Shown here one piece after another: positions 1 to 64,000 of a stretch of DNA of 64,000 bases (position 1 is the first letter of the stretch; each line of letters opens with the position of its first letter). Under the pieces are notes generated by a model. It did no database searches, was not told where the DNA came from, and saw only the letters and a list, made by a program, of their open reading frames with translations. The DNA is from Escherichia phage ukendt. The position numbers and the translations under genes are program-made. The DNA is taken from the sequence record NC_052661.1; one strand, 5' to 3'.

Positions 1-17
1 TTATTTCATAAAACCGC

Positions 18-77
18 TTGCAATACTGCAAAAATAAAGTAAACTATATTCATCAAGGCGGGGAATGGTCCGCCGCC
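18..77 (+). promoter_or_regulatory. sigma70-type promoter (TTGCAA/TAAACT) plus GC-rich hairpin at predicted transcript 5' end
   Basis: -35 at 18-23, -10 at 40-45, inverted repeat GGCGG..CCGCC 57-77, then RBS and ATG at 102. Confidence 0.5.
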
Positions 78-101
78 TAACAAAGAGAAGAGGAAAACAT
101 C

Positions 102-275
102 ATGATCACTTTCGCTACCCGTGAAGCCGCTCGCAACGTTGCACGTAAAGTTAACGCCGCCAACCTGGGCGCTACACTTAAAGCCCCGGTGAAAGATGAA
201 TCAGGCAAATGGATCTTCCCTGGTCTGCGTCATGCTGACAAGTTAGGTACTTTAAGCCTTAAAAATAATCGTTGA
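102..275 (+). CDS. hypothetical small protein (57 aa, MITFATREAARN...)
   Basis: ATG after RBS gaagaggaaaac; N-terminus MITFA shared with next ORF; below ORF-track size cutoff. Confidence 0.5.
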   Translation: MITFATREAARNVARKVNAANLGATLKAPVKDESGKWIFPGLRHADKLGTLSLKNNR

Positions 276-306
276 CTTTTCGTTATAGCGCCTTACAATG
301 GGCGCT
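272..306 (+). promoter_or_regulatory. promoter (TTGACT) with hairpin TAGCGCC-N7-GGCGCTA
   Basis: -35 TTGACT 272-277 overlaps stop of previous ORF; perfect 7-bp inverted repeat 286-306. Confidence 0.45.
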
Positions 307-342
307 ATAGAGAAGAGAAACCACTATTAACAAGGAAACATC

Positions 343-564
343 ATGATTACTTTTGCTATTGTCGCCGTTGTTGCTGGTCAGGTTTACGTAAATGATACAT
401 TCACCACAGAAGACAAGGCAGCAGGAGACATCACCGCCGCTTATAATGAGTGCAAGGCAGTAGAAAGGATGTTAGCGCCTTGTATGCTAATGAGTGAACG
501 CCAGGACGGAATAACAGTATTTACTAACATTGAAACAGGGTACCAAATGGTAGTAACAAAATAA
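343..564 (+). CDS. hypothetical small protein (73 aa)
   Basis: ORF track; RBS aaggaaa; N-terminal MITFA like ORF 102-275. Confidence 0.55.
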   Translation: MITFAIVAVVAGQVYVNDTFTTEDKAAGDITAAYNECKAVERMLAPCMLMSERQDGITVFTNIETGYQMVVTK

Positions 565-567
565 AGC

Positions 568-626
568 TTGACACCGATTTAATTTTTAGTAAACTGTTAC
601 ACGTAGGGCGGGAATAGTTCCCGCTC
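568..626 (+). promoter_or_regulatory. promoter TTGACA-N16-TAAACT plus hairpin GGGCGGG-AATAGTT-CCCGCTC
   Basis: -35 568-573, -10 590-595, hairpin 606-626. Confidence 0.6.
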
Positions 627-643
627 AAAAAGAGAGAAAGACC

Positions 644-997
644 ATGAAAGCACAAAATGCAATTAAAGAGTACATCCTTGCCGCTATCGATTTTAATGAT
701 TACGGTATTACAACCGAAAAAGAGAAGATCGCGGAATTGATGCGCCGTTTTAATTCCGAGTACTGGTACCCTGATAACCAATCACGTTTTAATTATAGTA
801 TTGTTAAAGCACTTGCATCATGGTTACAAGGCTTGCCATCAGATATCAATATCGCTTTCGAATATTGGGAAATTGATCGCCTGTTAACATCCTGGGGATA
901 CATTAAAGAGAATAGCAGCGATGATAAAATCCAACGAGAAAGGGAAAATTATTGGCTTTATATTGCAGGCGTGATCCTTGCTTGCTCTTATGAATGA
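644..997 (+). CDS. hypothetical protein (117 aa)
   Basis: ORF track; RBS agagagaaag 6 nt upstream. Confidence 0.55.
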   Translation: MKAQNAIKEYILAAIDFNDYGITTEKEKIAELMRRFNSEYWYPDNQSRFNYSIVKALASWLQGLPSDINIAFEYWEIDRLLTSWGYIKENSSDDKIQRERENYWLYIAGVILACSYE

Positions 998-1003
998 TAA
1001 ACC

Positions 1004-1056
1004 TTGACAATTTTACAAAACAGTTTAAATTAACAATATAGCGGCAATGGTGCCGC
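1004..1056 (+). promoter_or_regulatory. promoter TTGACA plus hairpin GCGGC-AATGGT-GCCGC
   Basis: -35 1004-1009; hairpin 1041-1056. Confidence 0.55.
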
Positions 1057-1076
1057 TCATATGAAGAGGAAACAAA

Positions 1077-1223
1077 ATGAATACATCTAATCGCGCAGAA
1101 AAAATTCAATCTTCCAAGATCCGCAAGGCCTGGAACGAGGAAGTGATCCGCAAAGGCGACAAGCGCAATAAAACAAAGCGCGGGAAGAGTGACAAATATA
1201 ATTGGATGGATTTAGAGGATTAA
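1077..1223 (+). CDS. hypothetical small basic protein (48 aa)
   Basis: ATG after RBS gaagaggaaac; Lys/Arg-rich; followed by intrinsic terminator. Confidence 0.45.
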   Translation: MNTSNRAEKIQSSKIRKAWNEEVIRKGDKRNKTKRGKSDKYNWMDLED

Positions 1224-1231
1224 CATAACAA

Positions 1232-1257
1232 GGGCGCATCAAGCGCCCTTTCTTTTT
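1232..1257 (+). terminator. rho-independent terminator GGGCGC-loop-GCGCCC-TTTCTTTTT
   Basis: GC stem plus T-tract; same sequence recurs at 5857-5882. Confidence 0.7.
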
Positions 1258-1278
1258 ACATGTAGAGGATAAACAAAA

Positions 1279-1464
1279 ATGATTTTAAACGAGCTTAAAA
1301 CAGCCTACAACGCAACATTAAAAATAGCCGTGCGTTACCGTGATGCGTACGGTTTTATCGCGCAGGGCGTGATCCTGGGCTTTTCTGACGATGGTTTGAT
1401 CTATGTTGATGCACATCACAACAAGGTTAAACCGGAAAACGTTATCAATATAAAATATCTTTAA
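1279..1464 (+). CDS. hypothetical protein (61 aa)
   Basis: ORF track; RBS agaggataaac. Confidence 0.5.
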   Translation: MILNELKTAYNATLKIAVRYRDAYGFIAQGVILGFSDDGLIYVDAHHNKVKPENVINIKYL

Positions 1465-1470
1465 AAGTGG

Positions 1471-1527
1471 TTGACACCATAACCGGACCTGTTAAACTGT
1501 ATTACATCAGGCGGGGAATAGTTCCCC
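1471..1527 (+). promoter_or_regulatory. promoter TTGACA-N16-TAAACT plus hairpin GGGG-AATAGTT-CCCC
   Basis: -35 1471-1476, -10 1493-1498, hairpin 1513-1527. Confidence 0.55.
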
Positions 1528-1550
1528 CACCATACAAAAAGGTAAATATT

Positions 1551-1757
1551 ATGATCACCGCAAAACAAGAAAAAATCATTATCGACGTTGCAGCCGTTGC
1601 CGCTATTGCTATTATTGGATCTTATTATGATACCCGTTTCCCGTCGGCTATGCATGAGATCGCCGCCGTTGCATCAGTCGGCGTGCTGTTTTACGTTGGT
1701 AAACGCTATTTATCACCAATGATTAACAAGCTGACACCGTGGAAAAATAAAGGTTGA
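1551..1757 (+). CDS. hypothetical small membrane protein (68 aa)
   Basis: In-frame ATG after RBS aaaaaggtaaat; track ORF from 1467 would span the promoter; two hydrophobic segments. Confidence 0.5.
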   Translation: MITAKQEKIIIDVAAVAAIAIIGSYYDTRFPSAMHEIAAVASVGVLFYVGKRYLSPMINKLTPWKNKG

Positions 1758-1808
1758 TCCTGTTTTATATTGTGTTATAGTTATCGTGTAGGGCGGCAAT
1801 GGTGCCGC
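1754..1808 (+). promoter_or_regulatory. promoter (TTGATC) plus hairpin GCGGC-AATGGT-GCCGC
   Basis: hairpin 1793-1808 preceded by GTAGG box. Confidence 0.5.
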
Positions 1809-1829
1809 GCCCCCTTTGAGGATGAAATC

Positions 1830-2114
1830 ATGAGTAAAGCTAACACCGTGCTAATGTTTTCCCTGATTAATGATCCCGCTTACTTGTCCAACATGACGCA
1901 GGAGGGTAACACATTAACGGCAACATTCACCAATAAGCTTGACCGAGTGATCATCATCTCACTGAAAACAGTTAGTAAAGGCTTTTACTCGTTAGCTTAT
2001 CATTGGATCACCGATACCGATGAGACAAGCCAGGACTATAGCGCCCCTTTCCCTGAATCAATGGCACGGGAGATCATCGCCGCCGTTGTAAATGATGGTT
2101 TGTTTACTGCATAA
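1830..2114 (+). CDS. hypothetical protein (94 aa)
   Basis: In-frame ATG after RBS tttgaggatgaa, downstream of hairpin; track ORF start 1770 lies inside the promoter. Confidence 0.5.
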   Translation: MSKANTVLMFSLINDPAYLSNMTQEGNTLTATFTNKLDRVIIISLKTVSKGFYSLAYHWITDTDETSQDYSAPFPESMAREIIAAVVNDGLFTA

Positions 2115-2131
2115 ATAATTTAGAAAAAGGC

Positions 2132-2188
2132 TTGCAATCATTTTGAGATAGTGTATATTTAATTCATAGGGCGGCGGGAATAGTTCCC
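2132..2188 (+). promoter_or_regulatory. promoter TTGCAA plus ATAGGGCGGCGGG-AATAGTT-CCC element
   Basis: -35 2132-2137; conserved box 2168-2188. Confidence 0.5.
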
Positions 2189-2211
2189 AAAGCAAACGAG
2201 AGGATTACACG

Positions 2212-2331
2212 ATGAGCAAGTACACAGTAGAATACACGGTAGAAAATCCGGCAGTATCCGAAGGTAAAAAGATGACATTTGCCATCAGTATAATCGCTTT
2301 CGTTGTCACTATCTTATCAATCATCTTATAA
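2212..2331 (+). CDS. hypothetical hydrophobic peptide (39 aa)
   Basis: ATG after RBS gagaggatta; C-terminal hydrophobic stretch. Confidence 0.35.
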   Translation: MSKYTVEYTVENPAVSEGKKMTFAISIIAFVVTILSIIL

Positions 2332-2341
2332 GGTGCACACC

Positions 2342-2503
2342 ATGAAAACAACAGATATTATCAAAGAGATCGCCCTTGCCGCTGGCGTTGAGATCGAGGA
2401 AGTGATCGCGCTCAATCTTACAGAAAACGATCTGCGCAACTATGAAGCGGAAAGCGTGAAAGCAAGCGGTGCGATCCTGGCATATAATCCGGCTAACAAG
2501 TAA
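2342..2503 (+). CDS. hypothetical small protein (53 aa)
   Basis: In-frame ATG after RBS taaggtg; track ORF begins upstream at 2303. Confidence 0.45.
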   Translation: MKTTDIIKEIALAAGVEIEEVIALNLTENDLRNYEAESVKASGAILAYNPANK

Positions 2504-2512
2504 GGGGATAAC

Positions 2513-2623
2513 ATGAATCCGAAAGATATGCAAGCATGGAAAGGGTACGACGATCTGAGCGCCTTGCGTAATAAGTCCAGCCGTAACCTTAGACGATTGC
2601 AAGCAAAGAAAAAGAAAAAATAG
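2513..2623 (+). CDS. hypothetical basic peptide (36 aa)
   Basis: ATG after RBS taaggggataac; Lys-rich C-terminus. Confidence 0.3.
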   Translation: MNPKDMQAWKGYDDLSALRNKSSRNLRRLQAKKKKK

Positions 2624-2624
2624 T

Positions 2625-2680
2625 TTGACAAGTCCGCTTAATCTGATAATATGTATCTTGTAGGGCGGCAATGGTGCCGC
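2625..2680 (+). promoter_or_regulatory. promoter TTGACA-N16-TAATAT plus hairpin GCGGC-AATGGT-GCCGC
   Basis: -35 2625-2630; hairpin 2665-2680. Confidence 0.6.
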
Positions 2681-2701
2681 TCACAAGAAGAGAGAAAAAT
2701 C

Positions 2702-2986
2702 ATGAAAATCACAAAAAGCCTAACTAATTATGCAGCACGTCGCGGATTATGTTTAACCGTTGAAAACTTAGGGAAAGAAGACTTTTTGTGTTTTTGGGAG
2801 CTTGAAAACGATTGCGAGTGGATGTTTTCCTATTCTATCTGCGAAGATCAAAACGGTTGTTTGTTAACCTGGCGCGGTAATATTTATTTACCGGAAGAAA
2901 TTAAAGAGGAATTACCAGGTACGATCATGACAGAGAGACAGCTTAAGGAAATGATTAATTTTGTAGGGCAAAACATTAAAAAATAA
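2702..2986 (+). CDS. hypothetical protein (94 aa)
   Basis: In-frame ATG after RBS agagagaaaaatc. Confidence 0.5.
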   Translation: MKITKSLTNYAARRGLCLTVENLGKEDFLCFWELENDCEWMFSYSICEDQNGCLLTWRGNIYLPEEIKEELPGTIMTERQLKEMINFVGQNIKK

Positions 2987-2987
2987 T

Positions 2988-3049
2988 TTGACAGCACGCA
3001 AACAACGTAGTAAAGTTTACCACATAGGGCGGCGGAATGGTCCACCGCT
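2988..3049 (+). promoter_or_regulatory. promoter TTGACA-N17-TAAAGT plus imperfect GGCGGCGG-AATGGT-CCACCGC hairpin
   Basis: -35 2988-2993; conserved CATAGGGCGG box. Confidence 0.55.
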
Positions 3050-3071
3050 CACAACAGAAGAGAAACAAATC

Positions 3072-3242
3072 ATGATCCCGACTATGTTTTATGTATCGCG
3101 CAAAGGTCACAATATTTTTTGGTCTGAAGATTTAAATGAAGCCATGACGTTTGCCCGTGATCGTGTTGCTATCGGTGGCGTTAACATCACCGTAACCGAT
3201 GAAAATGGCATTGAATACTATAACGGCGACGATGAAGAGTAA
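3072..3242 (+). CDS. hypothetical small protein (56 aa)
   Basis: In-frame ATG after RBS agaagagaaacaaatc. Confidence 0.45.
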   Translation: MIPTMFYVSRKGHNIFWSEDLNEAMTFARDRVAIGGVNITVTDENGIEYYNGDDEE

Positions 3243-3249
3243 TTAATGA

Positions 3250-3267
3250 GGCGGGGAGTACCCCGCC
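3250..3267 (+). promoter_or_regulatory. GC hairpin GGCGGGG-AGTA-CCCCGCC with no recognisable -35/-10
   Basis: perfect 7-bp stem right after stop of previous gene, before RBS of next. Confidence 0.4.
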
Positions 3268-3286
3268 GTCAATAAAGAGGTAAATC

Positions 3287-3556
3287 ATGAAAATATCATT
3301 GGACGTTGCAATCAAGGCCATCGAATCCGGTTACATCCTGGTAAAAGATGATAAGGCTAAAATAGTGCATCATGTTAACAAGGAAACAGGCGAGAGCATG
3401 ATCACATATAAAGCCGCCTACTTTCTCCAATCAGTAGCAGATCCGCGCGTACAACGCCAGGTTACAGCGGCTATTGCTAAAAAATTATGTGCTTTACAGG
3501 GTGCAAGTTTTAACGAGATTGCCCCGTGTTTTGAGTGGTCAAGCTTGAAAAAATAA
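3287..3556 (+). CDS. hypothetical protein (89 aa)
   Basis: ORF track; RBS aaagaggtaaatc. Confidence 0.55.
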   Translation: MKISLDVAIKAIESGYILVKDDKAKIVHHVNKETGESMITYKAAYFLQSVADPRVQRQVTAAIAKKLCALQGASFNEIAPCFEWSSLKK

Positions 3557-3557
3557 T

Positions 3558-3619
3558 TTGACAACAATTATAAATCGGGTAGAATGTATTTCGTAGGGCG
3601 GGGCAATAAGGCAACGCCC
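3558..3619 (+). promoter_or_regulatory. promoter TTGACA-N16-TAGAAT plus GGGCG..CGCCC hairpin
   Basis: -35 3558-3563; GTAGGGCGG box 3594-3619. Confidence 0.55.
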
Positions 3620-3634
3620 ATTAATGAGGGTAGA

Positions 3635-3742
3635 ATGATGTTAGAGAAAATTTTCACGGTTGTAATAGTGGGCCTGGCGTTATCGGTTGGAGTGGTTGCA
3701 ACTATGGCTAACATGATCCTATCTTCCCACGGTATCGGCTAA
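3635..3742 (+). CDS. hypothetical hydrophobic peptide (35 aa)
   Basis: ATG after RBS tgagggtaga; single predicted TM segment. Confidence 0.3.
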   Translation: MMLEKIFTVVIVGLALSVGVVATMANMILSSHGIG

Positions 3743-3752
3743 GGTGAAACAA

Positions 3753-3968
3753 ATGATCACGAATAAGACAGGTAAAACGGAATTTTTACGCGGCTTGCAA
3801 GTTGGTAAACCTGAGATCTGGCATTGTACTAAATCCGCGCATAATGAAATGAAAGATTTTACCGCTACTTTACAACGTGTTAAAATATCTATCACACAGA
3901 AAAAAGCCTTGTTAGTAGTAGAAAACGAGATCCCGCAAACTATTATTATTGTCGAGCGTACAGCATGA
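3753..3968 (+). CDS. hypothetical protein (71 aa)
   Basis: ATG after RBS aaggtga; track start 3744 is an upstream GTG. Confidence 0.45.
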   Translation: MITNKTGKTEFLRGLQVGKPEIWHCTKSAHNEMKDFTATLQRVKISITQKKALLVVENEIPQTIIIVERTA

Positions 3969-4351
3969 AAACAGAAATCATTATTGAAATCATCAACGGT
4001 TATAAAGAAGCCTTTATTTTTGCTGAATCAGCAAGGGATCATGAAGGTAATTTTATTGAAAACTTAGACGATTATGATTTTTCTCCTAGCGCGGACGAAC
4101 GGATCGCCCAGGATGTAACAGCCTTTATTAATGCTAATCTTGCCGCTATCTCTGAGGCAATGAGCGACGGCGCAACAGCCAACCAGATCGGGAATGATTT
4201 ACATTTTACCCGTAACGGTCACGGCGTAGGCTTTTGGGATCGCCCTGAAATATACACCACTAACACGGCGAACCGCCTAACCAATGCAGCTAAGTTTATG
4301 CCGAACGTGTCGGCTTACATTGGTGAAGATAATTTGATTTATATTGAATAA
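3965..4351 (+). CDS. hypothetical protein (128 aa)
   Basis: ORF track; ATGA start/stop overlap with upstream gene. Confidence 0.55.
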   Translation: MKTEIIIEIINGYKEAFIFAESARDHEGNFIENLDDYDFSPSADERIAQDVTAFINANLAAISEAMSDGATANQIGNDLHFTRNGHGVGFWDRPEIYTTNTANRLTNAAKFMPNVSAYIGEDNLIYIE

Positions 4352-4357
4352 AAAGTA

Positions 4358-4414
4358 TTGACACAGATCGCCAGTGTGCTAATATTTACCACGTAGGGCG
4401 GCAATGGTGCCGCC
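4358..4414 (+). promoter_or_regulatory. promoter TTGACA-N17-TAATAT plus hairpin GGCGGC-AATGGT-GCCGCC
   Basis: -35 4358-4363; perfect hairpin 4397-4414. Confidence 0.6.
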
Positions 4415-4432
4415 GATAATGAGGAAAGTAAA

Positions 4433-4732
4433 ATGGAAACTATCGCTATTGTTACCGTAGAAAAACTGGTTGTTGGTGATGTATTCGCGTTAATGGTGCC
4501 TAACAGCAGCAAGCTGGGCGCTTATGAAGTAATGGATCATAAAAATGAATCATTTGGCGACGGTTGCACAATGGCGGTAAAATCTTTAAAGGATGGAATT
4601 ATCCGCCAGGCTAACTGGCACAAAGGGAATCAAGTCGGTTTAATATCAGCTAATTTCTTGCCAGAAGAGCAAACGTTAGACCAACTATCAGGCGGTAAGA
4701 CGTTAGCCGAACTACTGGAAACAGCGATCTAA
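4433..4732 (+). CDS. hypothetical protein (99 aa)
   Basis: ORF track; RBS aatgaggaaagt. Confidence 0.55.
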   Translation: METIAIVTVEKLVVGDVFALMVPNSSKLGAYEVMDHKNESFGDGCTMAVKSLKDGIIRQANWHKGNQVGLISANFLPEEQTLDQLSGGKTLAELLETAI

Positions 4733-4740
4733 TCGACAAG

Positions 4741-4756
4741 GGGCGGCAACGCCCCC
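4741..4756 (+). promoter_or_regulatory. GC hairpin GGGGCG-GCAA-CGCCCC (tetraloop) with no promoter
   Basis: perfect 6-bp stem between two cistrons. Confidence 0.4.
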
Positions 4757-4785
4757 ATTAAACGCAATAGGAAGAGGATAGACAC

Positions 4786-5076
4786 ATGAAAAAGATGATC
4801 GCAGTAGTTGCCCTGGTTGTTGGTATTAACGCGCCTGTAATGGCGAAAGAGTTGCCAGAATCCATCACGTTAACCGATATCAACGCAATAAACCGGATCG
4901 GCGTTAATTATCGCCTATGCCTTGCCGCTAAAACTTTCCAGGACGGCACAACAGAGTACTACGGATTCGAGGGTACCCGCTGCGGTGAGCTTGCACGCGA
5001 CCTTAAGGAAGATCCAGACCTTGAGGCCATACCGATGACCGTAAACGGTAAAGCTTACGTAAACCGCCAACAATGA
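4786..5076 (+). CDS. hypothetical secreted protein (96 aa, N-terminal signal peptide)
   Basis: ORF track; MKKMIAVVALVVGINAPVMA signal-like N-terminus. Confidence 0.55.
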   Translation: MKKMIAVVALVVGINAPVMAKELPESITLTDINAINRIGVNYRLCLAAKTFQDGTTEYYGFEGTRCGELARDLKEDPDLEAIPMTVNGKAYVNRQQ

Positions 5077-5207
5077 GAAAGGTAATCATCACAATGGGGA
5101 TCGTAGTAGCAACGCTGGCGCTTATCCCCTTCATGGTTGAACATGTGCTGATCAGTGTTGTCCTTGTAGTCAGTGACCTATTGGAAACGGTTGGCACCTG
5201 GTTTTAA
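5073..5207 (+). CDS. hypothetical small membrane protein (44 aa)
   Basis: ATGA overlap with upstream stop; hydrophobic. Confidence 0.35.
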   Translation: MRKVIITMGIVVATLALIPFMVEHVLISVVLVVSDLLETVGTWF

Positions 5208-5222
5208 GATAATAAATAGGGC

Positions 5223-5280
5223 TTGCAATAGTCCTATTTTTTGTTATACTTATTGAACGGGCGGCACCTGGGAGCAGGGG
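5223..5280 (+). promoter_or_regulatory. promoter TTGCAA plus degenerate GGGCGGC box, no ORF immediately downstream
   Basis: -35 5223-5228; followed by about 120 nt without an ORF. Confidence 0.35.
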
Positions 5281-5381
5281 AAGATAATCACCGGAAGACC
5301 CCGCTATATATTGATAACTAACGCCTATCAAACAACAAAACATCAAAGGAACAAACTATCAAATCTTTACAATTCTACCTA

Positions 5382-5424
5382 TTGACACCGGATCACGCTT
5401 ACATTATTATTTATCACGTAGGGC
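5382..5424 (+). promoter_or_regulatory. promoter TTGACA with CACGTAGGGC box but no hairpin
   Basis: -35 5382-5387; box 5415-5424. Confidence 0.5.
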
Positions 5425-5456
5425 AAATCATTTTAAACGGTAAACGAGGAATCACC

Positions 5457-5840
5457 ATGAGCAATATCATCAACCTGGCAGCGACTGTAAACGGTAAAGA
5501 CTTTAACGGCGCTGTAGACCGTGATCCTATGTGGTGCTTGTCAGTGTTTAAAGGTGACTTGGTTGAAGTTAGAACAACCGAAGGGTATAGCGATGATTAT
5601 AAATGCGAGATCCATTTACATAACTGGTACACGGGTAAAACTTATGCGCTGAATCATGCGTTTATCGGCAAGGTTGAATATAGAGAAATGATCGACGATG
5701 AAACGGGGCAGGATTTTAGCGAAAACGTTTATATTCGTTCCGAGACATTAGCCGAACGTTTGATCGAGAAAATGAAAGCAAAAAATAAAATTAATTTATC
5801 TCATTGGATTGATATAACAAACGATCCAGCTTATCAGTAA
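5457..5840 (+). CDS. hypothetical protein (127 aa)
   Basis: In-frame ATG after RBS aacgaggaatcacc; track ORF from 5382 would span the promoter. Confidence 0.55.
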   Translation: MSNIINLAATVNGKDFNGAVDRDPMWCLSVFKGDLVEVRTTEGYSDDYKCEIHLHNWYTGKTYALNHAFIGKVEYREMIDDETGQDFSENVYIRSETLAERLIEKMKAKNKINLSHWIDITNDPAYQ

Positions 5841-5856
5841 ATAACATTTCATACCA

Positions 5857-5882
5857 GGGCGCACAAAGCGCCCTTTCTTTTT
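5857..5882 (+). terminator. rho-independent terminator, same sequence as 1232-1257
   Basis: GGGCGC-ACAAA-GCGCCC plus TTTCTTTTT. Confidence 0.7.
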
Positions 5883-5889
5883 GCCCGAA

Positions 5890-7370
5890 CAATGTTGATA
5901 GCTTTCGCCTATGAAAAACCGACACAGAACAAAACTGAATAAATCACGGTATCAAGCTAATCGACCATTAAACGAATAACCATACATCCCAGGGCAACAG
6001 GCTGTTAGAGAGCTATTTAGAGCGGTTAAAATCGATCAACAACCAACAACAAACCATCAAAAACACCCTTTTACCTCCTTTCTAGTGCAATGATAACCAT
6101 TATCATCTACCCATGATTATCTATGCAATATAAGCGCATAATTATAATGTTGATAATAGTTCGCAACAACTAACCAACAAACAACATAAAACAATAAGCA
6201 AACTAATCATAATCAAAGGAATAATAGCAAGATGATTGATAACGACAAACAATCAAACCATGATGAATACTAAGCAAAACAACGATAACACGACAAAACA
6301 ACCAACTAACGAACAATAACAAACGAAACCATTAAAATAACAACTATTAGCAAAATAGTGCCTAAATGAAATCATTACAAAACGAATCATTCACAGGATC
6401 ATCATTAGCACGCTATGCCGGACACATAGCGAGCTAATAATAAGCCAACTACACCCCAACAATCATAACCATCGGTGACGGTTATTTCTTGTTACTGCGT
6501 AGCTTGCAATAATTGCAAGCGTAATGACGCTTACACTTATTGCGCTGGCTTATTATTAGCATTATATGTAATTACCAAGATCATAACATTAGCGCAATAA
6601 CAATAATCATTGTGGTAATTACAAGATGAAATCATTAGCAAGATGAATAATTGCACGTAGCAACATGAGCGAATAGCGACAGGTTGCATAGTGTGCACAT
6701 AGTGTATAAACATACAAGAAAATAAAGGCTAATCTTTTGGGGGCGAATACTATCGCGTAGCGATATGTTGAGCACCTTCTCTTAAACGTAAATAAAATCA
6801 GAAAATTCTTGATTTATTTTAGTTTTTATGTTAATAAACGTTTAAATAATAATCATTCTCATATAAATAATAGTCTGCTTGTCATGAGCGGGATTAGTTG
6901 ACAATGTTCCGTCATATGATGAAGTTGCCAAACCATTGATAAATAAGTGTTTGTGTGATTTATAATCAAGTGGCCCACCTTGTCGCTATGTTGGCATGAG
7001 CCTTGCATAAGTCATTGAATACGAATGATAATTATTCTCATTCGCATGATATTTGGGAATTGTCGCTGCGTGGACCTGACGGCCCGAAAATTCGCGTTAA
7101 GCACTTCTTACGTATGCGCCATGATTTTTGCCATATGATATTGATTCTATTAGATATTCTTGCCATGAAACAAGGTGTGTCGAAATAATCTCTCCCCGTA
7201 GATATTTTGGGTTACTTTTTATACAAGAGTGGGGTGTCAAAAATAATCGGTATATATGGGATAATTGATAGGAATCCCCTATGGTAATTCGATTGTAATT
7301 CCTTAAGATTGATCGTATGATGTTGGTGATTGATGATTGCCATGAAAGATGGCTAACGATGAGAGGAGAT
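5890..7370. other. 1.5-kb ORF-free region: A+C-skewed tract (about 5930-6430), 19-bp palindrome GCTTGCAATAATTGCAAGC (6503-6521), ATCATTAGCA-like direct repeats
   Basis: no ORF with RBS; strong strand compositional asymmetry; palindromes and repeats read directly. Confidence 0.5.
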
Positions 7371-7374
7371 TGTC

Positions 7375-7749
7375 ATGCAAGAGAGTAAAAATATTCCGTT
7401 GAGTAGTGCAACATTGCTTCGCTTCTATAAAGCATGGATTGCCAACTATCCTGCAATGAATCGCACAACGAGTGGCTTATGTGGTTGTCTGGTAGATTAT
7501 GTAGATGATTTTGTTGGTGAGACAACTAGAGAAGAAGATAGAAGATGGCGTGATCATTTGTTGGACCGTTTGAAATATGAAATGAGGAAACAATTTACAT
7601 GTGCAGGGCTGGACTACAATCTTCCGTTCAATGCAGATTGCATGGATTACCTTTCAGAGTGTATAAACTTGGCGTGTCATACCAACACGTTACGTCTTCA
7701 ATGGGTGAAAGATCGGATTGAAGATGCAAATAATGCTTGCATTGAATAA
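7375..7749 (+). CDS. hypothetical protein, member 1 of WVKDR paralog family
   Basis: ORF track; RBS gagaggag; shares FY..W...GLC....PF....WVKDRI pattern with 11626, 14846, 18145, 19450. Confidence 0.6.
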   Translation: MQESKNIPLSSATLLRFYKAWIANYPAMNRTTSGLCGCLVDYVDDFVGETTREEDRRWRDHLLDRLKYEMRKQFTCAGLDYNLPFNADCMDYLSECINLACHTNTLRLQWVKDRIEDANNACIE

Positions 7750-7798
7750 AGATGTTTGTATAATGGATGACATAACAGATAGCCAATGAGGAGATGAA

Positions 7799-8008
7799 AT
7801 GAAGAATTTGAAAACTGTCACAATGTTCTTGACTGATCCTACACGTGTGCAAGCACTGGCTAAAGCCAGCCGTGTAGCTGTAGAATTCCAAAACTTTAAG
7901 CCGTCCGTTGTGACAGGCAGTGAAACGTGTGTTATCGATTTCATTAACGAATACTTCCGAGGGAATCCGGTTGGTCGTTACTTTATTAAGGGTCTGAAGG
8001 ATGCATAA
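7799..8008 (+). CDS. hypothetical protein (69 aa)
   Basis: ORF track; RBS gaggagatgaa. Confidence 0.5.
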   Translation: MKNLKTVTMFLTDPTRVQALAKASRVAVEFQNFKPSVVTGSETCVIDFINEYFRGNPVGRYFIKGLKDA

Positions 8009-8231
8009 CATGAAACGCATGAAAATTCGTATTGAGAATGGTGGTGGTTATAAAGGATTGGCACATGCAAAATTTCCACTTGTGTTGGAAGCTACAGTGG
8101 AATACAGTGGGCTTGCTCATGTGCGATTCTCGAAGATGATGGAAGTGCAGGAATGGTTTTGGGACGAGATAGATGCACGAGAAGGAGAAGATTATGTTTT
8201 CTTTCCTCACGAATATAACATTGTCTATTAA
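8001..8231 (+). CDS. hypothetical protein (76 aa), DYVFF-motif pair with 12336
   Basis: ORF track; MKIRI...WF.E...EG.DYVFF shared with 12336-12557. Confidence 0.5.
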   Translation: MHNMKRMKIRIENGGGYKGLAHAKFPLVLEATVEYSGLAHVRFSKMMEVQEWFWDEIDAREGEDYVFFPHEYNIVY

Positions 8232-8234
8232 AGG

Positions 8235-8483
8235 TTGTGTGCAATGATCACACCACAACAGAATGAAGCAGCAATGGATCTTCTTGATAGTTTGTATTTC
8301 GATAATTGGTACTCTGAATGTGAATGGATGAATGTGCAAACTCTGAAAGAGAAGACAGAAGCGTTGATTACCGTAGATCAATTTCTTGCAGAGACGGAAA
8401 GAATGAATTATGATATGGCATCTCGCGCACGACGCGTTTCCATTTTCAATAAAATGTTAGCATTATGGGGAGGTAGAAAATGA
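8235..8483 (+). CDS. hypothetical protein (82 aa)
   Basis: ORF track. Confidence 0.5.
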   Translation: MCAMITPQQNEAAMDLLDSLYFDNWYSECEWMNVQTLKEKTEALITVDQFLAETERMNYDMASRARRVSIFNKMLALWGGRK

Positions 8484-8941
8484 GACAATTCACTATACTG
8501 GCAGCTTATGTGCAATGTGTTCACGACTATGTTAGTGCTCATACAGGTGTGCTGGAAGTTACCAGTAAAATTGAAGGTAATATGGGTACTGTCTGTGTGC
8601 AACATACTTTATCCAATGTGCCGTTTAAAGTGTTCACTGTTGTAGCTGCCGATTACAATCGTGTAGATGTGCGTTTCTTGGATCATAATTTTCGTAACGC
8701 ACTAGATAATATCGAAGATTATCTTCCCGTGAAACCTTTGTCATTTCCACCGAGTCGTGCAAATAATGTAGTGACAAACCTTAATGAAAGGAATGTGGCT
8801 ATGCACAAAAAAGTTCGTCAATTGAAAATGCTGATGGAAATGCAAGAAGAGATTGAAAAAGAACTGAAAGAAGATTTCGGTATGCTTCCAAAAGACGCTT
8901 TGAAATGGTATGATGAACTAGGAGGAGAAAGTTATGAATAA
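8480..8941 (+). CDS. hypothetical protein (153 aa)
   Basis: ORF track; RBS ggaggtagaaa; ATGA overlap. Confidence 0.55.
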   Translation: MRQFTILAAYVQCVHDYVSAHTGVLEVTSKIEGNMGTVCVQHTLSNVPFKVFTVVAADYNRVDVRFLDHNFRNALDNIEDYLPVKPLSFPPSRANNVVTNLNERNVAMHKKVRQLKMLMEMQEEIEKELKEDFGMLPKDALKWYDELGGESYE

Positions 8942-9128
8942 AGGAACTACTGTATATTTAGTGACTAAGAACACCCCAGGTTGGAATCAGTGCACAACAA
9001 CTCCATATAAAGTCTGTGCAACACTGGAATTAGCACAACGTGCAGAAGCAGAAGTTGATGCTATGCAATACAGCTACGGTGAAATCATTCCTTTTACTCT
9101 TGAACAAGAAGGAGCACATCATGTTTAA
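8934..9128 (+). CDS. hypothetical protein (64 aa)
   Basis: ORF track; RBS ggaggagaaagtt. Confidence 0.5.
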   Translation: MNKGTTVYLVTKNTPGWNQCTTTPYKVCATLELAQRAEAEVDAMQYSYGEIIPFTLEQEGAHHV

Positions 9129-9906
9129 AGTAGGTTTTGTTTATAATTTCAAATCGGAAGATACCAAAAAGAATTTTGGTAAAGCCAGTATTCGTAACGC
9201 TTTCTTTGTAGGTTGCATTCAAGATAGTAAGTTTAAAGTTTTAGATGTTGATTTTCTAGGTTCTGTGTCAAAGGTGAAGGTATTAGACACAAATAAGATC
9301 ATCGAAGGTAGTTCTGGGCTTTTTCCTGAAGGCTATAAGCTTGTAAGTTGTATAGATTATAGTCGTTTTGAAGAACATCCTCCTGAAGATTATGAGGATT
9401 CTCCTACAGGAGGTTGTGTCTTTGTAGAAGGTGGTGTCTATAAGTTTGCAAGTGAACAAGATCGTAAGCTTTTCGCCAATTATATTGACGGCGGACAAAC
9501 GACAAACAATGTAAACCGAAAAATTTCCGATCTTATTGGCGATGATCCTTTCGTGATCACAAAGATGGTTGGACAAGATGTAACAGCAATCCGTAGGCTT
9601 GTATGTAATACAAATCATGTAGCAGGTGAAGGTTGGTTCAAGGAAGCTTGTGCGCTGCTAATCAAAAGTGATAACCCTTATTTTAAAAATATTAAAGATG
9701 TTGTTGAGCCTAAACAAGAGGAACCCGCAGCGAATTTTAAACACTATGCTATTGTTAAAGGTATGAATGTCCAACTGGTGTCACATTCTTACGAAGAGAT
9801 CGCCACAGAAGCAAAAAAGATGAAGGAAGAATACCCAATTTCTACTGTTGAGATCTATGAGCGTATTGGTGTTGTTAGTATTGAGCCTACTGCGGTAATA
9901 AAATAA
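9121..9906 (+). CDS. hypothetical protein (261 aa), N-terminus MFKV paralogous to 9916
   Basis: In-frame ATG after RBS aaggagcacatc; track start 9040 overlaps upstream gene. Confidence 0.55.
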   Translation: MFKVGFVYNFKSEDTKKNFGKASIRNAFFVGCIQDSKFKVLDVDFLGSVSKVKVLDTNKIIEGSSGLFPEGYKLVSCIDYSRFEEHPPEDYEDSPTGGCVFVEGGVYKFASEQDRKLFANYIDGGQTTNNVNRKISDLIGDDPFVITKMVGQDVTAIRRLVCNTNHVAGEGWFKEACALLIKSDNPYFKNIKDVVEPKQEEPAANFKHYAIVKGMNVQLVSHSYEEIATEAKKMKEEYPISTVEIYERIGVVSIEPTAVIK

Positions 9907-9915
9907 GGAGCTATT

Positions 9916-10353
9916 ATGTTCAAAGTTAATGCTGTTTACTGTTTCAAAAGCAAAGCTGCATGTGAAGCTTTCTCTATGATCTCTGATGAAAATTTCAAAA
10001 TGGCAGCTTTGATTGAAGGGTCTTGTTTCCGCGTCGAAGATGTTAGTGAATCAGGGTCTGTTTGCTCATTGACTTTATTGGACAGCGGAGATATTATTGA
10101 AGCTGGACAGTATCCGTTCAGAAGTTGGGAGATATTGTTAGCTCGCGGAGAGCGTAACTTTTTTATGTGCGTGTCTGCGGGGGAAGTTGTGAAAGAAACT
10201 AAGGATGTTTCTGTTTACAATTCTGAATTTATAAGTTATAGTGAGTATCAACATCTGGAAGGCATTGTTGGTCACTTGTTATCTCTGATTGACATTGAAT
10301 GTGACTTGCCTGAATCATTGAAAGAAGAGTTGAAAGCATTAGATCTGCTGTAA
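9916..10353 (+). CDS. hypothetical protein (145 aa), MFKV-type N-terminus
   Basis: ORF track; RBS aataaggagctatt. Confidence 0.55.
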   Translation: MFKVNAVYCFKSKAACEAFSMISDENFKMAALIEGSCFRVEDVSESGSVCSLTLLDSGDIIEAGQYPFRSWEILLARGERNFFMCVSAGEVVKETKDVSVYNSEFISYSEYQHLEGIVGHLLSLIDIECDLPESLKEELKALDLL

Positions 10354-10380
10354 TGTTCCGCACAACGAAAGGAGAATAAA

Positions 10381-10680
10381 ATGAATCTGACCGAACAGTT
10401 ACGCCGTATTGCAAAAGAAGCTTCCTTCAACTTCCCTGTTGAAGAAGTGATCGAGACATGTTTTGCTGAAGCACGAGCGGGAAACTCTTCAAGAAATTTC
10501 ACGCCATCTGATTTTGGTCTGGATAATTCCCCTACCCACCCAGGGGAGATCTACAATCAGGTGAAGTGGATGGATGAAGCAGTAGCAATTCTTCGTGAGC
10601 GTGGGCTTATTGTTTATAAAGAAATGGATCTGAACGGGGCATACGAGTGGATCACTATTGATTGGTCGGAGGTGAAATAA
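10381..10680 (+). CDS. hypothetical protein (99 aa)
   Basis: ORF track; RBS aaaggagaataaa. Confidence 0.55.
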   Translation: MNLTEQLRRIAKEASFNFPVEEVIETCFAEARAGNSSRNFTPSDFGLDNSPTHPGEIYNQVKWMDEAVAILRERGLIVYKEMDLNGAYEWITIDWSEVK

Positions 10681-10889
10681 TGGTTACTATCACATTGACA
10701 GTTACACAAGAGCAAGCAGAAGAATTACGTGATGCAGTGGCATACATGGGACGCTCTTATTATATGCCTTATAAATCACAAGATGTTTTTGCTACAGCCA
10801 TTGAGAAAGCTTTAAACAAATATCGAGAAACTCATGCCGTTCCTAAAGTATCAGCAGAAGAGTTTGGCACTTGGCACGAAGTTAACTAA
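10680..10889 (+). CDS. hypothetical protein (69 aa)
   Basis: In-frame ATG after RBS ggaggtgaaata; 1-nt overlap with upstream stop. Confidence 0.5.
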   Translation: MVTITLTVTQEQAEELRDAVAYMGRSYYMPYKSQDVFATAIEKALNKYRETHAVPKVSAEEFGTWHEVN

Positions 10890-10899
10890 GGAGGTATCG

Positions 10900-11133
10900 A
10901 TGAAAGGTAACAAGATGAAAGTTAATCAGGTACCGAGTGCATACACTTTGTGGCTTGCGCGAGCGTTACACCAGACGATCAAAAATCCTAAGAAGCCAAT
11001 GAAGAGTGGGAAGAAGTTTATGTCTAAGGGCAAAACAACCTTTGGCTTCACTCGTATGTCTGTTAAGATGGAAAGGCTGGGGTACAAGCCAAACTACGCT
11101 CGTTACCCTTCCGAATACAACTGGTTTGACTAA
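10900..11133 (+). CDS. hypothetical basic protein (77 aa)
   Basis: In-frame ATG after RBS taaggaggtatcg. Confidence 0.5.
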   Translation: MKGNKMKVNQVPSAYTLWLARALHQTIKNPKKPMKSGKKFMSKGKTTFGFTRMSVKMERLGYKPNYARYPSEYNWFD

Positions 11134-11148
11134 AGAGGAGAACAAAAC

Positions 11149-11433
11149 ATGAAAACATCTATTCGCGTGAAACATGATCCGAACAGCAGTTACCCATACG
11201 TGTATGTTGAACGTCATGAAGGGGACTATTACACCATAAAACGTAAAGTCCCAACTGACACAGGGTTTAACTTCGATGTTATCGCACTGGATGATCAAGG
11301 TGTTGATAATCTGGTGAATGCATTACTCGCATTGAAGGAAGTACGACATGAAAATCAGACTAAAGGTAAAGTGGCTTTCGATTCTTGTGATCGTTTAGCC
11401 GAAGAGATTGCCGAATGGCGTGATACTCACTAA
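11149..11433 (+). CDS. hypothetical protein (94 aa)
   Basis: ORF track; RBS aaagaggagaacaaaac. Confidence 0.55.
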   Translation: MKTSIRVKHDPNSSYPYVYVERHEGDYYTIKRKVPTDTGFNFDVIALDDQGVDNLVNALLALKEVRHENQTKGKVAFDSCDRLAEEIAEWRDTH

Positions 11434-11448
11434 AACAGGAGAAAGATT

Positions 11449-11625
11449 ATGGCTACTTTTCAACAACTCAAAGATGTTTCACGTTTAGTAAGAAAAATCC
11501 GAGAAGCAGACGCTGCTGTGCGGAATGCATTAACGCCAGCAGAGCGTGAAGATCTTGAAGAGGAGGTGAAAACAGCCGAGAATGCTTTTGCTGCGTATCT
11601 TTCAACACTGTACACAGGAGGTTAA
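11449..11625 (+). CDS. hypothetical protein (58 aa)
   Basis: ATG after RBS aacaggagaaagatt; fills gap between track ORFs. Confidence 0.45.
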   Translation: MATFQQLKDVSRLVRKIREADAAVRNALTPAEREDLEEEVKTAENAFAAYLSTLYTGG

Positions 11626-11940
11626 ATGTCAGAAGAACTTAAAGAATTTTATCAGGCATATCATAACTGGCTGTTAGCTGGTGCTCCAGATAATAATCCT
11701 TTCTGGCACGATAAAGGGTTATGTAGTTGCCTCTACCTTTGGACTGGTGGTTACGATGATCTAAATTATGAAATGCAAATGCAATTTCGAGAAGCAGGGT
11801 TGTCTGAAGAATACCCGTTTGATGACGGGGACAGGTTTAAATATGATTTTGCACAAAGAAACGGGCTGCTACATTTGAATGCTGCCCGTATAAAATGGGT
11901 AAAAGATCATGCTACACAGGAGGATGTGCAATGCCTATAG
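11626..11940 (+). CDS. hypothetical protein, WVKDR paralog family member 2
   Basis: ORF track; conserved GLCSCL and KWVKDH motifs. Confidence 0.6.
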   Translation: MSEELKEFYQAYHNWLLAGAPDNNPFWHDKGLCSCLYLWTGGYDDLNYEMQMQFREAGLSEEYPFDDGDRFKYDFAQRNGLLHLNAARIKWVKDHATQEDVQCL

Positions 11941-12131
11941 TGTTTGTTTTCTTGGCGATTGTTATTGTAGTTCTTTTCGCTGCATGGCTTTGGGATTTTG
12001 ACCCAGGAGCCGCGCAGCAAAGAGCTACAGACTTGAAAGAACAATGTATTGTGCTCAAACATGAACGAAATGCGGAGAAATTTCTTGACCTGGAGTGTGA
12101 TCGCCTTGTAAGATACAAGCAAGATAAATAA
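11931..12131 (+). CDS. hypothetical membrane protein (66 aa)
   Basis: In-frame ATG; hydrophobic MPIVFVFLAIVIVVLFAAWLW. Confidence 0.45.
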   Translation: MPIVFVFLAIVIVVLFAAWLWDFDPGAAQQRATDLKEQCIVLKHERNAEKFLDLECDRLVRYKQDK

Positions 12132-12145
12132 CCTTGAGGTGCAAA

Positions 12146-12334
12146 ATGGTAATTGAGATTAAACTTGAATATGCTGGGGCTGTTGCCTTGATCGCACAAA
12201 TGCTTGGAGCAAAGATTGAAGAAGTGTATATCAATGCCTGGAGCGTAGAGATTGATGTTCCTATGGATAACATTGCTAATCGCTTGCTGGTAGCAGAGTG
12301 TGAACGCACCAACATAATCTACAAAGGAGCATAA
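12146..12334 (+). CDS. hypothetical protein (62 aa)
   Basis: In-frame ATG; track start 12134 is TTG. Confidence 0.45.
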   Translation: MVIEIKLEYAGAVALIAQMLGAKIEEVYINAWSVEIDVPMDNIANRLLVAECERTNIIYKGA

Positions 12335-12335
12335 T

Positions 12336-12557
12336 ATGAAAATTAGAGTTTGTGATGTATTGGGTTATGTTGGTTTTGAGAATGTTCAGATTCCTTTTGT
12401 TGTTGAAGCACATCTTGTTAGCGATGATATGACAACATTCTTTGTTACGATAGAAGAAATGTCTAAAGTTGAGGGATGGGAGTGGTTTGAAGAAGATGTT
12501 TGGGAAGGTTGTGATTACGTATTTTTCTCTGACGAAGTGAATGTTCTTTCGGAGTAG
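12336..12557 (+). CDS. hypothetical protein (73 aa), DYVFF-motif pair with 8001
   Basis: ORF track; RBS caaaggagcataat. Confidence 0.5.
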   Translation: MKIRVCDVLGYVGFENVQIPFVVEAHLVSDDMTTFFVTIEEMSKVEGWEWFEEDVWEGCDYVFFSDEVNVLSE

Positions 12558-12559
12558 GT

Positions 12560-12766
12560 ATGTCTTGTTTTACAAAAGCAGTGTCCATATGTAAGAAACA
12601 GTATGAAAGTGATTACGGAATATTTAATCTTCCAGTGGATCATACGGAGTATTGTTCATGTGGTGGCAGGATGAAGAAAACAGTGATTTATGCGGATAAT
12701 GGAGATGAACTTGTTCCGGTTATGGTTTGCAAAGCTTGTCATTCTGTTAAAACATTAAAAGCGTAA
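12560..12766 (+). CDS. hypothetical Cys-rich (zinc-ribbon-like) protein (68 aa)
   Basis: ORF track; CSCGG...CKACH pattern. Confidence 0.5.
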   Translation: MSCFTKAVSICKKQYESDYGIFNLPVDHTEYCSCGGRMKKTVIYADNGDELVPVMVCKACHSVKTLKA

Positions 12767-12861
12767 GGAGTCGGGACACCCGACGATTGGAGCTAAAAAT
12801 TTTGCGTACAACCCTTTCCGCCCAACAGGGGCGCGTCGGGTAAATAAAGAGGAGAGTTTAT

Positions 12862-13260
12862 ATGAAAAAGATCATCGTAGGTTTCTTGTTACTCATTGCA
12901 TCACTTGGAACAGCAAGTGCGTCTCAAGTTTATGAGTGTGTGTCAGATGTGGTTGTTAAAAATCTGAAAGGTGAAGTGATTTCTGGTCCTAAGAAAATGG
13001 CTTCTGTTATCATTAATAAAGATAACTCCTTTATCCTTAAAAATTCGGGTGGTGCTTTGATGAGTGGCATTCTGCAATACACAGGAGAAAAAAGTAAAGA
13101 TGGTAGTGCTATGTACGGTTCACAACAGTTTATTGGCACTACTGAAGTTGTGATGATGCGCACAGAGTATCGAGACACTTTGGCTTGGTTTGCATTTCTA
13201 AAAAATGATAAAACAATAACGAATGTTCTTACTCTAGAAGCTGATTGCACGCAACGATAA
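12862..13260 (+). CDS. hypothetical secreted protein or lipoprotein (132 aa)
   Basis: ORF track; signal-like N-terminus MKKIIVGFLLLIASLGTASA. Confidence 0.55.
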   Translation: MKKIIVGFLLLIASLGTASASQVYECVSDVVVKNLKGEVISGPKKMASVIINKDNSFILKNSGGALMSGILQYTGEKSKDGSAMYGSQQFIGTTEVVMMRTEYRDTLAWFAFLKNDKTITNVLTLEADCTQR

Positions 13261-13269
13261 GGGGTATTT

Positions 13270-13716
13270 ATGACTAAAATGAGACATTATGCTGTAAACT
13301 GTAACGATGTTTGGCGTTTGTGTCCTGATGATCCGACAGAAGGCACATTTGTAAGATATGAGGATTATAAAGAGTTATCAGATGCTGTGATCGCATTGTT
13401 AACTGATATCCGTTCACGTTATCCAGGACAAGATTTCACTTGCCCTCACATCAAACTTCTTGCTTGTCTGGTAGAAGGTGAGAAAGAAGTGGAAGATGGC
13501 TTCAAGCGTGTAGAGTATCAAGGTGAAACTTTAGAGGTTCCTGAATTTGTTAATTATATTGCAACAGATTCGAGTGGCGAGCGTTATGGCTACAGCCATA
13601 AGCCAGAGATTCCTGATTGGATTCCCGCTTGGAGATATTCCGTTAGTACCGGAGACTATATCTTCCTTGGTGTAGGTAGTAGTAAGGATTGGCGTTTCTC
13701 TTTGACAGAGGTTTAA
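13270..13716 (+). CDS. hypothetical protein (148 aa)
   Basis: ORF track. Confidence 0.55.
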   Translation: MTKMRHYAVNCNDVWRLCPDDPTEGTFVRYEDYKELSDAVIALLTDIRSRYPGQDFTCPHIKLLACLVEGEKEVEDGFKRVEYQGETLEVPEFVNYIATDSSGERYGYSHKPEIPDWIPAWRYSVSTGDYIFLGVGSSKDWRFSLTEV

Positions 13717-13720
13717 TAAT

Positions 13721-13984
13721 ATGAAAGAGACATTGCCAGCAGCATACCGTTTGAATGATGAACGTATTTGGGAGTGGACCGACGTTTCTTGTTTTTACCC
13801 TGAAATAGTTCAATATTGGCGAGCGAAAGGGTGTGTTGTAGTTATCAACCCTTGTGGACCAGTAGATGAAGATTGCTTGTATCTCGATGGAAAGTGGCAC
13901 AGTTATTGTCGCTGGCCTTTTGAGTGGATGTGTAAAGAAGATCTCCCAGAGGGTTGGGAGTATCCAAAAGCAAATAGGAGATAA
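13721..13984 (+). CDS. hypothetical protein (87 aa)
   Basis: ORF track. Confidence 0.5.
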   Translation: MKETLPAAYRLNDERIWEWTDVSCFYPEIVQYWRAKGCVVVINPCGPVDEDCLYLDGKWHSYCRWPFEWMCKEDLPEGWEYPKANRR

Positions 13985-13985
13985 T

Positions 13986-14348
13986 ATGTCTAAAGATTTT
14001 GTTGAAGTGTTTGTCAAAGACGAAGAAACTGGTTTAGGCACAGGTTTCATTTGTGAAGAAACCTTTAAGCGTGAACAAGAAAAAGCTATTCTTATGCGAA
14101 ACTATGATCACGCATTAGAACAATGGAAAAATGCAGAACAAAAATGCAAAAACCTTTATGCAGAAAATAGAAAACTACAAGATCAAATGGAGTTGTTAGC
14201 TATCAGTTTACGATCTCTCATTTTGGCTGTAGAAGATGGTTTTAAAAATCCAGATGGTTTTCCTGTGAGCGATATTGAACATGATTTGTATCTTGCTCGT
14301 GGTGCTTACTTTTATGTTAAACAGAAGTCTGTAGAAGGAGAGAAGTGA
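13986..14348 (+). CDS. hypothetical protein (120 aa)
   Basis: In-frame ATG after RBS aataggagataat; track start 13866 overlaps upstream gene. Confidence 0.5.
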   Translation: MSKDFVEVFVKDEETGLGTGFICEETFKREQEKAILMRNYDHALEQWKNAEQKCKNLYAENRKLQDQMELLAISLRSLILAVEDGFKNPDGFPVSDIEHDLYLARGAYFYVKQKSVEGEK

Positions 14349-14545
14349 TGGAAGAAAAACTGGAACGTATTATCGAGTTAGCCATGTCTATTGGCTACGA
14401 CGATTGTTTTATCCAAACTATTGGAGAAACACAGAACGATTACGACTCTTGGGTGAAAGAGTTGGAAGAACTCAAAACTTCCTTGATTGCTGACTTTGCT
14501 GAAGCAGAGGATAAAGCAGATCGTTACAACTATCTGTGTCGATAA
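14348..14545 (+). CDS. hypothetical protein (65 aa)
   Basis: TGATG overlap with upstream stop; RBS gaaggagagaag. Confidence 0.5.
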   Translation: MEEKLERIIELAMSIGYDDCFIQTIGETQNDYDSWVKELEELKTSLIADFAEAEDKADRYNYLCR

Positions 14546-14548
14546 ACC

Positions 14549-14585
14549 TTGACATTTATTTTATGTATGGTATACATACATTATC
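14549..14585 (+). promoter_or_regulatory. putative sigma70 promoter (TTGACA)
   Basis: -35 at 14549-14554 in intergenic gap before 14608 gene. Confidence 0.4.
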
Positions 14586-14607
14586 AACGTGAGCAAGGTG
14601 GTGTAAT

Positions 14608-14880
14608 ATGAATAAAGATCGGTTTCTTTCTTTAGTCGCGGAAGCGCCTTTTGATGTTCTTGGGGTGAGATTATGGAAAGACAGAAACTATGGGTTAGAT
14701 GTTCAAACATATTCTCTTTGGTTGGTTGGGGAGCACAGCTTAGATGAAAGCTTGTGCATGGGTAGGGATTCTCGTTCCCTTTGTTTAAAGTTCAGAAGCT
14801 TAGAACGCGCAAACAAAGAGCAAGAAAAACTAACGAGGTGGCTAAATGAAAACAAGCACAGGGTTGATGGAGTTTTATAA
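14608..14880 (+). CDS. hypothetical protein (90 aa)
   Basis: ORF track; RBS aaggtggtgtaat. Confidence 0.5.
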   Translation: MNKDRFLSLVAEAPFDVLGVRLWKDRNYGLDVQTYSLWLVGEHSLDESLCMGRDSRSLCLKFRSLERANKEQEKLTRWLNENKHRVDGVL

Positions 14881-15172
14881 AATTTATCTAGCATGGATTG
14901 ATGTTGGTGCTCCTGATGGTAAACCTTTTCGGCGGGATTGTGGTTTGTGTGCCAACTTGTTCGATTATGTGCACAGAGGTAATTACAACCCCATTATAAC
15001 AACCTTGTCAGATGAAATGCACGCACAGTTTTACCATAAAGGGTTGAATCAAGGACTCCCTTTCAATGAGAACTACGATGCATATGTCTTAGAGTCAGAT
15101 GCAGATGCCTGTCACCTGAACGTGGACAGAATTAATTGGGTAAGAGATCGTATTGCAGAGGAGGATGAATAA
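14846..15172 (+). CDS. hypothetical protein, WVKDR paralog family member 3
   Basis: ORF track; GLCANL and NWVRDRI motifs. Confidence 0.6.
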   Translation: MKTSTGLMEFYKIYLAWIDVGAPDGKPFRRDCGLCANLFDYVHRGNYNPIITTLSDEMHAQFYHKGLNQGLPFNENYDAYVLESDADACHLNVDRINWVRDRIAEEDE

Positions 15173-15399
15173 TGTCGGATTATAACTGGTATGAACTTGA
15201 AGCTGTTTGTCAGTTTTATGATTCAATAGTTCTACGTGATCCAATCTGTCAAGAATTGAGTCGCCGTGCAAGTGCATTGGCAATCCGTGTTAAAATAAAT
15301 GGTTGGAACCCAGACTTGGAAAAAGAGTTGGAATTTCTCTTAGAAACAACACGTGTCTTCCACAAAGTGTTCCCTGAATGGTTCGAGATGGAAGAATGA
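15172..15399 (+). CDS. hypothetical protein (75 aa)
   Basis: ORF track; TAATG overlap. Confidence 0.5.
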   Translation: MSDYNWYELEAVCQFYDSIVLRDPICQELSRRASALAIRVKINGWNPDLEKELEFLLETTRVFHKVFPEWFEMEE

Positions 15400-15617
15400 T
15401 CATGTGGATTGTACGTCTTAAATATGATGGCCCTGATCCTTGGGTGCATAACGTTTGCGGTTGTGATTCCGAAGAAGCAGCACATAAAGCAGGAAGAGCA
15501 GTAAGTGCCTTCTATAATGACAAACCTTTTTGTTTAGAAATGGCAGGTGTGGTTTGTATGAGCATGTTCGAATACTACTCTTATGAAATCAAAGAACACC
15601 AAGGGGAATGGAAATAA
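15396..15617 (+). CDS. hypothetical Cys-containing protein (73 aa)
   Basis: In-frame ATG; ATGA overlap with upstream gene. Confidence 0.45.
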   Translation: MIMWIVRLKYDGPDPWVHNVCGCDSEEAAHKAGRAVSAFYNDKPFCLEMAGVVCMSMFEYYSYEIKEHQGEWK

Positions 15618-15621
15618 ATCG

Positions 15622-15650
15622 TTGACAGAAGGATCTGTCTTTGTCATAAT
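15622..15650 (+). promoter_or_regulatory. putative promoter TTGACA-N17-CATAAT
   Basis: hexamers at 15622-15627 and 15645-15650. Confidence 0.45.
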
Positions 15651-15679
15651 CATCTCATCGAAACAAAGAGGAGAAAATC

Positions 15680-16093
15680 ATGAAAAAGTTTATTTGCACC
15701 CGTTCCACTAACAGTGATATCCTTGTAGGTAAGGTTATCAAAGGAGAACTCTTCCATGCAAATGGTAAGAAATATATTCTGCTGAAAGATTCTTTCAACG
15801 GGGAATATCCGCGCTGCACTTTCTTCAATTACAACACTCCATTTGCTTTAGAAGGAGATGCTTGGGAATGGGCTGAACTCAATCCTTGTTATGAGGAAGA
15901 AGAATCTATGTTCTTAGGTTTAAACGTTTACCGTGTAGATTACACCATGTGCGGAGCGGAACATTCTGTTCGCGTAGAAGCCGAATCCAAACTACAAGCA
16001 CCTTTCAAGGCAGGATTGACTTTGGGTCATTGTTTGGCAAACATTGAAGATGTTGTGATCCAAAGAGTTGTTTTAGAGAAAGAGGCTATTTGA
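15680..16093 (+). CDS. hypothetical protein (137 aa)
   Basis: ORF track; RBS caaagaggagaaaatc. Confidence 0.55.
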   Translation: MKKFICTRSTNSDILVGKVIKGELFHANGKKYILLKDSFNGEYPRCTFFNYNTPFALEGDAWEWAELNPCYEEEESMFLGLNVYRVDYTMCGAEHSVRVEAESKLQAPFKAGLTLGHCLANIEDVVIQRVVLEKEAI

Positions 16094-16147
16094 CAGAAGA
16101 CGGTACAATATTTAAAATATAAAGATTAACCACAAAAGGAGAGAAAC

Positions 16148-16447
16148 ATGCAAGTTGAAGACCTGATCAAGATTCTGAATAAAGCCAAAGAGAAGGGTGC
16201 TATCAAAGACTGGAAACGTGAAACAAGTGAAGATTTATCTCATTGTTGTCGAGAATTTTACATTGAAGGTATTGCTAACGATCATTATACTATTGAATGG
16301 TATATTAACTTAATGACTCTTAAACACGGTTCATTTGAGGTTTGGTTTGATGACATTGATGTAAATGGTTTTCATCCTGGCTATAAAATCGCTATGCAGT
16401 TATCTTATCGTAGAGAAGTTGTAGCACATTTGGGTTTACATAACTAA
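16148..16447 (+). CDS. hypothetical protein (99 aa)
   Basis: ORF track; RBS caaaaggagagaaac. Confidence 0.55.
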   Translation: MQVEDLIKILNKAKEKGAIKDWKRETSEDLSHCCREFYIEGIANDHYTIEWYINLMTLKHGSFEVWFDDIDVNGFHPGYKIAMQLSYRREVVAHLGLHN

Positions 16448-16457
16448 GGAGAAAAGA

Positions 16458-16781
16458 ATGCAAGCAGTTGTTAACGAAGCTATTATGAACTTATCCTTCT
16501 TGTTAGCTGGTTTAGGAGGTGTTCTCATAGGTTTGGCTCTTATCTGGTGTATTCGTCGATTAATCGGGTACCGACAAAAAGGTGTTTCATGTTTTGTATC
16601 TTACAATTTTACAACTGCTTACAGCAATGAGGTTGGATCTGGTAATGCTCAAGCATTTTTACCAACATATCCTCCTACGGTGGAAGATATTCGAAACTTG
16701 GAAGTAGAACTTATGGGACTAAGTGATAACTATACATCTCTCGTTATTCAAAATATTTTTCGACTAAAACAGGAGGCGTGA
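16458..16781 (+). CDS. hypothetical membrane protein (107 aa)
   Basis: ORF track; hydrophobic N-terminal segment. Confidence 0.5.
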   Translation: MQAVVNEAIMNLSFLLAGLGGVLIGLALIWCIRRLIGYRQKGVSCFVSYNFTTAYSNEVGSGNAQAFLPTYPPTVEDIRNLEVELMGLSDNYTSLVIQNIFRLKQEA

Positions 16782-16994
16782 ATGAAGGCACATTACCCTC
16801 ATCCCTTTGATCCTAAAAACAAAGCCGTAATTCTTCGTCAGTGGCAACGGGTTTGTCGTACTAAATGTCCAATTAATAGCCAACACAATGTGGACAAGGA
16901 TTATCTTGGGACATTTGTTGAATACACTTACATAGACAAAAACAAGCGTAAACAACATGTCGAGGAATACTGCTTAAAAGTAGAATGGCTGTAA
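16782..16994 (+). CDS. hypothetical protein (70 aa)
   Basis: ORF track; RBS aaacaggaggcgtga. Confidence 0.5.
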   Translation: MKAHYPHPFDPKNKAVILRQWQRVCRTKCPINSQHNVDKDYLGTFVEYTYIDKNKRKQHVEEYCLKVEWL

Positions 16995-17006
16995 ATAATA
17001 AATACC

Positions 17007-17035
17007 TTGACAAGTGTTTATTCGTTTTGTAAAGT
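17007..17035 (+). promoter_or_regulatory. putative promoter TTGACA-N17-TAAAGT
   Basis: hexamers 17007-17012 and 17030-17035 upstream of recombinase gene. Confidence 0.45.
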
Positions 17036-17064
17036 GAGAATACAGCAATGGTTTAGGAGTGGTT

Positions 17065-17736
17065 ATGAAAAAGTTTGTTGTTTACAGTCGTCTTTCTAAA
17101 CAGAAAAAAGGTGAGGCACAATATGGTATGGAGAGCCAAGAGAACGATATCCGTTACTTCTTAGACTCTGTGCCTGACGCTGAAGTTATTGGTCAATTTT
17201 CTGAATACTATTCGGGTAAGGGCGATTGGAAGCAACGTAAGGAACTGGTTAAAGCGGTTGAAATGTGTAAAGCTACCGGAGCAACTTTATTGGTAGCTAA
17301 AGTTGACCGCTTGGGTCGTAACAACGCCTCCGTAGCAACTCTCCTAGAAATGATCGATGTTAAGATAGCCATCATGCCAGACGCAGATAAAATGGTTATA
17401 CAGCTTCTGTCTGTTTTGGCTGAACAAGAAGTTAGAGGTATTGCTGATCGTATTAAAAAGGGTCTTGCTGTAGCAAAAAGCAAAGGTGTTTTATTAGGCA
17501 GTGCTAATCCTAAAACTGCCGCTGCACGTAGAAAAGGAAAAATGGAATACAACTCTGTTAAAGCAGACGCTTTTGCAGAGACATTCCGTGAACGCTTGGA
17601 GATCCTTAGAGATTTAAATACACCTTACAAAACTATTGCTGAAAAATTTAATAGTAAGAAAATAGCAACAGCACGTGGTGGTAAATGGGATGCTAAGACT
17701 GTTTCTCGTTTGTGTGCCAGACTGAACATTAAATAG
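17065..17736 (+). CDS. serine recombinase (resolvase/invertase family)
   Basis: YSRLSKQ catalytic-Ser context, VAKVDRLGRN and ADRIKKG motifs, C-terminal HTH; track start 17059 is GTG. Confidence 0.75.
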   Translation: MKKFVVYSRLSKQKKGEAQYGMESQENDIRYFLDSVPDAEVIGQFSEYYSGKGDWKQRKELVKAVEMCKATGATLLVAKVDRLGRNNASVATLLEMIDVKIAIMPDADKMVIQLLSVLAEQEVRGIADRIKKGLAVAKSKGVLLGSANPKTAAARRKGKMEYNSVKADAFAETFRERLEILRDLNTPYKTIAEKFNSKKIATARGGKWDAKTVSRLCARLNIK

Positions 17737-17744
17737 GAGAGGAT

Positions 17745-18167
17745 ATGAAACAAGAAAATGAATCTGTAGATCACTTAATCATGCTGTCAGCCCTTTTTGC
17801 AGGATGGGACGTATTTTTTGAAAATTTGTTCAATTCTGCTACAGATGGTTCCGATTTTATGCGCCAGTTTAAACGACGAACTGTTGAGGACTATGCTTTC
17901 TATTCAGGTCGGATTGAAAAAGGTTACGAAGATACAAATACAACACTCACCATTAAAGTTTTAGATGTGATGTTTAGTGTTATAGATGCTATCGACGAAA
18001 GTCTTCCGATCCTAGACAATTGTAATACGAAAGCCTATGTTTACAAAATAGCTCGTGCTTATGTGTCTGCAAACAGTTGCCTTCTTTCCACCCAGATTGC
18101 CGTGAACAATCTTGCCAACTTGTTCGATGAAGGAGAAACTTTTTATGACAATCGATTTGAAGTGTAA
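17745..18167 (+). CDS. hypothetical protein (140 aa)
   Basis: ORF track; RBS taggagaggat. Confidence 0.5.
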   Translation: MKQENESVDHLIMLSALFAGWDVFFENLFNSATDGSDFMRQFKRRTVEDYAFYSGRIEKGYEDTNTTLTIKVLDVMFSVIDAIDESLPILDNCNTKAYVYKIARAYVSANSCLLSTQIAVNNLANLFDEGETFYDNRFEV

Positions 18168-18510
18168 GAGGATTCTTTTAGATTTCTATAATAATTGGTT
18201 AGAACACCTCCGTCTCTTTCCAAGAGAAAGTGGTTACGCTGATGTTGGCTTATGCCGAGGTCTACGTATGTATATAAGTGATGAATTTCGGGCCGAGCAT
18301 TCTTTAGCATATTCTGTTTATGGTATGCAATTAGCCAGTTTTGAAAACGCTGGCTTAGATACAACTTTCCCATTTAACACAGCAAAATCTTTTGAGCAAG
18401 AGTGTAAGGAAAAACGTTGCATGTTTAATGAAAAACGTGTACAGTGGGTTAAGGATCGAGTTAAACAACTGGAACAAGAGTTGGATTTCTTCTATGATGA
18501 GGCAGAATAA
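18145..18510 (+). CDS. hypothetical protein, WVKDR paralog family member 4
   Basis: In-frame ATG after RBS gaaggagaaac; GLCRGL and QWVKDRV motifs. Confidence 0.6.
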   Translation: MTIDLKCKRILLDFYNNWLEHLRLFPRESGYADVGLCRGLRMYISDEFRAEHSLAYSVYGMQLASFENAGLDTTFPFNTAKSFEQECKEKRCMFNEKRVQWVKDRVKQLEQELDFFYDEAE

Positions 18511-18782
18511 TGGATAGACAAACCTTAAAAACAATGGCAGATGCCACTAATTCCCCGTACTTTGAAAAAGTAAGTAAATTGGTAGCTCAAGCCGCAGAGG
18601 AAGGATATTATAACATAAACATCCACAACCCAAGTCTTATACTAGAAATGCCAAGTGATAAGAAGATACAAGAGAGTATCTGTGAAGGTATTGTTAGTTA
18701 CTGGCGCGAGCGTGGGTGTGGTGCAAACATGGCTTTAGACAGTGCAAACATTGTAAGATATATAAATATTTCTTGGGGGTGA
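18510..18782 (+). CDS. hypothetical protein (90 aa)
   Basis: ORF track. Confidence 0.5.
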   Translation: MDRQTLKTMADATNSPYFEKVSKLVAQAAEEGYYNINIHNPSLILEMPSDKKIQESICEGIVSYWRERGCGANMALDSANIVRYINISWG

Positions 18783-18786
18783 TTTT

Positions 18787-19398
18787 ATGATTCAATGCAC
18801 TCATATCCAAATTACTTGGAGAGATGAACTTTACCATTTGGGACAATTTACTGTAGGGGAAACATACCCTATCATTAAACATAATCCTAACATCGCAAAC
18901 TTTGACAGGATGGTTCTTGTTGAGGACGATCTAGGTCAAACTTATTCTTTAGATCTAAAATATCCGTTTTCTTACGGCTACGATTGGATCGTTACTTTTG
19001 AAGACGTGGAGGAAAATAAAACAATGAACGAAAAAAATTCTTGGTATTATCGTTGTGAACTGCCACCAGTAGGTGAAAAGGTTATCTTTGTCCCTGATTT
19101 GGAAAGATATTCTTGGGACAGTTCTTATTCTGTTCCTAAAGAAGGCACCGAAGTTGAAGTTATTGCACATCGCACAACTTCGCATGGTAACGATGTAGCA
19201 GTTGTTTTCTGGGATGATGAAGGCGCTGCTTGTGCAGGTGGCTTTGTTGCAGGTAATTTTGAACCCCTGCCAGATCCTTTGAAGGAGGCAATTTTAGGCG
19301 TAGCTTCTTTTGGACTCTCTTACACATCTGCACAAGAGATCGTAGAAGGTATTTTAAACGGTACCGTTCCAAACGAAATTTTTAAACAGATTAAATAA
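18787..19398 (+). CDS. hypothetical protein (203 aa)
   Basis: ORF track. Confidence 0.55.
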   Translation: MIQCTHIQITWRDELYHLGQFTVGETYPIIKHNPNIANFDRMVLVEDDLGQTYSLDLKYPFSYGYDWIVTFEDVEENKTMNEKNSWYYRCELPPVGEKVIFVPDLERYSWDSSYSVPKEGTEVEVIAHRTTSHGNDVAVVFWDDEGAACAGGFVAGNFEPLPDPLKEAILGVASFGLSYTSAQEIVEGILNGTVPNEIFKQIK

Positions 19399-19449
19399 TA
19401 GTTGCACCCCGTTCTGCGGGGTGTTATTGTATATGTAAAGGAGGCGCTA

Positions 19450-19788
19450 ATGTATTACACTGAAGACTACATATTGTATAACTTTTTTAAAGGTTGGTTG
19501 AAATGGGCGGAACAAGCTCCTGTCGGAGATTGTGTTTTTCCTTGGGATTCTCGTCAAGGCTTGTGTCGTTGTTTGGAAGATTGGCTTATAACCACAAACT
19601 ACAATTCAGAAACTAAGAAATCTACATCAAACAGATTAAAAATGTTATTTGAAGAAGATGGTTTAGATCCAATTTATCCTTTCGGTGCTGAAAGCTTCCA
19701 CAATAGTCTTTTTCTTGGCACTCAACATTATGACAAAGATCGCGTAGATTGGGTAAAAGAAAAGGTAGCACAGTATGAATGGGGCTAA
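19450..19788 (+). CDS. hypothetical protein, WVKDR paralog family member 5
   Basis: In-frame ATG after RBS aaaggaggcgcta; GLCRCL and DWVKEKV motifs. Confidence 0.6.
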   Translation: MYYTEDYILYNFFKGWLKWAEQAPVGDCVFPWDSRQGLCRCLEDWLITTNYNSETKKSTSNRLKMLFEEDGLDPIYPFGAESFHNSLFLGTQHYDKDRVDWVKEKVAQYEWG

Positions 19789-19978
19789 GACTTATCATCG
19801 TTGGTTAGAAAGTTATATTAAGAAATGTGAACTTGGTGTTCCAGGTTATACTTACGACACGGACGAGATTCTTGATGAGATGGAAGTTTGGTTTAAAGAG
19901 CCTCGTGAACTATTGTCAAATATTCTAATGGCTTGGGATGGTACAGCACAAAGCATCGGAGGAGGTAGAAATGAGTAA
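19775..19978 (+). CDS. hypothetical protein (67 aa)
   Basis: ORF track; overlaps upstream gene end. Confidence 0.45.
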   Translation: MNGAKTYHRWLESYIKKCELGVPGYTYDTDEILDEMEVWFKEPRELLSNILMAWDGTAQSIGGGRNE

Positions 19979-20105
19979 GAAATTGTTTAATATTCGTGAG
20001 AACCGTGATGGATCGTTCTCTGTAGTTAATGAGTTTAACGTTTCGGTTGGGACTTTTATTACTAAACGTCAAGCAGAACAAGTAAGAGATACTTTAAACA
20101 AGTAA
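19971..20105 (+). CDS. hypothetical small protein (44 aa)
   Basis: ATG after RBS ggaggaggtagaa. Confidence 0.4.
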   Translation: MSKKLFNIRENRDGSFSVVNEFNVSVGTFITKRQAEQVRDTLNK

Positions 20106-20122
20106 GTTTTTAAGGGGGACTT

Positions 20123-20542
20123 ATGTTAGGTAAGATCAAAGCTTTTTTCAAACGTATTATTGAAGGAAGTCCAACAGAAGGTGCATTAGGAAGATCTCTA
20201 ACAGGAGAACCACTTTCCATAATTTCTATCAGTCGGTATGGTGGATATTCAATTCGACAAACACCTTTAGGTATAGAAGGTAGTATGCTTTCTTGGACAA
20301 TATCTCAAGTTGGTGATAACAGACTTGCAGCTATAGCGTTACTTCGTGGGGAGTATGACTACTGTTTATCAGCATCTTGTAAAAAGCACCTCATAGAGCA
20401 CATTAGAGACAGAGTAGAAAGAGAAGGCGGATACTTCTTCGAAACTAAGAGAAACGAACAAGGAACTCTTGACTTCACTAAGGTTTACTGGGACAATCAT
20501 ACTCGTCAAACTGTTGAACAACTTCTGGAGGAAAGATGTTAA
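20123..20542 (+). CDS. hypothetical protein (139 aa)
   Basis: ORF track; RBS taagggggactt. Confidence 0.55.
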   Translation: MLGKIKAFFKRIIEGSPTEGALGRSLTGEPLSIISISRYGGYSIRQTPLGIEGSMLSWTISQVGDNRLAAIALLRGEYDYCLSASCKKHLIEHIRDRVEREGGYFFETKRNEQGTLDFTKVYWDNHTRQTVEQLLEERC

Positions 20543-20745
20543 AAGCTTTTGCTATATACTCTACTGTAGGATTCTTTTATTGGATTATAGTTATTGTTGG
20601 ATGTTGGTTAGGTTCTTCTGTTGTGATGGGAGAATGGTTAACATACAATGTATTTGAATGGGATGTATTTTGTAGATCATTACTTGTTATATGGACTGTT
20701 ATTGTTTGTTGGATAACTGTTAGTCTAACATTAGATCTATACTGA
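20536..20745 (+). CDS. hypothetical membrane protein (69 aa)
   Basis: ORF track; two hydrophobic segments. Confidence 0.5.
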   Translation: MLKAFAIYSTVGFFYWIIVIVGCWLGSSVVMGEWLTYNVFEWDVFCRSLLVIWTVIVCWITVSLTLDLY

Positions 20746-20749
20746 TTAA

Positions 20750-21100
20750 TAGATGGTAGATAGATGATTATAGTTTATCTACCTTCACTTACGTTTCATA
20801 CCTCACTATCGTGAGTAACATGAAACATTATTATATAGAAATCTACTACTCGCTATCGCTCGTAAACATATGTTTAGGGTACCATATTTTTTTGAAAAAG
20901 TCAATGCTGGTTCACCTATCAATTATGTGTTTAAGATAAGTCTTACCTATCAATCCAATTCTTACTTTATATTACACCCATAGTAAGACTATTCTTATGG
21001 TTATTAATCACCTTCTTCTGTAGAATGTAATTAGATCCTTGACAAACTCACAAAGCTTGTGTTACATTATGTCTCACAGGTGAATAATACCGAACAGGAG
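20750..21100. other. intergenic region with several short inverted repeats (GGTAGATA/TATCTACC, AGTCTTAC/GTAAGACT, CTCAC/GTGAG) and a TTGACA promoter at 21039
   Basis: no ORF; inverted repeats read directly. Confidence 0.45.
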
Positions 21101-21105
21101 GAAGA

Positions 21106-21321
21106 ATGAGTTCCAATTTTCTATACAAAGCAAAAGATTCACGAGATGGAGAGAACCATTGGTGGTTGATCACAGAAGATGGTGTTATCATCCTACCGTG
21201 GGACGGAGAGACGAAAGTTCAAATACTAGAGAAAGTAAAAGGCGTTAGTTTTAATGTTAGTCATGACATAACAACTTTCAAAGCTTTTGCTATGAATCCT
21301 AGTCTTATTGCTGAATGGTAA
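21106..21321 (+). CDS. hypothetical protein (71 aa), C-terminal LIAEW
   Basis: ORF track; RBS gaacaggaggaaga. Confidence 0.5.
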   Translation: MSSNFLYKAKDSRDGENHWWLITEDGVIILPWDGETKVQILEKVKGVSFNVSHDITTFKAFAMNPSLIAEW

Positions 21322-21334
21322 TCCAGGAGAAAAT

Positions 21335-21553
21335 ATGACTAAAATGTATGCAGCCGTTGATAAGCTGGATGGGTCTGATTCTGTTTTTATTTTGAATAAA
21401 ATGGGTGTCTTAGTTTATGCCCGAACTTCTCAAAACATAGAGCACCAAGTGGAAGCAGCACAAATTTTAGAGCAAATAACCCCTCCATACCTATACTCAA
21501 ATGTTGAGCGTTTTAACGATGCACTTGGTTTGACGTTAATAGCGGAATGGTAA
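21335..21553 (+). CDS. hypothetical protein (72 aa), C-terminal LIAEW like upstream gene
   Basis: In-frame ATG after RBS ccaggagaaaat. Confidence 0.5.
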   Translation: MTKMYAAVDKLDGSDSVFILNKMGVLVYARTSQNIEHQVEAAQILEQITPPYLYSNVERFNDALGLTLIAEW

Positions 21554-21753
21554 TAATGGCGAAAATGTTGGAAATTGATAATGTCGTAACAATCACTACG
21601 TCCATACCTTGTCCTCCTATACCTTGCCCCTATTGTGGTGGTGCAGGATATGTTATGGCAGATGTAGGTCAAATTTACGAGTGTAACCCGTGCAAAACCA
21701 CAGGCTATATCGAAATAGAATCAGAGGAGAAACACTATGAGCCAAAACGCTAA
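21547..21753 (+). CDS. hypothetical Cys-rich protein (68 aa)
   Basis: ORF track; CPPIPCPYCGG...CNPCK. Confidence 0.5.
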   Translation: MVIMAKMLEIDNVVTITTSIPCPPIPCPYCGGAGYVMADVGQIYECNPCKTTGYIEIESEEKHYEPKR

Positions 21754-22186
21754 AGAAAAAGAAGTAATCACGGCAATCCGTCAGATGGAAGGTGCCGAAA
21801 ACAATGCTTTTGTTACTAAGATTCTTCTTAATATCTTTGAAGATATTATTTTAAACAATCCTGGTCATAAAGATTATCAGTATGATGTTATGATGGGTGC
21901 TTTGCTTGAGATTAACAAAAACACTTTTGCTGAATATGAGCAACACATGCTTTTACCAGAGGAAGATCAGGATTATTTGTTATCTGGTGCTTTAAGTGCA
22001 CAAGAAAATTTCTACCACGTTCTTAATATGGCTTATGCAGATGAACTGGCTGTATCCCTTGAAGAGCGGATTCAAATGGTCCGTGATGTAATGAATGAAC
22101 AGATCCAAGAAGTTGAAGATTTGGTAGCAGAACCTTTAGCAGAAGTTCGTGCAGCTATTGAAAAACAAAAAGGAACTCAATCATGA
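21737..22186 (+). CDS. hypothetical protein (149 aa)
   Basis: ORF track; RBS gaggagaaacact. Confidence 0.55.
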   Translation: MSQNAKEKEVITAIRQMEGAENNAFVTKILLNIFEDIILNNPGHKDYQYDVMMGALLEINKNTFAEYEQHMLLPEEDQDYLLSGALSAQENFYHVLNMAYADELAVSLEERIQMVRDVMNEQIQEVEDLVAEPLAEVRAAIEKQKGTQS

Positions 22187-22350
22187 TGCAAGTAGGTGAT
22201 GTGGTTTGTCTTAAAGGTGCAAACAAACAAATGACAGTAATAGAAAGTTATGGCGAATCTTGTAAAGTAACGTGGTTCGATGAAAACGGAGAGTTGCAAC
22301 ACGCTATATTCGATCAAAAAGCTTTGCGGAAGGTTGAAGAAAAAGAATGA
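22183..22350 (+). CDS. hypothetical small protein (55 aa)
   Basis: ATGA overlap with upstream stop and with next start. Confidence 0.4.
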   Translation: MMQVGDVVCLKGANKQMTVIESYGESCKVTWFDENGELQHAIFDQKALRKVEEKE

Positions 22351-22610
22351 GCTATCCGTCAATATTCTTCTGTTTTGTAGATCTTGAAAACGAATCTTTA
22401 ATCGTTGATAGTGATGGTTACTTCACTTATTGGGAATCCGAGCACGAAACTATAAGTGTAGTGAAAGAAATTATGCAAACTAATCCAAACCTACCAGCAC
22501 ATAAGTACGGTATTGCAAAAGTGTTTGTTACTAAAACAGAGTACACAAAAGAGCGAAGCACTTTGTATCATAATATTGAAGTGATTCACTATTTCAAAGA
22601 TGTTATTTAG
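22347..22610 (+). CDS. hypothetical protein (87 aa)
   Basis: ORF track. Confidence 0.5.
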   Translation: MSYPSIFFCFVDLENESLIVDSDGYFTYWESEHETISVVKEIMQTNPNLPAHKYGIAKVFVTKTEYTKERSTLYHNIEVIHYFKDVI

Positions 22611-22618
22611 GAGGTTAT

Positions 22619-23227
22619 ATGGAAGAGAAGATTTGGGATGGTAAAGATCCTTTAGAAGTGGGACATGTAGCACGTGTCAAAAAATCTACTACAGGCCCTG
22701 GTTTTTCTGGTTTGTATCATATACCAGAAGAGGGTCAGCACGTTACAATTTTGGCTCGTGACAAACAAAACGGATCAACACCTGTGTGGATTGTTCGTTG
22801 GTATGACAAAGATCTTAACATTTGCTTGTCACCTATTATGGCTCATTTGCTGGAAGCCCCTTGCTCTGAAGAAGCTCTCATTTTTGTTTCGGCTTTTCAG
22901 AAAGCCACAGGTTTAACATTAGATGCAAAAGATGTGCAAAAAGCATTTGACATTATTCAGGAAGACAACGATACTACATCTAACGACGAACTGGTTGAAG
23001 TTACAATCTTATCTTCAGCAGATATTCGAGAGATTGATAATTGTGATTTTCCAATCACATTTAAAATGTCACAGAAAGACGTGCAGTCATCTGGAAGTTG
23101 TTTTGGTATACCTCGTTGGTTTTTTGATTCTATCAAAAATTCTACTACAGAGGGATCAGATTATGATCAAGATGACATGCTTTGGTTCTTAAAAAACCGA
23201 GAGATTGTTCTCTCACCACTTAAGTAA
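22619..23227 (+). CDS. hypothetical protein (202 aa)
   Basis: ORF track; RBS ttaggaggttat. Confidence 0.55.
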   Translation: MEEKIWDGKDPLEVGHVARVKKSTTGPGFSGLYHIPEEGQHVTILARDKQNGSTPVWIVRWYDKDLNICLSPIMAHLLEAPCSEEALIFVSAFQKATGLTLDAKDVQKAFDIIQEDNDTTSNDELVEVTILSSADIREIDNCDFPITFKMSQKDVQSSGSCFGIPRWFFDSIKNSTTEGSDYDQDDMLWFLKNREIVLSPLK

Positions 23228-23236
23228 GGAGAAATA

Positions 23237-23338
23237 ATGGTTTCATTTATCGTAGGTGTAGTTGTAGGCTATCTTATTAACAAATATCAAGACGTTATCA
23301 CGGCAAAAGTAAAAGACATTTTAGACTCATCTAAATAA
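23237..23338 (+). CDS. hypothetical peptide (33 aa)
   Basis: ATG after RBS taaggagaaata; followed by hairpin terminator. Confidence 0.35.
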   Translation: MVSFIVGVVVGYLINKYQDVITAKVKDILDSSK

Positions 23339-23347
23339 TCTATCAAA

Positions 23348-23376
23348 GCTGCATCTTCAATAGGTGCAGCCTTTTA
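23348..23376 (+). terminator. putative intrinsic terminator GCTGCA-loop-TGCAGC plus T-rich tail
   Basis: inverted repeat followed by CTTTTA. Confidence 0.4.
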
Positions 23377-23390
23377 AAAGGAGATACGGC

Positions 23391-23564
23391 ATGACTAAAC
23401 GCACTGATTTTAAATGTATGCATTGTGGGAAATCTTTTGGGGATCATCAAGCTCGCACATTCAATTGTCCACGTAAAGGTCGCGGAAATTTTAAAGGTTT
23501 TAATCCCGCACATGTTTATTCTCCAGATTACGATAAACCAGAAGAAGAAAAATTTGTTATTTAA
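23391..23564 (+). CDS. hypothetical zinc-finger-like protein (57 aa)
   Basis: ATG after RBS aaaggagatacggc; CMHCG...CPRKG. Confidence 0.45.
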   Translation: MTKRTDFKCMHCGKSFGDHQARTFNCPRKGRGNFKGFNPAHVYSPDYDKPEEEKFVI

Positions 23565-23576
23565 TAAGGAGGTAAT

Positions 23577-23858
23577 ATGGAACTCGTTCAAGAACTGTAT
23601 AATGCTTTAGGAGCAAAAGGAAAAGATTGGCCCGAACATGCGCTTATTGCTATAAGAGACTCCGATGGTGAGATTAAGTTTTCAAGCGTAAGTAAAGAGC
23701 ACATTGTACAAACAAAACTGGGTATTTATATGCGTGGAACTTATTGCTTATTCAACACCAGAATGGTAGAAGCCCCTGTTATCGAGGATGGAACAAAAGG
23801 TTGCCCCACAATCGTAACAAAAGCTGAATATGAGAAGTTTTTCTACGCTAAGGCTTGA
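23577..23858 (+). CDS. hypothetical protein (93 aa)
   Basis: ORF track; RBS taaggaggtaat. Confidence 0.55.
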   Translation: MELVQELYNALGAKGKDWPEHALIAIRDSDGEIKFSSVSKEHIVQTKLGIYMRGTYCLFNTRMVEAPVIEDGTKGCPTIVTKAEYEKFFYAKA

Positions 23859-23903
23859 CACAGAAACAATACTATAGGATAGTGATTCTATCGTAGCAAT
23901 AGA

Positions 23904-23925
23904 ACCCGCTTCGGCGGGTTTTTTC
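23904..23925 (+). terminator. rho-independent terminator ACCCGC-TTCG-GCGGGT-TTTTT
   Basis: GC stem with TTCG loop plus T-tract. Confidence 0.7.
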
Positions 23926-23949
23926 ATATCTGTAGCAATAGGAGGTCGT

Positions 23950-24180
23950 GTGTTAAATAAAATCGAAGAAGGTTGTATGGCATTTTTGGTAGATAACCCG
24001 TTTCCGTTTATGGTTAAGATCCATGTAGGAGAGTATTTAGGTAATGACGAATGGGATTGTAGTATCAATAGCGAAATGCACTACTACCAACCAACAATAC
24101 TTAAGACGGATCAAATGGCGCGTATTACAGTAGAGGATGAATTGATCATTGAGTTATACGAGAGAGCACTGCACAAATAA
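23950..24180 (+). CDS. hypothetical protein (76 aa; start uncertain, GTG 23950 or ATG 23977)
   Basis: ORF track. Confidence 0.4.
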   Translation: MLNKIEEGCMAFLVDNPFPFMVKIHVGEYLGNDEWDCSINSEMHYYQPTILKTDQMARITVEDELIIELYERALHK

Positions 24181-24224
24181 GCTAGAACCCACCTAAATCG
24201 AACAGAGACGCTCTAAAATAGAAA

Positions 24225-24250
24225 AGGCACCCACTTGGGTGCCTTTGTTT
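24225..24250. terminator. bidirectional terminator AGGCACCC-ACTT-GGGTGCCT between convergent gene blocks
   Basis: perfect 8-bp stem flanked by T-runs on both strands at the plus/minus block junction. Confidence 0.65.
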
Positions 24251-24522
24251 TATTCTTCGTTAGATTGCGTTTCAGATGCGTTAAATTCGGTTTCAGTACA
24301 ACTTGCTAGGTAACTTATATTTTGCATCACTACAACTACAGGTGTTTGAAGTTTATCTTCTAGCCCCGCAGCTACTTGAGCCAAGGCATTATCAATATTT
24401 GATTTCCTAACACCTGTTCCATGTCCTGTTGCCAAGTAAAGATTACCTTCCCCTTTTTGTGTAGCATTAGCAAAGTAGTAAACGTAATGTGCAAGGTAGT
24501 AATCACGGATTTCTTCAGTCAT
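24250..24522 (-). CDS. hypothetical protein (90 aa)
   Basis: ORF track. Confidence 0.45.
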   Translation of the reverse strand: MTEEIRDYYLAHYVYYFANATQKGEGNLYLATGHGTGVRKSNIDNALAQVAAGLEDKLQTPVVVVMQNISYLASCTETEFNASETQSNEE

Positions 24523-24542
24523 TTTATTCTCCTAATAAGAAA

Positions 24543-24560
24543 GGGGCCGAAGCCCCTTGA
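24543..24560 (-). terminator. hairpin GGGGC-CGAA-GCCCC (identical copies at 36631 and 42797)
   Basis: palindromic stem-loop followed by T-run in minus sense. Confidence 0.5.
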
Positions 24561-24565
24561 GTGGT

Positions 24566-25366
24566 TTATTTGTTTAAATGGTCTTCAACCATTTTGATAA
24601 AGCCTTCATCACTGAAGACTGTTCCTGCTTTCTCTCGGTAGACAAGCACTCCACGTTCTTCGTAGAGAGTTTGTTCTACAAAATTCAAACCTGGGTTAAC
24701 TACAACCATCTTAACCCCAATATTCAGGGCAGGGAAGAGTTCCCAGTTGAAGTTGATTACTTGGTTAGAGCAGCCTACAACGATAACCATATCTTGTGAT
24801 GTTAGTTGATCCAGTTTGTGATACATGTCTGTGTAGAGCGGTGCATTCTCACCAAAAAACACCACATTAGGCTTCACATATTTGTAATCGTCTACATCAA
24901 TAGCTGCGTAACCCACATCTTTGATAATTTTGTTATCAACAACAACTTCTGGCAAGAAACCATGAACGTGCAATATTTCTTCTCTATCGATTCCAGCGCG
25001 TTCTAATAGATCGTCAACGTTAGTAGTGATGTTAATAATCCTTTCTGCACCGTATTTTTCGAACCATTCTCCAATCTGAAGATGTGCTGGATTCGGGTCA
25101 ACTTTCTCTAATTCCACGCGACGTTTATTGTAGAAGTCGTGAGTTTTACGGTAGAGGTTATATCCTTCCACATCTAAGCCACCCATAGCATCAGGAATAC
25201 CCTGTTCTTGCTGATAACCGTCACGGAAGTTGAAAATGTCACAGACTTCTGTCAAATCGTATTCATCCCATAATGCCTTTCCAGAATCTGTTTCTGTGCG
25301 AAATGTTTGGATTCCGCTGTCAGCACTTAGTCCCGCACCACTAATAAAATATACACGTCTTGGCAT
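24566..25366 (-). CDS. Sir2-like NAD-dependent deacylase/ADP-ribosyltransferase family protein
   Basis: sirtuin motifs GAGLSADSGIQTFR, ITTNVDDLLERAG, HVHG, KPNVVFFGE; no Cys4 zinc module. Confidence 0.65.
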   Translation of the reverse strand: MPRRVYFISGAGLSADSGIQTFRTETDSGKALWDEYDLTEVCDIFNFRDGYQQEQGIPDAMGGLDVEGYNLYRKTHDFYNKRRVELEKVDPNPAHLQIGEWFEKYGAERIINITTNVDDLLERAGIDREEILHVHGFLPEVVVDNKIIKDVGYAAIDVDDYKYVKPNVVFFGENAPLYTDMYHKLDQLTSQDMVIVVGCSNQVINFNWELFPALNIGVKMVVVNPGLNFVEQTLYEERGVLVYREKAGTVFSDEGFIKMVEDHLNK

Positions 25367-25839
25367 TATTCGTCCTCCTCAAATGGATCATAAGAATCAT
25401 ATTCGTAAGTATCATCTTCTGAAAATTCTACTTCAAAATAAATATCAAACTCTGCAAATAGACAGAGGATGTTAGACATGCTATAATAATTATCGTAGGC
25501 AGATTCAGCTTCATAATAAACATAAAGCAAATGGTTAGCCTTATCATCTTCCAAATATTTCCCGTCTGCATAAGCATAATCCGCATATGCTTTACCTGCA
25601 TCTTCTACAAAGGAACGATCAAGCAGAGTAGGAAAGGGTTTCTCTTTTTCTTTTAGTTTGCTCACCAACCAATGTGCAATCTCACTCCAGTCTGCATCCA
25701 TTCCACTGAAACAACTGGCACCTTCACCAAATTCTGCTTCTCCTAAGTCCCCTTTAATAGTAACTACAGTAGAGCTATTGTAACCGCAATCTTCACAGTC
25801 TGAATAACTATTGTGGACATTAATTTCTACTTGAAACAT
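25366..25839 (-). CDS. hypothetical acidic protein (157 aa)
   Basis: ORF track. Confidence 0.5.
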   Translation of the reverse strand: MFQVEINVHNSYSDCEDCGYNSSTVVTIKGDLGEAEFGEGASCFSGMDADWSEIAHWLVSKLKEKEKPFPTLLDRSFVEDAGKAYADYAYADGKYLEDDKANHLLYVYYEAESAYDNYYSMSNILCLFAEFDIYFEVEFSEDDTYEYDSYDPFEEDE

Positions 25840-25896
25840 ATTCCCTCCTATAAAGAAAAGCCCCCTGAAACAGGAGGCTTTGTTCAGATGTTGGCA

Positions 25897-26550
25897 CTAT
25901 ACCAGACTTTGTAGGTATTTGTCAAGGGCTTCTTGATCACCTTGGCAAACATAGCAACGGAAGTCTTGAGACGAAGGTTGTTTATTTTCATCCCAATCCC
26001 AATAAACATTACCTTTATAACGTGAGCCAGGAAACTCAAAAGAGGCTGTATGTGTAATGTATCCTGGGCCACCAGTGAAATCACAGAATGAGAATTGAGG
26101 GTATGCCGCCTTTACTGCCTCAATAAACCAAGCTTTACGATCTAATGCTTCATTGATGCTATATGCATGTCTCTCCATTTCTTCCCAAGTTTTCCAGACA
26201 CTTCTCTCATCAGGAGAAAAGACAAGCCATTCTGGAAGGTAGAGAGTGTCATAGTAATCATCATATTCGATCTCGGAGGCGCACGAAGCTGACTCCTCCA
26301 GTTTTGAGTAATCAAAAGCCGAATATACCCACCAACCATCTTCCAGTAAGGCTTTGATAGGGACGAAGCCTTTATCAACATATTGATCGAATTGTTTGAC
26401 ACGGTGGCTTGTGCAGTCTTCAAACTCACATTCTAAACGATAGGCACCTTTTCGACGAGCCTCAAGACCGTGTGTACTGAAAATAACAACACTTCCTTCA
26501 CCATCGTTACGATCTACTTGATAAGCAACTACTGGTTTTGAATTTGACAT
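25897..26550 (-). CDS. hypothetical protein (217 aa)
   Basis: ORF track. Confidence 0.5.
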   Translation of the reverse strand: MSNSKPVVAYQVDRNDGEGSVVIFSTHGLEARRKGAYRLECEFEDCTSHRVKQFDQYVDKGFVPIKALLEDGWWVYSAFDYSKLEESASCASEIEYDDYYDTLYLPEWLVFSPDERSVWKTWEEMERHAYSINEALDRKAWFIEAVKAAYPQFSFCDFTGGPGYITHTASFEFPGSRYKGNVYWDWDENKQPSSQDFRCYVCQGDQEALDKYLQSLV

Positions 26551-27233
26551 TATTTCTCCTTATCTAGAAGATTGTTAGACAAAAACACGGCACGAGCAAA
26601 ACCACGTGCGGTTAGGGATCTAAGTTGTTTTGTTTTTGCACTAGCTCCACCTAAGCTTTTCCAACCCCAGAAGCAGCCTATATGATCTACTGGTTTCTTC
26701 ACTGGTTGAACAAAACCATTGCCGTGCCAAATACAAGTTTTCTTTGTATACCCATCACGGGTAGGCATTTTAGGATGAAAGCTCCCTTCCTCTTCAAACA
26801 AATACCCACCATACTCATAAGGATCAAAGTAAAAATCGGGTTTACGCCATAAGGTTGAAAGTTTACCTACTGGGTTCTCAATCATCCAAGGAACATTATA
26901 TTTGTTACCCAAAGCTTCCACTACACGAATATTAGCTAAAGCTTCATCCAATTCCTCTGTGCTACGTTCGTGTTTGCTACCACTACCTGCTAACATAGTG
27001 CAAGGTGGAAATCCAAAAATAATATCGGGTTTAGGTATCCCATGATCTTCAGGGTTGAATGTAGAATCTATCCAAGCATTCACATAGGTTATGTTTGGGT
27101 GCTCCATCCTAACCTCGTATTTACCGTGATCCCCTTCATCAGCGTTTACACAAAAACACTTGTGACCTGCTTCGGCATAACGTAACACCATGATCCCAGA
27201 TCCGTCAAACATAGACAAAACTGTTTTACTCAT
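26550..27233 (-). CDS. DNA cytosine-C5 methyltransferase-like protein (short, atypical)
   Basis: motif I FDGSG, motif IV GFPPCT (PCQ-like), motif VI ENPVG; start placed at MSKTV after RBS ggagggg. Confidence 0.4.
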   Translation of the reverse strand: MSKTVLSMFDGSGIMVLRYAEAGHKCFCVNADEGDHGKYEVRMEHPNITYVNAWIDSTFNPEDHGIPKPDIIFGFPPCTMLAGSGSKHERSTEELDEALANIRVVEALGNKYNVPWMIENPVGKLSTLWRKPDFYFDPYEYGGYLFEEEGSFHPKMPTRDGYTKKTCIWHGNGFVQPVKKPVDHIGCFWGWKSLGGASAKTKQLRSLTARGFARAVFLSNNLLDKEK

Positions 27234-27639
27234 TACCCCTCCATTCAAGACAAGCCATAACTTTACGCCAATCACTTTCTGTAAGAAAAATCTCGTTTGC
27301 TTTCTTCCACAAATCTAAATCGTGAAGGGTTGGAATACGATATGTTAGTTCACAGAATCTATGCTCTTCTTCTGTAATATAACCAAAATGCAGAGCCACA
27401 TCGTGAAACCAACACCAACCATGCATCTCTCGAACAACATGGTCATGCTGAGACATTGTTTTATGCCGTAAACCTAACCAACAAGGAACAGATACTTTAG
27501 TAGTCTTTAATCTGTGATCAACAATATTAGAGTATTCAATAATAGCTGTCAGTTTCAATCGTGCTTTTTCTAAATCCTCGTGGGTCACTTTGAAATAACT
27601 TTCTGAAAGATATCCACACATATTAATAACCTCCTTCAA
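27226..27639 (-). CDS. hypothetical protein (137 aa)
   Basis: ORF track. Confidence 0.45.
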   Translation of the reverse strand: MKEVINMCGYLSESYFKVTHEDLEKARLKLTAIIEYSNIVDHRLKTTKVSVPCWLGLRHKTMSQHDHVVREMHGWCWFHDVALHFGYITEEEHRFCELTYRIPTLHDLDLWKKANEIFLTESDWRKVMACLEWRGNE

Positions 27640-28564
27640 AAGGCTTAACTACATGTTGATTAGCTTTAAAACGTTCAACATAGTCGTTTTCACCCATGTT
27701 TTCATATAGCTTAGTAACAACATAAAAGTTTTCCCAAGCATATTCCCTAAACCAACCACTAGTGATGGATGTGCAGACTTTAGATAAAGCCATTATAAAA
27801 CTTTGCTTAGGGGTTGGACCTCCGATCTCTCCACCGAAAGGAATTTGTGAACGTTCCAAAGCCAAAACACACGCTTCTTCATAAACACCTAACAGGCGCA
27901 CATGTTTTGGTTGAGCAAAAAACTTTTCTTTGCTGGTCATAACTTCACTTCCATCCTTCATATAAGATTTATATGCTGGAGCATCCATTACTGCGATTGC
28001 TTCATGAATAGAGTCATGATCATAAACATACGGAACCTCATCACCTTTAAAGAAGTCTTTACTTCTCACGTTTAAGTTTGGATGAGAGTAAGTGTATGTT
28101 TCTTTCTCACGCAACTCATAAATACTCTTAAGATTTTCTGGGATCTTTGCGCCTAGTGATCGCATGAAATGAATATCTTTCATAGTTTTAAAGAAGTGAG
28201 GACTATCCTTTTTAAAACGATGACTCATTTTAAGAAGGTAGAGCACATCTAAAGGAGCAACAACGTGTCCAGCGTAAGTTCGACGAATATCATCAGAGTC
28301 TTCACAATAACTAATCAAAGCTTCTGTGCTATCTCCTTGAGAAGCAATATCGTATTCCAAGTGTGCACCAGCTATCATTTTGACATGGCCCTTGTTCCCT
28401 TTACGCTCTACAAGTTCAACAAACTCATCTTGAGAGAACATTTTTGATAATTCTTCCCACTCTTGTTCTGTACAGAGATAATCTAAATCTACACAAGGGC
28501 GATACAAGTCTTTTCCCATGTCCATAGCATGAATTTGTAATGCACGGCTACCAATTAACACCAT
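27623..28564 (-). CDS. hypothetical protein with possible Pol-beta-type nucleotidyltransferase signature
   Basis: N-terminal IGSRAL...VDLDYL resembles the hG[GS]..Dh[DE]h minimal NTase motif. Confidence 0.35.
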   Translation of the reverse strand: MVLIGSRALQIHAMDMGKDLYRPCVDLDYLCTEQEWEELSKMFSQDEFVELVERKGNKGHVKMIAGAHLEYDIASQGDSTEALISYCEDSDDIRRTYAGHVVAPLDVLYLLKMSHRFKKDSPHFFKTMKDIHFMRSLGAKIPENLKSIYELREKETYTYSHPNLNVRSKDFFKGDEVPYVYDHDSIHEAIAVMDAPAYKSYMKDGSEVMTSKEKFFAQPKHVRLLGVYEEACVLALERSQIPFGGEIGGPTPKQSFIMALSKVCTSITSGWFREYAWENFYVVTKLYENMGENDYVERFKANQHVVKPFEGGY

Positions 28565-28624
28565 AATATTTCTCCTCTATTGGTTGATAGGTTAAGTTTA
28601 TCAAGCTTCCAGATTTCTGTCAAT

Positions 28625-28644
28625 AAAAAACCCGCCGAAGCGGG
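28625..28644 (-). terminator. rho-independent terminator CCCGC-CGAA-GCGGG
   Basis: stem-loop followed by T6 in minus sense. Confidence 0.6.
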
Positions 28645-28654
28645 TTATTATTTA

Positions 28655-28927
28655 CTAACACATTGAGGAAGAAGAGATCCAAACACCTCTTGTGGTTAAA
28701 CCATTTTCATCCAACTCTACACCATAATCTTCACAAATGAAATCAATATAGTGATCTGCGGCTGGCGTTCCTGTAGGGTAATAAGTTTCTCCGTTACCGT
28801 AGTCACCTATCCAAGCTTGTTCCTGAAACTGTTCACAAAGTTCTTCAATCTCCTTACGAAACTTTCTTTGTGCTTGTTCCATCTCTTTAACTTTCTTTTT
28901 TATCAGCAGTTCGCCTTCAGACTCCAC
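28655..28927 (-). CDS. hypothetical small acidic protein, C-terminal W-x-SSS-x-C
   Basis: ORF track; C-terminus GVWISSSSMC paralogous to 28937 and 29442. Confidence 0.5.
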   Translation of the reverse strand: MESEGELLIKKKVKEMEQAQRKFRKEIEELCEQFQEQAWIGDYGNGETYYPTGTPAADHYIDFICEDYGVELDENGLTTRGVWISSSSMC

Positions 28928-28936
28928 AATCTCTCC

Positions 28937-29197
28937 TTAACAGCTACTACTGTGCCAAACGCCTTGAGAATTAACGACGAAACCATCATCACCTTCACCA
29001 TAACAAGAAGAGGATTGCCAATCTTCAAAACAGATTGCGTCATTTTCTAAACTAAGACCAAAACCAGCATCTTCAGCTTCTTTTGTAAGTTCGTCCACTA
29101 AAGCCATAATAGCTTGGGCTTTTTCAGTTAATTCTTCAACATTACGATCACTCATTAGTATTTCTCCTCTGGTTGGAAAACTGAACGACAAGCCCAC
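28937..29197 (-). CDS. hypothetical small acidic protein, C-terminal GVWHSSSC
   Basis: ORF track; paralog of 28655. Confidence 0.5.
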   Translation of the reverse strand: MGLSFSFPTRGEILMSDRNVEELTEKAQAIMALVDELTKEAEDAGFGLSLENDAICFEDWQSSSCYGEGDDGFVVNSQGVWHSSSC

Positions 29198-29469
29198 ATA
29201 CTAGCTTCTTTTAAATGTTTAATAGCACAACGGATTTGATCAATACGTTCGTATGCAAGATCTAATTCTTTTTCTGTGCCGTCAAAAGACCCATGATATG
29301 CTTCACAATACTCTTCCTCTAAAGCTTTGAAGATTAAACCTAAACGCTCTTCTGCATCTTTAATAGCGTTAACCTTGCCAATCTTATCGTCAGTATGCGC
29401 CTTATAACCTTTGATATCTTCGATTCCCACTTTACCTCCTATTAACAACTTAAAGAAGATGGGTGCCAA
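29155..29469 (-). CDS. hypothetical protein (104 aa)
   Basis: ORF track. Confidence 0.45.
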   Translation of the reverse strand: MAPIFFKLLIGGKVGIEDIKGYKAHTDDKIGKVNAIKDAEERLGLIFKALEEEYCEAYHGSFDGTEKELDLAYERIDQIRCAIKHLKEASMWACRSVFQPEEKY

Positions 29470-29639
29470 TTTGTTCCAGTATTCTCATTTTCATCTTCTG
29501 GATCATAATAGCCACCCATCCCATATTCAGGGGAGAAACGGAAACCTTTACCAGTCTCATCTGCTAACTGCTCTGCTTCCGCTAAAGCCTCATAAGCTGC
29601 TTTTACGGCTTCTTCTACTGTTTTAAACTTGGTCGTCAT
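29442..29639 (-). CDS. hypothetical small acidic protein, C-terminal WHPSSLSC
   Basis: ORF track; third member of the SSC-tail family. Confidence 0.45.
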   Translation of the reverse strand: MTTKFKTVEEAVKAAYEALAEAEQLADETGKGFRFSPEYGMGGYYDPEDENENTGTNWHPSSLSC

Positions 29640-29913
29640 AAAATTTCTCCTCTCCTAAAGACATGTTGACATGAAATGCACGATATGTAAATTCGTTGTC
29701 CGTTGTGTTTGAATAAAACTCAAATTGAACAACACCGTCTTGAGAAGACAGATACATGCCAATTTGAACTGTTCCTTCTGGTACCAGGTAAGCATACTCT
29801 GGACGTAGTGTTACATTGTAAAAATAAAGTTCCCCAACACCCATTTCATCCCAAGCTTCCCAAGCGGTAACGAAGTTACTTTCAAAACTTGTTACTGATC
29901 TGAACTCTGCCAT
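29623..29913 (-). CDS. hypothetical protein (96 aa)
   Basis: ORF track. Confidence 0.5.
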   Translation of the reverse strand: MAEFRSVTSFESNFVTAWEAWDEMGVGELYFYNVTLRPEYAYLVPEGTVQIGMYLSSQDGVVQFEFYSNTTDNEFTYRAFHVNMSLGEEKFYDDQV

Positions 29914-30404
29914 AAAACCTCCTCAATCTTGTAGTTTGACTCCATCTCCAACACATTTCCACGAACGTCTCTCCGAAGAAAGGCATAAGCTTTATTAGGT
30001 ATTGTAGACTCATATTTAACCATATCTGGCACAGCAAAAGATACTACTACTCCTGCTGGGCTTCTGTCAAGAGCCTTATTAATATTTCTAAGGATATCGT
30101 TAGCCAAGATTTCTGCCAATTCTCCAAGAACGGTTTCGGTTATATCTTTATATCCCATTAAGTATTTGTTGATATCTTTCATCTCTGTATTGTTCAGAGT
30201 ATAATCCAAAGGATAGAAATTCAAAGCGGAGTCACTTTTATGTGTCCACATGAAATGCACCCGATCCGAGCAGAATCGTAACCCTCTTTGAAGAATATCT
30301 TCTACAACAGGCAGAATTTCTTTTGTCACATCATTAACCATGTTGTAATCTAAGATTTCTGCCAAGTTTGTTCTTTGTTCACCACGTTTACGTTTAGGAA
30401 TCAC
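29892..30404 (-). CDS. hypothetical protein (170 aa)
   Basis: ORF track. Confidence 0.5.
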   Translation of the reverse strand: MIPKRKRGEQRTNLAEILDYNMVNDVTKEILPVVEDILQRGLRFCSDRVHFMWTHKSDSALNFYPLDYTLNNTEMKDINKYLMGYKDITETVLGELAEILANDILRNINKALDRSPAGVVVSFAVPDMVKYESTIPNKAYAFLRRDVRGNVLEMESNYKIEEVLWQSSDQ

Positions 30405-30975
30405 TTGTTATTGCCCTCATTACCAAAGGTCGTAGAAAATCGTAAATCTCTTGTTTTGTTTTCCCACGAATGTTTAAACAAGGAACATTATTGGCTTTAG
30501 CTATCTTCCAAGCCGTAGCTGTTCCGCCTTTTGCATCCCCATGTTTATCAGTATTAGCACAAGCCAACAAGAAACACGATGGAGCAGGATTCTCCAAATC
30601 TCTGCCTAACACCTGATGCACATTACGTTGGTGCAATTTTCTAGCACCCTGCTTAAGCTTTTCATAAGCTGGGTGAACATCTTTGATCCATTGCACAGAG
30701 ATAGCATAGTTCATTGTATCTGGTTTTGCAAGAACAATAACATCACCTGGAATCTGATTACCTTTGAAATTTTCCCAAGGAACATAAATCTCCTTGTTAG
30801 TAGGATTTTCAGACTCTTGGACACCTGTTTCAAAAGCAGAATCACTACCCTCTGCCTTCCCAGACCTTAATTTAAACCCAAGGTTTGAAAGCCATTTCCC
30901 TATGCCTACCATCAAAGCCCACTCTTCTTCAGATATATCTCTACTTCCAACTCCCGTATAGAACAGTTCTGCCAT
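30394..30975 (-). CDS. DprA/Smf-like (SLOG-type) Rossmann-fold protein
   Basis: GVGSRDIS ... SGKAEGSDSAFETG resembles the DprA GSR / SG.A.G.D signature; start at MAELFY after RBS gaggtga. Confidence 0.35.
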   Translation of the reverse strand: MAELFYTGVGSRDISEEEWALMVGIGKWLSNLGFKLRSGKAEGSDSAFETGVQESENPTNKEIYVPWENFKGNQIPGDVIVLAKPDTMNYAISVQWIKDVHPAYEKLKQGARKLHQRNVHQVLGRDLENPAPSCFLLACANTDKHGDAKGGTATAWKIAKANNVPCLNIRGKTKQEIYDFLRPLVMRAITSDS

Positions 30976-30982
30976 AATCACC

Positions 30983-31291
30983 TCAACAAGTAATTTCAAA
31001 AGGTGTATAGGGTTCCGTATTTCTCATGATCCAAGGACTGCTAGGATTGCTCGGATCATAAGGACCAAAAGGTTTTATGGTAGGTTGTGTTTCTTTCTTC
31101 TGAATCTCTTCAAAAATACGACGAAGTTCAGAATATTCTTGATCCACCATAAGATTCGGTGCATCCGATTCTACAGTTTGCAGGTTATCTTCCTTAAAAA
31201 CAATCTCACGAACAAGATTAACATCTTCTGTTTCTAAGATAACTTCTTTACGGATATTACCTACACTTTGAATAATTGTAATCTTATACAT
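30983..31291 (-). CDS. hypothetical protein (102 aa)
   Basis: ORF track. Confidence 0.5.
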   Translation of the reverse strand: MYKITIIQSVGNIRKEVILETEDVNLVREIVFKEDNLQTVESDAPNLMVDQEYSELRRIFEEIQKKETQPTIKPFGPYDPSNPSSPWIMRNTEPYTPFEITC

Positions 31292-32034
31292 TAATCCTCC
31301 TCAAGAGTTGAATAAAATTGAAGACCACCGTCCATATCGAAATAAGCAAATGTTAAGTTATTATTGAACACAGATCCAGTATCCATATAAACACGATTCG
31401 CATTGATAATAGGTGTTTTTACATAAGAGTGTCCATGGAACACATAGTCCACACCCATCACAACAGGAAGTTTCATTCCCTCTTTAGCACAGTCCACCAT
31501 ATCTCTGTCCCACATAAGTGCTTCAGCAAAACGGTTTTCCTGTGTTTTTGTCATCTTCAAAGTGTATTCTGGAATATCTGTTACAGGGAGATATTCCAAA
31601 GAAGATGGATACCCACCATGAATAAACGCAAGTTTCATGCCTCTGTAGTTAACAATGAGAACAACAGGTAAATCTTCTGTCATCATTGCTAAGGCTGTAG
31701 CTCCTTCTTCACCACATTCTTCAAGGACTGTATATCCTCCATTTTGATACCAACACTCGAAGTAGCTACGATCTCCTTCCAGCATACCTTTAATCATCAT
31801 GTCTTCATGATTTCCACGAATAGCGTAGCGATTGTGTTTACGAGTAAATTCTAAAACACAACGAAAGTTTTGCTTTCCACGGTCAGTAAGATCTCCTAAA
31901 GATACAACTACATCTGTATCTCGGATACCTAACTTTGCCTTTCCTTTTTCATACAAATTATAACAACCGTGTAGATCTCCAATTATAAAAAGATCTTGAT
32001 CGCTTTTAACAGTAATTTCTCTATGTATGATCAC
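31291..32034 (-). CDS. Ser/Thr protein phosphatase (calcineurin-like metallophosphatase)
   Basis: GDLHG, GDLTDRG, GNHE motifs. Confidence 0.8.
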   Translation of the reverse strand: MIIHREITVKSDQDLFIIGDLHGCYNLYEKGKAKLGIRDTDVVVSLGDLTDRGKQNFRCVLEFTRKHNRYAIRGNHEDMMIKGMLEGDRSYFECWYQNGGYTVLEECGEEGATALAMMTEDLPVVLIVNYRGMKLAFIHGGYPSSLEYLPVTDIPEYTLKMTKTQENRFAEALMWDRDMVDCAKEGMKLPVVMGVDYVFHGHSYVKTPIINANRVYMDTGSVFNNNLTFAYFDMDGGLQFYSTLEED

Positions 32035-32360
32035 TTATCCTCCTCAAAATCTAAGAAAATAAAAATATTCACCTTTCCTTCAATCTCTTGTTCTAAAACA
32101 AGATCGGCAAATTCTGCATAAGCTTTCTCTTCAACTTTTTCAATATGCTCTGCGGCATCTTTAAAAGGTGTATCCCCATCCACCTTTACTAATAAGAAAA
32201 GAGATCGCATTTCGACGCTTTTACTGTTACGAGGAAGGAAATCTACAGCTTCAACAATTCTCCAACCCAAATAGCCAGGAGTTTTATGAATCTCCCCTAA
32301 ATGCTTTTCTAAGATTTTACGACCCTCGTCGATAAGGGCTTGTTCTGTAGTAATTTCCAT
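32031..32360 (-). CDS. hypothetical protein (109 aa)
   Basis: ORF track. Confidence 0.5.
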   Translation of the reverse strand: MEITTEQALIDEGRKILEKHLGEIHKTPGYLGWRIVEAVDFLPRNSKSVEMRSLFLLVKVDGDTPFKDAAEHIEKVEEKAYAEFADLVLEQEIEGKVNIFIFLDFEEDK

Positions 32361-32370
32361 TCCTTCCTCC

Positions 32371-32961
32371 TCAAATTATTAACGAAACCGCATGACTAAA
32401 TTTTGGTTCAGATATAACCTCTGCTACAGTCACATATGTATCGTGCAGCCAAAAAGATTCTACTCTACAAACACAAATACCGTTGATAATGAAATCTACA
32501 CAGGCTTTATTATTTTCGCACACTTGTTGTCTATAAACAACCCCTAAAGAGTCATAAAGTGATCTCACTGTTGCTACCATTTCATCTGTTTCATCTTCGT
32601 GCGAAACAAAGAAAACGAATACAGACAAGTTGTTAGCGAAAGTACTGCTATTCTCTACTTCAACCGACTTACAAGGTAAAAAGGAGTAATATTTACCGTT
32701 AGGTATCAATTTCGCCTCAACCTGGTTAAGTATGCTTTGAGATGGTTTTGTTACATAAAAAAGATTTTCTGTTGGGTTTTCAACATTACTCCTTACTATG
32801 CAACGAGTGGGGTTCGAAGGATCAAAAACATGATCGAAATCGACACACACAGGTAAGTTAACAACTTTAAACTTTTTGCTAAGAATGCTTACTGCGGTAA
32901 AAATCAAACCAGCGTTTATTTTGCCAGTGAAAGTTGAACGCATAACTACTCCTCGGATCAT
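32371..32961 (-). CDS. hypothetical protein (196 aa)
   Basis: ORF track. Confidence 0.5.
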   Translation of the reverse strand: MIRGVVMRSTFTGKINAGLIFTAVSILSKKFKVVNLPVCVDFDHVFDPSNPTRCIVRSNVENPTENLFYVTKPSQSILNQVEAKLIPNGKYYSFLPCKSVEVENSSTFANNLSVFVFFVSHEDETDEMVATVRSLYDSLGVVYRQQVCENNKACVDFIINGICVCRVESFWLHDTYVTVAEVISEPKFSHAVSLII

Positions 32962-33152
32962 TCTACCAAAGAGAATTCCGCCTCTTCCAGGTAGATTACA
33001 GACCTTGTTGCATGATATTTAACGCTCCAGAAATTACCTTCGCGCCGTAAAAGTATCTCATTCACATCAAGATTGCTTAGAAAAACCATATAACTTAAAG
33101 CTTGTTGACGCGTTGAGAATTGTTTCTCTAAAAGTTCTTCTCCGCTCTGCAT
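32958..33152 (-). CDS. hypothetical protein (64 aa)
   Basis: ORF track. Confidence 0.45.
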   Translation of the reverse strand: MQSGEELLEKQFSTRQQALSYMVFLSNLDVNEILLRREGNFWSVKYHATRSVIYLEEAEFSLVE

Positions 33153-33198
33153 AATCCCTCCTTAAAAATACTCCCTCCGAGAAGGGAGTATAAGTATA

Positions 33199-33402
33199 TC
33201 ACGTAGTTGTTATGTTGTCTTCTTGGATACCAGAATCCACTTCTGCAAACATATCTTCTGCACTGTAATTATTTCCAGTCCAGCGTGATAGAAGGATAGC
33301 ACCAATCTCTTTTGCATGAGATTCAGACTCCGCATAAACGTTAGTCCCAGTGTCACCTTTTTTCTTTTCATGTGCATAAATGCAGTAATAATTGTAAGCC
33401 AT
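33199..33402 (-). CDS. hypothetical protein (67 aa)
   Basis: ORF track. Confidence 0.45.
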   Translation of the reverse strand: MAYNYYCIYAHEKKKGDTGTNVYAESESHAKEIGAILLSRWTGNNYSAEDMFAEVDSGIQEDNITTT

Positions 33403-33638
33403 TAGTCTTCCCAGTCATTGTCCTCGGTAGAGTGAACCAAAGCTCGCACGATGCCGCCATAGTCTACTGCTTGGTTTGCAGCATGTTCGGCATAAACTTC
33501 AATAGCTTTTTTGAAGAAAAGAGCAGTAGCTGCTTCAATATTATCCATTTCACCCTCTACATCAGTAGAAAGTGAAAGGTTGAGGCTTTCATCTACTTCA
33601 TCAAAATCAATAGCCACTGTCATAATTAGTTTACCCAT
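33402..33638 (-). CDS. hypothetical acidic protein (78 aa)
   Basis: ORF track. Confidence 0.45.
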   Translation of the reverse strand: MGKLIMTVAIDFDEVDESLNLSLSTDVEGEMDNIEAATALFFKKAIEVYAEHAANQAVDYGGIVRALVHSTEDNDWED

Positions 33639-33650
33639 AGTTCACACTCC

Positions 33651-34160
33651 TTAAACAAAATAAAATGGTTGAGAGAGGCCCAAACGATTCTTTGGGTCGT
33701 ATACATACCAAGCGTATGCTGTCTTATCTGTTCCACCTGCAACAAACGAAGGCCGTTCTGAAAGAACTATAAGGTTTGTCGGTGGATTCTTTTGATGGAA
33801 CTCTCGTCGTTTCTTTGACTCCAAGAAGCCCAACCGAAGAAGATAAATACAAACATCCGCCTCTTTTAAGCTCTTTTCCAAGAACTCCATTGCTAACTTA
33901 AATGGAGGGTTTGTGATTATAATGTCGGGACGATTTTCCCACTCGTGACTAAAATAATCCTTACCTTCTTCAAGTTCACAATATTCTGAACCTTCAGGAA
34001 AATGGCGATAAATCGCTTCAGCTTCACCTCTGCAAGGTTCTGCAAAAACCCAACCTTCTTCCTTTAGATTTTTGAAATCTATAACACTAAACAAACTATT
34101 GATTGCTTTTTGCGGTGTAGGATAATAATCGCTCGTTGGGCGATCATAATCTAATGCCAT
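33651..34160 (-). CDS. putative N6-adenine methyltransferase (NPPF motif)
   Basis: DIIITNPPF catalytic motif IV; small (169 aa). Confidence 0.55.
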   Translation of the reverse strand: MALDYDRPTSDYYPTPQKAINSLFSVIDFKNLKEEGWVFAEPCRGEAEAIYRHFPEGSEYCELEEGKDYFSHEWENRPDIIITNPPFKLAMEFLEKSLKEADVCIYLLRLGFLESKKRREFHQKNPPTNLIVLSERPSFVAGGTDKTAYAWYVYDPKNRLGLSQPFYFV

Positions 34161-34578
34161 CTAAAATCTCCTCTTTTGTAATATTATCCAACTCTTTAAA
34201 AGATGAAATCTCGTTTAATAATCCTATTTGATCAGCCTCTAGAGGATAAGTGTTTTTATCTGTTTTTCTAGACAGAATATCCTCAACAAACTTATCAATA
34301 GCCAAAGAAGAATCATAAAATTTTAAAAGTTGGTAATCCATAGGAGATATTTTGTCATCTCTTAGAAATATTTCTAACATGTTTTCAGGAGTATCGTGGT
34401 TTAGTTTATGTTCACCAAAAATATTAACTTCGTAAACATCTTTGCCAAACCAACGTTTCTTCTTTTCAACAGTATAGGTTTTTGCCACCAGACCATCTAA
34501 ACAGTTTCTTGCCCTCTTACATGTTTGACGGTAAGAGTGGATAGCGCCTTCAACAAACTTAGCAGGAACTTGTAACAT
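34144..34578 (-). CDS. hypothetical protein (144 aa)
   Basis: ORF track. Confidence 0.5.
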   Translation of the reverse strand: MLQVPAKFVEGAIHSYRQTCKRARNCLDGLVAKTYTVEKKKRWFGKDVYEVNIFGEHKLNHDTPENMLEIFLRDDKISPMDYQLLKFYDSSLAIDKFVEDILSRKTDKNTYPLEADQIGLLNEISSFKELDNITKEEILDGIRL

Positions 34579-34602
34579 TATTAATCTCCTATGTTTAAGA
34601 AA

Positions 34603-34618
34603 TGCCCCCGAAGGGGCA
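34603..34618 (-). terminator. rho-independent terminator TGCCCC-CGAA-GGGGCA
   Basis: stem-loop followed by TTTCTT in minus sense, downstream of the HslV-like gene. Confidence 0.6.
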
Positions 34619-34623
34619 GTTTG

Positions 34624-35316
34624 TTAAATAGCGGTTCCTTCGAAATCCGCCACATTTACGAGATTAATATTTTCAGATTTAGAAGTCAAGTTGTTTTCTG
34701 CAACAGATTTTTCTTCAGTATCCGCCTCGTTACCTGCCACGTTACGAGGTTCTTCTTCACCGTAGGGATTACCGAATTTCAAAAGATTGATCAATTCTTC
34801 TTTGGAGAAGTTTTCTAAATCATCGTCTGTTAATTCAATAATCTCGTCTTGTTCTTCAACAAATGTTTCACCACCAGAAAAAGCATCTCGCTTTTTAGCT
34901 ACTTCCATAGCTTGTTCTGGTGTTGCCCCTGCGTCAAGAGCAGCTAAAGCAAAGTCTGACCCACTTCCTACTGCATAATATTCTTCATCAATCGGATATG
35001 CACGTGTTGGGTTGTTACCTTCGTGCAGGAAAATACGCCCGTCTGGATGAACAACAAGTGCAATAAACTCTTCATCTTCTTTATCTGGATCAGAGTGAAT
35101 CATCAAACCAGGGACAGCATCACGTGCTGCTTCGCACTGTAGATTTTGTTCAAACCATTGAAAGAAAGAAAGCACGGAGGTCAGACGACCAGCACCACCT
35201 ACAAGGTAATCTCCAATTTTTCGGACCTTTTTGAAATTAATAGAATCTACACGTCCACCAAAAGTTACCTTACCGTCACTCAAAATCTTATTTTTGGTTG
35301 CAATAATTGTCGTCAC
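34624..35316 (-). CDS. HslV-like Ntn-hydrolase peptidase with acidic C-terminal extension
   Basis: N-terminal MTTIIA (Thr nucleophile), KKVRK, GGAG, AVGSGSDFALAALDAG align in order with E. coli HslV as recalled. Confidence 0.65.
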   Translation of the reverse strand: MTTIIATKNKILSDGKVTFGGRVDSINFKKVRKIGDYLVGGAGRLTSVLSFFQWFEQNLQCEAARDAVPGLMIHSDPDKEDEEFIALVVHPDGRIFLHEGNNPTRAYPIDEEYYAVGSGSDFALAALDAGATPEQAMEVAKKRDAFSGGETFVEEQDEIIELTDDDLENFSKEELINLLKFGNPYGEEEPRNVAGNEADTEEKSVAENNLTSKSENINLVNVADFEGTAI

Positions 35317-35819
35317 TATTCTTCCTCCTCTGTTAATGTTTTAAGAACCGCTTTCCCGCCATTCACATATTTGCAGATGTATTCTATCGCACGTAGTGTC
35401 TCTTTGTCAACAAAAATTTGATCAGACGTTGCGAGCGGGTTATTAAGAAGATCACTACAATCACGAACAAGCAGTGCTTTCTTATTAAACAAATTACTTA
35501 AGAACAGTAACTTCGCCTCTTCTTCTGTTATGTGCAGAAGGCTAGGATCGGAGCCAGCTATTCCTATTATACAATCAAACAAGCTTTCTTTACTATCAGA
35601 AAGTTCTTGAAAATGGTTTAAAAGCCAATCTTCTCCTAGACACCAACATTTAAACATTTCCAGCTTATCTCGGAGGGTCATATTCTCTAAAGTAAGAGCA
35701 ATCTCTTTTTCAATATGGTTTACACAAATTTGACGAAATTCGTTAGGTTTTACGAGTCCCGTTTGATAGCACTCATCTATACCGCTTCTTCCGATAGCTA
35801 TTGTTGCTACACCCATCAA
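35316..35819 (-). CDS. hypothetical protein (167 aa)
   Basis: ORF track. Confidence 0.5.
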   Translation of the reverse strand: MMGVATIAIGRSGIDECYQTGLVKPNEFRQICVNHIEKEIALTLENMTLRDKLEMFKCWCLGEDWLLNHFQELSDSKESLFDCIIGIAGSDPSLLHITEEEAKLLFLSNLFNKKALLVRDCSDLLNNPLATSDQIFVDKETLRAIEYICKYVNGGKAVLKTLTEEEE

Positions 35820-35851
35820 TCCTCCTTATAAATGGCTTCCCTGCCACGTTA

Positions 35852-36610
35852 TTAAATAAACACTTCAGTAATCAGTTTAGACAAACGTCCACGTTTATTA
35901 TCGTCCGTTGTCAGTTCAACATATCCAATAAAATCTACAATTGGCTCACGAACACCTTCTTCATTCTCTGGATATAAAAGTTCCAAAATTTGATGCAGAC
36001 CATTGCTACGTTTTTTAATTGCATATGTCTGGCGAACATCGCCTAATACAATAACATGCGTATTAATACCTGCACGTTCAATAAGAAGTTTAAGTGTTTC
36101 TGTTGACATAAGTTGTGCTTCGTCAATAATGACGATTGTATTATCCAGGGTAGCCCCCAACAAATAGTTAGGAATATTCAATTCGATCTTACCTGATCCA
36201 ATATCGTTTTCCAATTTGTTAGCTGTCATGAATTGCTGGAAAATACGTTTTGTAGATTCATAGTGTGCTGCTAGTTTATCTGTTTTATCCCCAGACAAGA
36301 AACCAATCTGGTCATCTCCGACTTCAGTAGGGTTCTTGATAAAAAGTAGTTTACGGAAGTCTCCTGAACGAAGCATCTGCAAAGCTTTCCATAAAGCAAC
36401 AGAGGTTTTACCAGTCCCTGCCGGAGCATTTACAACAGTCAGATCATTCCAAATCATGCTTTGAACAATCTTATTTTGGTCCCCTTCAGGCATAAATTCA
36501 TCTAAACGGTAATCGTCATTACCTACCGCTTTTGCTGCATAACGGCTTTCAATCTTTGCTGAATTAGCCAGTTTCTGCCGTTGTGTTTTAGCTGCGGTTT
36601 TATTTCCCAT
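35852..36610 (-). CDS. phoH: PhoH-like ATPase
   Basis: Walker A APAGTGKTS and PhoH-like layout; start placed at MGNK after RBS aaggag because the upstream ATG lies inside a hairpin. Confidence 0.75.
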   Translation of the reverse strand: MGNKTAAKTQRQKLANSAKIESRYAAKAVGNDDYRLDEFMPEGDQNKIVQSMIWNDLTVVNAPAGTGKTSVALWKALQMLRSGDFRKLLFIKNPTEVGDDQIGFLSGDKTDKLAAHYESTKRIFQQFMTANKLENDIGSGKIELNIPNYLLGATLDNTIVIIDEAQLMSTETLKLLIERAGINTHVIVLGDVRQTYAIKKRSNGLHQILELLYPENEEGVREPIVDFIGYVELTTDDNKRGRLSKLITEVFI

Positions 36611-36630
36611 AGTAGCACTCCTTTTAGAAG

Positions 36631-36644
36631 GGGCCGAAGCCCCT
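36631..36644 (-). terminator. hairpin GGGGC-CGAA-GCCCC after the lysozyme gene
   Basis: identical to hairpins at 24543 and 42797. Confidence 0.45.
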
Positions 36645-36647
36645 TTA

Positions 36648-37148
36648 TTAGTTGTAAGCATCTAAAGTTCCAGAAGTCAGAACTTTAATTACTCGTTCAG
36701 CACGGTTTGGCGTCTGGCTATACCATCGGCTTTTACGCATGTTTTTACCTGCTTGAGTATAATATGCATTGCTGATTAAAGTCAAGCTATTTTTAAACCC
36801 TTCAGCACCTTTTAACCCCAACTGGAAAACCATGTTGATTATTCCCAATTTACGAGTATCACTCACCTTATCATAGATTGGTGATAAGATAGCACTGTTT
36901 TTTATGTCTCTCTTCACTTTTGCAACATCGTCAGCAAAGATTTGACGGGCTTCTTTTTCTGTGATAACTCCATTGGTCTTACGACCAAGGAGATTATCTA
37001 AGATTTGAATAGCCTTTGCTTTATCTTTTATTTTAGTCAGAAGGTGTCCTATGCCGACTGTCCAATAACCAAGATGATCTTGGTAAACAGTAAGCTTCAG
37101 TCCTTCATCGACTCGTAGCATATCAAACTCATCTACTACTTTAGCCAT
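36648..37148 (-). CDS. T4-type lysozyme (GH24 endolysin)
   Basis: MLRVDEGLKLTVYQDHLGYWTVGIGHLL matches the T4 lysozyme catalytic region. Confidence 0.9.
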   Translation of the reverse strand: MAKVVDEFDMLRVDEGLKLTVYQDHLGYWTVGIGHLLTKIKDKAKAIQILDNLLGRKTNGVITEKEARQIFADDVAKVKRDIKNSAILSPIYDKVSDTRKLGIINMVFQLGLKGAEGFKNSLTLISNAYYTQAGKNMRKSRWYSQTPNRAERVIKVLTSGTLDAYN

Positions 37149-37155
37149 TTACTTC

Positions 37156-37302
37156 CTATTCGTCGTCTCCTACTCCGTGATCCAACTCATTAAACAACAG
37201 ATGTTCTGGAGAAGTTTCACGTTTTGGTTTCGTTTTCTTTATGTTGGACTTCAGCTCATTTGCCAAAGCACGAGAAAAGATCTTACGTTTCTGTTTACTT
37301 TT
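37156..37302 (-). CDS. hypothetical small basic protein (48 aa)
   Basis: ATG after RBS ggagtaacaatt; not in ORF track. Confidence 0.35.
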   Translation of the reverse strand, partial: KSKQKRKIFSRALANELKSNIKKTKPKRETSPEHLLFNELDHGVGDDE

Positions 37303-37310
37303 CATAATTG

Positions 37311-37571
37311 TTACTCCGCAATTTGAGCCATGAGATCACGCAGTTCGGTAAAACCGCCTACGTATGTTACCTCCCCGTTCACTTCAGACAGAATTTGTGG
37401 AAATGTGCGTGGAGGAACTCCGGTAAGATCAACAACTGTTTTAGTCATTGATTCTAAATCGTAGTCTTGGTCAAGACTTAAATATTCAAACTGTTTATTG
37501 CGCATGGTTAATAGTTGTTTTGACATTTCGCAAAATTGACAGTTAGGTTTACCAAAAATTACAAATTCCAT
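37311..37571 (-). CDS. glutaredoxin/NrdH-like redoxin
   Basis: CQFC active-site motif in a small thioredoxin-fold protein adjacent to rml and nrd genes. Confidence 0.75.
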   Translation of the reverse strand: MEFVIFGKPNCQFCEMSKQLLTMRNKQFEYLSLDQDYDLESMTKTVVDLTGVPPRTFPQILSEVNGEVTYVGGFTELRDLMAQIAE

Positions 37572-38413
37572 TACCTCTCCTTATTAAGTAATACTGCTAA
37601 AGACCGTTCAATACCTTTATTTAAATCTGATTTTGTAAGATAGTGACTGGTTACTAATTGTGACTTCACCGGACGTGCTGCTGGAGCATTATAGGTTGAA
37701 GCTGATACCGCCGATATCTTAACAGGTTCTGGCATCTGTGTCAAGATCTTTTCCGCAAACTCCGCCCAAGAAATAAGATGGCTTCCTGCAAAATGGTAAG
37801 TCTTAACAGACCTTGACCAACCTGTTTTTAATACTTCAAAAATAGCTTCTGCTAAATCTGGAGCATATGTTGGACAAGAGAACTGATCAGCAACAATAAT
37901 AAAATCACGTTGTCCATCATTATAGCGAGACAACATGGTTTTTAGAAAGTTATTTCCAAATTCGCTATATACCGAGGCTGTTCGAATAATATATGCATTT
38001 GGGTTAACTCCTCGCACCATTTTTTCACCAAGTTCTTTCGTATACCCATAATTGTTTATTGGGTTAGGTGTAGTATCTTCAAAAATAGGATGAGAATAAT
38101 TAAAAATATAGTCTGTAGAAATATGCACAAAATCAATTTTAAGTTTACTGCACACTGCTGCAATGTTTGCAGGGCCGTAGGCATTAACAGCCAAAGCAGT
38201 AGCAAAATCATGTTCTGCTTTATCTACAGCCGTATAAGCAGCGCAATTAATAACACCATCTACATAATCTTCAATAATAGCGTTGCGCACGGCTTCAAAA
38301 TTTGTAATATCTACACGTTCTTTAGGATAAATTAAAGATACGTTTGAAGGAGCCACTTTACGTAAAGCTTGTCCCAGTTGTCCATTACCACCCAATACCA
38401 GATATGTTAGCAT
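37571..38413 (-). CDS. rmlD: dTDP-4-dehydrorhamnose reductase
   Basis: N-terminal GGNGQLG Rossmann motif, RmlD-like length, last gene of the rml operon. Confidence 0.8.
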   Translation of the reverse strand: MLTYLVLGGNGQLGQALRKVAPSNVSLIYPKERVDITNFEAVRNAIIEDYVDGVINCAAYTAVDKAEHDFATALAVNAYGPANIAAVCSKLKIDFVHISTDYIFNYSHPIFEDTTPNPINNYGYTKELGEKMVRGVNPNAYIIRTASVYSEFGNNFLKTMLSRYNDGQRDFIIVADQFSCPTYAPDLAEAIFEVLKTGWSRSVKTYHFAGSHLISWAEFAEKILTQMPEPVKISAVSASTYNAPAARPVKSQLVTSHYLTKSDLNKGIERSLAVLLNKER

Positions 38414-38973
38414 ACACCCTCACTACGTAGCTGTTGAAAAGACTTAGCCATTGCATCTTTTGTTGATAAGATAGGTTTAAAATCTTCGTCAAAAATCATA
38501 TCGAAGCCCCAATCAATCCCTATATCAGGATCATCCCAACGTAAACTTTGCTCGCTGGAAGGGTCGTATGGAGTTGTGCATTTGTATTCGAAGATAGCAT
38601 CCATACTCAAGACTATAAAGCCATGTGCCAAACCAGGTGGAAGCCAGAACTGTGTATGGTGTCGTGCACGAAGAACAACACCGTCCCAAGCACCGTAAGT
38701 TGGACTGTCTTTACGTAAGTCTACAGCGAAATCCAATACTTCACCACTTACACAACGAACAAGCTTGCCTTGTGGATTATTTGTTTGGAAGTGCATTCCT
38801 CGCAAAACACCGAAGTTTGATTTAGACATGTTATCTTGAACGAAAGTTTGTTTACCAATAATATCTTCGTATTTTTGTTCATTGTATGTTTCTAAAAAGA
38901 AACCACGATCATCTTTATAAACGTCTGGTTTGATAATTACCGCACCTTCGATTTTTGTTTTTTCTACTTTCAT
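38407..38973 (-). CDS. rmlC: dTDP-4-dehydrorhamnose 3,5-epimerase
   Basis: [10 protein letters not shown] and RGMHFQ motifs; start at MKVEK with ATGA overlap to rmlA stop. Confidence 0.85.
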
Positions 38974-39848
38974 TTTCTCTCCGCTAATTTGAGTAGGTAT
39001 TGCCCGTACTCTGTTTTCTTCAGTGAGTTTCCATGGTACACCAAAGTCTCTAAAGAAATCCACCCTTTTTTGAAAGCAATTTCTTCCAGGCACGCAATCT
39101 TCAATCCTTGGCAGTTCTCAATAGTCTGCACGAATTGACCAGCTTCCATCAGACTGGCGTGTGTTCCTGTGTCAAGCCAAGTAAATCCTCGTCCGAGAAC
39201 TTCTACTTGTAACTTCCTGTCTTCGAGGTAGCTGCGATTGATATCTGTGATCTCCAGTTCTCCACGCGAGGAAGGGGTTACTTCTAGTGCGCGTTGAACA
39301 ACAGAATTATCATAGAAATACAAACCTGTGACAGCATAATCTGATTTAGGATTTTCAGGTTTCTCTTCAATAGAAATAGCTTGACGATTACTCCCAAATT
39401 CAACCACGCCGAATCGTTCAGGATCTTTCACCAAATACCCAAAGATACAAGCTCCGCCCCAAACATCTACCATCTCACTGGCATTAATCAGTAGTTTACC
39501 AAAGCTTTGTCCGAAGAATAGGTTGTCACCTAAAATAAGAGCAACAGAGTCTTCTCCGATAAAATCTTTACCGATGATGAAAGCCTCCGCAAGACCTCGT
39601 GGCTCGGATTGGATTGCGTAAGTGAGTTTTATCCCAAACATAGACCCATCTCCGAGAAGATACTTAAAGTCTTCCTGATCGCCTGGTGTGGTGATGATTA
39701 AGATATCTTTAATGTCAGCCAACATCAATACCGATAAAGGGTAGTAGATCATGGGTTTGTCATACACAGGGAGCAATTGCTTGCTCACACTGCGTGTTAC
39801 CGGATGAAGGCGGGTTCCACTTCCTCCCGCCAAAATAATACCTTTCAT
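38970..39848 (-). CDS. rmlA: glucose-1-phosphate thymidylyltransferase
   Basis: [19 protein letters not shown]-terminal motif. Confidence 0.9.
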
Positions 39849-39856
39849 AACCCTCC

Positions 39857-40849
39857 TTAAATCTTCTCACTCCACCATTGAGGGTTGTTTAAGTACCATT
39901 CAATCGTTGAGTAGAGATCTTGTTCAAATGTAGAGTTTGCACTCCAACCCAGTTCAGACTCTATTTTAGAAGGATTGATTTCATAACGCAAGTCATGTCC
40001 TTTACGATCTTCAACAAAAGTTATCAAGTTGGAAGAAGGGTAGGTTCCTGCTTCTGGATGTACAGCATCCATGTAGTCACAAACCATATAGATGATCTCC
40101 ATATTGGTTTTGGGATTACGTGTTCCAATATTATACGTTTGACCTGGTTCTCCACCTGTTGCCACTTGAAGAATAGCTCGCGCATGATCCTCCACAAAAA
40201 GCCAGTCTCGCACCTGATCGCCTTTACCATACACTGGAATCTTTTTATTCGTCAAGATACTTGTGATGATTTTTGGGATCAGCTTTTCTGGATGTTGATA
40301 AGGTCCAAAGTTATTGGAGCAGTTGGTTATCACAACAGGTAAGTCGTAGGTACGGTGCCAAGCTTTCACAAGATGGTCAGATGCTGCCTTAGACGCACTG
40401 TACGGGCTTGAAGGGGCATAAGCTGTCTCTTCGGTAAAAGGAACGCCAGAGTCTGCCATATCGCCGTACACTTCGTCTGTGGAGACGTGTACGAACATCT
40501 TCAGTTTATTCTTTGGGAGGAGCCTTGCAGCTTCCAATAAATTGTATGTACCAATAATATTGGAGTCGATGAAAGCTCGTGGATTCTTGATAGAATTATC
40601 CACATGACTCTCTGCCGCTAAGTGAATGATGAAATCGGGATTGCACTCTACTACTAAACTTTTGACCTGGGCTTCGTTTGCCAAATCTGTTATACTTAGT
40701 TTAGCGTGAGTGATATCGCCTACATTCTTAATGTCTGCTGCATAGCTCATCTTATCAACGACAAAAACTTCGTTATTGGGATCTTGACAAAGAGAGCGCA
40801 CCACGGCGCTCCCAATAAAACCAAGACCACCTGTTACCAGATAGCGCAT
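39857..40849 (-). CDS. rmlB: dTDP-glucose 4,6-dehydratase
   Basis: [13 protein letters not shown] Rossmann motif and SDR catalytic region. Confidence 0.9.
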
Positions 40850-40858
40850 ACGTTCTCC

Positions 40859-41185
40859 TTACCAGACGTTTTGTGATACTAACGTTTCAGTTTCAATATT
40901 ATACTTATTAAGTAGTTCAAAATAGACCTCATTTGCTTTTTTATTTAAGCTTGTGAGGTCTATGGCACAAGCACCACAACCGCTACACAGCTTGATACCG
41001 AAGACACAATCTTCAGGATCTGCATCATACCACGGGGAAATGTTTTCCAAGCCCAAACCTTCGCAGAGAAACCAATTAAAGTCCCCATCGAACTGGTCTT
41101 CGACTTGTGGATCGTCTCCAAATATTTCTTTCCATTTATCATATGGTGCACCCTGTAACATACGCCATTCGATATCAATACCCAT
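40859..41185 (-). CDS. hypothetical Cys-containing protein (108 aa)
   Basis: ORF track. Confidence 0.5.
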   Translation of the reverse strand: MGIDIEWRMLQGAPYDKWKEIFGDDPQVEDQFDGDFNWFLCEGLGLENISPWYDADPEDCVFGIKLCSGCGACAIDLTSLNKKANEVYFELLNKYNIETETLVSQNVW

Positions 41186-41339
41186 TTTTCATCTCCTCCT
41201 CTTCTTGAGCAGCTTTAATAATTGCTTCATAAATATCGTAAGCAATGCCTCCACAACATCTAGCTTCGAAAGCTATTGCTTCTGCAATGTGATCTGTTAA
41301 TTCTCGTGGAATGCGAACATACTCTTTTTCACTCTCCAT
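41175..41339 (-). CDS. hypothetical small protein (54 aa)
   Basis: ATG after RBS ggaggtagaag; stop overlaps next start; not in ORF track. Confidence 0.4.
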   Translation of the reverse strand: MESEKEYVRIPRELTDHIAEAIAFEARCCGGIAYDIYEAIIKAAQEEEEMKNGY

Positions 41340-41481
41340 CTTCTACCTCCAACCCTTCTTTTTCAAAGATTACTACTCGTCCTTCACCATGACAATTCAG
41401 GCAAGGAAATGTTACCATAATCTCCACTTCCATTTGTCCAGTCCCACCACACACAGGACAAAAAATAAGTTTTTCAGCCAT
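41329..41481 (-). CDS. hypothetical zinc-ribbon protein (50 aa)
   Basis: CPVCGG...CLNCHG; RBS aaggaggaata; not in ORF track. Confidence 0.45.
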   Translation of the reverse strand: MAEKLIFCPVCGGTGQMEVEIMVTFPCLNCHGEGRVVIFEKEGLEVEDGE

Positions 41482-41690
41482 TATTCCTCCTTAATTATTT
41501 CAAACTTGGCAACACCATTTACAATAATATGACCACAAGACATAACTCCTAACCAAGGATCGCCGTTTTTCTTCAGGCGTTTACCGAATACATCACAAAA
41601 ACCATTCTTCATTTCGGAGGCTTCATAAGAAGCCCCTTTGTCAAAAACGTCTTTGAATGTGTCGATTATACCAACACATCTCAGAATCAT
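41481..41690 (-). CDS. hypothetical protein (69 aa)
   Basis: ORF track. Confidence 0.45.
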   Translation of the reverse strand: MILRCVGIIDTFKDVFDKGASYEASEMKNGFCDVFGKRLKKNGDPWLGVMSCGHIIVNGVAKFEIIKEE

Positions 41691-42775
41691 TAGAAGTCAA
41701 GCTCCTCATCATCAGAAAGATCTTTGTTAGCTGAATTCAACTTGTAATTAGTTAACTGAATCTCTTGGGCTGCTGACTGAATCAAATCAGGATTCAACCA
41801 TTTTTCCATCCAAGCTAAAGGACTATGTTTAGGTGCTTTAAACTTGGCTTTCATTTTCAATCGACGATAAATAGGAGCAGCATTGAAATAAACCCACTGT
41901 TTAGACAATTCGGCGTTAAGACCTACAATAAAACGACCTTCACTAAACAGGTAGTCACACCACTGTTCCTCTTGTTCAACAACAGTGTCGAGGATCAAAG
42001 TCAACTCTTCAATATTGTCTTCGTAAATTTTACGCCAAATTGGGTCATGCATCAATGCATCAATTACAGCATAATCCATCTTAACATGCAAGATTTCATC
42101 TAGCATAATTTTCTGGATCAGTTTACAAGCCCCAACAAACAGTTGTTGTTCTGCCATAGCAAAAGTAGCAGAGAAGGAAGATATGAACTGAATACCTTCT
42201 AATCCAATCAGGGCTACCATCCCTTTAAGAATCAGCAATCGAAGTTCATCGTTAGCTTCAATCAATCCTAGAGCATACTTATGACCAGCTTCTTCCAACT
42301 GACCCATGATATCAGCAATGATACCCATACGATTGAAAATTTTATCATTAATCATAATCTGATTGATGACTTCAATTGGATCTGGAGTACATTGACGGAT
42401 TATTTCAGAATATGTTAACGCATGGAGAACTTCCATTTCACTCTGCTTCATCATCATAGCACAGGCTTCATTGTTACTCAAGAATGGAGAGAACAAAGTG
42501 ATGATTGATTTTGCAAGAGAATCATTTTCCCATTGGAACGATAAGTTTTTAATCATAACATCATAGTTGTTTTTAGAACAAGCTACGAAATCTTTACGTG
42601 TCTGATCCAGATTGACTTCATTCTCATCCCAATCTTGTGCTTTTTGAAGTTTGTAGAGTTTATGCATTTCTGGATAAGTTACGTTAACAGAATCAAAAAT
42701 CCCTAATTGTTCTCCTAAAAATACTGGATATTTTCCTGTTTTGTAAACTTCATTGTGTAAATTAATTGCTGCCAT
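41690..42775 (-). CDS. nrdB: ribonucleotide reductase class Ia beta subunit
   Basis: R2-type diiron/tyrosyl region and length. Confidence 0.9.
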   Translation of the reverse strand: MAAINLHNEVYKTGKYPVFLGEQLGIFDSVNVTYPEMHKLYKLQKAQDWDENEVNLDQTRKDFVACSKNNYDVMIKNLSFQWENDSLAKSIITLFSPFLSNNEACAMMMKQSEMEVLHALTYSEIIRQCTPDPIEVINQIMINDKIFNRMGIIADIMGQLEEAGHKYALGLIEANDELRLLILKGMVALIGLEGIQFISSFSATFAMAEQQLFVGACKLIQKIMLDEILHVKMDYAVIDALMHDPIWRKIYEDNIEELTLILDTVVEQEEQWCDYLFSEGRFIVGLNAELSKQWVYFNAAPIYRRLKMKAKFKAPKHSPLAWMEKWLNPDLIQSAAQEIQLTNYKLNSANKDLSDDEELDF

Positions 42776-42796
42776 TTAAAATTCTCCTCAATAAAA

Positions 42797-42810
42797 AGGG
42801 GCCGAAGCCC
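42797..42810 (-). terminator. hairpin GGGGC-CGAA-GCCCC between nrdA and nrdB
   Basis: identical stem-loop followed by T5 in minus sense; possible attenuator. Confidence 0.5.
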
Positions 42811-42819
42811 CTAGTTTCA

Positions 42820-45060
42820 TCACATCTTGCAAGCTTCACAACCACCATCAGAATCTTCTTGTGCTAAAGAATCTGCTGATTTTGTTCTACTATTAAGGTA
42901 ATACAATGACTTACCACCCAGTCTAGCAAAGTTCAAAATAAATTTCATCTCTTCTTTAACTGATAAACGTCCCCCTACCAATTTAGAATAATCTAACCAA
43001 GAATCACAAGAAATTCCTTGGTCCGTAAACTTGGTAAAGATACCATACATTTCTGCAAGATCTTTAGCCGGAGTATCCCAGGCGGACTGGTAAAACATTT
43101 TCAGTTTTTCATAGTCTGGAACAATAAATAATACACTACCTTTCTGACTTTGTTTATACATAATAGTATCACGAACAGGATACAGAGAGTTAGTAGTATT
43201 GCTTACCAAACTGCTGGACTCATTAGGTGCAATAGCAGCCAAGACACTGTTACGGATACCACCTTGTTCAATGATTTCAGCACGTAAGCCTTCCCAGTCC
43301 ATTTTAAGATCAAAATTACCGATACTGTCTACTGTTTTAGCATAAGTGTCAATTGGTAGCCAACCTTGAGGCCATTTGGTTTTATCGATCCATTCCGCAT
43401 TGCCTTTTTCCTTAGCCAGACGCAGAGAGGCTTTTGCCAACCAAAAGTAATGACGTTCTGCAAGTTCATGCATTAATTTTTTAGCATAAGCATCTGAATA
43501 ATTTACAAAATTACTTGCCAAGTAATGCGCTAAGTTTGTAATGCCTACACCAATAGATCTACGTGCTTTAGCAGTTATTTCGTTATGTTTAAATGGATAA
43601 TCCATTGTTTCAATAACGTTGTCAATTGTCAATACAGTGTAGTATGCAACATCCTCATATTCTTCAGGTAAGACACGACCAGCAACAATAGAAGATAAGA
43701 AGCATAAAGCCAATTCTTGATCTTCTGTATTCTCACCAGTAAAGAGATCCGGCATACTGTGGAAAGCTTTAGTTGGTAAGAAGATCTCTTGACACAGGTT
43801 TGATTGATACACCGTATCCAGGAAAGGTGTATGGTTGTTAACGTTGTCAGCAAAGAACATGTAAATACGTCCTGTTTCTGCACGTTGAACAATAATCTCT
43901 GTCAGAAGATCACGAGCCTTAACAAATTTTTTCTTAATGCGACGACGGCTTACTTTGTCATAAACTGCATCAAACTCTTCTTCACTTTTATACAAAGCTT
44001 CATAAAGTTCAGGAGCATCATCACAACTAACTAACATCCAGTCTTCGTTTTTTGCTGCTCGACGCAAGAACGAACGGTTAACAACAATAGAATAATCTAG
44101 TTTGTCTACTCGTTTATCTATAGGTGTTGTTGGATTCTTCAGTCGAATCAGATCGTCGAAGTCTGGTTCAAGTATGGTAAAGGTAACTGTAGCACTACCT
44201 CCACGGCTTGCTTGCTTCGAAGCTCCAACACTATCTTCCATCCATTTCAGATACGGAAGAAGACCACCATGAATAATACGATTATTCTTAACACCTTGAC
44301 CTGTGGCACGAGTTTGAAGATTAACACCAATACCTGCGTTATTCAACGTATACTCATGAGCTAAGTAATTAGCAATGGCTAAAGATTCTGCCGTATCGTC
44401 TGCACGGAATAAACAACAAGACGCACTTCCTTTGATTGGAGTTCGTAGAGTTGTCAGATACGGCGATGGCAGATTAATCTTAAGATCGCTAACATAAGTA
44501 TAAAGTTTTTTAATATCTTCTATACGGCGTTCTTTTGGTTGGATCTCCATAACCTTCATTGCGATACCAATGAAAAGAAACTGTGGAGACTCATGCACCA
44601 CATCGTTTACTGCATCTCGAATAAGATATTTATCTACCATCTGACGTAAAACAGAATAACCATAAGTTAGATTTTTATTATGCTTTACAATCTTACCGAT
44701 TTCTTTGATCTCTTCATCAGTATAATCCATTTTAGCCCAATGTCCACGTTCTACCATATCATGATAAAAGGTATTCAGTGAAGGGATACTGTGGTATCCC
44801 CCATGAGCCTGTTTGTAAATCATACCCAGAAGAAGCCTTCCTGCCATATCACTGTAAGCTTGTGTTTTCTTGTCAATACACGCTGCAATCATTGCTTTAT
44901 GCAGATCACGTGTAGACACACCGTCATAACACCGCTTCACAGCTTCTAATTCAATTTCAGACCAGTTTAGTTTACCTGCTGCAAATTCAGACCACTTGCG
45001 AAGTTTTTCTGGATTAAACTCCTCTGTCTTACCGTTAGATTTAGTTACAAAACGAATCAA
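42820..45060 (-). CDS. nrdA: ribonucleotide reductase class Ia alpha subunit
   Basis: N-terminal ATP-cone, SNLCQEI catalytic motif, 746 aa. Confidence 0.9.
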   Translation of the reverse strand: MIRFVTKSNGKTEEFNPEKLRKWSEFAAGKLNWSEIELEAVKRCYDGVSTRDLHKAMIAACIDKKTQAYSDMAGRLLLGMIYKQAHGGYHSIPSLNTFYHDMVERGHWAKMDYTDEEIKEIGKIVKHNKNLTYGYSVLRQMVDKYLIRDAVNDVVHESPQFLFIGIAMKVMEIQPKERRIEDIKKLYTYVSDLKINLPSPYLTTLRTPIKGSASCCLFRADDTAESLAIANYLAHEYTLNNAGIGVNLQTRATGQGVKNNRIIHGGLLPYLKWMEDSVGASKQASRGGSATVTFTILEPDFDDLIRLKNPTTPIDKRVDKLDYSIVVNRSFLRRAAKNEDWMLVSCDDAPELYEALYKSEEEFDAVYDKVSRRRIKKKFVKARDLLTEIIVQRAETGRIYMFFADNVNNHTPFLDTVYQSNLCQEIFLPTKAFHSMPDLFTGENTEDQELALCFLSSIVAGRVLPEEYEDVAYYTVLTIDNVIETMDYPFKHNEITAKARRSIGVGITNLAHYLASNFVNYSDAYAKKLMHELAERHYFWLAKASLRLAKEKGNAEWIDKTKWPQGWLPIDTYAKTVDSIGNFDLKMDWEGLRAEIIEQGGIRNSVLAAIAPNESSSLVSNTTNSLYPVRDTIMYKQSQKGSVLFIVPDYEKLKMFYQSAWDTPAKDLAEMYGIFTKFTDQGISCDSWLDYSKLVGGRLSVKEEMKFILNFARLGGKSLYYLNSRTKSADSLAQEDSDGGCEACKM

Positions 45061-45076
45061 CTTCTCCTCCCTATTA

Positions 45077-45331
45077 TTAATGCATATTCAAAACATCTAC
45101 ATCATAACCGAACTTCATTTCATTAAAAAGTCCATTAGCATATAGAAAACCTTCAAAATGAGTTATGTCATCAAACCCTTTTGCTTTTGCTCGACGGTCT
45201 GCTTCTTGTCTTTTAGGAGATAAACGTTTTGAAGTGTCTAGAATTACAGTTACATTACAACCAACAGTTTCATCAAAATAGACTTCGATTTCACAGCCTT
45301 CATATTTATTATCAGTCATTGTCCCTCTCAT
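45077..45331 (-). CDS. hypothetical protein (84 aa)
   Basis: ORF track. Confidence 0.5.
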   Translation of the reverse strand: MRGTMTDNKYEGCEIEVYFDETVGCNVTVILDTSKRLSPKRQEADRRAKAKGFDDITHFEGFLYANGLFNEMKFGYDVDVLNMH

Positions 45332-45739
45332 TGATTAGTATCATCTGCTTTCGCAGGATCATAAGAGTTACCGAAATCATCCATCTTAATATGTGACGCA
45401 CCCCAACCTGTAAATTCTTCATCACCAAAATGAAAAATATCATTTTCTTGATAGATTCGTTTAAAACCACAATTAGGTGAAACAGGGAAAGTGAAAAGCG
45501 TTGTATTTGCAAACACTACTCGCTTATCGTTATTGCTTCGGATATTCACATTACGCTCAACAGAATAGTGTGAATCTTCAGCCATACCCAGCATTACAAG
45601 CGACGCTCTAATAACAGCATTTTGTTTCTCGTGTGGGATATTACCATTGTGTTTATTTGATTCTAGTTTCCAGATAGGGGTAGACATTACAGTAGACATG
45701 CTTACGGTAGCCCAAGTTGTAGTATTTACTAATGACATA
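45328..45739 (-). CDS. hypothetical protein (136 aa)
   Basis: Start at MSLVNT after RBS aaggagaaaat. Confidence 0.5.
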
Positions 45740-45836
45740 TTTTCTCCTTCATTTTGAATGGGAGGACTCACCTCCTCCCAGTATTGTGCTATATTATACT
45801 AAAACTAATACTAAAGTCAATAACTATTTAAACAGA

Positions 45837-46835
45837 TCACCATTTAGTATGATTTGTTAAAAGTTGACGATGTTGAATCCAGCCTTTGAAATTGCCAGAC
45901 CAAAACTTACCATTACGATCTACATGGGTAATACCTGGTTCCCAAGAGTTAAAATCCCAAGGAGCATTGATAAACAAATCTTCAAAACAGTTCTCTCCAT
46001 ATTGTTCGCATGTTTCTTGAATTGGAGTGGCTTGATGTTCAAACGGAGAAGCATGAACCTTGCGCCCAGTCAGCAAGCGACCATAGATATCTAAAGCTTT
46101 ATCTTTAGTTGCATTTAAACGACGATAGCTAACCTGTGCACAACATGAAGCTGAAATAGCTTTGGCTTCTTCCAAAGTAAGCACAACAACTTCTCCAGAT
46201 TCATCTTGAACGTAGTATCCACCAAAAACAAAATGATCGTCACCTTCTGTGCCAATATTATCGTAGAAATGGTCTACATAAGGTGTGTGCCATTGCCCTG
46301 GTTTCAGAACTTCTGGTGTAGATCCTTCATACTCTTTGTGCATCTCTTTAGCCAAAGCTTCGATAGTAGGATCGGCTTCTTTGTCATCACGTAGCCACCA
46401 GAAATTTTCATATTCTGTTGCTGTCAGAACTGTTTTAATTCGTTGGAAAGGTTCCAGAAGACGGTTTGCAACTTGTTTGTGGTACCCTGCCAAAGAGAAT
46501 TCTTCTGCAAAACGTGCTGCACTAAGCGCGGCAAGATCCCACCACTCTTGAGCAGTATAACCTGCATCAATAAGAGCGTCATGATCAACACCTTTATCCT
46601 GCATACCAGGTTGGTTAGCCCCAAAACGATAAGGACGAGCAGGTTGATTTCGCACCATTTCAATCAGTGTTTTAACAGGTATAGCACGGCTAGAAGCAGC
46701 ATTACGACTGAACAGGCGGTGAGTCATCAATTCTGAATGAATAATACGTGGATATTCTAGTTCAAAAGTTACAATCTCTTTTCCGTCTTCAGTGATGGAA
46801 TGCGCAATAATACTAGCCGAAATCTGTTTTGTCAT
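45837..46835 (-). CDS. thyX: flavin-dependent thymidylate synthase (ThyX family, long form)
   Basis: ThyX signature THRLFSRNAASSRAIP (RHR..S) and C-terminal HASPFEH; 332 aa. Confidence 0.8.
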   Translation of the reverse strand: MTKQISASIIAHSITEDGKEIVTFELEYPRIIHSELMTHRLFSRNAASSRAIPVKTLIEMVRNQPARPYRFGANQPGMQDKGVDHDALIDAGYTAQEWWDLAALSAARFAEEFSLAGYHKQVANRLLEPFQRIKTVLTATEYENFWWLRDDKEADPTIEALAKEMHKEYEGSTPEVLKPGQWHTPYVDHFYDNIGTEGDDHFVFGGYYVQDESGEVVVLTLEEAKAISASCCAQVSYRRLNATKDKALDIYGRLLTGRKVHASPFEHQATPIQETCEQYGENCFEDLFINAPWDFNSWEPGITHVDRNGKFWSGNFKGWIQHRQLLTNHTKW

Positions 46836-46844
46836 TTTTTCTCC

Positions 46845-47453
46845 TTAGTTTTTAAAATTGTTCAAAGTGTTAAAAACATCCAAACATGTTAGCCACTGAT
46901 CTTCTAAACCTGTGATCACAACATTTGGTTTTTTCTTTAGTTCTTCTAGATGGTTATCTTTATAAGGCGTATTAAAATATATTTTAACCACTTCATCTGG
47001 AAAATATAGTAGGTTATCAGCCCTGTCATCTATTGCTATATCACAAGGCAATAAGTATTTTTCTTTCGTAGCAAAAAAGCCGTTACCAGATCCTTTGCTA
47101 AAATCAATCGTATCTAACGTTCTTAAAACATGCTTATGTTTAGAACTTAAGTGACCACCTTTTGTCACACTTGCGATCAAAAGATTGCTACCTTTCCTTG
47201 AAACATACTTTAAGAAATCTGGCATACCTGGAACAAAACCCATTGTATCATAGAGATGAGGATTATCCAGAAATCCGTAAGGATCTATATTGAACTCCTC
47301 CCTGAAACCAGGAAAGTAGTTGGTAAGATCATAGTCTGCATTTTTTGTGAATGTGTCTATCTTAACACCAAGTCCACTAATCTTATTCAACCATTCTAAC
47401 CAAGCAATATCTAATGGAGCCACAACTAAATCCCAATCACATACTATCTGCAT
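46845..47453 (-). CDS. putative 5'(3')-deoxyribonucleotidase (HAD-like)
   Basis: N-terminal DWD in place of the HAD DxD motif; identification tentative. Confidence 0.45.
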   Translation of the reverse strand: MQIVCDWDLVVAPLDIAWLEWLNKISGLGVKIDTFTKNADYDLTNYFPGFREEFNIDPYGFLDNPHLYDTMGFVPGMPDFLKYVSRKGSNLLIASVTKGGHLSSKHKHVLRTLDTIDFSKGSGNGFFATKEKYLLPCDIAIDDRADNLLYFPDEVVKIYFNTPYKDNHLEELKKKPNVVITGLEDQWLTCLDVFNTLNNFKN

Positions 47454-47489
47454 AAAACCTCCTCTCTCTTTTAGTATAGTTATCTTATA

Positions 47490-48065
47490 CTAACTTTCAA
47501 TTTCCTGCAATAGGATTTTGACTATTTGTTTACGGCGTTTTGCTACTGTGCTTTCAGGTTCTATTTTACGCTTCTTCAGCCACGCTTTATCTTTCTTAGC
47601 TCTACACAAAGCTATCGCTTCTTTTTCAGCTTTTGCTTCTTCAAAAGATATGTCTTGCTTGTCTGCATAAGCAAGAATAGAGTTGCACAATTTACAAACC
47701 ATTCGCAAATCTTCTTCTTTCACATAGATCAAACGGAAAACAAAAAGGGGAATATCCTCAAAACATTGAAGTTGTTTTGCTGCGTGAATATGATCCACTT
47801 GGAAGTCTTTCATTCCTCCTTTATGTCCACATATTTCGCACTCACAATTCCAAACTTGTTTTGGTTTTCCAGTTTTCTTGTCTATCATTACATTGCCGTC
47901 TTTATCTACACGATCAACTTTAAAACGCCTTGCATTGATAACCTTAATTTTATTAGGGTGTCTCATCCATGCTTTTCTAAAACATCCCCTAAGATAAGTA
48001 TAAAATTCAGCTTGTGTTTTCCAGGGTGTTCCTTCACCCCACATTATTTTTGGTTCACCTGCCAA
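47490..48065 (-). CDS. HNH endonuclease-like protein
   Basis: CECEICGHKGG...VDHIHAAKQ HNH motif. Confidence 0.6.
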   Translation of the reverse strand: MAGEPKIMWGEGTPWKTQAEFYTYLRGCFRKAWMRHPNKIKVINARRFKVDRVDKDGNVMIDKKTGKPKQVWNCECEICGHKGGMKDFQVDHIHAAKQLQCFEDIPLFVFRLIYVKEEDLRMVCKLCNSILAYADKQDISFEEAKAEKEAIALCRAKKDKAWLKKRKIEPESTVAKRRKQIVKILLQEIES

Positions 48066-48232
48066 TATTGCTCACCTTTTTAGCTGTATATTCCCCTGGT
48101 GGGATATTATGTTTAAAAAACAAAAGGCGGTCTAACCCCGCCTTGCACATTGTTTCTGGAATAGTCAAAGTTAGTAAAAGTTTATCACCTTTTCGGTTGA
48201 ATATTTTATAAACTTCTCCTGCTCCATATTGT

Positions 48233-48634
48233 TTAGTATTGCTCGCCACTAATACGTTCCTTAAGTTGTTTAATAGCTTCAACTGCATCTACATAAGAAG
48301 AGTTATACATGTGTTTCAGTGCCACTCGGATTAAAGGATCTTTTGTGAAGAAATCAATAAGAAGCATAGCTTGATCATGTTTAGCTGCATTTGTCATAGA
48401 TGGATAATTTTCACGAACCATATACGTGTTATTTTGCATAAGGGTTCTTTCTAGTTCAATACAATGAATAGCTTTATCTAGGTTAATCTGACGTTCACCT
48501 TTAATACGTGTTGCATATTTTGCCAATTTGCAAAAACAAGGTGTGCCACCAACCAAATAAGCTAGTTCAATAGGTTGCATTGCCATTTTTGTGTAGTGAT
48601 CACCGTCAACCTGATTATCAAAAGCATTAGACAT
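48233..48634 (-). CDS. hypothetical protein (133 aa)
   Basis: ORF track. Confidence 0.5.
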   Translation of the reverse strand: MSNAFDNQVDGDHYTKMAMQPIELAYLVGGTPCFCKLAKYATRIKGERQINLDKAIHCIELERTLMQNNTYMVRENYPSMTNAAKHDQAMLLIDFFTKDPLIRVALKHMYNSSYVDAVEAIKQLKERISGEQY

Positions 48635-48890
48635 AATTTTCCTCCTGAATTCCTACTGCGCCTTCTTCTGGGTAGTCTGTATAATAAGCTACCCTACCTT
48701 GATAGATAACATCACCATCATTATTGTAGATTGCTGTATCTTCTTGAATTGTTATTTCAACATCAAGTAAATCTGGGTCTTTCTCGATGGTATAGTTCAA
48801 ACCTAACATTTCAAACAGTTCGAAAATTTCGTTACCTGTTAATGTAATGCTCATATTTCCTCCTTTTATTGTGGTTAGCAGAGTATACAC
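48627..48890 (-). CDS. hypothetical protein (87 aa)
   Basis: ORF track. Confidence 0.5.
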   Translation of the reverse strand: MYTLLTTIKGGNMSITLTGNEIFELFEMLGLNYTIEKDPDLLDVEITIQEDTAIYNNDGDVIYQGRVAYYTDYPEEGAVGIQEENYV

Positions 48891-48940
48891 TAATATAAAA
48901 TTTTTGTCAATAAAAAAGGGAGCAATAAGCTCCCTGATTA

Positions 48941-49900
48941 TTAGATTCCAATGATAGTTGCTGCTCGTTTATCCTTGGATCTGGTGTTTGCTCTACTACG
49001 TGACAAACCTCCGCAAGATTCACAACGAATGATATCGAAAGAACTTACCGCAGTGTGGTATTGTTTACCAGTAACAACGTGAACGTGATCACTGCCACAA
49101 CGAGAACAACGGACCTTCTCATCTGGGTAATAAGCGGATAAGTTAGGATGCTGCGGAATCCACGGAAGGATTTTCATATACAAATCACGGAGTGAAACAA
49201 CATCACCATCATTGTAAATCTGCATACGTTCAAAAGCATCACGATCACCTTCACAACATGCTTTCCATAAAGGGAACCCCTCGTTATCCAGTTTTTCACT
49301 TTCTGTTTCGAAATATGCTCCCATTTCTTTAAGGGAGTTGGAAGGAAGTGCAAATTGTTTCTTAGCTGCCTTCAATGTATCAACAACTACATAATTAGAA
49401 GGAGGAGCCATATCGTGATATGCAAATCGTTGGTTAATGTATGCACGGTCAAACTTATATCCGTTGTGTGCCACAACTACATCTGCCTCATTCAGAAGGT
49501 TCCAAAGATCTTGGCAAAGCTCCCAATCATCTGTATGATCAATATCAAAAAGAGGATAAGAAGACAAGTTCTTACCTTCTACCTCACCAGTATACAGGTC
49601 AGCAGAAGAGTAAGATAACAAATAACCCCTACGAATTACTTGATCTGGAGAAATGAAGGCTTTGAATCGACGGAAAGTATATGCAATCTCTGGTGCAGTT
49701 TCAACATCAATAATTTTAATAACTGGTTGTTTCTTTTTAACTGGCTCTTGTTTACTTGCTCCAAATCGTGCAAGGAAATCGTTCACTGTGCTTTTTCTTG
49801 TTGGACTACCTAAAACAATTGCTGCAATATTGCGAGAAGACATACCCTCTGCACTCATACTAAGGATATCTGCTTTCTGCTCTTCTGTTAATCTGCTCAC
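48941..49900 (-). CDS. DnaQ-like (DEDD) 3'-5' exonuclease with N-terminal HTH and C-terminal zinc ribbon
   Basis: Exo I IDVETAPE and Exo II VVAHNGYKFD motifs; CSRCG...CESCGG. Confidence 0.55.
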   Translation of the reverse strand: MSRLTEEQKADILSMSAEGMSSRNIAAIVLGSPTRKSTVNDFLARFGASKQEPVKKKQPVIKIIDVETAPEIAYTFRRFKAFISPDQVIRRGYLLSYSSADLYTGEVEGKNLSSYPLFDIDHTDDWELCQDLWNLLNEADVVVAHNGYKFDRAYINQRFAYHDMAPPSNYVVVDTLKAAKKQFALPSNSLKEMGAYFETESEKLDNEGFPLWKACCEGDRDAFERMQIYNDGDVVSLRDLYMKILPWIPQHPNLSAYYPDEKVRCSRCGSDHVHVVTGKQYHTAVSSFDIIRCESCGGLSRSRANTRSKDKRAATIIGI

Positions 49901-51015
49901 TCTGCCTCCTGTTGCGAGATGTATGACTGAAGCATACTCTCAAATGTTGTATCGTCATTATCCCAGCGTTTCATGTATACCAACTGGAAAATTGTTTCTA
50001 TCCATTCATCTGTTGTCATATGGACTTCTTCTCCATCCCAAGAAGTAAAATTAACACCATCTGGGAACCATGAGTAGTAAGTATCTTTAACTGTTTGGAA
50101 AAGTTCTGCTTGAGTTTTACAAGCTGAAAGAAGATTAAAACAAGTAATATCTCCGAACTTAATATCAAAATCTTGATAAGGTCGGATACTATCTGTTTTA
50201 TCTCCCATTAGCATCTGATATGCTAACCAGTAACTGCCCCAACCTTTAACTTCTTTCTTTTTACCTTTATCTACGATCCATATATCGCCAATAGACTCGT
50301 CAATAAGAATTATATCTGGATTTTTAAATACTCCATCCTCTTTGTAGAAATTAAAAAGGATACTAGGAGTATGTAAACTATCTTTATCTATAGACACTAC
50401 GATATAAGAAAATTTACCCGTCCTTTTATAATCTTTATAACCTTGGAAACCATACTTCTCTAACTCATCATCAGCTTCTATTACAGTAACAACATCACCA
50501 TTGTGGAACTCCACAAGATAATCTTTGGTTTCTGAAAGCTGAAGTGGTTTGATATCTAATCGTTCAGATTTATATTCTACAGGCATTTTGAAGGCGTGTC
50601 TGAAAGTTTTTCCTACGCCAATAACTCCGCAATATTTTTCTAAACGTAGATGTTTTAGAATACCTAAGACTTTTGTTTTAGCTGCTTGGAAGGTGTGTCC
50701 GATATCTTCTGGCGGGTATTGCTTATCAATGATTTCGAACTCTTCCTTTGTGAAGGGACGTTTGTTTTTGGAGGCTCTTTCTGCATTTGTATCTCCTAGC
50801 CAACCTCCAATTTTAGTCTTGCTTTTACCCCAAAACTCTGTCTTATTTTTAAATTCCTTTTGAGCACCTGAAGGGATGTGCTTCGCAATGATTGTTCTTT
50901 TCTCTAATGCAGACGCTGCTTGGAAAGCGATCTGATCATAATCAATTGCAGCTATTGTTTCTTCGTTGACATATAAATGAAGATCTTCAGGTTTAATTAA
51001 AATATAACCGCTAAT
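49897..51015 (-). CDS. 5'-3' exonuclease / flap endonuclease; start codon non-canonical or unresolved
   Basis: FEN motifs GVGKTFR...EYKSER, VIEADDE, LMGDKTDSIRPY; FEN-like N-terminal residues lie upstream of the first ATG (50586) in a stretch with no in-frame ATG/GTG/TTG; 5' end set at ATT 51015 after AGGGGGA. Confidence 0.7.
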   Translation of the reverse strand: MSGYILIKPEDLHLYVNEETIAAIDYDQIAFQAASALEKRTIIAKHIPSGAQKEFKNKTEFWGKSKTKIGGWLGDTNAERASKNKRPFTKEEFEIIDKQYPPEDIGHTFQAAKTKVLGILKHLRLEKYCGVIGVGKTFRHAFKMPVEYKSERLDIKPLQLSETKDYLVEFHNGDVVTVIEADDELEKYGFQGYKDYKRTGKFSYIVVSIDKDSLHTPSILFNFYKEDGVFKNPDIILIDESIGDIWIVDKGKKKEVKGWGSYWLAYQMLMGDKTDSIRPYQDFDIKFGDITCFNLLSACKTQAELFQTVKDTYYSWFPDGVNFTSWDGEEVHMTTDEWIETIFQLVYMKRWDNDDTTFESMLQSYISQQEAE

Positions 51016-51027
51016 ATTTCCCCCTAA

Positions 51028-51237
51028 TTATTCATCGTCATCCTCTGTTGAGAATGTTTTAGTATACGGACATTGACGACTTTTCGGGATTGCTATAACT
51101 TCATCTTGGTTAGCGTTAGAATAGTAACAATATTTTGTATTGCCATTAACTTCAGAATCAGACAAGATTAAAGTAATTTGACCTGCTGCTACTGTGAAAC
51201 TAAAAGCTAAAAGAATGACTGTTAGAATCTTTTTCAT
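51028..51237 (-). CDS. hypothetical secreted protein (69 aa)
   Basis: ORF track; signal-like MKKILTVILLAFSFTVAAG. Confidence 0.5.
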   Translation of the reverse strand: MKKILTVILLAFSFTVAAGQITLILSDSEVNGNTKYCYYSNANQDEVIAIPKSRQCPYTKTFSTEDDDE

Positions 51238-51309
51238 AACGCCTCCTAAAAAGCCTACCTCATTAAGTAGGTAGGCATAGTATCATAACTAATCCCGCAA
51301 GTCAAGAAC

Positions 51310-52188
51310 TTATTTAAGGATTGTTGCTTTGGTTAAATCTTCCATCAGACCTCGAATCTCATTGAAGCACAGAAGGACTGAAGCTTCAATACTGCCTTCT
51401 TCGTCTGCAAAATATTTCGGAAAACGTAGTTTAGAAAGTTTAAACTCTTTATCCACTACAAAATCTACAACACCGTCATATTCAAGACCGATTGCAACAA
51501 CATCTTTACCATCTTCTTTTAGTTCGACAGCTTTAGACTCGTATAGGGATTCTTTACTCCAAACAACAACGCCCTCGCTATCCTCCATTTTGATATAATT
51601 TCCTAGAGTAATACGATCTGCTTCGTGATTCTCCAGCAATTCACCAAAACCTTTTACAATAGCTTCTTCGTGCACACTAAAACCTACCGAAGGGAAAGTC
51701 CCCAGAACGGAACGGAGGAAAGAAGTAATCTCTTCTGCAACCTTTTTACTTCCATTAAGAACATAAAGAAGATTCGTAGTTTTATCCAAGACAACATAGT
51801 TAAAGAAATCTTCAGGTTCTGTTTCAGGCAATAGTGCAAATTCAATATCTTCTTTCATTGCTTTGACTACTTCTTTATCGACATAAAACTCTTTACCCTC
51901 GCTCTCCATATCCTGACGCATTTCTTCTAGACGTTCATTCAGAATACGTTTAACTTTCTTTTTATCTACCTTCTTCACAGATTGACCTACATTAAGCAGT
52001 TCAAGATCTGAAAACTCTTTTACAAATTTGGAGTCATCTTCGAAACGAACAAGACCGATAGTGTGTGACTGGGAGCCTTCTGCTGTTACAAATTCCAGAG
52101 GAATATCTGTAATGTTGTTAAGGGATGCTACAGAAGCATTGTCACCAACAACCATAGGCAGAGCGGATTTAAAAGATTTTACAAACAT
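51310..52188 (-). CDS. hypothetical protein (292 aa), possibly RdgC-like
   Basis: ORF track; weak resemblance to RdgC from memory. Confidence 0.35.
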   Translation of the reverse strand: MFVKSFKSALPMVVGDNASVASLNNITDIPLEFVTAEGSQSHTIGLVRFEDDSKFVKEFSDLELLNVGQSVKKVDKKKVKRILNERLEEMRQDMESEGKEFYVDKEVVKAMKEDIEFALLPETEPEDFFNYVVLDKTTNLLYVLNGSKKVAEEITSFLRSVLGTFPSVGFSVHEEAIVKGFGELLENHEADRITLGNYIKMEDSEGVVVWSKESLYESKAVELKEDGKDVVAIGLEYDGVVDFVVDKEFKLSKLRFPKYFADEEGSIEASVLLCFNEIRGLMEDLTKATILK

Positions 52189-52244
52189 GTTTCCTCCTAT
52201 TTAATACATCTCACATTACCGCCCGTAAAGGGCGGCTTACAACA

Positions 52245-52970
52245 TTACTTGTTAATAATACCTGCAATATTAGGTTTGACAAAGGTCGATGGTTTCATGA
52301 TCTTACCTTTATCATCAAAGAACACATACACTTTCTGTTTTTCATTATAAACAGCATGAACACCAGTGTATGCCCCTTCTGGACGATTGGCATTTCGTTC
52401 TTCAATTGCAGCGCATTCTTGTGCAATGGCTGAATCGATATCCGAAGTTTTCCAAGTTTTCAGCAACTGTTGTTTAGTTGGATACTTGGAATCATTACTT
52501 TTCAATACCTCTTTAATAACTTTCTTTTCTGGATATTTTGAACGGATTAGAGTGTCACGAGACATACGCATAATACCAGCAGCCATTAGTGCCATTTGAA
52601 CTGGCTCTGTAAATGTTTGTTCCAAAGCATCAAAATCAGTATACACAGTTGGAGTAAAAACATCGCCTACAGCATAGTCCAAGAAATTCATCGTATGTTC
52701 TTCACCAAAGAACATGTAAGTCAGATAACTGGATACTACAAAAATATCTGCTGCTGCGTCCAAGAGTTCTACATGATCGTTTACTTTCGCGGCTGTTTCA
52801 TACTCTTTAAGTTCTTCACGAACGAATCCGATTTGGGACATAAATAGCTCTTGAGTGAATTCAGGTTGTTCACCACCTCGTGCTTTGGCATTCCAATCAA
52901 TCACGTGCTTTGCTGCATTTTTGAAAAATTCAGTATCGAATTTAATATCTTTAAAAAAATTCTCGATCAT
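52245..52970 (-). CDS. hypothetical protein (241 aa), possibly an all-alpha NTP pyrophosphohydrolase
   Basis: ORF track; EELKEYE...ELLDAAAD acidic helix pattern only. Confidence 0.3.
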   Translation of the reverse strand: MIENFFKDIKFDTEFFKNAAKHVIDWNAKARGGEQPEFTQELFMSQIGFVREELKEYETAAKVNDHVELLDAAADIFVVSSYLTYMFFGEEHTMNFLDYAVGDVFTPTVYTDFDALEQTFTEPVQMALMAAGIMRMSRDTLIRSKYPEKKVIKEVLKSNDSKYPTKQQLLKTWKTSDIDSAIAQECAAIEERNANRPEGAYTGVHAVYNEKQKVYVFFDDKGKIMKPSTFVKPNIAGIINK

Positions 52971-52979
52971 TATAACTCC

Positions 52980-53162
52980 TTATTTAAAATAGCTTTCTAG
53001 AAAGTTGCTAATATTTACTACAGTCTCACCCATGTAAATTCCTGCGAAACCGAAAACAAGCATACGTGGAATATTGAAATACCATTTATCCGCTGGAAAA
53101 GATGCCAGAATTACAATAGCAATTGCTATCAGCATCATAAGAATTGTTGCTAAAATTATCAT
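52980..53162 (-). CDS. hypothetical small membrane protein
   Basis: Start at internal Met after RBS ctggagg; hydrophobic. Confidence 0.4.
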   Translation of the reverse strand: MIILATILMMLIAIAIVILASFPADKWYFNIPRMLVFGFAGIYMGETVVNISNFLESYFK

Positions 53163-53353
53163 AAAAATGCCTCCAGGTATTTTGAACAATGATAAGCTAA
53201 GAAACAAGAAACTACCGCATACCCAACTCCAGACATACATGAATCAATCACAACACATACGGTTCTTTTCTTTGAATTCTTAGGAAAGTTTTCCGAAGCA
53301 TTCATACAATAAAAAGAAAGCACACTGAAAACAATTAAAATGGCTAAGAACAT
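53159..53353 (-). CDS. hypothetical small membrane protein (64 aa)
   Basis: ORF track. Confidence 0.4.
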   Translation of the reverse strand: MFLAILIVFSVLSFYCMNASENFPKNSKKRTVCVVIDSCMSGVGYAVVSCFLAYHCSKYLEAFL

Positions 53354-53362
53354 TTTTCCTCC

Positions 53363-54490
53363 TTACTCTGCTGGTTCCCAAGTGCCTGGGATCATTTCTC
53401 GAATACGAACACCAACAGGTTTTGTTGGAATACCTTCATCTGAAAATTCTTCATACTCTATTTCAACGAACTGATTAATCAAGGTAGAAGCATTCTCTGC
53501 TTTACGATAATTGATAGTCTCATGAGCATCTTTACGCATTAAGAATTCGACTACTTTACCATTTTCCATCTCACCTGTCAACACTCCATCACCATTTTTA
53601 TCACTTTTTGAATTTGTTACTTTAACTTCAAGGGTGTGGCGAGGCTTACGTTTAATAACGTCATAAGAACGTTTATCAAATTCGTAAACTCCGTTAGCAT
53701 TACGATATACTACACCTTCAGCTTTCTCAAGTAAAGCTTTTTCATAGAAAGCATCAAACTGTTCTTGGTTTTCAATATACTCTGTATGAACTACGCAAAT
53801 AAGCTCGTCAAGACCATAATCTTCAACTACTGCCTTAAGAGCAGCAAGAACATCAACACGTTTTTCAAACGGTAGATCTGGAACTGGAATATCATATACG
53901 TAATAATTCAGCAAAGGTGTATTTGCATTATGCTTCTTCCAGGCACTGTTAATTTGTTGCAGACTAAGGACACCTAACCCAGCAAACACTTCACCATCAA
54001 GAGGATGACCAACAACTTCACTAATAAAGTTTGGAATACCTTTCCAATGAGGTGGCAGGTTATACACTTCCCCAGCTTTTGATAAACACTCTCCTTTCAT
54101 GTTAATCATAGAACGTAACCCGTTCAGTTTGTATTGTGCATAACCAGGGAACACAACCCTTTCAGGATAATCTTTATAATCCTGGCATTTCATTGGTGTG
54201 GAAGGAACATGGTTTTCAGCTTCTTCTTTTGTTTTATAATAGCCATTCTTTAACTGTTTTGTCCATTTGGCAAAAGCTTCAAGTTCAGCTTGTTCTTCCG
54301 GTGTTGTTTCATTGGAACGACCAATGTTTTTTGCTTCTGCTGTATAAGATTTTTCTGTGATTTTTCCACCTACTCTTCCATGAGCTACAGTAACAACTGC
54401 ACCATCTGTATACACTGTCCACTGTTTAAGTTTTCCTTTTGAATCTTTACCATACAGCGTTTGATTTGTTTGTTGCATCAGTCCTCCCAT
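53363..54490 (-). CDS. ATP-dependent polynucleotide ligase (nucleotidyltransferase superfamily; DNA or RNA ligase)
   Basis: motif I KLNGLR, motif IV EGVVYR, motif V K-x-K. Confidence 0.55.
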   Translation of the reverse strand: MGGLMQQTNQTLYGKDSKGKLKQWTVYTDGAVVTVAHGRVGGKITEKSYTAEAKNIGRSNETTPEEQAELEAFAKWTKQLKNGYYKTKEEAENHVPSTPMKCQDYKDYPERVVFPGYAQYKLNGLRSMINMKGECLSKAGEVYNLPPHWKGIPNFISEVVGHPLDGEVFAGLGVLSLQQINSAWKKHNANTPLLNYYVYDIPVPDLPFEKRVDVLAALKAVVEDYGLDELICVVHTEYIENQEQFDAFYEKALLEKAEGVVYRNANGVYEFDKRSYDVIKRKPRHTLEVKVTNSKSDKNGDGVLTGEMENGKVVEFLMRKDAHETINYRKAENASTLINQFVEIEYEEFSDEGIPTKPVGVRIREMIPGTWEPAE

Positions 54491-54699
54491 TTAAAAACTG
54501 AAATTTTCAATCTATTACACACTTCATCCAAATCTGCGTCGAGTAACGTTGTAGATGTTGCCAATATGTAATCAATGCTTGTGAAACCTTGTCCTTTGGC
54601 ATAGTCAAGCATATCTTCATACATATCTTCAAGATCACCGTCATCAAAAGTAGCTAGAAAATCCTCGTCTCCGCTACGAACATAAAATGCAGTACTCAT
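54478..54699 (-). CDS. hypothetical acidic protein (73 aa)
   Basis: ORF track. Confidence 0.45.
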   Translation of the reverse strand: MSTAFYVRSGDEDFLATFDDGDLEDMYEDMLDYAKGQGFTSIDYILATSTTLLDADLDEVCNRLKISVFKWED

Positions 54700-54887
54700 T
54701 CTTCTTCATCCCAAGATTCAAAAGCACAACAATCATCGGTTTCTATAATACCAACACGTCCGCAGGTATTGCAAGTGATTTTATCCCCGTAGAATAAATA
54801 ATTTTTATCACCCTCTGTGTTTACAGTTATGTCATTACTACCACAAGGGCAAGTCAGCCAACCAACAACAACGATATCTTTTTTCAT
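54696..54887 (-). CDS. hypothetical zinc-ribbon protein (63 aa)
   Basis: ORF track; CPCG...CNTCG. Confidence 0.45.
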   Translation of the reverse strand: MKKDIVVVGWLTCPCGSNDITVNTEGDKNYLFYGDKITCNTCGRVGIIETDDCCAFESWDEEE

Positions 54888-54896
54888 AATCCCTCC

Positions 54897-55223
54897 TTAA
54901 GCGTTAAGTTCGTTGTTGAGTTCGTAAATCTCTTCTTGAAGAGCATCAATCTCTTCCTCCAAACGGGAGATCTCTTCTCTTAGATATACCATTTCGGATT
55001 CTTTCTCTTCTAATTCATTTTCAAATTTTACTTTATTAGCCTCATTTTCATAATGCAGTTCAGCGTAATCATCACGCATTTGTTCAATAAGATGAATCAG
55101 AGACAAGATATAATTGTCTCCCGTTTCATCACGCCACTCTTCACCGTGACGGAGAACGGTAATTCGTCCAGTATCTTCATCTAAAATTGTCTCATATTTA
55201 CGATCATCTGTATAAATCTGCAT
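54897..55223 (-). CDS. hypothetical coiled-coil protein (108 aa)
   Basis: ORF track. Confidence 0.45.
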   Translation of the reverse strand: MQIYTDDRKYETILDEDTGRITVLRHGEEWRDETGDNYILSLIHLIEQMRDDYAELHYENEANKVKFENELEEKESEMVYLREEISRLEEEIDALQEEIYELNNELNA

Positions 55224-55232
55224 TATTTCTCC

Positions 55233-55637
55233 TTATTGAAGTTTAAGTGAACCACGAAGACGTTTCTCTTGCTGATCACGGATATATTGTGGAACCTCGT
55301 GAATTGAATCATTACCGTGCCTATTTTCAACAACTAAAGAGATAACTTGATAACCAAACTCTTCAGCAAGAGCTAGATAAGGTTTAAGTTCTTTCTCTGT
55401 GGTTGAAGTATTAGAAACAATAATCTTGTTAAGATTAGATGCCATAGCATCACGAACAATACCCTGACACCATGCGTGTGCTTTACCTACATTTTCTGGC
55501 TTCCAATCGTAAACACCACTCTCTGTGTAATGATATTGATCTGCCTCACAGATAGGCCAATAACCTTCAGAAATAATTTCTGCTACTGTAGATTTACCAG
55601 CACCTGAAACGCCACGTAAAATGATAAGTTGTTTCAT
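55233..55637 (-). CDS. P-loop polynucleotide kinase-like protein (T4 Pnk kinase-domain-like)
   Basis: Walker A GVSGAGKST in a 134-aa protein immediately downstream of the RNA ligase. Confidence 0.55.
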   Translation of the reverse strand: MKQLIILRGVSGAGKSTVAEIISEGYWPICEADQYHYTESGVYDWKPENVGKAHAWCQGIVRDAMASNLNKIIVSNTSTTEKELKPYLALAEEFGYQVISLVVENRHGNDSIHEVPQYIRDQQEKRLRGSLKLQ

Positions 55638-56570
55638 TTATCCTCCAAAAAAGTTTTCGATTTTTTCACGTCGCTCTTGCTGATTTAAAGCAGCCCATTG
55701 AATCTTCGTAAAATTATTTCGAATCCATTCTAACAAAGCGTAATATTCTTCGTCAACCATTTGTTTGGCATTTTTTGGATTATCCCAAATCAGATCCCAC
55801 TTTTTATCTCCACCGCGCATAAGAAACTTCTTAGTAAGATAGTGTGGTGATTTAATTTTTAAAAGTAAGTTGAACGGATAGTTTGTTTCACGAACTACAA
55901 ACCCTTCGTGTTTACAATGTTTAGACATTTCAACAACATCTGAAAACTTAACCATTGGATGAACTTCAGGACGCTTAAATTTGGTGACAGAAGCAATTCC
56001 ATCAAGAGCACCTTCAGGTAACATAAAACTTGTCCCATCAGGATTTTGAATTCTGGCACCAATTAAGTATGCACCTGGTTCTTCTTCGACAATATGCGGA
56101 TCAGAAGGATCACAGATTTCAAAAAGGAAAGTTGCTTTTGCGCTCTCTGTCCATTTGATGAAATGTTCTATGTCATCACACTCTGAAACAATATGATTCT
56201 TTGCAATACTTGCAAAATCTGATTCAAGGCTTCCTGTTGTCGATACAATAAGTTGACCTTTATATACACCTACAGAGGCCATAAAACCATTTACTTTACG
56301 AACCACATCTACAAGTTCATCCGCTGGTAGATCTGTGCCATTCTCAAAACGATTAAAAATCTTAGTGAAAGGCCAAATAACAACATTGTCATCAGCATCA
56401 ACAACGATTCCGCGACATTCTAGAAGACGAGAATCAATGCTCCATAAGTTATCCCAGAAAACTTTGTTCTTATACTTAAGAACAGATAGACCAGAATACT
56501 CTCCTTCTTTATATGTTTTCTTATGAACTAAACCTTTTTCAACCAAATCGTCGCAATTAAATTTAGTCAC
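55638..56570 (-). CDS. RNA ligase (T4 Rnl1-like)
   Basis: LECRGIVVD...FNRFEN and motif I KVNGFM resemble T4 RnlA as recalled; EGFVVR and LKIK motifs. Confidence 0.7.
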   Translation of the reverse strand: MTKFNCDDLVEKGLVHKKTYKEGEYSGLSVLKYKNKVFWDNLWSIDSRLLECRGIVVDADDNVVIWPFTKIFNRFENGTDLPADELVDVVRKVNGFMASVGVYKGQLIVSTTGSLESDFASIAKNHIVSECDDIEHFIKWTESAKATFLFEICDPSDPHIVEEEPGAYLIGARIQNPDGTSFMLPEGALDGIASVTKFKRPEVHPMVKFSDVVEMSKHCKHEGFVVRETNYPFNLLLKIKSPHYLTKKFLMRGGDKKWDLIWDNPKNAKQMVDEEYYALLEWIRNNFTKIQWAALNQQERREKIENFFGG

Positions 56571-56571
56571 A

Positions 56572-57123
56572 TTACTCTCCTTTGATTATTTTGTGATGGT
56601 CTACAGTCACGATATCTCGTTTACTCATCATAGAAATTATCTCATCAAAATGCAAGATTTTTCCGTGTGCATCCCAACCCACATCTAACATTTTACCATA
56701 AGCTTCATCAGGGAAAGATCCGTGGGAATGCCCATGTAGCATGATTGATCCACGACCTTGTTTATTCCAGGAGGCAATAGGGTAATGACTTAAGACGAAG
56801 AACAGCTTCTGGTATTTCACTTCGTCATAATACACCACTTCGCCATACTCTGCAAGCACTTCTCGGTGTTTGCTGTAGTCATGGTTCCCAACACAGTAGG
56901 TGATATCTCCTTGGAGACGGGAAGCAATTTTACGGGTATCTTCTTCAGTTCCGAAACAGAAGTCGCCCAAATGCCACATCTTAACACCAGGAGTAGTAGC
57001 ACATTTGTTCCATGCTTCGATCAAGGCTTCTGTCATGTGGTCCATATCTTCCCACGGACGATATTCAGGAGCAAACTCTCGAATACGTTTATGCATAAAA
57101 TGCAAATCGCTTGTAATAAACAT
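56572..57123 (-). CDS. calcineurin-like metallophosphoesterase
   Basis: DLHF, GDFCFG, GNHD, GHSH metal-binding motifs. Confidence 0.7.
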   Translation of the reverse strand: MFITSDLHFMHKRIREFAPEYRPWEDMDHMTEALIEAWNKCATTPGVKMWHLGDFCFGTEEDTRKIASRLQGDITYCVGNHDYSKHREVLAEYGEVVYYDEVKYQKLFFVLSHYPIASWNKQGRGSIMLHGHSHGSFPDEAYGKMLDVGWDAHGKILHFDEIISMMSKRDIVTVDHHKIIKGE

Positions 57124-57479
57124 TAGTATAATCCCTCGCTAAATAATTCATGATCGTGACCATTACGCTCATGGTCGATCTGGTCAGCATTTTCCGCGAT
57201 GATGTAAGCATCCGCACGACTCCACCAATTGTAATACTGATCGATAAAGCCTTGATTATCTGGTGTGCACAAAGTTTTGTTGATTACACCTGCTTCTTTC
57301 AACACGTTTAACTGTGCATATAGTACAGGATTTGCATGTCGAACACAAGGAATAATTAACTCTTCACCATTATTCAAAATATACTTATTTGCAGCACAGA
57401 CGATAACACGTTGCGCATAATGACCCTCACCCATCCAGGTAAGAGGTTGGTAACAAATATTGTTTTCAATACCACTCAT
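57123..57479 (-). CDS. hypothetical protein (118 aa)
   Basis: ORF track. Confidence 0.5.
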   Translation of the reverse strand: MSGIENNICYQPLTWMGEGHYAQRVIVCAANKYILNNGEELIIPCVRHANPVLYAQLNVLKEAGVINKTLCTPDNQGFIDQYYNWWSRADAYIIAENADQIDHERNGHDHELFSEGLY

Positions 57480-57638
57480 TGTTTCCTAATCCTCCTCTCT
57501 TAAGTTATCCTCGAAAAAACTAGTGTCTGGAAGTAAAAGATCATTACTTGTGTCGGGCCAATCCTCTTCTTCTCGGTAGATAAAGTAACCTTCGTCCTCT
57601 TCTTGTTCCGACCAAACCGAATGATGCATGTTCTCTCC

Positions 57639-57995
57639 TTAATAGTGCACACGAATCATTTTAATACCATAACGCAGCATGGATTCTTTTGCAAGCATGA
57701 ATTTATCCCCAGCGGCGGGATTAGAAGTATGCACGAAAATGGTAGGTGAACCAAAGCAAGGTTTACCAAACGCCAAAAGTTCTTCCAGGCGCAGGAAAAC
57801 ATCATACCCATCTTGGTCAGAATCTTCACCCAAATCGTTGTCAAAATGCCACTCGTCTACAAAACGATAACCCTTCTGCACCTCGTTCATGTAGCGAGAG
57901 GCAAGAAGTTCCTGTGATGTTTTAAACCAGATTGCATCTGGACAACCATAATCTTTTGGATCACGTAAATCATCAAGCCAAATAATAGTACCCAT
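57639..57995 (-). CDS. hypothetical protein (118 aa)
   Basis: ORF track. Confidence 0.5.
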   Translation of the reverse strand: MGTIIWLDDLRDPKDYGCPDAIWFKTSQELLASRYMNEVQKGYRFVDEWHFDNDLGEDSDQDGYDVFLRLEELLAFGKPCFGSPTIFVHTSNPAAGDKFMLAKESMLRYGIKMIRVHY

Positions 57996-58005
57996 ATAAC
58001 CTCCT

Positions 58006-58476
58006 CTAAGCTGGCATGATTAAAAAAGAACTCTCCACTTCAAAATGCCAATCATCTACAAGCCCTGATTCCCAATCCTTCTCTTCATGGAAAGAGCAAA
58101 TCCAACGGTACATACCTGGCGGTGTATTCTCAACATCTTCTGGCAACCCATAATCCAAAGCTGTCTTACCGTTCTCGGTAAAACCAGGATGGAGATTAGG
58201 AGCTTTCAGTACAGAAACCATACCTCCAACATCTACAGCCACGATCCACTCTGTCATGTATGGGCTGTCATATTGAGGCTCATCAGAACCTACCTCAACA
58301 GCCTCTGTGCGTAAGATGATAATAGCCTGCTCTGTGATTGGGGCTTTGACAATATACCCGTGATCCTCAAAAAGATCGATAACCTCGAACTCATCGCCGT
58401 TTTCGATACCATAGCTCTTATTCAAAGAGATAAACTTCGGGTTATCATCGTAAGCTTTAGTTACTTTAATTTTCAT
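58006..58476 (-). CDS. hypothetical protein (156 aa)
   Basis: ORF track. Confidence 0.5.
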   Translation of the reverse strand: MKIKVTKAYDDNPKFISLNKSYGIENGDEFEVIDLFEDHGYIVKAPITEQAIIILRTEAVEVGSDEPQYDSPYMTEWIVAVDVGGMVSVLKAPNLHPGFTENGKTALDYGLPEDVENTPPGMYRWICSFHEEKDWESGLVDDWHFEVESSFLIMPA

Positions 58477-58697
58477 TTTTCCTCCTTCACTTTAACCTCA
58501 AATTCTACAGGCTTACCCTCAATGTAAAAACACTGATACTCTGCCTTATCATCCTCATCACGAGGCCAAGTTACCAAGGAGTTATAGCAATCTTCTGGTG
58601 CTTTGAAGATGGTTTTAGTCTCCACAGTAACATTCCCATTAAGTGTTGCCAATACCACCCACCCAGCTACAGGGATCATAGTGCCTCCACTTTCCAC
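58473..58697 (-). CDS. hypothetical protein (74 aa)
   Basis: ORF track. Confidence 0.45.
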   Translation of the reverse strand: MESGGTMIPVAGWVVLATLNGNVTVETKTIFKAPEDCYNSLVTWPRDEDDKAEYQCFYIEGKPVEFEVKVKEEK

Positions 58698-58858
58698 GTT
58701 TTACCCTTATCAACCAAGGTCTTTGCTACAGCATACTCCTTCCCATTAACAATGAAATAATAAACTATAAAAGATTTTCCGATTGTTACTGTCTTAGTAA
58801 CCTCTACGCGTTTAACACCTTGCATGTATTTCGCCTTACCGGAATAAAGTAAAATCAT
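58676..58858 (-). CDS. hypothetical protein (60 aa)
   Basis: ORF track. Confidence 0.4.
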   Translation of the reverse strand: MILLYSGKAKYMQGVKRVEVTKTVTIGKSFIVYYFIVNGKEYAVAKTLVDKGKTWKVEAL

Positions 58859-59136
58859 TTTGCATTCCTCTTATTATTGATAACATCCATAGCAGTATAT
58901 GGTTTATTAGTGCCATGATACTCCAGAATCATTGGAGAGCCTTCTTGCACTACTTCAAAAATACCATAAACAGAACTTTCAGCAAATACCATTTGCTTCG
59001 TGCCTTCATCGTTTACAACGAGAGAAAACTTCTTGCCTGTCCCGTTGAGGATCTCGTATTTCTTGCCAGCAGTGAATAATCCAGAGTACCACTCGTTATC
59101 TGTTGCTTTTACACACTTCAGGAAAGTCTTGATCAT
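58855..59136 (-). CDS. hypothetical protein (93 aa)
   Basis: ORF track. Confidence 0.45.
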   Translation of the reverse strand: MIKTFLKCVKATDNEWYSGLFTAGKKYEILNGTGKKFSLVVNDEGTKQMVFAESSVYGIFEVVQEGSPMILEYHGTNKPYTAMDVINNKRNAK

Positions 59137-59486
59137 TTCTTTTTGCTCCTCTTTTTAGATTTCTCATACAAACCTAACACAGCCGCCTCTTTTGCACAAG
59201 TAGGAACTGAAGTCATTCCTCTTCGTTTTGCTTCTGGTAGTTGCAAAGTCCATATTCCCCACCAATAAATTTGGTCTGCCGTGAGTGGTTCAGCCATTGG
59301 ATCTGCCTCCTGCTCCTCAAGACGTTGCAACGCTTCTTCAATCTTCTCGATTGGTGTGTCAAAGACGAATGCCTCCGTATCAAATTTATCTTTCTTAGGA
59401 ACTGATTTGGCTACTTTGAGAACCTCGTTTTTCGGTTTCTTAGTAACGTTCTTTGGCTTTGATAACTTCTTCGGTGTTTTCGCCAC
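59133..59486 (-). CDS. hypothetical Lys-rich basic protein (117 aa)
   Basis: ORF track; basic N- and C-termini. Confidence 0.45.
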   Translation of the reverse strand: MAKTPKKLSKPKNVTKKPKNEVLKVAKSVPKKDKFDTEAFVFDTPIEKIEEALQRLEEQEADPMAEPLTADQIYWWGIWTLQLPEAKRRGMTSVPTCAKEAAVLGLYEKSKKRSKKK

Positions 59487-59679
59487 TTACTACCTCCATA
59501 CGATCTAAAAAGTCATTCACAAATCTCCAGTAACGTTGACCTGTTCTAAGATCTTCATAGATAACCACAGGATCAAACACTTTAGATATTCCGGCAGGTT
59601 TTGGAAATTCCACTACCGTATATAAACCACCTTTTGCTACACAAGAATAGGTTACGCCTGTAATTGGATAGTTGCTCAT
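59440..59679 (-). CDS. hypothetical protein (79 aa)
   Basis: ORF track. Confidence 0.45.
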   Translation of the reverse strand: MSNYPITGVTYSCVAKGGLYTVVEFPKPAGISKVFDPVVIYEDLRTGQRYWRFVNDFLDRMEVVSGENTEEVIKAKERY

Positions 59680-59870
59680 TTCTTTACGTACTCCATGATT
59701 GGGGTATGGTCGCCAGTAAGTGTAACACGGCTGTAGGACACATCTTGTGTCTTCAGTGTATCAATCCACTCTAAGAAGTGTTCTTTCGCTTCTGTGTAGT
59801 TCTGTGTGCCTTTAACAACGTGTATACCATCTAGAGTTACACGGAATACCATTTGAATAACGTCTTTCAT
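59676..59870 (-). CDS. hypothetical protein (64 aa)
   Basis: ORF track. Confidence 0.45.
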   Translation of the reverse strand: MKDVIQMVFRVTLDGIHVVKGTQNYTEAKEHFLEWIDTLKTQDVSYSRVTLTGDHTPIMEYVKK

Positions 59871-59983
59871 TTCTTACCTCCTTTGTTGTCAAAATAACTT
59901 ACCAGAACATCGTGAACCACACACATGGCAAAAATCAGAACAATTGTTGTCAGGACTGGATTCTCACTAATTAGTGCTATCAT
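59867..59983 (-). CDS. hypothetical small membrane peptide
   Basis: Internal Met start chosen to limit overlap with upstream gene. Confidence 0.3.
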   Translation of the reverse strand: MIALISENPVLTTIVLIFAMCVVHDVLVSYFDNKGGKK

Positions 59984-60290
59984 CTTTAACCACCTCCAAT
60001 TGCCTTTCGAGTTTGACTTTGTTTGAGAACTGATAATGACACAACTTACATTGCATGTCAACAATCTGATCGTGATTTAACCCTACAATTTTAACTTCCT
60101 TTGCACCATCCCATTCCAAATACTCAAAGCCATCCAAATGATTACTCTTGTCCAACAGGAATGCTATCTGCTGCCATTCAATCTGAATATCATTTAAATG
60201 ATATGCTGCACAGAAGATATCCTCATAGTAAAAGACGACCATTGTCATTGCTTCGTCCAGTACAACTACCTCTTGTCTTGTAAATCTCAT
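59967..60290 (-). CDS. hypothetical protein (107 aa), first gene of minus-strand block
   Basis: ORF track. Confidence 0.5.
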   Translation of the reverse strand: MRFTRQEVVVLDEAMTMVVFYYEDIFCAAYHLNDIQIEWQQIAFLLDKSNHLDGFEYLEWDGAKEVKIVGLNHDQIVDMQCKLCHYQFSNKVKLERQLEVVKDDSTN

Positions 60291-60299
60291 TCTAGCCTC

Positions 60300-60770
60300 C
60301 TAAACGCGTCTCTGACGCACTTTTTATATATAAGATGATAAATCACCTTACCTAGTAAGTAAACTTGCTCTACGAGCCTCTTATGAAGCTTATGTTATAG
60401 GCTATACTATTGCTACCTGTTTAAGCAAGGTTTTTGCACACAGAAAATAATTTTTAATAAAACTCTTGACTTTTGTGTTCGAAGTATGCTACCCTAGAAA
60501 TCTATTAACGAGCGAAGCGAGTTAAGGTTTTAGGTTGTTGATGTAGTACTCTGTACTCAAGTACTGTACTCCGTACTAGATTAATAATTATTAAATATTA
60601 ATAATAAATAATTATTAGATCTAACAAACAGGTACAGTGTATCAGAACTGGTACGTACAGATCAACTTCTATCAATTAAAAAATAAAATAATAAATTATT
60701 ATAAATAATACTTGATCTATAGATCAGTATGAAGTATAGTACGGAACATCTTAACAAGAATGGAGGTGTG
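60300..60770. other. divergent intergenic control region with GTACT repeat cluster (60544-60577) and AT-only palindromes (60581-60618)
   Basis: no ORFs; GTACT occurs 5 times in 34 bp; TTAATAATTATTAA is a perfect palindrome. Confidence 0.5.
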
Positions 60771-60772
60771 CA

Positions 60773-60958
60773 ATGATTAGTGAGAATCCGTGCAAATGGC
60801 ATCATGTGCCTATTAAAGATTGTATGTCTTGTAATCCACGTTCTATTTATAACATTGCATCTTATGATGATGACAATGTGTTAGACGATGATGAAGGCTG
60901 GGAGGATTTAGATTGGACTGGTTATGAAACCAAAAAGGATAAAATTATTCCTAGTTGA
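60773..60958 (+). CDS. hypothetical protein (61 aa)
   Basis: ORF track; RBS gaatggaggtgtgca. Confidence 0.5.
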   Translation: MISENPCKWHHVPIKDCMSCNPRSIYNIASYDDDNVLDDDEGWEDLDWTGYETKKDKIIPS

Positions 60959-60995
60959 CTTAAGATATCCTTCGTGCTAAACTAGAAATGAGGAG

Positions 60996-61247
60996 ATGCC
61001 GATCACTCCCCATTTGGGGTTCGAAGGATATATGCAAAATAGCTTTTATTTTAGGTGCCGTGCTTGTAATAGGCATTTGACAAACCACTCCAGACGTGAT
61101 AAAAATGGAGTCATCAAGGAATCAGACCTCTGTTCTATTTGCACAGGTTTGGCTTTTGATGATAGTCCCGAAAGGGTTTATCAGCATCAATGTATAACAG
61201 ACGTTCTCGTGTCAAACTTGGTAGAGGACGAACAACTAACAGATTAG
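60996..61247 (+). CDS. hypothetical zinc-finger protein (83 aa)
   Basis: ORF track; CRACNRH...CSIC. Confidence 0.5.
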   Translation: MPITPHLGFEGYMQNSFYFRCRACNRHLTNHSRRDKNGVIKESDLCSICTGLAFDDSPERVYQHQCITDVLVSNLVEDEQLTD

Positions 61248-61255
61248 GAGGAACA

Positions 61256-61504
61256 ATGTCTCTATTAGAAAAACACGTGTTTGAAGATGGTAACGGCAAT
61301 GCAGTTTTTCTTTTCCATCCAGAAAAATACACATCTGAAAACAATGGTACAACTTCTATTGTAATCACTAAAGATGTTAAAGTTATTGATTTCTTGGCTC
61401 TGATGCGAGAGATGGATCTTGAAATTAATACTTTTAACGCAGAAGCTTTGGTTGTTGCTCTTCTGGAAAAGAAAGATAGTGAAGAAGTAGCAGAATATGC
61501 TTAA
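61256..61504 (+). CDS. hypothetical protein (82 aa)
   Basis: In-frame ATG after RBS attaggaggaaca. Confidence 0.5.
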   Translation: MSLLEKHVFEDGNGNAVFLFHPEKYTSENNGTTSIVITKDVKVIDFLALMREMDLEINTFNAEALVVALLEKKDSEEVAEYA

Positions 61505-61512
61505 ATAACTAT

Positions 61513-61542
61513 TGACAAACGTATCCTTCATATGTTAGGATA
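61513..61542 (+). promoter_or_regulatory. promoter TTGACA with TG-n-TAGGAT, upstream of tRNA cluster
   Basis: -35 61513-61518; same TATGTTA(R)GAT architecture as 62100 and 63828. Confidence 0.5.
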
Positions 61543-61751
61543 CGTTCATCAAGTGTGGTAACAGGGTCGTTGACTTTTGTTAAGAGAGGCTTGCACTGCG
61601 GATAGTGTTAGAGACTACTTCTTCAGAGGTTAGCTACCAAAGAGGAAAAGGAATAGTCTCGGCTCAAGAACTTTTACGCTGAAAGTTGGGCTTGGTCTTA
61701 GAGAATGTAGCGGTTCTCTACAATCGTCAGCGTCTCTGTTACCACATTTAT

Positions 61752-61823
61752 GGCCCTGTAGCTCAATGGGAGAGCTGTCGGCTCATAACCGATAGGTAGC
61801 TGGATCGAAACCAGCCAGGGCCA
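61752..61823 (+). tRNA. tRNA, anticodon CAT (elongator Met or lysidine-modified Ile2)
   Basis: cloverleaf folded by eye; anticodon loop CUCAUAA; T-arm GCTGG-ATCGAAA-CCAGC; CCA encoded. Confidence 0.75.
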
Positions 61824-61828
61824 CCAAC

Positions 61829-61900
61829 GTCTTTATGGTGTAATGGATAGCACAGGAGTCTTCTAAACTCTTAGTCAAGGTTCGATTCCTTGTAAAGACA
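61829..61900 (+). tRNA. tRNA-Arg (anticodon TCT)
   Basis: acceptor GTCTTTA/TAAAGAC; loop CTTCTAA; T-loop TTCGATT. Confidence 0.75.
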
Positions 61901-62099
61901 CCAGAACATTTTAACATGAATTAGCTCAAGTGATTTGAACCCACTACTGATCATGGTGGCAGAGAATGAGGTAAGTATGTCAGACATTATAAACAAAGGC
62001 CACGGTTATATTAGAAGACATAAATGCTCGAAGAGCACCGTTCGCTGAGAACGGGGGTTGGTGGAGTCACCATTCATGGTAAAATGTTTTAAAAAACTA

Positions 62100-62128
62100 T
62101 TGACAACTAACACTATTTTATGTTAGAT
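62100..62128 (+). promoter_or_regulatory. promoter TTGACA-N17-TTAGAT inside tRNA cluster
   Basis: hexamers 62100-62105 and 62123-62128, immediately before tRNA-Ser. Confidence 0.5.
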
Positions 62129-62137
62129 TATAAGCAT

Positions 62138-62225
62138 GGAAGGGCAAATCGACGTGGCGACGAAAACGGTCTTGAAAACCGCCGAGCTTGAAAGAGCCTT
62201 GGGAGTTCGACTCTCCCTCCTTCCG
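62138..62225 (+). tRNA. tRNA-Ser (anticodon TGA), class II
   Basis: acceptor GGAAGGG, loop CUUGAAA, long variable arm, discriminator G, CCA encoded; D-arm irregular. Confidence 0.7.
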
Positions 62226-62232
62226 CCAGATT

Positions 62233-62315
62233 GGTAGATTGGTGAAATGGTAGCCACGACAGTTTGCTAAACTGTAGTCGGAAACGGCGTGTAGGTTCGA
62301 GTCCTACATCTACCG
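62233..62315 (+). tRNA. tRNA-Ser (anticodon GCT), class II
   Basis: stem ACAGT/ACTGT, loop TTGCTAA, long variable arm, discriminator G. Confidence 0.75.
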
Positions 62316-62448
62316 CCAAGTTCTTTTTAATGTAGCTTACTTTAGCAGAGTAAATCTTCGGCAAGTGGCGGTAACCACTTTACCGATACCTCATAGTTAG
62401 TGGTGTGAACACTGGCTATTTTAAAAAGAATTTAAATATTAGTATTTA

Positions 62449-62533
62449 GGTGAGTTAATTCCGTAGGGGTAGCGGGGCAGACTGTAAATCTGTTATCATT
62501 GCGATTCGGGTGGTTCGACTCCATCACTCACCA
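62449..62533 (+). tRNA. tRNA-Tyr (anticodon GTA), class II
   Basis: loop CTGTAAA, long variable arm, discriminator A; 5-nt spacer between acceptor and D-stem is atypical. Confidence 0.65.
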
Positions 62534-62542
62534 CCAAATTAA

Positions 62543-62625
62543 GATGAGTTGGCTGAATGGTTTAAGCGGCGGACTGTTAATCCGTGTTCGAAAGAACAAT
62601 ATAGGTTCGAATCCTATACTCATCG
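62543..62625 (+). tRNA. atypical tRNA: Ser-type class II body with anticodon GTT (Asn codons)
   Basis: acceptor GATGAGT/ACTCATC, 3-bp D-stem, stem GCGGA/TCCGT, loop CTGTTAA, 15-nt variable arm, discriminator G. Confidence 0.6.
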
Positions 62626-62635
62626 CCAGAATTAT

Positions 62636-62711
62636 GGACTTGTAGAGTTAAGGTAAACCCCCAGTCGCCAATAGGCTTCTGGAATTGCAGGTATCGAATC
62701 CTGCCGAGTCC
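62636..62711 (+). tRNA. tRNA-like element (acceptor and T-arm pair, anticodon arm not foldable); possible pseudo-tRNA
   Basis: GGACTTG/CGAGTCC acceptor pairing and GCAGG..CCTGC T-stem with 8-nt loop; no canonical anticodon stem found. Confidence 0.25.
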
Positions 62712-62718
62712 CAGCATT

Positions 62719-62790
62719 GCTCCTATAGTATAATGGCTATTACAACGGTTTTGTAATCCGTGGATCTCTGTTCGATTCAGTGTGGGAGCA
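62719..62790 (+). tRNA. tRNA-Thr (anticodon TGT)
   Basis: acceptor GCTCCTA/TGGGAGC, loop TTTGTAA, T-loop TTCGATT; a few stem mismatches. Confidence 0.65.
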
Positions 62791-63065
62791 CCAACACAAC
62801 ATTAAGAGCACTGTGATTGATCGTCGTATCCTGTGCACAAGGTCTGCTCGAAAGACAGTGTTCTTAGTATTGTGTTGATCACAAAAAGAGTCACCCGAAA
62901 CTTGACCGGAGTAGGGTTGGATGGGGCAAAATGAGAAGCGGCTCTCCCATCGACAGCAACGAAGAATAATATTTGACTTTGGTTTTGTATTATTTAAGTT
63001 AGCTTACCGAACGTAGGGCTAGTCACCCAACGGGATACTCGTCACTGTCCCAATCAATAAAAGTC

Positions 63066-63095
63066 TTGACAACAAATAGTAAAATGTAGTATAGT
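63066..63095 (+). promoter_or_regulatory. promoter TTGACA-N18-TATAGT before tRNA-Gly
   Basis: hexamers 63066-63071 and 63090-63095. Confidence 0.5.
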
Positions 63096-63106
63096 AAAGA
63101 TATAGG

Positions 63107-63177
63107 GCGTTCTTGGTGTAGCGGTAGCATTCCGTCCTTCCAAGTCGGCGGCACGAGTTCGATCCTCGTAGAACGCT
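63107..63177 (+). tRNA. tRNA-Gly (anticodon TCC)
   Basis: acceptor GCGTTCT/AGAACGC, loop CTTCCAA, T-arm ACGAG-TTCGATC-CTCGT, discriminator T; D-arm weak. Confidence 0.6.
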
Positions 63178-63277
63178 CCAAATTATTTAATAAAGGGTTG
63201 CCAGAAAACTTTCTCTTTTACTCATGGTTTTCTCCTTCTCTCACACTTCTTCTGGTTGCCCTTCATTAAATGATTTT

Positions 63278-63350
63278 TGGTTTGTAGTGTAGTCCGGTAG
63301 CACACGACACTTTGACTGTCGTAGGTTTGGTTCAAATCCAGACAGACCAG
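63278..63350 (+). tRNA. tRNA-Gln (anticodon TTG)
   Basis: U1-A72 start, stem CGACA/TGTCG, loop CTTTGAC, discriminator G, CCA encoded. Confidence 0.75.
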
Positions 63351-63358
63351 CCATATAA

Positions 63359-63432
63359 CGGAATTTAGCTCAGTTTGGTAGAGTGTACGCTTTGGGAGCG
63401 TATTGTCGCAGGTTCGAATCCTGCAATTCCGA
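63359..63432 (+). tRNA. tRNA-Pro (anticodon TGG)
   Basis: acceptor CGGAATT/AATTCCG, stem TACGC/GCGTA, loop TTTGGGA, T-arm GCAGG-TTCGAAT-CCTGC. Confidence 0.8.
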
Positions 63433-63441
63433 CCAATTAAA

Positions 63442-63512
63442 TGTTTCGTAGTTCAATGGTAGAACCCACGACTGATAATCGTGAGACACAAGTTCGATTC
63501 TTGTCGAAACAA
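63442..63512 (+). tRNA. tRNA-Ile (anticodon GAT)
   Basis: acceptor TGTTTCG/CGAAACA, D-stem GTTC/GAAC, stem CACGA/TCGTG, loop CTGATAA. Confidence 0.75.
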
Positions 63513-63517
63513 CCAGT

Positions 63518-63587
63518 TTCCCGTTAGACTTACAGGATAAGAGTTCCACAGCTTATTGTGATGCTGGTTCGAATCCAGCACGGGATA
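63518..63587 (+). tRNA. tRNA-like element with canonical T-arm but non-canonical anticodon arm; possible pseudo-tRNA
   Basis: T-arm GCTGG-TTCGAAT-CCAGC and acceptor pairing present; only a 5-bp stem with 4-nt loop (CACAG-CTTA-TTGTG) found. Confidence 0.3.
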
Positions 63588-63593
63588 CATAAT

Positions 63594-63669
63594 AGCGGGA
63601 TAGAGGAGTCTGGTCGTCCTCGCCAGTTTCATATGCTGGAGATCATTGGTTCAAATCCGATTCCCGCCT
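63594..63669 (+). tRNA. tRNA, anticodon CAT, initiator-like (1:72 mismatch, T-loop TTCAAAT)
   Basis: acceptor AGCGGGA/TCCCGCC with A1-C72 mismatch, D-stem GAGG/CCTC, stem CCAGT/GCTGG, loop TTCATAT. Confidence 0.6.
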
Positions 63670-63787
63670 CCAAATATCGCTTGCCAGCGGTATCTTTGAA
63701 GACCTTGCCTGGTTCCTTCTAAGATGGAGGGGTGCGACTCCTTAACGCACAATTATAATAAAGCATTTCAAATTAACAGTATTTATT

Positions 63788-63811
63788 AGCCTCCTTATTG
63801 GAGGCTTTTTG
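63788..63811 (+). terminator. rho-independent terminator AGCCTCC-TTATT-GGAGGCT-TTTT
   Basis: perfect 7-bp stem plus T-tract after tRNA cluster. Confidence 0.75.
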
Positions 63812-63827
63812 CTATCTATTGAATAAA

Positions 63828-63855
63828 ACTTGACTTATTATTTTTTATATGTTAA
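63828..63855 (+). promoter_or_regulatory. promoter TTGACT with TG-n-TAAGAT
   Basis: same architecture as 61513 and 62100; followed by RBS aggagg and ATG 63881. Confidence 0.5.
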
Positions 63856-63880
63856 GATAAAGTTTAGGAGGATTTTATTA

Positions 63881-64000
63881 TGCCTAAACTAAAACGTGGT
63901 CGTGGAAGACCAACAGCCGAAATGCAACAGATCTACGCAATGGATGCGGCGCAAGCAAGTGTAAAAGAATTATTTGCAGAGCATTATTTAGAAGCTATGC
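63881..64000 (+). CDS. hypothetical protein, 5' partial at window edge; N-terminal KRGRGRP AT-hook-like motif
   Basis: ATG after RBS aggaggatttt; ORF runs off the window. Confidence 0.5.

Follow-up and report, generated by a model that had tools for sequence, protein, structure and literature searches.

The window analysed here, a stretch of 64,000 nucleotides from Escherichia phage ukendt (NC_052661.1), derives from an E. coli myovirus of the Phapecoctavirus type and is 98.8% identical to phage AV126. Between positions 61752 and 63672 its + strand carries an array of 12 tRNAs, identified by ARAGORN and by the Rfam tRNA model (gathering score 29), in the order Ile2(CAT), Arg(TCT), Ser(TGA), Ser(GCT), Tyr(GTA), Asn(GTT), Thr(TGT), Gly(TCC), Gln(TTG), Pro(TGG), Ile(GAT) and initiator-like Met(CAT); AV126, Mt1B1_P17 and ASO2A are annotated with an array of identical order. 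The first member (61752..61826; here called CAT1) and the last (63594..63672; CAT2) are both reported by ARAGORN as tRNA(cat) on the + strand with an encoded CCA, and for each the cloverleaf is the minimum-free-energy fold. Rfam scores of 64.5 bits (E = 6.5e-13) for CAT1 and 47.2 bits (E = 3.7e-08) for CAT2 mark both as real tRNAs and they belong to separate classes, as was proposed in the original prediction of two CAT tRNAs of different type. They probably have different jobs, CAT1 being a phage tRNA-Ile2 and CAT2 a variant of an initiator-type methionine tRNA. A further CAT tRNA able to act as elongator tRNA-Met was not found in the window by ARAGORN. The array also holds degenerate tRNA-like remnants. 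Protein-coding capacity was rejected for the array, as the ORFs inside it are at most 78 aa long and overlap the tRNA genes or lie between them; weak Rfam matches in the region (RyhB, 29 bits; YrlA; sX4; plastid UTR families) were dropped as chance because they are far under the gathering scores and overlap with tRNAs or with the terminator hairpin described below.

Signals which may govern transcription of the array were sought by consensus scan. A promoter-like site on the + strand (61512..61541; TTGACA, 18 nt, TG-extended TAGGAT) lies 5′ of CAT1 and the tRNA-Arg gene, and sequence context resembling it recurs at 62100, 63066, and 63830. The site at 63066..63095 (+ strand; TTGACA, 18 nt, TATAGT; 11 of 12 matches) lies 5′ of the Gly-Gln-Pro-Ile-CAT2 group. 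As the scan returned 6 sites where shuffled sequence leads one to expect 6.1, that is, no excess, these promoters can only be regarded as putative. About 115 nt 3′ of CAT2, a terminator-like hairpin (63788..63816, + strand; AGCCTCC-TTATT-GGAGGCT) precedes a T run; the equivalent position in MZ726793 is annotated as a rho-independent terminator, and the hairpin is likely the end of the tRNA transcription unit.

CAT1 presents its anticodon in a standard 7-nt loop, CTCATAA, with U33 and A37, on an anticodon stem GTCGG/CCGAT and with an acceptor stem GGCCCTG/CAGGGCC; loop and GGCCC acceptor had been read directly from the sequence in the original prediction, and the likeness to tRNA-Ile2 proposed there is borne out. 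The acceptor stem contains C4-G69 and C5-G68, positive determinants for TilS in E. coli (PMC2500205), in place of the U4-A69 and A5-U68 of the elongator tRNA-Met genes metT and metU, and the anticodon stem contains G27·U43 (G27·T43 in the gene), a negative determinant for TmcA, the ac4C enzyme of elongator tRNA-Met (PMC2500205). With metT and metU it has the D stem GCTC/GAGC in common. Over 65 fixed positions CAT1 differs from Ile2 types at 10–15, from Met at 25 and from fMet at 27–28. Like the Ile2 species of E. coli (ileX, ileY), ileZ of prophages and tRNA-Ile of phage T4, it carries CAU in the loop CUCAUAA together with the two TilS pairs, C29-G41, G30-C40, A73 and CCA. The G27·U43 pair is that of ileX and ileY, whereas ileZ, which is 85% identical to CAT1 over the fixed positions, has A27·C43. 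CAT1 departs from the known Ile2 types in a shorter D loop and in A44 instead of U44, and its T loop is atypical (ATCGAAA, with A54 and A60, compared to TTCAAGT or TTCAAAT in known Ile2 and T4 types).

In E. coli, 40 records match CAT1 and the 12 matches listed all sit under annotated tRNA-Ile genes; the best of them are prophage genes, and the match in STEC299, which was inspected, has a prophage location and adjoins two tRNA-Arg genes. The identical gene in MZ726793, the record of a near-identical phage, is annotated tRNA-Ile-CAT on the basis of tRNAscan-SE, and not as ordinary tRNA-Met, the outcome that the original prediction had named as speaking against it. Among phages, CAT1 is 96% identical to the tRNA(CAT) of JS09, and its first 18 nt are those of the T4 gene, which has a CAT anticodon and is given as isoleucyl-tRNA in RefSeq. 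Compensatory changes occur in its relatives, where A-U replaces G30-C40 (JS09) or G49-C65 (phiWec179). A CAT1-specific pattern was found in a single IMG/VR contig, the relatives otherwise coming from GenBank phages.

The gene for tRNA-Arg(UCU) (61829..61903, + strand; ARAGORN; Rfam 66.3 bits) starts 2 nt 3′ of CAT1, and the two form a rare-codon pair for AUA and AGA, of which the ORFs in this window of 38.8% GC contain 8.5 and 6.5 per 1000 codons. In the Ile2 systems compared, the gene likewise adjoins a tRNA-Arg for AGA, and Ile(CAT)-Arg adjacency is also seen in an E. coli prophage and in Mosigvirus JS09. Judged by its sequence, CAT1 is an ordinary phage tRNA-Ile2 for the rare AUA codon, with predicted lysidine formation and Ile charging: host TilS would convert C34 to lysidine, IleRS would charge the lysidine-bearing tRNA, which would then read AUA, and the neighbouring tRNA-Arg(UCU) would serve AGA. 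It is a mobile phage gene, which T-even phages also have, and in lambdoid prophages the ileZ-arg cluster resembles it. In this respect CAT1 is routine and offers nothing new, a tRNA-Ile2 with a tRNA-Arg(UCU) for AUA and AGA being the classic arrangement in phages and prophages.

CAT2, the discriminator base of which is position 63669, the end coordinate given in the original prediction, has the acceptor stem AGCGGGA/TCCCGCC with an A1·C72 mismatch followed by G2-C71 and C3-G70. This acceptor frame is fixed by the encoded CCA; an acceptor of 8 bp with G-1, in the style of tRNA-His or tRNA-Sec, was considered and rejected, as bases -1 and 73 are both T. The D arm, GAGG-AGTCTGGTCGT-CCTC, provides A11-U24 and G12-C23, the variable loop is AGATC, as in metY, and the T loop is TTCAAAT; both this loop and the A-C at 1:72 are as they had been read in the original prediction. 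A 1:72 mismatch with G2-C71 and C3-G70 constitutes the determinants for the formyltransferase (PMC5389676), and in a survey that covered 1070 CAT tRNAs, A11-T24 and G12-C23 discriminated fMet completely (Silva et al. 2006, PMC1635315). The marks of elongator tRNA-Met, a Watson-Crick 1:72 pair and pyrimidine11:purine24, are absent from CAT2; from the TmcA determinants of E. coli (C27-G43, C30-G40 and G44) it has the first, as in elongator Met, while it has G-C at 30:40 and A at 44. The anticodon arm, CCAGT-TTCATAT-GCTGG, forms A29-U41, G30-C40 and U31·G39; the three consecutive G-C pairs of initiators (29:41, 30:40, 31:39), described as not obvious in the original prediction, are absent, with only the middle one in place. 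Further, CAT2 has U73 and not A73, and U32/U38 and not C32/A38. Its best match in E. coli is metY, located between argG and rimP-nusA, and over the 65 fixed positions it differs from fMet at 20–21, from Met at 34 and from Ile2 at 35.

CAT2 is probably neither an ordinary elongator nor a pseudogene. Its sequence points to a variant methionine tRNA of the initiator type, unusual in its anticodon arm, for which initiator function is predicted; it is called initiator-like and not canonical tRNA-fMet because it has only one of the three G-C pairs. The initiator features suspected at the outset have thus turned out stronger than claimed (2:71, 3:70, the D stem, the metY variable loop and the kept mismatch), but the single G-C pair of three and U73 do not make a canonical initiator. 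With E. coli tRNA-fMet (metZWV, metY) CAT2 shares the CAU anticodon, a 1:72 position without Watson-Crick pairing, the acceptor pairs G2-C71, C3-G70, G4-C69, G5-C68 and G6-C67, A11-U24, G12-C23, G26, the T loop TTCAAAT and G30-C40, and with metY the complete variable loop. It differs from these in having A1·C72 and U73 instead of C1·A72 and A73, in an 11-nt D loop and G13-C22, in the anticodon stem (A-U/G-C/U·G in CCAGT/GCTGG instead of three G-C in TCGGG/CCCGA) and in the anticodon loop (UUCAUAU instead of CUCAUAA). What it has in common with elongator tRNA-Met (metT, metU) is the CAU anticodon and C27-G43; unlike these, it has an unpaired 1:72, R11:Y24 and G30-C40, and lacks G44.

In its anticodon stem CAT2 resembles the au/GC/gu initiators of some Mycoplasma and alpha-proteobacteria and the laboratory mutants of Varshney, with A-U first, G30-C40 kept and a G/U wobble third. 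Initiators without the full 3GC set can keep E. coli alive or take part in initiation where host tRNA-fMet is in short supply (PMC5389676, PMC3017606). However, the third pair of CAT2 is U31·G39 where au/GC/gu initiators have G31·U39, which breaks the run of three purines in the 5′ strand, and the au/GC/gu initiators are cellular whereas CAT2 is a phage gene, known from sequence alone. As a pyrimidine:purine pair, U31·G39 is not among the natural au/GC/gu variants described, an observation that counts against an initiator.

In most GenBank records CAT2 is annotated as tRNA-Met. The label in MZ726793, tRNA-Met-CAT (tRNAscan-SE-based), can be read in two ways, since in that record Ile2 was normalised to Ile and fMet may have been normalised too, and in MT496970 (phage Mt1B1_P17) the gene is given as tRNA-Pseudo-CAT. 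According to a recent survey, phages generally avoid encoding tRNA-fMet (PMC10264068). The expectation that an initiator tRNA would be unusual in a phage did not hold for this type, which was found in 44 IMG/VR contigs, 93 metagenome contigs and hundreds of GenBank phages; a 21-mer covering the T arm and 3′ acceptor of CAT2 itself was found in 2 IMG/VR contigs only. The sub-family of CAT2 comprises 12 distinct sequences, in which 1:72 is never paired (A·C in seven, C·C in two, U·C in two and C·U in one), and the T stem occurs in five distinct forms, each fully paired; the upper stem covaries around a constant loop, TTCATAT. Across Phapecoctavirus and Justusliebigvirus the D and anticodon arms are identical and the T stem changes by compensatory double substitutions.

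A wider family of 50 distinct CAT tRNAs, the majority of them on contigs of viral or metagenome origin, was collected with a 20-mer of the CAT2 D arm, and since this was the search key, identity of the D arm within the family is by selection. Position 1:72 is unpaired in 42 of the 50, while the remaining 20 pairs of the cloverleaf are each formed in 94% or more of the sequences (n = 50), and the covariation score of the family was matched by none of 500 shuffles. G2-C71 and C3-G70 are each present in 46/50; 30:40 is G-C in 45/50, with 29:41 and 31:39 varying. The discriminator is A73 in 32, U73 in 14 and C73 in 4 of 50, and the canonical loop CTCATAA with A38 is the commonest (26/50). A covariance model built from the family scores metY at 80.5, metZWV at 77.1, metT/U at 48.2 and ileX/Y at 28.2 bits, which places the initiators of E. 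coli about 30 bits over its elongator Met. At 45 of 125 loci, ARAGORN placed a member of the family beside one or two more CAT tRNAs; among the neighbours listed, most have an elongator layout and a few are mis-called long-arm tRNAs or extra initiator-like copies.

Our tentative reading, held with rather low confidence, is that CAT2 belongs to a lineage of working initiator tRNAs that is widespread and carried largely by viruses. Its members would be marked by an invariant D arm (GAGG-AGUYUGGUCGU-CCUC), would have any mismatch at 1:72, would retain G30-C40 as the sole one of the three pairs, and would supply initiator during infection; the UUCAUAU sub-family may also escape VapC-like nucleases, and standard annotation, in which these genes appear as tRNA-Met or pseudo, would miss the lineage. 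The alternative that CAT2 is an ordinary elongator tRNA-Met, descended from an initiator but now decoding internal AUG with its initiator function lost, would agree with the label tRNA-Met in most GenBank records (one of them tRNAscan-SE-based), the missing 3GC signature, C27-G43 as in E. coli elongator Met and the fact that the array contains no other Met tRNA and the window no other candidate CAT tRNA. It is nevertheless unlikely: 1:72 is never Watson-Crick in the 12 variants of the sub-family though both bases change, purine11:pyrimidine24 with G12-C23 is not seen in the Met or Ile(CAT) classes (PMC1635315), CAT2 is without the TmcA determinants C30-G40 and G44, and it differs from E. coli Met at 34 of 65 positions, from fMet at 20; in the family model elongator Met falls about 30 bits under the initiators. 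Extra elongator would also seem to bring no obvious benefit, AUG not being rare.

That CAT2 is a decaying, functionless pseudo-tRNA, as its label in the Mt1B1_P17 record (MT496970) has it, is very improbable. Its 47.2 bits are the lowest Rfam score of the ten genes found by ARAGORN at default settings, its folding z-score is just -1.5 and degenerate tRNA-like remnants are present in the array; yet the score is well over the gathering score, the minimum-free-energy fold is a cloverleaf, the gene encodes CCA, two genera have identical D and anticodon arms while the T stem shows compensatory double substitutions, and none of 500 shuffles attained the family-wide covariation. It is also quite doubtful that CAT2 serves mainly as a decoy or nuclease-resistant spare against host defences which hit tRNA-fMet, for example VapC-type PIN nucleases, and has value only in hosts with such systems. 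VapC attacks tRNA-fMet at A38/C39 (PMC4105405), where CAT2 has U38 and G39; the loop TTCATAT stays the same in its sub-family as the upper stem covaries, and changes in the anticodon loops of phage tRNAs have been proposed to evade nucleases (PMC10264068). However, the change of the loop is not family-wide, since the commonest members keep CTCATAA with A38 (26/50), and this role overlaps with that of an initiator for infection and does not exclude it.

If CAT2 is such an initiator, it would be transcribed from the phage promoter-like site at 63066, charged by MetRS via its CAU anticodon and formylated by the formyltransferase owing to the 1:72 mismatch with 2:71 and 3:70; formylation would keep it off EF-Tu, and it would enter the P site through G30-C40 and so supply or top up initiator tRNA in infection. 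Mutagenesis in E. coli has shown that G30-C40 is required and by itself suffices, and au/GC/gu initiators occur in nature (PMC5389676); initiators mutated in 3GC function at low levels of host tRNA-fMet or when they are themselves overexpressed (PMC3017606). For E. coli tRNA-fMet, an A37-(G29-C41) triple and a C32-A38 pair have been described, neither of which CAT2 can form because of its changed residues, including U32/U38. Charging, formylation and P-site efficiency could be reduced, given U73 and the altered anticodon arm. An A·C apposition can also form a protonated wobble, a point against an initiator. As the enteric VapC cuts host tRNA-fMet between A38 and C39 (PMC4105405), U38 and G39 might, speculatively, render CAT2 resistant to enteric VapC-type nucleases.

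CAT2 and its relatives reveal a blind spot of annotation, as hundreds of phage genomes contain genes that bear the acceptor and D-stem signature of initiators but are annotated tRNA-Met or pseudo. The family of CAT2 amounts to a natural mutagenesis series which matches laboratory work in E. coli, in that 1:72 accepts any mismatch and the pairs on either side of the retained G30-C40 vary freely, and with it the minimal definition of a bacterial initiator tRNA becomes testable with natural sequences. If the rebuilt anticodon arm protects from toxins that target the initiator, the idea of phage tRNAs as counter-defence would extend to the initiation of translation.

The 12-tRNA array at 61752–63672 begins and ends with a gene for a CAT-anticodon tRNA, and the original prediction that these two are of different type was confirmed, its interpretation being supported in part. 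The first gene (CAT1, 61752–61826, + strand) is a real tRNA, called tRNA(cat) by ARAGORN and scoring 64.5 bits with the Rfam tRNA model (gathering score 29); its minimum-free-energy fold is the cloverleaf and CCA is encoded. The loop CTCATAA and the acceptor GGCCC are as had been predicted, the full acceptor stem being GGCCCTG/CAGGGCC, and the proposed resemblance to tRNA-Ile2 holds: TilS determinants, nearest sequences, and annotation are all of the Ile type. CAT1 carries C4-G69 and C5-G68, which are the positive determinants for TilS of E. coli (U4-A69 and A5-U68 of elongator tRNA-Met are negative ones), as well as G27·U43, the negative determinant toward TmcA, a Met-specific acetylase (PMC2500205). 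When 65 fixed positions of the cloverleaf are compared, CAT1 shows 10 differences from a prophage tRNA-Ile(CAT), 13–15 from ileY and ileX, 25 from the elongator metT, and 27–28 from the initiators. All 12 E. coli matches listed (40 matching records) fall under genes annotated as tRNA-Ile; the one examined lies in a prophage, after antiterminator and DNA-methyltransferase genes and before two tRNA-Arg genes. A gene identical to CAT1 is annotated tRNA-Ile-CAT in the ASO2A record, for which the tRNAscan-SE web server was used (PMC10612097). CAT1 is of the tRNA-Ile2 type, a known kind to which T4 tRNA-Ile and prophage ileZ also belong, and would be expected to receive lysidine and to be charged with isoleucine. 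AUA and AGA make up 8.5 and 6.5 per 1000 codons in the window ORFs (GC 38.8%), each roughly two to three times the value for E. coli, which fits codon supply.

T4 tRNA-Ile, annotated isoleucyl-tRNA in RefSeq, shares the first 18 nt and the CAT anticodon with CAT1. Closer still, T-even phages of Mosigvirus such as JS09 (L170, 1501–1575) encode a tRNA(CAT) 96–97% identical to CAT1, likewise with tRNA-Arg(TCT) directly 3′; there are three differences, one of them compensatory (G30-C40 to A-U). As the adjacent tRNA-Arg genes of Phapecoctavirus (Stephanstirmvirinae) and Mosigvirus (Straboviridae) are unrelated in sequence, comparison suggests that a single tRNA-Ile2-type gene moved horizontally between phage families. 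The T arm of CAT1 (61798–61816) has the loop ATCGAAA with A at 54 (usually T54) and 60; phiWec179 and the JS09 gene (96% identical) have the loop conserved; related Stephanstirmvirinae CAT tRNAs have ATTGTAA or ATCGTAA.

Between 61500 and 64000 the sequence shares 98.8% identity with Escherichia phage AV126; identity to dozens of other genomes of Phapecoctavirus (Stephanstirmvirinae, E. coli myoviruses of about 150 kb) is 98.0–98.7%, and in the annotation of these relatives the tRNA order is identical. The anticodons cover seven of the eight T4 tRNAs (Arg-UCU, Ile-CAU, Thr-UGU, Ser-UGA, Pro-UGG, Gly-UCC, Gln-UUG), the eighth, Leu-UAA, being additionally present in phi92; beyond the T4 set there are Ser-GCU, Tyr, Asn, Ile-GAU, and the initiator-like Met. 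tRNA-Ser(TGA) (62139–62228, +; matched in Rfam only via the tRNA-Sec model, 37.4 bits) and tRNA-Tyr(GTA) (62449–62536, +; Rfam tRNA, 39 bits) are called by ARAGORN with -ps90 but not by default, and are annotated as tRNA or pseudo-tRNA in relatives. With -ps80, two degenerate tRNA-like elements flanked by intact tRNAs appear (62636–62712 and 63511–63588, both +), labeled “Leu(caa)” and a tRNA whose anticodon has four bases; each combines a good acceptor stem and T arm with a defective D arm or anticodon arm. Because phi92 has a tRNA-Leu(TAG) gene at the place of the 63511–63588 element, directly 5′ of its CAT2 ortholog, at least this element may be a decayed tRNA copy. A promoter-like motif, detected by recurrence and consensus scan, is present in four copies (61505–61545, 62093–62133, 63060–63099, and 63825–63862, all +) and consists of (A)AACT(A)TTGAC(A/T), 17–18 nt, and a TG-extended -10, for example, TGTTAGGAT, TGTTAGATT, or TGTTAAGAT; the number of matches in the consensus scan was not above shuffled expectation. 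With these four copies, the array appears to fall into three transcription units, and the next ORF appears to be driven from the same motif.

The last tRNA gene (CAT2, 63594–63672, +) is the final one between a promoter-like site of near-consensus sequence at 63066 and a terminator-like hairpin at 63788 (consensus scan). It, too, is a real CAT tRNA (ARAGORN tRNA(cat); Rfam tRNA 47.2 bits, gathering score 29) with a cloverleaf at minimum free energy and an encoded CCA. A1 opposite C72 and the T loop TTCAAAT, from which an initiator had been proposed, are both present. With tRNA-fMet, CAT2 has in common G2-C71, C3-G70, G4-C69, G5-C68, G6-C67, the D-stem pairs A11-U24 and G12-C23, G26, and the T loop; its variable loop AGATC is identical to that of metY. 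For the 1070 CAT tRNAs of Silva et al., A11-T24 and G12-C23 are described as complete discriminators of fMet (PMC1635315), and the 1:72 mismatch with 2:71 and 3:70 is the major formyltransferase determinant (PMC5389676). CAT2 differs from the initiators at 20–21 of 65 positions, from elongator Met at 34, and from Ile2 at 35; its best E. coli match, metY (the initiator gene flanked by argG and rimP-nusA), is weak (72.6% identity, E = 2). The three consecutive G-C pairs of the initiator anticodon stem (29:41, 30:40, 31:39) are absent: the stem CCAGT/GCTGG gives A29-U41, G30-C40, and U31·G39, so that only the middle pair is kept, and U73 and U32/U38 replace A73 and C32/A38 of canonical tRNA-fMet. 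With these base changes the anticodon-loop geometry of E. coli tRNA-fMet is not possible unchanged. Judged by sequence, CAT2 is initiator-like except in the anticodon arm; as a defining feature of tRNA-fMet, the three G-C pairs, is lacking, it is named an initiator-like variant outside the canonical class. The Ile2 type of CAT1 and the initiator-like nature of CAT2 are supported; canonical membership of CAT2 is not.

Twelve distinct sequences from Stephanstirmvirinae and close metagenomic relatives share the anticodon loop of CAT2. At 1:72 they have A·C (7), C·C (2), U·C (2), or C·U (1), position 1 being A, C, or U and position 72 C or U; a Watson-Crick or G·U pair occurs in none of the 12. 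The T stem has five fully paired forms (ATCGG/CCGAT, ATTGG/CCAAT, GTAGG/CCTAC, GCAGG/CCTGC, GTCGG/CCGAC), between which ATTGG/CCGAT of CAT2 is a U·G intermediate, and the upper anticodon stem covaries (CCAGT/GCTGG, TGAGT/GCTCA, TAAGT/GCTTG), with A29-U41, G30-C40, U31·G39, and the loop constant. An unpaired 1:72 with changing bases beside covarying stems shows selection for the mismatch in this sub-family; the same pattern rules out a pseudogene, a reading to which we give hardly any credence. A mosaic CAT tRNA on a 104.8-kb contig (L010, 5647–5721; IMG/VR UViG_3300025924_000018) combines the T arm and 3′ acceptor strand of CAT2 (A1·C72) with an anticodon stem in which all three G-C pairs are present (CCGGG/CCCGG); its D stem is ordinary (C11-G24), its discriminator is A73, and the gene does not encode CCA. 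Erwinia phage phiEa104 (Ounavirinae, L015) has three CAT tRNAs (1501–1575, 1755–1828, 2558–2631), one of them 77% identical to CAT2 (AGCGGGA..., A11-T24, stem CCAGT/TCTGG) with A1-U72 paired and the loop TTCATTA, in which the pyrimidine T at position 37 is very unusual.

A 20-mer over the CAT2 D arm, GAGGAGTYTGGTCGTCCTCG, was found on 44 IMG/VR viral contigs and 93 metagenome contigs, and on only 10 contigs among 185,579 bacterial and archaeal species genomes. Parsing yielded 50 different CAT tRNAs of 76 nt, aligned without gaps; since the family was gathered through the D arm, the constancy of that arm reflects how members were chosen, and the counts are no unbiased census. Covariation in this alignment gives the cloverleaf strong support, 95.5% of cells being paired and 201 showing double-sided changes (49.5 in shuffles; observed values reached by 0 of 500). 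Only 1:72 departs from it systematically, lacking a pair in 42 of 50 members. G-C at 2:71 and C-G at 3:70 are each found in 46 and G-C at 30:40 in 45, while 29:41 is A-U (28), G-C (14), or U-A (8), and 31:39 is U·G (27), G-C (13), or other. The family covariance model gives E. coli metY 80.5 bits, metZWV 77.1, metT/U 48.2, ileX/Y 28.2, and CAT1 26.4. Members lie in arrays of up to 36 tRNAs; at 45 of 125 loci ARAGORN calls one or two further CAT tRNAs, those listed being mostly of ordinary elongator layout, with a few mis-called long-arm tRNAs or extra initiator-like copies. The D arm is not strictly tied to CAT tRNAs, as it also occurs on a few TGG (Pro-type) and GTC (Asp-type) tRNAs (e.g., L023, L065, L066, L131, L157, L162).

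From this signature and its conservation, CAT2 would most likely be charged by MetRS via CAU and formylated by Fmt via the 1:72 mismatch with G2-C71 and C3-G70; EF-Tu would be kept off by the absence of a 1:72 pair together with the formyl group, and G30-C40 would serve P-site binding. Published genetics make this route plausible: in E. coli, G30-C40 alone is essential and sufficient, au/GC/gu initiators are natural, and cg/GC/cg supports growth (PMC5389676), and initiators without the three G-C pairs work when host tRNA-fMet runs low or when the mutants are themselves overexpressed (PMC3017606). That CAT2, with one of the three pairs left, is an elongator Met of initiator descent is unlikely; less likely again is a solely defensive role as spare or decoy, a reading that shares ground with the initiator one. 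The gene is annotated in many records; we found no description of it as initiator-like in the literature, where phage tRNA-fMet receives passing mention in a few papers. Enteric VapC toxins cleave tRNA-fMet between A38 and C39 (PMC4105405), and CAT2 has U38 and G39 there. In the sub-family, to which the idea is limited since 26 of the 50 family members keep the canonical loop, the rebuilt anticodon arm of the initiator-like tRNA may, speculatively, confer nuclease resistance, in line with the proposed evasion through the anticodon loop (PMC10264068).

What the first reader, a model, noticed from the sequence alone, without database searches (positions are those of the whole stretch)
62636..63587. 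Two tRNA-like elements with intact acceptor/T-arms but unfoldable anticodon arms
Elements at 62636-62711 and 63518-63587 pair at the acceptor stem and have TTCGAAT-type T-loops, yet no 5-bp stem with 7-nt loop can be formed in the anticodon region (the second has CACAG-CTTA-TTGTG, a 4-nt loop). They may be decaying tRNA genes, tRNA-derived regulatory RNAs, or tRNAs with non-standard loops.
Basis: seen in the sequence. Interest (0 to 1): 0.45.

Follow-up and report, generated by a model that had tools for sequence, protein, structure and literature searches.

The report
Anticodon-less tRNA mimics in phage
Two tRNA-shaped genes in the tRNA cluster of an E. coli phage have no usable anticodon loop; one belongs to a large, apparently undescribed family of phage tRNA look-alikes, so it is probably a working non-coding RNA and not a dead tRNA gene.

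Summary
Both elements are real. ARAGORN at default settings and Rfam's tRNA model reject them, and no GenBank relative I inspected annotates them. The window is the tRNA cluster of a Phapecoctavirus (a phAPEC8-like E. coli myophage).

Element A (62636-62711) is not a decaying tRNA.
- It is among the best-conserved features of the cluster. It is 96-100% identical across two genera, while its flanking tRNAs are only 74-77% identical.
- It is a minimal member of a large phage-borne family of anticodon-less tRNA mimics that I could not find described.
- The family has a 7-bp acceptor stem, U8, a tRNA-Leu-type D arm, U48, and a T arm with an 8-nt loop (YAUCRAAY).
- The anticodon/variable region is replaced by anything from a 19-nt to a ~195-nt insert.
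- A covariance model built without any relative of this phage finds A as the top hit in the window (39 bits, E~1e-8).

Element B (63518-63587) is a separate, lineage-restricted tRNA derivative. It has canonical D and T loops, but its anticodon loop is closed into a hairpin. It is conserved in some Vequintavirinae with compensatory changes, but it also shows signs of relaxed constraint.

Function is untested. I infer trans-acting, non-decoding tRNA mimicry.

The parts
62636..62711 (+). Element A: 76-nt anticodon-less tRNA mimic, a minimal member of the 8-nt-T-loop family (discriminator C62712, no encoded CCA)
   Evidence: Sequence. Fold z = -3.68. Model R1 gives 39.1 bits, E~1e-8, with exactly these ends. 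No ARAGORN or Rfam call.
62636..62642 (+). A: acceptor stem 5' strand GGACUUG (pairs with 62705-62711)
62645..62660 (+). A: D arm GAGUU-AAGGUA-AACCC (one A.C mismatch). The loop AAGGUA is shared with family member L061.
62661..62682 (+). A: hairpin that replaces the anticodon arm: CCAG-UC-GCC-AAUA-GGC-UU-CUGG. The third tetraloop position varies U/G/A in relatives. The C-run just before the hairpin varies in length.
62687..62704 (+). A: T arm GCAGG-UAUCGAAU-CCUGC with the 8-nt loop that defines the family. It is preceded by the invariant U48 (62686).
62705..62711 (+). A: acceptor stem 3' strand CGAGUCC
63518..63587 (+). Element B: 69-nt tRNA-like body plus discriminator A63587. D and T loops are canonical and the anticodon loop is closed. 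The trailer is ACAU here and ACCU in relatives.
   Evidence: Rfam tRNA model gives 24.6 bits, below the cut-off of 29.
63527..63545 (+). B: D arm GACU-UACAGGAUAAG-AGUU
63547..63560 (+). B: 14-nt hairpin CACAG-CUUA-UUGUG in place of the 17-nt anticodon arm. In Vequintavirinae it is 17 nt with a 6-7-bp stem and a 3-5-nt loop.
63563..63579 (+). B: canonical T arm GCUGG-UUCGAAU-CCAGC
62100..62129 (+). Sigma-70-like promoter (TTGACA-18-TAGATT, extended -10) upstream of the Ser-Ser-Tyr-Asn-A-Thr stretch
   Evidence: a consensus match only.
63066..63095 (+). Sigma-70-like promoter (TTGACA-18-TATAGT, 11/12) upstream of Gly-Gln-Pro-Ile-B-Met
   Evidence: a consensus match only.
63788..63806 (+). Intrinsic-terminator-like hairpin plus U run that closes the tRNA cluster
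   Evidence: It is annotated as a terminator in MZ726793.

Best explanation
Both elements are genes for stable tRNA-shaped RNAs that do not decode. They are transcribed as part of the phage tRNA operons.

Element A
- A is a minimal member of a large phage-borne family derived from tRNA-Leu.
- The family keeps the tRNA core: a 7-bp acceptor stem, U8, A14, the A15:U48 Levitt pair, a 3-bp class-II D stem and a 5-bp T stem.
- The family has an altered elbow: a T loop of 8 nt (YAUCRAAY) and usually a D loop without G18G19.
- Nothing resembling an anticodon arm remains. That position carries an arbitrary insert, which in A is a 22-nt hairpin.

Inferred steps (not shown)
- RNase P and 3' trimming excise the RNA like its tRNA neighbours.
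- The RNA folds into an L shape and acts in trans through its tRNA-like body.
- It occupies a conserved bacterial factor that normally binds tRNA. My preferred guess is a decoy or competitor for a tRNA-directed host enzyme or defence nuclease.
- The altered elbow and the missing anticodon keep it out of translation.

Element B
- B is an independent, narrow-range case of the same idea.
- It is a tRNA whose closest relative is the phiEB49 'tRNA-Val(AAC)'. Its anticodon loop has been closed into a tight hairpin while the rest of the cloverleaf is kept.
- In Phapecoctavirus it is partly degenerate: it has a U.U at 1:72 and its CCA has decayed to ACCU or ACAU.
For: Shown
- Structure and coordinates.
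- Rejection by tRNA predictors.
- Position inside promoter-to-terminator units that hold the tRNAs.

Conservation of A
- A is 96-100% identical in 11 loci of two genera, while the flanking tRNA-Asn and tRNA-Thr are 74-77% identical. The conserved block ends within a few bases of the element.

The family
- The exact T-arm 18-mer occurs in 98 IMG/VR contig stretches, almost all with the same architecture.
- An independent scan with the D-arm 18-mer recovers the 8-nt T loop in 23 of the 24 cases where my simple search resolves a T arm plus matching acceptor strand. The T stems in these cases are varied.
- There are 87 distinct members.
- Only 1 of 312 distinct ARAGORN tRNAs in the same 1.56 Mb has that loop.
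- 63 of 78 members have no tRNA within 1.5 kb, so they are not debris of tRNA clusters.
- On a 42-sequence alignment, 98.9% of cells are paired, 12 of 15 pairs show double changes, and the structure far exceeds the slid controls.
- U8, G10, A14, A15 and U48 are invariant.
- Model R1, built without Stephanstirmvirinae, puts A first in the window at 39.1 bits. Class-II tRNAs score at most 25.5 bits.
- Members occur in cultured Lactobacillus phage SAC12B and cyanophage S-CAM9.
- They also occur in roughly a dozen bacterial genomes or MAGs from several phyla.

Element B
- B is 79-83% identical in Vequintavirinae A7_1 and UPEC06, where most tRNAs of this cluster have no detectable match.
- There are compensatory changes at 3:70 (C-G to U-A) and 49:65 (G-C to A-U). 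The 1:72 pair is restored, and the hairpin is kept although its length differs.
Against: - No expression, processing or binding data exist. The decoy step is pure inference.
- No conserved neighbouring gene points to a partner.
- Some family members encode NCCA (about 14 of 87 against about 1.4 expected). The 3' end may therefore matter, and aminoacylation is not excluded.
- High identity of A between genera could partly reflect recombination and not only selection.
- Acceptor pairing, U8 and the T-arm pattern were selection criteria for family members. Part of the pairing statistic is therefore by construction.
- Within Phapecoctavirus, B shows A11.A24 in 3 of 7 sequences, A49.C65 in 1 of 7 and G18A in 1 of 7. 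Its identity (93-100%) is slightly below its flanking tRNAs (96-100%), which is compatible with decay.
Confidence: 0.55

Rival explanations
1. Processing or scaffold role. The tRNA-like bodies are there only to be recognised by RNase P and 3' processing enzymes. They would punctuate polycistronic transcripts, or act as a nuclease-resistant chassis for whatever is inserted at the anticodon or D-loop position. In minimal members such as A the chassis would be 'empty'.
For: - Inserts are extremely variable, from 19 to about 195 nt in the members I could parse (whole elements 67-246 nt). They sit at two defined positions, the anticodon region and the D loop.
- One member has a whole tRNA nested in its insert.
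- One phage has a 49-nt internal duplication inside A.
- A and B occupy ordinary tRNA slots, 2-7 nt from their neighbours.
Against: - A has no cargo, yet it is among the most conserved features of the cluster, including its hairpin stem.
- 63 of 78 members stand alone, with no tRNA nearby and no constant neighbouring gene.
- Ordinary tRNAs would serve as punctuation, so the altered elbow would be unexplained.
Confidence: 0.2
2. Decaying tRNA pseudogenes with no function.
For: - Neither element has an encoded CCA, while all 12 tRNAs of the cluster do.
- B has a 1:72 mismatch, stem-weakening polymorphisms and a trailer that looks like a decayed ACCA: ACCU or ACAU here, against ACCA in phiEB49.
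- B evolves slightly faster than tRNA-Ile and tRNA-Met2.
- B has a narrow distribution.
Against: - For A: extreme conservation, family membership, covariation, and occurrence mostly away from tRNA clusters.
- For B: it is retained at 79-83% identity in another subfamily, with compensatory changes and a perfect 7-bp acceptor followed by CCA there.
Confidence: 0.12
3. CCA is added post-transcriptionally and the RNAs are aminoacylated by a synthetase that ignores the anticodon, for example LeuRS given the tRNA-Leu-type D arm. They would then serve as aminoacyl donors or sinks outside normal decoding.
For: - The family D arm is the tRNA-Leu D arm with UUGG replaced by GA. Compare GGCGGAAUUGGUAGACGC of the RHph_TM40 tRNA-Leu and of member L071.
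- NCCA is about ten-fold enriched after the acceptor stem, and 10 of those 14 have A73.
- The B homologues in Vequintavirinae end in CCA.
Against: - The discriminator is not conserved in the family. In A it differs between genera: C in Phapecoctavirus and A in Justusliebigvirus.
- From my own knowledge, G18G19 contribute to LeuRS recognition in E. coli. They are usually absent in the family.
- A and B lack CCA in a genome whose tRNAs all encode it.
Confidence: 0.08
4. They are decoding tRNAs with unusual anticodon loops. A would be tRNA-Leu(CAA) with a 4-bp stem and C33.
For: ARAGORN at 80% threshold calls A tRNA-Leu(caa). The family is tRNA-Leu-derived.
Against: - A has C33 instead of U33.
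- Position 37 varies U/G/A, and C31 changes to A, among >96% identical relatives.
- The length of the C-run linker varies.
- A has an 8-nt T loop, a 9-nt 'variable loop' in the ARAGORN drawing, and no CCA.
- Other minimal family members have quite different loops, for example UUCG in S-CAM9.
- B has a 3-5-nt loop everywhere.
Confidence: 0.03
5. They are Y RNAs (YrlA-type) that tether a Ro60/Rsr protein.
For: - A Y-RNA-like array upstream of a TROVE gene in Rhizobium phage RHph_TM40 contains one unit with the same 8-nt T loop and a GG-less D loop.
- One family member lies ~1 kb upstream of a TROVE-like gene.
Against: - A and B are not circularly permuted and have open acceptor stems.
- The Ro-binding motif GNCGAAN0-1G is not enriched in family inserts (2 of 59 against 2.5 expected).
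- There is no TROVE homologue in the 64-kb window.
- There is no Rfam YrlA match to A or B.
- The Rfam YrlA consensus has a 7-nt T loop and a GG D loop (bioRxiv 10.1101/312249).
Confidence: 0.02

Closest known systems
YrlA (bacterial and phage Y RNA-like A) tRNA-like module, Rfam RF02553
   Same: - It is an anticodon-less L-shaped tRNA mimic.
- It has U8, the Levitt pair and a T arm.
[quoted passage not shown]
- One phage Y-RNA-like unit carries the very same 8-nt T loop.
   Different: - YrlA is circularly permuted (T arm, then a closed 'acceptor' hairpin, then the D arm).
- Its ends lie in a Ro60-binding helix, and it is encoded next to rsr/TROVE.
- It has a 7-nt T loop and G18G19.
- A has normal tRNA topology, an open acceptor stem, an 8-nt T loop, no Ro-binding motif and no TROVE gene in the window.
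tmRNA tRNA-like domain
   Same: The architecture is the same: acceptor stem plus D region, a large insert where the anticodon arm would be, then a T arm and the acceptor 3' strand. It is processed by RNase P.
   Different: - tmRNA has G3:U70 alanine identity, ACCA, no D stem, a 7-nt T loop, pseudoknots and a tag reading frame.
- None of these is present in A or B.
- ARAGORN finds no tmRNA in the window, and Rfam gives no tmRNA match to A or B.
Phage T4 stable RNAs species 1 and 2 (rnaC, rnaD)
   Same: They are non-tRNA stable RNAs encoded inside a phage tRNA cluster. rnaC carries a T arm near its 3' end. As far as I know their function is still unknown.
   Different: - There is no sequence or model similarity: R1 finds nothing in the T4 region.
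- They are 119-139 nt long and have a canonical 7-nt T loop.
Phage-encoded tRNAs that counter tRNA-cleaving defences (T5 tRNA-Tyr against retron-Eco7; T6 tRNA-Tyr against Septu)
   Same: They are phage tRNA-cluster genes whose value lies in resisting, replenishing or titrating host tRNA nucleases (PMC13096335; bioRxiv 10.1101/2023.03.15.532788).
   Different: Those are complete, decoding tRNAs. A and B cannot decode, so they could act only as decoys, which is untested.
Non-canonical tRNAs (allo-tRNA, tRNAPyl, mitochondrial tRNAs)
   Same: They have altered elbows: a D loop without G18G19 and a non-standard T loop (PMC7609411).
   Different: All of them keep a 7-nt anticodon loop and decode.

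Membership tests
Canonical tRNA (Rfam RF00005) | 7-bp acceptor stem followed by U8 | tested here: met
   A has 7 bp including one G.U. B has 6 bp plus a U.U at 1:72. Both have U8-A9.
Canonical tRNA (Rfam RF00005) | 5-bp anticodon stem with a 7-nt loop carrying U33 and a purine at 37 | tested here: not met
   The exhaustive scan finds none in B. In A it finds only a 4-bp stem with loop GCCAAUA (C33, U37). Relatives vary at position 37 and at stem position 31.
Canonical tRNA (Rfam RF00005) | T arm of 5 bp with a 7-nt loop UUCRANY | tested here: inconclusive
   B meets it (GCUGG-UUCGAAU-CCAGC). A does not, because its loop is the 8-nt UAUCGAAU.
Canonical tRNA (Rfam RF00005) | Score at or above the Rfam gathering threshold (29 bits) or an ARAGORN call at default settings | tested here: not met
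   A has no match at E<=10. B scores 24.6 bits. ARAGORN calls neither at 100%, 95% or 90% threshold.
Canonical tRNA (Rfam RF00005) | Encoded 3' NCCA, as in every other tRNA of this cluster | tested here: not met
   A is followed by CAGC and B by ACAU. All 12 tRNAs of the cluster end in NCCA.
8-nt-T-loop tRNA-like RNAs of phages (family defined here, model R1) | T arm of 5 bp with an 8-nt loop YAUCRAAY, preceded by U48 | tested here: met
   A has U-GCAGG-UAUCGAAU-CCUGC. B does not have this.
8-nt-T-loop tRNA-like RNAs of phages (family defined here, model R1) | 7-bp acceptor, U8, and a class-II-type D arm with A14 and A15 (consensus GCG-GAAGAUAGA-CGC; variants include GCG-UAAGGUAA-CGC) | tested here: met
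   A has GAGUU-AAGGUA-AACCC, the same loop as member L061, with one A.C mismatch in the stem.
8-nt-T-loop tRNA-like RNAs of phages (family defined here, model R1) | No anticodon arm; a variable insert lies between the D arm and U48 | tested here: met
   A has a 22-nt hairpin plus AAU. Parsed family inserts range from 19 to about 195 nt.
8-nt-T-loop tRNA-like RNAs of phages (family defined here, model R1) | Significant score to a covariance model built without close relatives | tested here: met
   A scores 39.1 bits, E~1e-8, and is the top hit in 64 kb. B scores 10.3 bits, E 1.4, so it is not a member.
YrlA / Y RNA | Permuted order: T arm, closed acceptor-like hairpin, D arm, with the ends in a Ro60-binding helix | tested here: not met
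   A and B have the normal tRNA order and open acceptor stems. There is no Rfam YrlA match to either.
YrlA / Y RNA | Ro60/TROVE gene nearby | tested here: not met
   tblastn of a phage TROVE-like protein against the window gives nothing (best E 7.1). Related GenBank records annotate no TROVE gene near the cluster. The rest of the ~150-kb genome lies outside the window and was not searched.
tmRNA | G3:U70, a tag reading frame, pseudoknots and ACCA | tested here: not met
   The 3:70 pair is A-U in A and C-G in B. ARAGORN's tmRNA search is negative.
T4 rnaC / rnaD | Homology to the T4 species 1 or 2 RNAs | tested here: not met
   R1 finds nothing in T4 68.5-73.5 kb. The sequences are unrelated by eye.
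tRNA-processing substrate (RNase P, CCA-adding enzyme) | Cleavage at position +1 by RNase P; CCA addition | not testable with these tools
   Inferred only from the acceptor/T-arm minihelix and the position in the operon.

The most novel reading that the evidence does not exclude
Element A is the E. coli-phage representative of a previously undescribed non-coding RNA family. The family occurs in phages of many bacterial phyla, and the E. coli phage makes it experimentally tractable. It is a tRNA-Leu-derived L-shaped mimic with a re-engineered elbow (an 8-nt T loop) and a free 'cargo' position. It would act on a universal tRNA-binding host factor, for example as a decoy for tRNA-directed defence nucleases or as an adaptor like the tRNA module of Y RNAs.
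Probability: 0.4. Interest if true: 0.8.

Novelty: new variant of a known kind. Interest (0 to 1): 0.62.

Why it matters
Phage tRNA genes have recently been linked to escape from tRNA-cleaving defence systems, and bacterial Y RNAs carry a tRNA-like module whose partner is still unknown.

A family of tRNA mimics that cannot decode is widespread in phages and keeps an invariant, unusual elbow. This suggests that phages exploit tRNA shape for something other than translation.

The family is absent from Rfam 15. It is unannotated in every GenBank relative I inspected, and I found it in no paper in the searchable library.

Phapecoctaviruses such as phAPEC8, ESCO13 and the MG1655-infecting isolates grow on E. 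coli K-12. The function is therefore directly testable by deletion, pull-down and plating on defence-system libraries.

On the practical side, annotation pipelines currently leave these genes blank.

Tried and rejected
- Rfam at gathering and permissive thresholds, on the window and on 28 family loci, found no family for A or its relatives. The only weak nearby hits were manA, YrlA and tmRNA_permuted, none on the elements themselves.
- Six literature searches were run, including searches for the literal motifs GGUAUCGAAUCC and GGCGGAAGAUAGACGC. No description of the family was found.
- Neighbour-gene analysis was done for a protein partner. A first clustering suggested terL and terS downstream (21 and 12 of 161 loci). 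The genes immediately downstream of 8-nt-loop members are heterogeneous, so no partner emerged.
- The Ro60-binding motif is not enriched in family inserts, and there is no TROVE gene in the window.
- BLAST for the D arm in cultured phages gave only chance hits.
- Scans for more relatives of B in IMG/VR and JGI metagenomes found only two contigs each. At least three of the four are already-known relatives, so covariation for B rests on 10 sequences.
- A global MAFFT alignment of the cluster was unusable because of indels. I replaced it by per-feature BLAST.
- ARAGORN with introns allowed gives no call. At 80% threshold it gives a forced Leu(caa) for A and a meaningless shifted fold for B.
- T4 rnaC and rnaD were checked as possible homologues. 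They are not.
Full report
CONTEXT

The last 2.3 kb of the window is a tRNA cluster on the + strand.
- ARAGORN finds 10 tRNAs between 61752 and 63672.
- Rfam adds tRNA-Tyr(GTA) at 62449-62533 and a tRNA-Ser(TGA) at 62138-62224.
- Megablast places the window in Phapecoctavirus (Stephanstirmvirinae), the phAPEC8-like ~150-kb E. coli myophages, at 98-99% identity to many isolates.
- None of the relatives' GenBank records I inspected annotates anything at the two positions in question.
- Consensus promoters lie at 61512, 62100 and 63066, and a terminator lies at 63788-63806, all on the + strand. Both elements therefore sit inside the transcription units that make the tRNAs.
- Both occupy ordinary tRNA slots a few bases from their neighbours: Asn-[A]-Thr and Ile-[B]-Met.
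- No ORF longer than 59 aa overlaps them.

THE OBSERVATION

Element A (62636-62711) has these parts:
- a 7-bp acceptor stem, then U8-A9
- a D arm GAGUU-AAGGUA-AACCC
- a 22-nt irregular hairpin CCAG-UC-GCC-AAUA-GGC-UU-CUGG
- AAUU
- a T arm GCAGG-UAUCGAAU-CCUGC

The T loop of A has eight nucleotides, not the seven of UUCGAAU.

Element B (63518-63586, discriminator A63587) has these parts:
- a 6-bp acceptor stem plus a U.U at 1:72
- a normal D arm with GG
- a 14-nt hairpin CACAG-CUUA-UUGUG where 17 nt of anticodon arm should be
- a 2-nt variable region
- a canonical T arm

Tests of the observation:
- MFE folding returns these shapes, with z = -3.68 for A and -2.58 for B.
- An exhaustive search for stems around a 7-nt loop finds nothing in B. 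In A it finds only a 4-bp stem AGUC/GGCU around GCCAAUA, which has C33 and U37.
- ARAGORN calls neither element at default, 95% or 90% thresholds, or with introns allowed. At 80% it forces A into 'tRNA-Leu(caa)' and B into a shifted, meaningless fold with a 4-base 'anticodon'.
- Rfam gives A no match to any of its 4227 families even at E<=10.
- Rfam gives B 24.6 bits to tRNA, below the cut-off of 29, and only by jumping over the anticodon arm.
- All twelve genuine tRNAs of the cluster are followed by NCCA. A and B are not.

ELEMENT A IS UNDER STRONG CONSTRAINT

I BLASTed each feature of the cluster against 13 related loci.
- A is 96-100% identical in Phapecoctavirus and also in Justusliebigvirus (AV123, Serratia phage KKP_3264, and an IMG/VR contig).
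- In Justusliebigvirus the tRNA-Asn and tRNA-Thr on either side of A are only 74-77% identical.
- The block of identity ends within a few bases of the element.

The few differences among relatives are informative.
- The third base of the hairpin tetraloop varies: AAUA, AAGA or AAAA.
- A C-to-A change turns a C.U mismatch of the internal loop into an A-U pair.
- One T-stem G-C becomes G.U.
- The C-run linking the D arm to the hairpin varies from 4 to 6.
- The discriminator is C in one genus and A in the other.

These changes fit a hairpin. They do not fit an anticodon loop, a fixed position 26, or an aminoacylation identity.

ELEMENT A BELONGS TO A LARGE FAMILY

How the family was found:
- The exact 18-nt T arm occurs in 98 stretches of IMG/VR contigs.
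- Almost all of these share one architecture. It consists of a 7-bp acceptor stem, U-G/A, a D arm with consensus GCG-GAAGAUAGA-CGC, a variable insert, an invariant U, the T arm with the 8-nt loop, and the 3' acceptor strand.
- The D arm is the tRNA-Leu D arm with UUGG replaced by GA. Compare the genuine tRNA-Leu of phage RHph_TM40, GGCGGAAUUGGUAGACGC, and family member L071, which still has that sequence.

Why this is not an artefact of the seed:
- I scanned independently with the D-arm 18-mer.
- My simple search could resolve a T arm plus a matching acceptor strand in 24 of those hits. Of these, 23 have an 8-nt loop YAUCRAAY, on ten different T stems.

Other family properties:
- In all, 87 distinct members were collected, with whole elements 67-246 nt long. 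In the members whose D arm I could parse, inserts range from 19 to about 195 nt.
- Some members also carry a hairpin inserted in the D loop.
- One member has a complete tRNA nested in its insert.
- Of 312 distinct tRNAs that ARAGORN finds in the same 1.56 Mb, 281 have the canonical T loop and only one has the 8-nt loop. That one is a dubious call on a family member.
- 63 of 78 members outside this phage group have no tRNA within 1.5 kb.
- The genes immediately downstream are heterogeneous. These are therefore free-standing genes, not debris of tRNA clusters.

Covariation on a 42-sequence alignment with no relative of this phage:
- U8, G10, A14, A15 and U48 are invariant.
- 98.9% of cells pair, 12 of 15 pairs show changes on both sides, and slid controls pair at about 40%.
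- Caveat: acceptor pairing, U8 and the loop pattern were my selection criteria. The D arm, U48 and T-stem variation were not.

Membership of A:
- The class-II tRNAs Ser and 'Asn' come next at 25.5 and 24.3 bits. Other tRNAs score 17 bits or less. B scores 10.3 bits, E 1.4.

Distribution:
- R1 also finds members in cultured Lactobacillus phage SAC12B.
- It finds a member in cyanophage S-CAM9. This is a 66-nt minimal form with a UUCG hairpin, lying between tRNA-Leu and tRNA-Thr.
- The T-arm 18-mer occurs in only 24 of 185,579 species genomes. About half of those are full-length R1 hits, some tandem, across several bacterial phyla. I assume these are prophages.

ELEMENT B IS A DIFFERENT THING

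Distribution:
- Homologues of B exist only in Phapecoctavirus and in four unclassified Vequintavirinae: A7_1, A73, W70 and UPEC06.
- There is a more distant match to the 'tRNA-Val(AAC)' of siphophage phiEB49. It has the same unusual D arm and a 7-nt loop UUAACAA.
- Pattern scans of IMG/VR and JGI metagenomes added nothing new.

Evidence for constraint:
- In A7_1 and UPEC06 the arm is 17 nt long, the canonical length. However, it folds as a 6-7-bp stem with a 3-5-nt loop (CACAACGUAUCGUUGUG).
- The acceptor stem there is a perfect 7 bp and is followed directly by CCA.
- Pairs 3:70 and 49:65 have changed on both sides.
- B is 79-83% identical between the subfamilies, whereas most tRNAs of the cluster have no detectable counterpart there.

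Evidence for relaxed constraint within Phapecoctavirus:
- B is slightly less conserved (93-100%) than the flanking tRNA-Ile and tRNA-Met2 (96-100%).
- It carries variants that weaken the D stem (A11.A24 in 3 of 7), the T stem (A49.C65 in 1 of 7) and G18 (1 of 7).
- Its trailer, ACCU or ACAU, looks like a decayed ACCA.

Taken together, B is a conserved tRNA derivative whose anticodon loop was closed before the two subfamilies exchanged or inherited it. Whether it is still functional in this phage is uncertain. I put about 25% on decay for B alone.

WHAT IT IS LIKE

The nearest described thing is the tRNA-like module of bacterial and phage Y RNAs (YrlA).
- YrlA is an anticodon-less L-shaped mimic. 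[quoted passage not shown]
- A real link exists. Upstream of the TROVE/Ro60 gene of Rhizobium phage RHph_TM40 lies an array of Y-RNA-like units. The first unit carries GUAGG-UAUCGAAU-CCUGC and GUC-UAAGAUAG-GAC in the permuted YrlA order.
- One family member lies 1 kb upstream of a TROVE-like gene.

A is nevertheless not a Y RNA.
- Its topology is that of a tRNA.
- The Ro-binding motif is not enriched in family inserts.
- The window has no TROVE homologue.
- The Rfam YrlA consensus has a 7-nt T loop and a GG D loop.

The architecture (acceptor and D region, insert, T arm, acceptor) is also that of tmRNA, but none of tmRNA's defining features is present. T4's species 1 and 2 RNAs are a historical precedent for unexplained stable RNAs inside a phage tRNA cluster, but they are not homologous.

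HOW IT PROBABLY WORKS

Shown:
- the gene structure
- its conservation
- the family and its covariation
- its placement in tRNA transcription units
- its inability to offer a standard anticodon loop

Inferred:
- excision by RNase P and 3' trimming, because the acceptor/T-arm minihelix is intact
- an L-shaped fold, because the U8-A14, A15-U48 and T-loop U-A positions are conserved
- action in trans through the tRNA-like body

The minimal members (A, S-CAM9, and several metagenomic ones) carry no cargo, and A at least is highly conserved. I therefore think the core itself is the active part. It would be a mimic that occupies a conserved bacterial tRNA-binding factor. The altered elbow would either create the specific binding surface or keep the RNA away from the translation machinery.

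A decoy for tRNA-directed defence nucleases is my preferred concrete version. Recent work shows that phage tRNA genes counter such systems (PMC13096335; bioRxiv 10.1101/2023.03.15.532788). Nothing here tests this version.

The main rivals are a pure processing or scaffold role, aminoacylation after CCA addition (NCCA is about ten-fold enriched among members), and, for B, plain decay.

NOVELTY AND VERDICT

The individual elements are unannotated and the family is absent from Rfam 15. Six full-text searches, including literal motif searches, found no description. The library is incomplete, so earlier description under another name cannot be excluded.

I rate the finding as a new variant of a known kind (tRNA mimics). 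Interest is above average because the family is widespread, its elbow is invariant and unusual, and this phage offers an E. coli K-12 system in which to test it.

Noticed in passing
window 62543-62628: The gene annotated everywhere as tRNA-Asn(GTT) has a class-II shape: a 12-nt extra arm, a Leu/Ser-like D arm GCU-GAAUGGUUUA-AGC, and G73. This is unusual for tRNA-Asn and raises the question of which synthetase charges it.
   Followed up: no
window 62138-62227 and 62449-62536: ARAGORN at default settings misses tRNA-Ser(TGA) and tRNA-Tyr(GTA). Rfam scores them 37.4 bits (to the tRNA-Sec model) and 39 bits. tRNAscan-SE calls both in MZ726793, and some records flag the Tyr gene as a pseudogene.
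   Followed up: partly
window 62319-62448 (homologue L004 ~2190-2330): A conserved structured non-tRNA RNA lies between tRNA-Ser and tRNA-Tyr. It is closed by an 11-bp helix (z = -3.2). It is 68-99% identical in all relatives where a match is detected, including Vequintavirinae.
   Followed up: partly
window 62794-62875: A long, nearly perfect hairpin (about 20 bp, z = -2.98) lies downstream of tRNA-Thr, in the 313-nt gap before the promoter at 63066.
   Followed up: partly
L110 1260-1381 (Escherichia phage MirsaeidiM_Esher1): Element A carries a 49-nt internal tandem duplication, so the D arm and hairpin are present twice. This is a natural example of how inserts in this family may grow.
   Followed up: no
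IMG/VR loci L113-L176 (e.g. L113, L114, L123, L136, L160): A second set of RNAs has the same acceptor stem and the same GCG-GAAGAUAGA-CGC D arm. In place of the T arm it has a 6-bp hairpin with loop UGARAGU. In the pooled neighbour analysis of all loci, terS and terL were the commonest downstream genes. These RNAs are also absent from Rfam.
   Followed up: partly
L204 1455-2640 (Rhizobium phage RHph_TM40): An array of about eight Y-RNA-like units lies upstream of a TROVE/Ro60 gene. Two units match Rfam YrlA at 36-37 bits. The first unit has the 8-nt T loop and a GG-less D loop in permuted order.
   Followed up: partly
L119 2720-2866: A family member whose insert contains a complete tRNA, which ARAGORN calls tRNA-Val(aac) at 2766-2838.
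   Followed up: no
window 63353-63359 versus L003 3357-3451: Several relatives have a ~90-bp insertion between tRNA-Gln and tRNA-Pro, and some records list a second tRNA-Pro.
   Followed up: no
window 63594-63672: The last 'tRNA-Met(CAT)' is 79 nt long, has a mismatch at 1:72 and scores only 47 bits. Some records flag it as a pseudogene and another calls the first CAT tRNA tRNA-Ile.
   Followed up: no
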